From: Deltaproteobacteria bacterium
GTDB lineage: Bacteria > SAR324 > NAC60-12
Length of the DNA: 11,029 nucleotides
Reading direction: 5' to 3'
Assembly: GCA_038150265.1 (NCBI GenBank)
Contig: JAYOTF010000011.1
Coordinates: 1-11,029, forward strand
Below, piece by piece: positions 1-11,029 of this stretch (position 1 is the first letter of the stretch; the number at the start of each line of letters is the position of its first letter). Made by a program: the position numbers and the translations under genes. Under the pieces are notes generated by a model. It did not search any database and was not told where the DNA came from. It saw nothing but the letters and a program-made list of their open reading frames with translations.

Positions 1-46
1 ACTCCGTTAGTTCCTGTAGTTCCTGAATCTTCAGAGAGCCCAACAC
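1..46 (-). CDS. Possible 5' end of a gene running off the left edge (MLGSLKIQELQELTE...)
   Basis: Minus strand reads AGGAG (complement of 51-55), then GTG at 46-44 or in-frame TTG at 43-41. The frame stays open to base 1. Only 15 codons are visible, so no product can be assigned. Confidence 0.25.
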   Translation of the reverse strand, partial: MLGSLKIQELQELTE

Positions 47-176
47 ATCGCTCCTGGATCAGTTGCCCCGCCCTACGCTTTTGGGTGCAGCTGATCCGGG
101 AGCAACCTCCTCCGGAACTTTACTTTTCTCCAAGCTCATCACGGGCTCAGGTTCTGGCAGCCCCCCACAAAACCAC

Positions 177-205
177 TTGTGATCGCCTGGTAAGCTTTCT
201 ACTGT
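177..205 (+). promoter_or_regulatory. Weak candidate sigma-70 promoter for the FAH-family gene
   Basis: TTGTGA (177-182) - 17 nt - TACTGT (200-205), about 60 nt upstream of the ATG at 265. Partial consensus match only. Confidence 0.25.
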
Positions 206-264
206 TTTGGGGCACCCTGCTGATGGGCGTGCCCTGAATCCCTGATTGCTTCCGGAGGTCCCGC

Positions 265-1413
265 ATGTCACACGCTTTCCCCTCATCTGGAACCTGGGCC
301 CTGCGGGTCTGGCGCCCGGAGGTCCAAGGCCCCTCGCTGGCCACCCTGCGGTCCGGAGACGTCTGGGACGTCACGTCCCGGGAGGTCCCCACGCTCCGAG
401 ACCTGCTGGAGCATGAGGCGCCTTCTCAGCTCCTGCAAACGCTTCCAGGCACCCGCCTTGGGTCCCTGGAGGACCTCCTTGCCAACTCCACCGAAGCTCC
501 GGACCCAAGCCAGCCCTTCCTTTTGGCGCCTGCCGACCTTCAAGCCATCAAGGCCTGTGGCGTCACCTTTGCGACCTCCATGCTGGAACGGGTCATTGAG
601 GAGCGAGCCCGTGGCGATGCCAGTGGAGCCGAGGCCTTGCGGGAACGCTGTCAGCGCCTGCTGGGTCCAAGCCTGAAGAACCTCAAACCGGGCTCCAAGG
701 AGGCCCAGGCGGTCAAGGACATGCTCATTGCCGAAAACCTCTGGTCGCAGTACCTGGAGGTGGGAATTGGTCCGGATGCTGAGGTCTTTACCAAGAGTCA
801 GCCCCTTTCTGCCGTGGGGTGGGGCGCCAGTGTTGGCCTGCACCCCATCTCGACCTGGAACAACCCGGAACCGGAGGTCGTGCTGGCAGTAGACAGCCAC
901 GGCACCATCAAGGGAGCCACGCTGGGAAATGACGTCAACCTCAGAGACGTGGAAGGCCGGTCGGCCCTGCTCCTGGGAAAGGCCAAGGACAACAACGCCT
1001 CCTGTGCCATTGGTCCGGGGATTCGCTTGTTTGATGAGTCGTATGGACTGGAGGAGGTCCGGCAGGCGGAGCTGACCCTGACGGTTTCCGGACCCGATGG
1101 CTTCTTGCTGGAGGGACACAGTTCCATGCGGGAGATCAGCCGCGATCCGCTGGACCTGGTGGCACAAACCCGAGGGGCGCATCATCAGTACCCTGATGGC
1201 TTTCTGCTCTTTCTGGGAACGCTGTTTGCGCCGGTTCAGGACCGGGGAACGGCGGGGGCAGGCTTCACTCACCAGCGAGGTGACGTGGTCACCATCGCCA
1301 ATCCGGAGCTGGGAGCCCTGCAGAACACGGTCCGCCTTTCAACCGAGTGCCCGCCCTGGACGTTTGGGCTTGCGGCGCTGATGCGCAACCTCGCGACACG
1401 GGGCCTGCTCTGA
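265..1413 (+). CDS. Fumarylacetoacetate hydrolase (FAH) family protein, XylX-like (putative 2-keto-3-deoxy sugar-acid dehydratase)
   Basis: 382 aa with GGAGG RBS at 254-258. Motifs KACGVTF, WSQYLEVGIGPDAEVFTK, WNNPEPE, GATLGNDVNLRD, LLGKAKD and LFLGTLFAP are typical of the long FAH-family proteins resembling Caulobacter XylX. Confidence 0.88.
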   Translation: MSHAFPSSGTWALRVWRPEVQGPSLATLRSGDVWDVTSREVPTLRDLLEHEAPSQLLQTLPGTRLGSLEDLLANSTEAPDPSQPFLLAPADLQAIKACGVTFATSMLERVIEERARGDASGAEALRERCQRLLGPSLKNLKPGSKEAQAVKDMLIAENLWSQYLEVGIGPDAEVFTKSQPLSAVGWGASVGLHPISTWNNPEPEVVLAVDSHGTIKGATLGNDVNLRDVEGRSALLLGKAKDNNASCAIGPGIRLFDESYGLEEVRQAELTLTVSGPDGFLLEGHSSMREISRDPLDLVAQTRGAHHQYPDGFLLFLGTLFAPVQDRGTAGAGFTHQRGDVVTIANPELGALQNTVRLSTECPPWTFGLAALMRNLATRGLL

Positions 1414-1452
1414 GCCCCTGAGGTTCCCGGTTGCTTGGGAGCAGAGGCTCCG

Positions 1453-2121
1453 TCAGGCGTGCTCCTGAGACGCCTGAACGTCCTTTGCAAACTGCTCGAC
1501 CGCCCGGCGGGTCAGCTCATCTTCACAGAGGGCCTGCGCCAGCGCGGGTGGAATCGTCACGGCAGCGGCCCCCAGCGCCATGACCCGCGCCAGCACGTCC
1601 GCGTTCCGGATGCTGGCCGCAAGCAGCAGCGTGCCCTGAGCCTGCACCTCCACACACGCTTGCAGCAACGCCCACACATCCCGTCCAGCCTCACTGAGGC
1701 GTCCCACATACGGCGCCACCCAGCGGGCCTGCTGATCCACCGCCCAGAGCAGCTGCACCGGGTTGGCCAAACCCGTTAGCAGGAAGGGCAGCCCCTTTCC
1801 CTGCACCACCGCAATGACGTCCTCCCACTGTGGGTGACACGGCAGCTTGATCGTGAGCCGCACCCCCAGCTTGTCCGCTGCAGGCACCAGCTGCTTCAGG
1901 TAATCCTCGGCTTCACGATGATCGGGATTCGGGAGCTGCACCATCAGCTCCGGAAGGTGCTGGCGCCCAGCGGCTTCGAGCAGTTTCAGGTACGTCACGA
2001 GGCTCACCGCTTGCCCACTGCGGTGTACCAAAGTTGGGTTGGTGGTCACTCCACTAACGGTCGGCAAGCCCGCCCGGGTCTGCCATTGGGTGGGATCGGC
2101 ACTGTCGAGATACAGCTTCAT
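1453..2121 (-). CDS. Small transaldolase / fructose-6-phosphate aldolase family protein (222 aa)
   Basis: Start moved from the track's 2220 to ATG 2121 (MKLYLDSAD), which matches the family N-terminus and has AAGGA upstream. Motifs: LDSA, GVTTNPTL, Schiff-base Lys in TIKLP, WVAPYVGR, LAASIR, AVTIPP. Confidence 0.87.
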   Translation of the reverse strand: MKLYLDSADPTQWQTRAGLPTVSGVTTNPTLVHRSGQAVSLVTYLKLLEAAGRQHLPELMVQLPNPDHREAEDYLKQLVPAADKLGVRLTIKLPCHPQWEDVIAVVQGKGLPFLLTGLANPVQLLWAVDQQARWVAPYVGRLSEAGRDVWALLQACVEVQAQGTLLLAASIRNADVLARVMALGAAAVTIPPALAQALCEDELTRRAVEQFAKDVQASQEHA

Positions 2122-2270
2122 GTCTGGATTGAGTCCTTGGCTTCCTTGAATTTTCCGAAAAAACAGATCCAGTTTATGAGGTTCCGGGCTCCTCGTCAAA
2201 ACGAATACGCTCCCGCCCACGCAATCGCATCCCGCAAGAGGCTCCTGCTTCTCCCCTCCTCTTCCAGTTT

Positions 2271-2331
2271 TGCTGTTTTTTTAATCAAAACCATCCCTAC
2301 CTGCCAAGTTTCAGCGCATATTTTTTCGGCA
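2271..2331 (+). promoter_or_regulatory. Candidate enhancer-binding-protein (NtrC-like) upstream activating sites
   Basis: 17-bp TGC-N11-GCA-like dyads: TGCCAAGTTTCAGCGCA (2302-2318), weaker TGCTGTTTTTTTAATCA (2271-2287, 31 bp upstream) and overlapping CGCATATTTTTTCGGCA (2315-2331). They lie about 65-125 bp upstream of the predicted sigma-54 start site. Confidence 0.4.
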
Positions 2332-2352
2332 AAAATAAATTTAAAATTATAA

Positions 2353-2365
2353 AATCAGCTATTTA
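2353..2365 (+). promoter_or_regulatory. IHF binding site
   Basis: AATCAG-CTAT-TTA matches WATCARNNNNTTR. It is preceded by an A/T tract (2331-2352) and sits between the candidate enhancer sites and the sigma-54 promoter. Confidence 0.6.
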
Positions 2366-2370
2366 ACTGA

Positions 2371-2386
2371 TGGCACTTCCGTTGCT
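2371..2386 (+). promoter_or_regulatory. Sigma-54 (RpoN) -24/-12 promoter of the Anbu operon
   Basis: TGGCAC-TTCCG-TTGCT matches TGGCAC-N5-TTGCW exactly (GG 2372-2373, GC 2384-2385). Predicted TSS near 2397, about 40 nt before ATG 2438. Confidence 0.85.
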
Positions 2387-2437
2387 GAACGATCAGGGCA
2401 TGCCTCACCCACGGATCTTACCCCAAGGAGCACGGAG

Positions 2438-3856
2438 ATGGAGTCTCAGGTTTTTGATGAAATGGCTGGTCTTGAGGAACAGACCCGCCCGGTTTATGAG
2501 CGCCTCAAGCAGTGGCTTGACGAGATGCCCCACGACCTGCTCACCCTCCGGCGAGACGAAGCCGAGACCCTCTTTCGGCGCATCGGCATCACCTTTGCCG
2601 TCTATGGCGAAGGCGGCGACCCCGAGCGGCTGATTCCGTTTGACGTCATCCCACGCCTGCTCGAAGCCCGGGAGTGGGAATACCTGGCCGCCGGGTTGGA
2701 ACAGCGGGTCCGGGCCCTCAACGCCTTCCTGCACGACCTCTACCACGACCAGGAGATCCTCAAAGCCGGGCTGATTCCTCGCGAGCTGCTCCTGCGCAAC
2801 CCCGCCTACCAGCCCGAAATGCAGGGCCTGGAGGTTCCGGGCGCCGTGTACAGCCACATTTCCGGCATTGACATGGTTCGCGTGGGTCCCGACGAATTCT
2901 ATGTGCTGGAAGACAACGTCCGGACCCCTTCCGGCGTGTCATACATGCTGGAGAACCGAGAGGTGACCATGCGGCTGTTTCCGGAGCTGTTCTCCCGCTA
3001 CGCCGTGGAGCCGGTCGATCACTACTGCGAGGACCTCCTCGCCACCCTGAAATCCGTGGCCCCCCGCGAGTGTGAAGGCGAACCCACGGTCGCCGTCCTC
3101 ACCCCCGGCATTCACAACAGCGCCTACTACGAACACAGCTTCCTGGCCGATCAGATGGGGGTCGAGCTGGTGGAAGGCATGGACCTGTTTGTTCAGGATC
3201 GCTTTGTGTACATGCGCACCACCGAGGGGCCGAAGCGCGTGGATGTCATCTACCGCCGCGTCGATGACGCCTTCCTCGACCCGCTGGTGTTCAATCCGAA
3301 CTCCATGCTGGGGGTTCCCGGACTGATGGCCGCCTATCGCTTTGGCACAGTGACCCTGGCCAACGCCGTTGGAACCGGAATTGCCGACGACAAGGCCGTC
3401 TACATCCATGTTCCGGAAATGATCCGCTTCTACTTCGGAGAAGAGCCCCGCCTCAAGAACGTTCCCACGTGGCAGTGCTCCCGAGCGAGCGAATGCCAGT
3501 ACGTTCTCGACCACCTGGAAGACCTGGTGGTCAAGGAAGTCCACGGGTCCGGAGGCTACGGGATGCTGGTTGGGCCCACCTCCACGGCTCAGGAGCGCGC
3601 CGAGTATGCGAAGCGGATCCAAAGCCAACCTGCAGAGTTCATTGCTCAGCCCACCCTGGCCCTGAGCACCTGCCCCACGCTGGTTGCCGAAGGGGTCGCC
3701 CCCCGGCATGTGGACCTCCGCCCCTTTGTCCTCATGGGCGAGTCCCTTCAGGTTGTTCCCGGAGGCCTGACCCGAGTTGCCCTTCAGGAGGGCTCATTGG
3801 TGGTCAACAGCAGCCAGGGCGGGGGCACCAAGGATACCTGGGTCCTCAAGGCCTGA
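2438..3856 (+). CDS. Circularly permuted type 2 ATP-grasp protein (putative peptide ligase)
   Basis: 472 aa with AAGGAG RBS. Motifs GITFAVY, ERLIPFD, VLEDNVRTPSGVSYMLENR, NSAYYEH, DVIYRRVDD, ANAVGTGIADDK, GSGGYGMLVGP, RHVDLRPF, GGLTRVAL, VVNSSQGGGTKDTWV. Confidence 0.95.
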   Translation: MESQVFDEMAGLEEQTRPVYERLKQWLDEMPHDLLTLRRDEAETLFRRIGITFAVYGEGGDPERLIPFDVIPRLLEAREWEYLAAGLEQRVRALNAFLHDLYHDQEILKAGLIPRELLLRNPAYQPEMQGLEVPGAVYSHISGIDMVRVGPDEFYVLEDNVRTPSGVSYMLENREVTMRLFPELFSRYAVEPVDHYCEDLLATLKSVAPRECEGEPTVAVLTPGIHNSAYYEHSFLADQMGVELVEGMDLFVQDRFVYMRTTEGPKRVDVIYRRVDDAFLDPLVFNPNSMLGVPGLMAAYRFGTVTLANAVGTGIADDKAVYIHVPEMIRFYFGEEPRLKNVPTWQCSRASECQYVLDHLEDLVVKEVHGSGGYGMLVGPTSTAQERAEYAKRIQSQPAEFIAQPTLALSTCPTLVAEGVAPRHVDLRPFVLMGESLQVVPGGLTRVALQEGSLVVNSSQGGGTKDTWVLKA

Positions 3857-3885
3857 CGTCATCATTTCTGTACACACGAGGGAGC

Positions 3886-4836
3886 ATGCTGAGCCGTACC
3901 GCTGACAGCCTTTACTGGATGGCCCGCTACATGGAGCGCGCCGGAAACCTTGCCCGCATTCTGGAAGTCTCGGACCGCATGGCCATGTCTCCGAGTCCCA
4001 ATACCGACGGATTGCCCCCGGGCAACGAGTGGCAGTCAGCCCTGATCACGTCTGGCACCGAGAGCCTCTTCCTGCAGAAGTACGAGGCTCCCTCGGCAGA
4101 GCGGGTTCTGCACTTCCTGGCCCTTGATGAAGCCAACCCCTCCAGCATCCGGAACTGCCTGGAAACCGCCCGCAGGAACGGACGGGCCATGCGTACCGCC
4201 CTCACCCGCGAGGTCTGGGAAAACCTCAATGACACCTGGCTCGAAATCCGGGGCTTCACGACGCAGCGCCTGGTGGGAGTGGAACTGCGGAAATTCCTGG
4301 ACTGGGTCCGGGAGCGCTCGCTTCAGTTTCACGGGGCCGTCACCGGGACGATGCTCCGAGATGACGCCTACGCCTTCACCCGCCTGGGCGCGCAGATTGA
4401 ACGAGCAGACAACACCGCCCGCATCCTTGACGTCAAGTACCACATCCTCCTTCCGGACTACGCCCCCGTTGGAGGCGGGCGTGACTTCTATCAGTGGGCA
4501 GCGATCCTCCGGGCGGTCTCGGCCCACCGCAGCTACCGCTTCATCTACCGGCAGTCCTACAAGCCCTGGCTGATTGCCGACCTGCTGATGCTCCGAGAGG
4601 AAATGCCCCGCTCGCTGGTGGCCTGCCTGGGACACACCTGCACCCACCTGCAGTCCCTCAGCTCACGCTACGGGCAGCAGCACGAGTGCTACCGGCTGGC
4701 CGGGCAGCTTCATGCGAGCCTCCGTTTTGCCCGGATTGACGAGGTCTTTCAAAACGGCCTCCACGAGTTCCTCACCGACTTCATCAGCCGCAACATGAGC
4801 CTCAACGACCAAATCCGTACCGACTTCCTGATGTGA
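3886..4836 (+). CDS. Alpha-E domain-containing protein (DUF403 type, 316 aa)
   Basis: Start moved to ATG 3886 (MLSRTADSLYWMARYMERA), preceded by GAGGGAG. It has two ER motifs (YMERA, IERADNTARILDVKY), plus NPSSI, EVWE and PRSL, and sits in the usual position after the CP-ATP-grasp gene. Confidence 0.93.
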   Translation: MLSRTADSLYWMARYMERAGNLARILEVSDRMAMSPSPNTDGLPPGNEWQSALITSGTESLFLQKYEAPSAERVLHFLALDEANPSSIRNCLETARRNGRAMRTALTREVWENLNDTWLEIRGFTTQRLVGVELRKFLDWVRERSLQFHGAVTGTMLRDDAYAFTRLGAQIERADNTARILDVKYHILLPDYAPVGGGRDFYQWAAILRAVSAHRSYRFIYRQSYKPWLIADLLMLREEMPRSLVACLGHTCTHLQSLSSRYGQQHECYRLAGQLHASLRFARIDEVFQNGLHEFLTDFISRNMSLNDQIRTDFLM

Positions 4837-4840
4837 CGCG

Positions 4841-5656
4841 ATGCACCTCCGAATCGATCACACCACCACGTACCACTACTCCCACCCGGTGGCCTACAGC
4901 GCCCAGCAGATTCGGTTGCTTCCCGACTCGTTTGAGGGGCAGGAGGTCCTGTCGTGGCGCCTGGAAACCGACAGCCGGCACTTCCCGGAGTTTCGCGATG
5001 GCTTCGGCAACCGGACCGCCTTCCTCACACTCGACCGCCCTCATGCCGGGCTGACGCTCCGGGTGATCGGCGAGGTGGAAACCGAAAACTTCCACGGCCT
5101 GGTCCGAGGACTTCCAGAGCCCCTTCCCCCCGAGTTCTTCCTCCGGCCCACCCTGCGGACCCGCCCCTCCCTTGCCCTGCAGCGACTGGCGCAGCAGATT
5201 CCCCAGCAAGGCGGCTCCGTGGAACGCCTGCACCGCCTGATGAATCAGGTCCGGCTGCAGGTGCTCTATGAAACCGGAGAAACCCATGTTGCCACCACCG
5301 CTGATGAAGCACTGGCGCATGGACGAGGAGTGTGTCAGGATCATGCCCACGTTTTTATTGCCTGTGCGCGTCTGTTGGGCTTTCCCGCCCGCTACGTCAG
5401 TGGCTACCTCTGGACCCGTTGCGATGTGCACCATGACGCCAGTCACGCCTGGGCAGAAGCCTGGGTGCCTGACCTCGGCTGGGTGGGATTTGACCCAGCG
5501 AATGGCGTCAGCCCCACCGAAGCCTACGTGCGTCTGGCCTGTGGCCTGGACTACGCAGAGGCGGCCCCGGTTCGTGGGGTCCGTCGAGGCGGAGGCTCCG
5601 AAGCTCTGGAAGTGCACCTCCAGGTTCAGCAGGCCCAGCATCAGGTTGCGGCATGA
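4841..5656 (+). CDS. Transglutaminase-like protein with bacterial transglutaminase N-terminal domain
   Basis: 271 aa. N-terminal HTTTYHYSHPV...IRLLP and DGFGN. Catalytic triad motifs GVCQDHAH, HAWAE and GFDPAN are present, plus ARYVSGY and GLDYAEAAPVRG. Confidence 0.93.
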   Translation: MHLRIDHTTTYHYSHPVAYSAQQIRLLPDSFEGQEVLSWRLETDSRHFPEFRDGFGNRTAFLTLDRPHAGLTLRVIGEVETENFHGLVRGLPEPLPPEFFLRPTLRTRPSLALQRLAQQIPQQGGSVERLHRLMNQVRLQVLYETGETHVATTADEALAHGRGVCQDHAHVFIACARLLGFPARYVSGYLWTRCDVHHDASHAWAEAWVPDLGWVGFDPANGVSPTEAYVRLACGLDYAEAAPVRGVRRGGGSEALEVHLQVQQAQHQVAA

Positions 5657-5674
5657 ACCTTACTCGACTCACCT

Positions 5675-6451
5675 ATGACCTACTGTCTCGGACTCTTCCT
5701 TGAGGAAGGGCTCGTCCTCCTGAGCGACACCCGGACCAATGCCGGGGTCGACCACGTTTCGTCCTACCGAAAAATGCATCTGTTCCATGAGCCCGGGGAA
5801 CGGATGATTGCGCTCATGTCTTCCGGAAACCTCGCGGTCACCCAGGCCGTCGTGAACCTGCTCACCGAGGGCCTGCACTCGGTCGGGTTGCCTGCGGACC
5901 AGATTCCGGAACCGCCGGAGACCCTGATGACGGTTCCCAGCATGTTCCGCGCAGCCCAGCTGGTCGGCGAGGCCGTCCGGGAGGTGTACCGGGTGGATGG
6001 CGAAACCCTGGAGGCCCAGGGCGCCGGCTTCAGCGCCTCCTTTCTGCTGGGAGGACAGGTCCGGGGCCGTCCGATGCGGCTCTTTCAGGTGTACTCGGCG
6101 GGCAACTTCATTGAGGCCTCTGCCGACACGCCCTTCCTGCAAATCGGTGAACACAAGTACGGAAAGCCCATTCTGGACCGGGCCGTCCACTACCACACGT
6201 CCCTGCAGGATGGGGTCAAGCTTTCCCTCATCTCCATGGACTCCACCCTCCGGAGCAACCTCTCTGTGGGCCTGCCGGCCGACCTGCTGGTGTACCGACG
6301 GGACGAGCACACCATCGCCTGGCAGCACCGCATTGAAGAAGACGACCCCTACTTCCGGAACCTGAGGCAAATCTGGTCTGATGCCCTGCACAAGGCCTAT
6401 CAGGGGGTCCCGGAGCCCGACTGGTTCTCCCTTGGACCCCCTTCTTCCTAA
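5675..6451 (+). CDS. Anbu proteasome-type Ntn protease (20S beta-subunit homologue)
   Basis: 258 aa. Begins M-T-Y-C, leaving an N-terminal Thr after Met removal. Motifs SDTRTNAGVD, SSGNLAVTQ, YSAGNFIEA, QIGEHKYGKPILDR and SMDSTLRSNLSVGLP. Fourth gene of the known Anbu operon. Confidence 0.94.
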   Translation: MTYCLGLFLEEGLVLLSDTRTNAGVDHVSSYRKMHLFHEPGERMIALMSSGNLAVTQAVVNLLTEGLHSVGLPADQIPEPPETLMTVPSMFRAAQLVGEAVREVYRVDGETLEAQGAGFSASFLLGGQVRGRPMRLFQVYSAGNFIEASADTPFLQIGEHKYGKPILDRAVHYHTSLQDGVKLSLISMDSTLRSNLSVGLPADLLVYRRDEHTIAWQHRIEEDDPYFRNLRQIWSDALHKAYQGVPEPDWFSLGPPSS

Positions 6452-6469
6452 CCCGACCCAGGAGGTTTC

Positions 6470-7441
6470 ATGCACGTTCTCATCACCGGCGCTGCCGGCA
6501 TGCTCGGACGCAAGCTGACCGAGAGTTTCCTTCAGGACCCCACCCTCGGGGGCCGCCCCATCTCTCGTCTGACGCTGGTGGACCTGGTTCCGCCGGAAGT
6601 GGCTGATTCCTTCTCTGGGCTCCTCACCACTGAAGGGGTGGACCTCGGAGCCCCCGAGACCGCAGAGGTCCTTGCTTCTCAGCGTCCGGACCTCATCTTT
6701 CACCTCGCAGCAGTGGTTTCGGCAGAAGCCGAGACGGACTTTGAAAAGGGCTACCGCGTCAACCTCGAGAGCACTCGTGCCCTGCTCGAAGCCATCCGTC
6801 AGCAACCGAACTACTGCCCGCGTTTCGTCTTTGCCTCCTCCATTGCCGTCTTTGGCACCCCCTTCCCCACGCCCATCCCGGAAACCCACCACCGCACCCC
6901 CCTCACCAGCTATGGCACCCAAAAGGCCATTTCGGAGCTGCTCCTTGCCGACTACTCGCGGCGCGGCTTCCTCGAAGGCATCGGCCTCCGCCTTCCCACC
7001 CTCTGCATCCGTCCCGGTGCTCCCAACAAAGCGGCCTCCAGCTTCTTCTCCGGCATCCTCCGAGAGCCCCTCAATGGACAAGAAGCCGTCCTCCCGGTGG
7101 CCGAAACGGTACGGCACTGGCATGCAAGCCCCCGAGCGGCTGTGGGCTTCTTGCGACACGCCGCCACGCTGGACCTCAGCCAGCTGGGTGCCGACTGCAA
7201 CCTGACCATGCCGGGACTCGCCGCCACCGTCCAGGAGCAGCTCGACGCGCTGGAACGGGTCGCTGGGCCAGAAGCCCTCACGCACATCAAACGTGCGCCT
7301 GACCCAGCCATTGCCCGCATTGTCGAAAGCTGGCCCCAGGCTCTGGAAGCGGAACGCGCCCAGGCCCTCGGGTTTGTCGCCGAGTCCTCTTTTGAGGAGA
7401 TCATCCGGATCTATCTGGAAGAAGAGTCCTCTTCTGCCTGA
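6470..7441 (+). CDS. denD: NAD-dependent epimerase/dehydratase-family extended SDR, D-erythronate dehydrogenase-like
   Basis: 323 aa with AGGAGG RBS. Rossmann TGAAGMLG, HLAAVVSAEAETDF, SSIAVFG, catalytic YGTQK, and PNKAASSFFSGILREPL as in DenD-type proteins. The substrate is inferred from family resemblance only. Confidence 0.8.
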   Translation: MHVLITGAAGMLGRKLTESFLQDPTLGGRPISRLTLVDLVPPEVADSFSGLLTTEGVDLGAPETAEVLASQRPDLIFHLAAVVSAEAETDFEKGYRVNLESTRALLEAIRQQPNYCPRFVFASSIAVFGTPFPTPIPETHHRTPLTSYGTQKAISELLLADYSRRGFLEGIGLRLPTLCIRPGAPNKAASSFFSGILREPLNGQEAVLPVAETVRHWHASPRAAVGFLRHAATLDLSQLGADCNLTMPGLAATVQEQLDALERVAGPEALTHIKRAPDPAIARIVESWPQALEAERAQALGFVAESSFEEIIRIYLEEESSSA

Positions 7442-7473
7442 TGTCCGTAAAAAAGAATTTTCTTGTGTAAACT

Positions 7474-7595
7474 GACACTTTAACTCATCCAAACGCCTTT
7501 TTCTTGGGCAGGTCAGGCCCTCACCCGGTTTTTTTGACCGTTGTCTTTTCCGGGATTGGCCCTTGATTTGACCAAATAGATGAGTTAAGTATGTC
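7474..7595. ncRNA. Nested inverted-repeat element, candidate structured non-coding RNA (core 7474-7595, weakly extendable to about 7445-7619; minus strand slightly favoured)
   Basis: Nested pairs: GACA 7474-7477/TGTC 7592-7595; TTAACTCATC 7480-7489/GATGAGTTAA 7579-7588; GGTCA 7511-7515/TGACC 7569-7573; GGCC 7516-7519/7558-7561; CCCGG 7524-7528/CCGGG 7550-7554; GAC 7536-7538/GTC 7543-7545; side hairpin GCC 7495-7497/GGC 7507-7509. No known RNA family recognised. Confidence 0.5.
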
Positions 7596-7620
7596 CGTTG
7601 TTCACATTTTTTCTTCCGGT

Positions 7621-7642
7621 AGCTTGATTTTTTATGCAAGCT
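7621..7642. promoter_or_regulatory. Operator-like palindrome AGCTTG-N10-CAAGCT
   Basis: Perfect 6-bp arms around an AT-rich 10-bp spacer, 22 bp upstream of the -35 box of the recombinase-like gene. Confidence 0.4.
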
Positions 7643-7664
7643 CACGGATGATTCGACTCACTTT

Positions 7665-7693
7665 TTGAAACGTTTGCAGAAACTCTTTAAATT
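7665..7693 (+). promoter_or_regulatory. Sigma-70 promoter for the recombinase-family gene
   Basis: TTGAAA (7665-7670) - 17 nt - TAAATT (7688-7693), each 5/6 or 4/6 to consensus, 39 nt before ATG 7733. Confidence 0.6.
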
Positions 7694-7732
7694 CCGCCAG
7701 CGCCTCTCACCGCCTCTACTGAAGAAAGAGCC

Positions 7733-8428
7733 ATGAACGCTTACGGCTACGTACGACTCAACACTCAGCACCAACGTCCGATTGACCTGGACCTGGAGCA
7801 ACAGCAGAACCTGATTCTTCATTATGCTGAGGAAAAAGGACTGAACGTGACGGCAGTGCTGACGGAGGAAGCGCCGACCAGCACCCAAGAGCTCCCGGGA
7901 ATCAAGGAGTTGCTTGAGTTGGCCTCAAAGGGGGAGCTGTCTGCACTGATCATCGCCCGACTGGATCGCCTGACCCGGAACATCCGGTTTTATGCCGATC
8001 TTCTGGACGTTTTCCGCAAACATAACGTCCGTTTGATTTCCATCAAGGAGGGGATTGATTCTGAGGACAAAGCGGGGCAGTTGGCGCTGGAAGCCCTGGT
8101 TCATGCCGCTCGGTGGGATGCCAAACGCATCTCGGACCGGACCAAGGAATTCATTGAGCGCAAGCGGTCTTATGGCGAGCGGGTCGGACACGCTCCTTAC
8201 GGGTTTCATTATGTCCGACGGAAGCTGCAACCCCTGAAGAAGGAAATTGCCACGGCGCTCTGGATTCGGGAAAAACGCCGGGAAGATTCCATGAGCTACC
8301 ACAGCATTGCCAAGCAGCTCAACACCCGGAAGACGCCGTCGAAGCGGGGAGGAAAGTGGTATGCCGAGACCGTGAAAGCGGTGTGCGAAAATCCGATCTA
8401 CGAGCCGTTTGAGGGCACGGCTCTGTAA
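7733..8428 (+). CDS. Serine recombinase family protein (resolvase domain plus recombinase DNA-binding domain), probably catalytically inactive
   Basis: 231 aa. Resolvase fold motifs YGYVRLNT, ARLDRLTRN, VRLISIKEGID and ISDRTKE. Recombinase-domain motifs APYGF and SYHSIAKQLN...KRGGKW...TVKAVCENPIY. No zinc ribbon or coiled coil. Residue 10 is Asn, not Ser. Confidence 0.85.
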   Translation: MNAYGYVRLNTQHQRPIDLDLEQQQNLILHYAEEKGLNVTAVLTEEAPTSTQELPGIKELLELASKGELSALIIARLDRLTRNIRFYADLLDVFRKHNVRLISIKEGIDSEDKAGQLALEALVHAARWDAKRISDRTKEFIERKRSYGERVGHAPYGFHYVRRKLQPLKKEIATALWIREKRREDSMSYHSIAKQLNTRKTPSKRGGKWYAETVKAVCENPIYEPFEGTAL

Positions 8429-9543
8429 GGGAGCGAGGCCTCTACATCCTGAAAGCCGGCTTCAATGCCCTGCCTTTCTTCCTGCAGAAAGCGCCCGATG
8501 GCGGCCCGGAACTGCGGGTGCTCAATCCAGTGGGCGCTGTACGTCAGTTCCGGTAAAAACCCGCGCTGAATCTTGTGGGGGCCCTGCGCTCCTGCTTCAA
8601 ACAAGCGGATGCCCTGCTCAATGGCATACTCGATCGCCTGATAGTAGCACACCTCAAAGTGCAGGCTCCGGAAGTCCTCCAGGCACCCCCAGTACCGCCC
8701 ATACAGGCAATCCCCCTTACGGTAGTTGATGGCGCCCGCCACCGGTTCCCCGTTGCAGGAGGCCAGCACCAGGAGCAGGTGCTCCCTCATGGTGGAAAAG
8801 ACCGTCTCAAAAAACCGGGGCGTCAGGTAAGGCGCCGCCCACTTGCGGTCAATGGTGCTCAGGTAGAATTCATAAAAAATGGAACTCAGCTCGGGCTGAA
8901 TGGCGTCTCCGGTGAGCCGCTCAATCACCACCTCCTGCTCCTGCACCTGCCGGCGTTCCCGGCGAATCTCCTTGCCCCGCTTCTGCTTCAGCGCCTTCAG
9001 GAAGGCGTCAAAGTCGGCATACCCCCGGTTCTTCCAATGAAACTGATAGCTGTGCCGGATCATCAATCCGGCCGCTTCGTATTCAGGAATTTCCTCAGGG
9101 GGAATGAAGAGGAAGTGCAGTGAGCTCGCCTGGCGCTGGGTCTGCTGCCGCATCGTCTCCAGCAGCAGGGGCACCACCTCCGTCCGATCAGCATCCGGGT
9201 GACAGAGGAGCTTCGGACCCGTCGCGGGAGTGAAGGGAATCGCGGAGGTCAGCTTGGGGTAGTAGCGCAGGCCGTTGCGCTGGTACGCATCGGCCCAGCC
9301 CCAGTCAAAGATGTACTCGCCGTTGCTGTTCGTCTTGAGGTAGAGCGGACAGGCGCCCACGAGTCGGGCCTCGTCCCATACCAGCACATGCCGAGGCTCC
9401 CAGCCGGCCTCCCACCCCACACTTCCGGACGTCTCCAGGGCACTCAGGAAGCGGTGCTCCAGAAAGGGAAACGACTCCCCGATCAAGGCGTTCCACGCAT
9501 CGGGAGAAACGTCCGCCAGTGCTGGGGCAATGGTGACCTGCAT
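8398..9543 (-). CDS. GNAT-family acyltransferase, FemAB-like (DUF482 type)
   Basis: ATG at 9543 preferred to the TTG at 9549. Motifs PFLEHRFLSALE, PLYLKTNSNGEYIFDWGWADAY, YYPKL..AIPFTPATGP, QFHWKNRGY, LYGRYWG, LHFEVCYYQAIE and FEAGAQGPHK..RGF. Confidence 0.92.
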   Translation of the reverse strand: MQVTIAPALADVSPDAWNALIGESFPFLEHRFLSALETSGSVGWEAGWEPRHVLVWDEARLVGACPLYLKTNSNGEYIFDWGWADAYQRNGLRYYPKLTSAIPFTPATGPKLLCHPDADRTEVVPLLLETMRQQTQRQASSLHFLFIPPEEIPEYEAAGLMIRHSYQFHWKNRGYADFDAFLKALKQKRGKEIRRERRQVQEQEVVIERLTGDAIQPELSSIFYEFYLSTIDRKWAAPYLTPRFFETVFSTMREHLLLVLASCNGEPVAGAINYRKGDCLYGRYWGCLEDFRSLHFEVCYYQAIEYAIEQGIRLFEAGAQGPHKIQRGFLPELTYSAHWIEHPQFRAAIGRFLQEERQGIEAGFQDVEASLPYRAVPSNGS

Positions 9544-9549
9544 GATCAA

Positions 9550-9690
9550 TCAAAAGGCAGAGTTGACGAGCGCCAGCAACAAGACAAACATCGCGCCTCC
9601 CACAAAAACCAGGTGCATGTAATACAGCAGCGGTGTCGAGGCTTTCAGGGTCTGCAAGACAGCTTTGTAGCGTTCAACCAGGGCGGGCAT
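9550..9690 (-). CDS. Small single-pass membrane protein, 46 aa (MPALVERYKAVLQTLKASTPLLYYMHLVFVGGAMFVLLLALVNSAF)
   Basis: Translated by hand because it is shorter than any ORF in the track. ATG at 9690 has GGAG 7 nt upstream. TGA at 9552-9550 ends 6 nt before the GNAT ATG. The C-terminal ~25 residues are hydrophobic, and the ORF fills the intergenic gap on the same strand as its neighbours. Confidence 0.72.
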   Translation of the reverse strand: MPALVERYKAVLQTLKASTPLLYYMHLVFVGGAMFVLLLALVNSAF

Positions 9691-9712
9691 TCCTCATCTC
9701 CAAGAAAATCGA

Positions 9713-9779
9713 CTGGAATCCGGACGTTTTTGAAACCGGAAGTTTCCAGCAGCATAACTGGGCTTTTCCAAAAAGCGAA
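9713..9779 (-). promoter_or_regulatory. Candidate weak promoter and leader hairpin upstream of the microprotein-GNAT pair
   Basis: Minus strand TTCGCT (9779-9774) - 17 nt - TATGCT (9756-9751). Hairpin arms are CTGGAA 9713-9718/TTCCAG 9744-9749 and TCCGG 9719-9723/CCGGA 9736-9740. Confidence 0.35.
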
Positions 9780-9787
9780 CCGGAATT

Positions 9788-10468
9788 TCAGGCCCCGGCC
9801 AGAGCCGCCAGCAACGCATCACGGTCCCAAACCGTCAGGGCAGGAGGCTGACGCTGCGTGAGGGGATTGCGTGTGCAGGAAGGCGCATGAGCCGCATCCA
9901 GAAAGCGATAGGGCAGGTCTTCATCGCGTCCAGACGGAATGCCCAGCCGAGGGGCCTGCACCACCTGCGTGGGAAGCGGTCCCGGATGCAACTCCAGGGC
10001 GCCGGGCTGCAGGCGTTGCTGATCCCACTCCGGCACCCGCAGCCCAAGGGCGCGGCAAAAGAGCGTCTGTCCTGAACAAAGCCGCTCCGGCTTCCGCAAC
10101 CGACCGCGGCAGGGATTGAGCTCCTGCATCCGCTGCAAACGCTTCCGATCCGGAGGGTTTCCCAGAAAGGGGACTCCGGACTTGATCAGCACGGCGTTTC
10201 CCTCTCCCCGACAGCTCAGGTTGAAGGAGTCGCCGCCTCGGGCGTAGTACATGTAAATGGTTCCGGGAGACTGAAAAAGAGCGGCGCGTTTGGGAGTCCA
10301 TCCGAGGGAGGCGTGGCTGCCCTTCTCTTCAAGAAAGTAGGCCTCGGTTTCAATGATCTGCGCGGCCAGCCAGTGCCCATTCACCTGGTGCCAGAGGACC
10401 TGCCCCAGCAGCTCCACGGCCACCACCCGGGCGTCGCGATCAAAGAACGCGTCCCCCCGGAGGGTCAC
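9788..10468 (-). CDS. mpg: DNA-3-methyladenine glycosylase (MPG/AAG family)
   Basis: 226 aa. Motifs FFDRDARVVAVELLG, IIETEAY, GSHAS, PGTIYMY, GNAVLIK, LCSGQ, PRLGI and PYRF. The GTG start overlaps the upstream stop (GTGA). Confidence 0.92.
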   Translation of the reverse strand: MTLRGDAFFDRDARVVAVELLGQVLWHQVNGHWLAAQIIETEAYFLEEKGSHASLGWTPKRAALFQSPGTIYMYYARGGDSFNLSCRGEGNAVLIKSGVPFLGNPPDRKRLQRMQELNPCRGRLRKPERLCSGQTLFCRALGLRVPEWDQQRLQPGALELHPGPLPTQVVQAPRLGIPSGRDEDLPYRFLDAAHAPSCTRNPLTQRQPPALTVWDRDALLAALAGA

Positions 10469-10875
10469 GGAGAGCGCTTGACCGGAGGGAGCTTCACCTG
10501 GCGGCGAGCGGCGACTTCCTGCTGCCGGAGGCGGCTGAGCTGCTCCCTGGAAATCGCAGGCAGGCTGGAAGCGGCCTGACGTCCCTGAGGGTTGGGGCTG
10601 GCCACCCGGATTCCGGAGGGCGCCAGCCGGTTGCGTCCAGACTCTTCTCGGATCACGGCAAACTCGAAGTAGCCGCTGGTGCGGTTCTTCACCGCAATAC
10701 GCGCCTCCTGGGTTTCTACCCAGTTGAAGAACTCATCCCCCCGCAGCTGCCCCCGAAAGGTGCTGCCATCCGGCTGCGTGAAGGTCCGGACGCCCGGAGC
10801 AGCCGGCACGGCCCAGCTCAAGCTGCTTCCCAGCAGCAGGGCGCTGACCAGTACGGTTCCCATCCAATTTTTCAT
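10465..10875 (-). CDS. Secreted 136-aa protein resembling the N-terminal prodomain of M6 (immune inhibitor A-like) metalloproteases
   Basis: Sec signal peptide MKNWMGTVLVSALLLGSSLSWA, followed by VPAAP...FTQPDGSTF...GDEFFNWVET...GYFEFA. I recognise this pattern from the N-terminus of M6-domain proteases. There is no HExxH. ATGA overlap with the upstream stop. Confidence 0.7.
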   Translation of the reverse strand: MKNWMGTVLVSALLLGSSLSWAVPAAPGVRTFTQPDGSTFRGQLRGDEFFNWVETQEARIAVKNRTSGYFEFAVIREESGRNRLAPSGIRVASPNPQGRQAASSLPAISREQLSRLRQQEVAARRQVKLPPVKRSP

Positions 10876-11029
10876 CTCGTTACCTGCAGGTTCATGTTGT
10901 CTCCGGGAGCACTGATGTTGGTCACATCAATTCCGCTGGAAGTGCTGTCCACCAGCTGGCTGTTCGGGTCTGAAGTGTCGGTAAACGCATCGTTGTTCCC
11001 CAGGTAAAACAGGTGCGTGGTGCGGCCCC
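10872..11029 (-). CDS. 3' end of a gene truncated by the window edge, probable M6-family metalloprotease C-terminus
   Basis: Hand translation of 11027-10872: GRTTHLFYLGNNDAFTDTSDPNSQLVDSTSSGIDVTNISAPGDNMNLQVTR*. The F..TS.PNS....SGI.VTNIS.PG..M pattern resembles the end of M6 protease domains. The catalytic motif lies outside the window. Confidence 0.62.
   Translation of the reverse strand, partial: GRTTHLFYLGNNDAFTDTSDPNSQLVDSTSSGIDVTNISAPGDNMNLQVTR

Follow-up and report, generated by a model that had tools for sequence, protein, structure and literature searches.

The usual view of serine recombinases is that they either serve mobile elements as enzymes or, like Hin, work as active switches of the host. 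The Tn3/gamma-delta resolvase (TnpR) is transposon-borne, keeps the catalytic S10, ends in a C-terminal HTH_7 domain and recombines DNA; its non-catalytic functions include repression, from res, of its own promoter and an architectural role for subunits bound to accessory sites. Small resolvases and invertases of this kind (Tn3, gamma-delta, Hin, Gin) have about 180–200 aa, with the HTH_7-type domain directly behind helix E. In active serine recombinases, helix E and the residues D67, R68 and R71 serve synapsis as well as catalysis. The large serine integrases Bxb1, SPbeta, TP901-1 and phiC31 are active, phage-borne proteins of 450–650 aa with a full recombinase domain, a zinc ribbon and a coiled coil; the large class as a whole, with CcrA/B and XisF, spans about 450–700 aa. 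A further group comprises short "recombinase family proteins" (about 220–250 aa) that bear the catalytic serine and combine a Resolvase domain with half of PF07508; these names are database annotations, and no experimental study of this group was found in the literature. Only catalytically active serine recombinases are treated in the accessible part of a 2022 review on the host recruitment of mobile-element genes (PMC8987985), and neither a host-kept serine recombinase without its serine nor the family reported here was found described in the literature.

The window analyzed here, a stretch of 11,029 nucleotides from a SAR324 genome (positions 1 to 11,029 of contig JAYOTF010000011.1), contains a gene of this short type in which the position of the catalytic serine is occupied by asparagine. 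Its features are as follows.

7733..8428 (stop codon included), plus strand: coding sequence of a 231-aa nucleophile-less short serine-recombinase homologue (ORF list, Pfam PF00239 and PF07508)
7739..8179, plus strand: Resolvase-type catalytic domain and helix E, residues 3–149 (PF00239, genome family search, AF2/Foldseek)
8243..8401, plus strand: first, N-terminal half of the PF07508 (Recombinase) DNA-binding domain, residues 171–223, the best-conserved stretch in the family (Pfam E 2.1e-7)
7760..7762, plus strand: codon 10, AAC (Asn), at the catalytic Ser10 position (alignment to gamma-delta/Tn3 resolvase and TP901-1 integrase)
7892..7894, plus strand: codon 54, CTC (Leu), at the resolvase R45 position (phmmer alignment)
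7964..7978, plus strand: codons 78–82, D-R-L-T-R, the kept D67, R68 and R71 equivalents (alignment, clade counts)
8120..8122, plus strand: codon 130, GCC (Ala), at the resolvase R119 position in helix E (phmmer alignment)

The domain content of the protein was compared with that of the known systems. The Pfam Resolvase model was matched over positions 1–144 of 145 (E 1.1e-24, 87.6 bits against a cut-off of 23.3). The PF07508 match covers model positions 3–54 of 102 only, where the protein ends, so the original prediction of an intact recombinase DNA-binding domain is accurate for the N-terminal half, a half-form that is normal in relatives of about 220–250 aa. Pfam revealed neither a zinc ribbon nor a coiled coil in the 231-aa protein, and HTH_7 gave no match at E ≤ 1, the C-terminal part being PF07508 instead. 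The AF2 model (pLDDT 85.4) predicts an alpha/beta fold of resolvase type that leads into a long helix E, and all top Foldseek matches were serine recombinases (integrases and resolvases), among them TP901-1 3bvp (TM 0.86 on the target, rmsd 2.3) and the Bxb1, SPbeta and phiC31 integrases.

In both sequence and structure, the best matches were the large serine integrases (PDB 9iu2, 9y66/9dxh, 3bvp and 4bqq), and the PHROG integrase family phrog_95 was matched at 2.8e-40. This likeness extends from the catalytic domain through the initial half of the recombinase domain, whereas the query is less than full integrase length and lacks the nucleophile. The NCBIfam models of large recombinases (XisF, CcrA, CcrB and CcrC) scored 24–68 bits against cut-offs of 375–900, the Mpi invertase model of the small resolvase/invertase class 47.5 bits against 272, and the YneB family (NF049883) 29.4 bits against 175. 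TnpR shares the catalytic-domain fold and a helix-E dimer (predicted here) with the query at about 18–19% identity in the structural alignment; however, the query has the PF07508 half-domain instead of HTH_7, and Asn10 instead of S10.

The short Ser-bearing proteins are the closest in architecture. They have the same length and domain composition, can be aligned end to end with the query at 28–36% identity, and share helix E, LDRLTR, the G..P(Y/F)G linker and the KRGG.W...TV motif with the clade to which the query belongs. Unlike the clade, they retain YxRVSTxxQ, S.K..RPG and WERE..SERT. The nearest annotated relatives are "recombinase family proteins" of 225–227 aa with an intact YxRVSTxEQ, located on plasmids of 8–10 kb. 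Examples of the short group are WP_062436756.1 (an 8.3-kb Picosynechococcus plasmid) and WP_129356178.1 (Solidesulfovibrio plasmid pDCAR2). The DNA-binding part of the short Ser-bearing group is variable and its annotated examples lie on small plasmids, whereas the members of the clade are nearly frozen in this part, chromosomal and single-copy, and carry Asn10. A cluster look-up of ten sister-group and clade proteins returned no informative names.

Residue by residue, the phmmer alignment against solved structures places N10 at S10 of the gamma-delta and Tn3 resolvases and at the catalytic Ser of TP901-1 integrase, so the nucleophilic Ser of the Y-x-R-x-S-T motif that defines an active serine recombinase is Asn in this protein. 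The other equivalences, from resolvase to query, are D36 to E45, S39 to P48, E118 to D129, E124 to D135 and R125 to R136; R8 and L77-D78-R79-L80-T81-R82, which includes the D67, R68 and R71 equivalents, are present. The original prediction had read an intact ORF with AAC at residue 10, an Arg missing from the segment usually read as SG...RP, Ala at the R119 position, and retained R8 and D-R-L-x-R, and all of these readings agree with the ORF list and the alignments (Leu54 at the R45 position, A130 at that of R119). The ORF has no frameshifts and no internal stops, and the same start Met is found in full-length homologues at 41–92% identity.

The weight of each change can be judged from mutants of Tn3 resolvase, as reported in the accessible part of PMC2794168. 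Catalysis was nearly abolished on mutating Y6, R8, S10, D36, R68 or R71; the query retains the equivalents of Y6, R8, R68 and R71, with Glu45 at D36 and Asn10 at S10. Cleavage by S10A and R8A was less than 0.0001 of that of the activated parent, and S10A abolished all activities. R45A left 0.0034 of the cleavage rate, and R119A was proficient in vivo (PMC2794168, same part). The original prediction had counted several active-site losses, and the S10, R45 and R119 positions are indeed all changed; however, R119 is not crucial for catalysis by the Tn3 mutant data, so the decisive loss is that of Ser10. By analogy with these mutants, the protein is presumably catalytically dead.

We counted residues in 122 clade proteins and 134 sister-group proteins of identical short architecture. 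Position 10 is Asn in 117 of the 122 clade proteins and Ser in one, whereas it is Ser in 133 of the 134 sister-group proteins. No clade protein has Arg at the R45 position (L 65, Q 39, H 7 and others), compared with 133/134 in the sister group, and likewise none has Arg at the R119 position (A 48, T 37, S 15, N 10, V 4), compared with 127/134. R8 is Arg in 69 clade proteins and in 134/134 of the sister group; it is missing in about 46 of the 115 clade members with a residue there (C 36, S 8, G 2), having been lost in one of the two host families. The D67, R68 and R71 equivalents are kept in 122, 121 and 122 of the 122 clade proteins, respectively, and those of Y6, Q19, D67, R68, R71 and R125 are retained in clade and sister group alike, whereas R45 and Q14 are lost or variable in the clade. 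Position 11 varies within the clade (T 48, N 18, S 17, K 10 and D 9 of 122), so Thr11 cannot generally substitute for the serine, as had been asked in the original prediction.

Asn10 was also present in 32 of 34 distinct genomic coding sequences and in 50 of 53 readable species-level loci. Codon 10 in the 34 coding sequences is AAC in 23, AAT in 9 and AGC in 2, and the use of both AAC and AAT indicates that Asn itself is being maintained. The rare Ser-bearing members are nested within the Asn clade and have lost R8; close homologues that keep Ser10, which would have spoken for a recent mutation, were otherwise not encountered, and the loss is clade-wide. In a quick IQ-TREE tree with a midpoint root, the Asn clade was split from 47 sampled Ser-bearing rows with an SH-aLRT of 100, and it subdivides along family and genus labels.

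The distribution of conserved positions differs between the two groups. In the catalytic domain, mean pairwise identity was 0.44 for clade proteins and 0.42 for sister-group proteins, whereas in the C-terminal part it was 0.62–0.68 in the clade compared with 0.32–0.33 in the sister group (residues 186–220, 0.68 vs 0.33); because the two groups were sampled to different breadth, this contrast is indicative only. Residues 151–160 are nearly frozen (entropy 0.34), and the clade-specific conserved residues cluster in the DNA-binding half-domain and in residues 149–163. These values are indicative of a shift of constraint from the catalytic domain to the DNA-binding part, the reverse of the active relatives.

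In its own genome (97.8% complete), the gene gave a single match, which is also the only PF00239 match there. Strong matches (E 5.6e-42 or lower) were found in 56 of 88 genomes of the phylum and were confined to two families of one order; at E ≤ 1e-5, 40/44 genomes of one family and 16/19 of the other had a match. The gene occupies one place per genome, except for two partial matches on two contigs in one genome (G010), and one of the matches counted at E ≤ 1e-5 (G059; E 1.1e-15, residues 2–101) is a fragment that lies outside the 56 strong ones. The remaining families of the class gave only weak matches to other recombinases. Scanning a single genome for each of 185,579 species yielded 56 family loci, the titles of which are nearly all SAR324, Delta-/Lambdaproteobacteria or generic, such as "uncultured bacterium". 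A profile search did not find the gene in a same-family genome of 4.3 Mb assembled as one contig, in two one-contig genomes of 1.6–1.7 Mb or in a 6-contig genome of 92% completeness, so it is dispensable in some lineages.

Selection on the gene is purifying. In 48 within-genus pairs, dN/dS was 0.049–0.258; the FemAB_like gene next to it gave 0.049–0.363 in these pairs. Against the nearest genome, 100 synonymous and 19 non-synonymous codon differences were counted (dN 0.04–0.05, dS 1.1–2.4). Across genera and families, 22 pairs gave dN/dS of 0.23–0.79, likewise below 1, but with dN of 0.26–0.70 and unreliable dS estimates. The within-genus values of 0.05–0.26 lie below 1, as the original prediction had anticipated, and its preference for exaptation over a fresh pseudogene gains support from these values, from the clade-wide Asn10 and from the scarcity of Ser10-keeping homologues.

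The gene lies among housekeeping genes (epimerase, FemAB_like, MPG glycosylase, glycolate oxidase subunits, GntR, DnaG, Lnt, FolB and LptF/G), and its place is fixed within genera. No mobile-element genes were present among the neighbors scanned at 21 loci. At the same 21 loci, no conserved operon partner hinting at a regulated pathway was found, nor any neighbor common to both host families except a loosely linked Zn-ribbon/unknown gene. The convergent FemAB_like gene (PF04339 at 3.4e-148) recurs at 10 of the 21 loci, and in the window it overlaps the end of the recombinase homologue.

8398..8428, no strand assigned: tail-to-tail overlap of 31 bp with the convergent FemAB_like gene (8398–9549, minus strand) (ORF coordinates)

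A homodimer was supported by the structure model. The predicted homodimer scored 0.57 compared with 0.08 for the best control; among proteins of solved structure, 20 of 30 one-chain pairs and 1 of 23 single chains reached this mark. Since resolvase dimers have already been solved, this pass may come from likeness to them. The dimer runs share at least 66% of contacts with a partner pLDDT of at least 75. The modeled interface consists of helix E and residues 77–89, and R82 is predicted to contact W128 of the opposite subunit.

These data are best explained by the domestication of a plasmid-type short recombinase as a non-cutting, dimeric, site-specific DNA-binding protein that would act as a transcription regulator or an architectural protein, a reading that we consider probable though well short of certain. 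The ancestor of one SAR324 order would have captured a short plasmid-type serine recombinase consisting of the Resolvase domain, helix E and half of the Recombinase domain. The nucleophile would then have been lost (Ser10 to Asn) along with the R45 and R119 equivalents and, in one family, also R8. With these residues gone, a covalent phosphoserine intermediate would be impossible, and neither DNA cutting nor recombination would be expected. The gene would have been kept on the chromosome as a single, vertically inherited copy, with selection strongest on the linker and the DNA-binding part. Because the cutting Ser was lost long ago and the gene is still kept single-copy across the order, the protein most likely only binds DNA now. 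It would form a resolvase-type dimer through helix E, with the D67, R68 and R71 equivalents within the predicted interface, and the dimer would bind one conserved DNA sequence and act there as a regulator or architectural protein, in the way that Tn3/gamma-delta resolvase represses its own promoter from res.

The region upstream of the gene was searched for such a DNA target, and three elements were noted.

7661..7679, plus strand: 19-nt block CTTTTTGAAACGTTTGCAG, candidate promoter/operator element (identical in the nearest related genome)
7665..7693, plus strand: promoter-like site TTGAAA-17-TAAATT (consensus scan, 9/12 matches, 40 nt upstream of the ATG)
7622..7635, plus strand: 14-nt block GCTTGATTTTTTAT (shared without change by the nearest related genome)

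The original prediction had credited the gene with a good sigma-70 promoter. One site was indeed found; however, the 9/12 match is modest, shuffles of the region gave 0.5 ± 0.8 sites, and in the comparison with the nearest genome the -35 (TTGAAA) lies in a conserved block whereas the -10 (TAAATT) is unconserved. The block CTTTTTGAAACGTTTGCAG contains the 8-bp palindrome AAACGTTT and is identical between the two genomes although the synonymous sites of the gene are near saturation. The block GCTTGATTTTTTAT may contain a putative -35 (TTGATT) of an alternative promoter with GATGAT at 7647–7652 (8/12 matches). Both blocks occur once each in the 3.39-Mb genome. A GntR gene precedes the homologue in another genus, and the 19-nt block was considered as a relic of such a gene; tblastn gave only an 8-residue match (E 4–9), and this candidate was rejected.

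A motif shared across the order was sought by counting 7–9-nt k-mers in 250 bp upstream of 18 genus-level representatives, and the best word, TCAGAAAA, was not above dinucleotide-type shuffles; strand folding had doubled the counts to the same extent in real and shuffled sequences. Alignment of 16 upstream regions in the best-sampled genus showed no operator block beyond the ribosome-binding region. In four loci of the second host family, the inverted repeat TCAGAAAA-N7-9-TTTTCTGA lies just after a TTGAC-type -35/-10, and two further loci of this family have different inverted repeats in the same place; for this arrangement, a hairpin at the 5' end of the RNA seems a likelier reading than a protein-bound operator. 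No public RNA runs with the sequence of the gene's genome were found; a run whose kind is not stated contains 0.70 of the words sampled.

The kept synapsis residues raise a different reading, in which dimers bound to at least two places on the chromosome associate via the tetramer interface and hold loops without strand exchange, which would make the protein a nucleoid-organizing or chromosome-architecture factor rather than a classical gene regulator. Helix E and the D67, R68 and R71 equivalents are invariant, a resolvase-like dimer is predicted, and catalytic mutants of Tn3 resolvase still bind and synapse site I according to the accessible part of PMC2794168. The same part of that study implicates R119 together with R125 in synapsis, and the R119 equivalent is lost here; in addition, repeated candidate sites were not found by the k-mer count or the genome search of the two upstream blocks, and the gene is dispensable in several genera. 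We therefore regard a bridging or synapsis-only role as unlikely. In a more far-reaching reading, an order-wide chromosomal clamp without scissors, the Y6/R8/R68/R71 pocket would dock the former scissile phosphate at a specific site, Asn10 would hydrogen-bond and the synapsis interface would pair distant sites. This reading is speculative and rather unlikely; if true, it would represent a new class of chromosome-organizing or long-range regulatory protein derived from plasmid resolvases.

The original prediction had also named a dominant-negative inhibitor, that is, a dead subunit that poisons incoming serine recombinases by mixed dimers or site occupation in a defense-like manner. A plasmid-type ancestor and a genome without an active serine recombinase of its own would fit such a role, since any target would then be foreign. 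However, the absence of another Resolvase-domain gene from the genome and the behavior of a core gene weaken the dominant-negative idea: the gene is single-copy, fixed in place within genera and follows taxonomy, unlike typical defense genes. PADLOC-DB gave 0 families at E ≤ 0.01, and a nearly frozen DNA-binding part is a poor fit to the diverse sites and interfaces of foreign recombinases. We consider this role improbable.

Rated slightly lower still is the reading that the protein is an enzyme whose pocket of Y6, R8, D/E36, R68 and R71 with Asn10 performs another phosphoryl reaction, such as hydrolytic nicking, or uses another nucleophile. This copy keeps four of the six residues on which Tn3 resolvase depends most, with a conservative Glu at D36, so a residual phosphate-directed activity is conceivable from the sequence, and Asn10 itself is under selection, being encoded by AAC as well as AAT. 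On the other side, the family stays conserved while R8 is lost in about 46 of 115 members, position 11 is variable, the R45 and Q14 equivalents are lost or variable, constraint appears to have shifted off the catalytic domain, and Tn3 resolvase S10A has no activity left (PMC2794168, accessible part). That the gene is a recent pseudogene, or that codon 10 was missequenced or misassembled, would need a single transition (AGC read as AAC) and is refuted by Asn in 117/122 homologues down to 41% identity, both Asn codons, an intact ORF in 34/34 distinct genomic copies, dN/dS of 0.05–0.26 and the clade-wide loss of the R45 and R119 equivalents.

If the preferred reading of a domesticated, non-cutting DNA-binding protein is correct, the clade offers a clean, well-sampled example of the route opposite to that of the recruited active enzymes, in which the chemistry is discarded while fold, dimer helix and, most of all, the DNA-binding part are retained for a host function, here across an entire order of bacteria that are abundant in the ocean and in groundwater. 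The family is well defined, with 56 species-level loci and a clear Ser-bearing sister group, which makes it suitable for asking what the recombinase scaffold is used for without catalysis, and it provides a natural "S10N" variant for binding and synapsis studies. The pipeline names "recombinase" and "DNA invertase" are probably wrong as statements of function for the clade, the members of which can be recognized by the diagnostic motifs GExVGHAP[FY]G and WYAET[VI]K.

Serine-recombinase profiles, structural alignment, and comparative genomics were applied to the 231-aa protein that carries Asn at the nucleophile position. Its gene and the surrounding features are as follows.

6470–7441: NAD-dependent epimerase gene, upstream, followed by a 291-bp spacer of 43% GC
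7622–7635, forward strand: block GCTTGATTTTTTAT, perfectly conserved with the nearest genome in an otherwise diverged spacer
7661–7679, forward strand: block CTTTTTGAAACGTTTGCAG, also perfectly conserved with the nearest genome; includes the palindrome AAACGTTT and the scanned promoter's −35
7665–7693, forward strand: promoter-like TTGAAA-17-TAAATT
7733–8428, forward strand: nucleophile-less serine-recombinase homologue, uninterrupted ORF of 231 codons plus stop
8398–9549, reverse strand: FemAB_like gene (PF04339, 3.4e-148), convergent and downstream
Downstream, beyond the FemAB_like gene: methylpurine-DNA glycosylase gene

The protein starts with MNAYGYVRLNTQHQ. Pfam detected the PF00239 Resolvase catalytic domain at residues 3–149 (E 1.1e-24; 87.6 bits, cut-off 23.3) and PF07508 Recombinase at residues 171–223 (E 2.1e-7), the latter only over model positions 3–54 of 102, where the protein ends. 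The recombinase DNA-binding domain, previously described as intact, is thus present as its N-terminal half and not as the full domain. By fold and profile, the protein falls within the serine-recombinase superfamily; judged by its sequence, it fails the superfamily's defining enzymatic feature, the nucleophile. The NCBIfam models XisF, CcrA/B/C, Mpi, IS607 transposase, and YneB all scored below threshold, and neither large serine integrase, Tn3-type resolvase, nor any curated NCBIfam family is its identity.

Residue equivalences come from phmmer alignments of the protein to solved structures of TP901-1 integrase, Tn3 resolvase, and gamma-delta resolvase. The resolvase residues Y6, R8, D67/R68/R71, and R125 are retained as Y6, R8, D78/R79/R82, and R136; D36, E118, and E124 are conservatively substituted by E45, D129, and D135; and S10, S39, R45, and R119 are lost, replaced by N10 (AAC, 7760–7762), P48, L54, and A130. 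Because this alignment gives the same losses and retentions, the original prediction was correct at the residue level. According to a Tn3 resolvase study (PMC2794168), mutation of Y6, R8, S10, D36, R68, or R71 nearly abolishes both recombination and cleavage. Relative to the activated parent, the cleavage rate is <0.0001 for S10A and R8A, 0.0034 for R45A, and 0.033 for R119A, with resolution by R119A persisting in vivo. By analogy with these mutant rates, the decisive loss in the 231-aa protein would be that of the nucleophile. The R119 loss, which had been stressed, is real, but by the same comparison it should affect the chemistry little. DNA binding by such a nucleophile-less protein would still be expected.

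Word-seeded searching of 5.8 billion proteins yielded 523 candidates, 195 of them matching at E <= 0.001. The 120 matches listed were almost all 215–255 aa long and 41–91% identical over their full length, with SAR324 cluster bacterium, Candidatus Lambdaproteobacteria, or "Deltaproteobacteria" as the named hosts, and Asn10 was present in 29 of the 30 rows when 29 of them were aligned with the query. An exhaustive HMMER search of 1.84 billion cluster representatives returned 21,475 matches at E <= 0.001, only 6 of them at E <= 1e-30; beneath these lay a large population of 220–250-aa proteins with 28–36% full-length identity. The motifs Y-x-R-V-S-T-x-x-Q, S-x-K..R-P-G, and W-E-R-E-x-I-S-E-R-T were kept in all 25 sampled members of this population and not in the 6 clade rows. 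The Asn10-bearing SAR324 family (the clade) was then compared with Ser-bearing short recombinases of the same architecture (the sister group), a 200–300 aa filter having left 122 of the 125 ids and 134 of the 144, respectively.

Residues at resolvase positions in the clade (122 proteins) and the sister group (134 proteins)
S10: clade N 117, S 1, D 1, K 1, gap 2; sister group S 133, H 1
R45: clade no R (L 65, Q 39, H 7, and others); sister group R 133
R119: clade no R (A 48, T 37, S 15, N 10, V 4); sister group R 127
R8: clade R 69, C 36, S 8, G 2, gap 7; sister group R 134
Q14: clade Q 45; sister group Q 124

The equivalents of Y6, Q19, D67, R68, R71, and R125 are retained in both groups. Loss of Ser10 is therefore clade-wide (N in 117 of 122 against S in 133 of 134), and on this comparison the residue loss is a family trait and not an accident. 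Thr11 had been raised as a possible replacement nucleophile; it is not one in general, because position 11 varies across the 122 clade proteins (T 48, N 18, S 17, K 10, D 9).

Selection was analyzed on 34 distinct genomic coding sequences, giving 70 pairs with Nei-Gojobori dS < 1.5. The 48 pairs within the best-sampled genus had dN/dS of 0.049–0.258, in agreement with the predicted value below 1, and the adjacent FemAB_like gene had 0.049–0.363 over these 48 pairs. Across genera or families, the remaining 22 pairs gave 0.23–0.79 (dN 0.26–0.70), values below 1 that carry little weight as their dS is untrustworthy. Compared with the nearest genome (92% protein identity), there were 100 synonymous and 19 non-synonymous codon differences, with dN 0.04–0.05 and dS 1.1–2.4 by three methods. 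Codon 10 was AAC in 23 copies, AAT in 9, and AGC in 2; since both AAC and AAT are in use, Asn10 has been maintained through synonymous change. The evolutionary case is strong. A literature search found no description of such a nucleophile-less family, and none appears in the examined passages of a review of mobile-element recruitment (PMC8987985).

The gene is single-copy in the window's genome (3.39 Mb, 87 contigs, 97.8% complete) and is its sole PF00239 match. Across the phylum, 61 of 88 genomes matched at E <= 1e-5, including 40 of 44 and 16 of 19 in two host families of the window's order; the 4 of 24 in other families were all weak (E 2.6e-17 to 3.7e-6) and matched other recombinases. Strong matches (E 5.6e-42 or lower) occurred in 56 genomes at one place each, except for one genome (G010) with two partial matches on two contigs. 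Profile search found the gene absent from a one-contig 4.3-Mb genome of the window's own family, a 6-contig genome, and two one-contig genomes of 1.6–1.7 Mb, so it has been lost several times. A pattern-seeded scan of one genome per species (185,579 species) found 56 family loci with 39–92% identity and four more distant matches with 27–34%. Titles of the family loci were nearly all SAR324, Delta-/Lambdaproteobacteria, or generic, such as "uncultured bacterium"; two short contigs had other labels. Position 10 was N in 50 of these loci, S in 3, and cut off in 3, and the three Ser-bearing loci have R8 replaced by G, A, or S.

A quick IQ-TREE of 91 rows (34 genomic copies, 10 more clade proteins, and 47 sister-group proteins taken as every third id) was midpoint-rooted. 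A branch with SH-aLRT 100 parts the clade's 44 rows (41 N, 2 S, 1 K) from the rows that bear Ser, and within the clade, rows cluster according to the family and genus of the host. Both Ser rows of the clade sit among Asn rows of the second host family; because the tree is a quick one with a midpoint root, we infer the direction of change at these tips by parsimony only.

Among annotated proteins, the nearest relatives come from the N-terminal halves of phage serine integrases (PHROG phrog_95); at full length, the nearest are 225–227-aa "recombinase family proteins" carried by small Picosynechococcus and Solidesulfovibrio plasmids. These plasmid proteins retain the catalytic motifs that the SAR324 clade has lost. 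These full-length plasmid relatives make a plasmid-type short recombinase the most likely ancestor. The GC3 of the gene is 0.68 (neighbours 0.72–0.82), much nearer to that of the host than to that of AT-rich homologues elsewhere, as expected of an old resident.

Residues at least 90% conserved in the clade and not in the sister group gather in the linker and C-terminal part (E149, V151, H153, A154, Y160, K163, Y189, K204, R205, G207, Y210, A211, E212, T213, K215). Mean pairwise identity in the clade and sister group was 0.44 and 0.42 for the catalytic domain, 0.62 and 0.32 for residues 147–225, and 0.68 and 0.33 for residues 186–220; the groups are unequally sampled, but the reversal within each is still clear. 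The DNA-binding part is thus the most variable region in active relatives and the most conserved in the clade, a pattern that fits varied sites for mobile elements versus one fixed target for a host protein.

AlphaFold2 with a 30-row alignment (mean pLDDT 85.4, pTM 0.57) predicted a resolvase-like beta-alpha core, a long helix at 113–131, and a helical C-terminal part. The best Foldseek matches were Bxb1, SPbeta, TP901-1 (TM 0.86 on target, rmsd 2.3), and phiC31 integrases; Tn3, gamma-delta, Sin, and Gin came next. A two-copy complex model scored 0.57 against 0.08 for the best control; among proteins of solved structure, 20 of 30 from one-chain pairs and 1 of 23 from single chains attained that mark. 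Runs agreed in at least 66% of contacts, with partner pLDDT of at least 75. The modelling supports, but does not establish, a homodimer, and the pass may reflect only likeness to solved dimers, because similar dimers are solved. The predicted interface comprises helix E and residues 77–89, with R82 contacting the partner's W128, and offers a possible explanation other than catalysis for why D78, R79, and R82 are invariant. We infer that the protein is most like the non-catalytic face of a resolvase, a helix-E dimer on specific DNA.

The upstream region had been credited with a good sigma-70 promoter; one match was found, but it is only 9/12, and shuffles give 0.5 +/- 0.8 sites. The GCTTGATTTTTTAT and CTTTTTGAAACGTTTGCAG blocks are each unique in the window's genome and may be promoter or operator elements. 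Comparison of upstream regions found no motif common to the order. Four loci of the second host family (L038, L039, L041, L042) have a TTGAC-type -35/-10 followed by the inverted repeat TCAGAAAA-N7-9-TTTTCTGA, ~60–90 nt upstream of the start, and L037 and L040 have different inverted repeats at the same place. Conservation of the structure but not of the sequence points to a possible 5' RNA hairpin in the transcript.

Regions of about 16 kb surrounding the gene were fetched from 20 other genomes, giving 21 loci with the window. The gene overlaps the convergent FemAB_like gene tail to tail by 31 bp (8398–8428); this neighbour is common to 10 of the 21 loci, the ends of the two genes overlapping or lying a few bases apart, and expression of the pair could be linked by convergent transcription. 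At other loci, the adjacent genes encode glycolate-oxidase-type subunits, a GntR/FCD regulator, DnaG primase, a Zn-ribbon protein, Lnt, a ComM-like ATPase, threonine aldolase, FolB, a T2SS ATPase, and LptF/G. Among the neighbours scanned at the 21 loci, there were no transposase, integrase, phage, or plasmid genes and no partner gene common to both host families; PADLOC gave no match for the protein.

A gene cluster (c1) lies within 2–5 kb of the homologue at 11 of the 21 loci, in both host families and on differing sides (downstream at L027–L029, L031, L032, L043, and L044; upstream at L037, L038, L040, and L042). Its products are 300–350 aa without a Pfam match in one family and 510–600 aa with N-terminal zinc ribbons (PF13717/PF13719) and DUF7836 in the other; the linkage may be chance. 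At L006 and L012, a 34-codon remnant of a GntR/FCD N-terminus lies ~40–140 nt upstream of the homologue and ends in the shared ribosome-binding region. The GntR/FCD gene is intact at that place in sister genomes (L028, L029, L043), and the remnant looks like a recent internal deletion.

On the reverse strand, an ORF at 10465–10875 encodes 136 aa; its N-terminus resembles a signal peptide, and Pfam gives no match. Its counterpart in the nearest genome, conserved at 84% identity, comes immediately after the FemAB_like gene, since the window's methylpurine-DNA glycosylase gene was not found at that locus. Four co-directional genes at 2438–6451 (forward strand) encode a circularly permuted ATP-grasp (PF14403/PF04174), an Alpha-E (PF04168), a transglutaminase-like (PF08379 + PF01841), and a proteasome-subunit-like protein, the last with a Proteasome match of 21 bits, just below the cut-off of 22.4. 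The set is conserved in the nearest genome at 90–94% protein identity and presumably resembles the known Anbu-type proteasome-homologue operon. An open frame of 658 codons at 5669–7645 (reverse strand), antisense to the proteasome-like and epimerase genes and without support, has its best explanation in the 61.5% GC content; long shadow ORFs of this kind can lead length-based gene calling astray in the window's genome.
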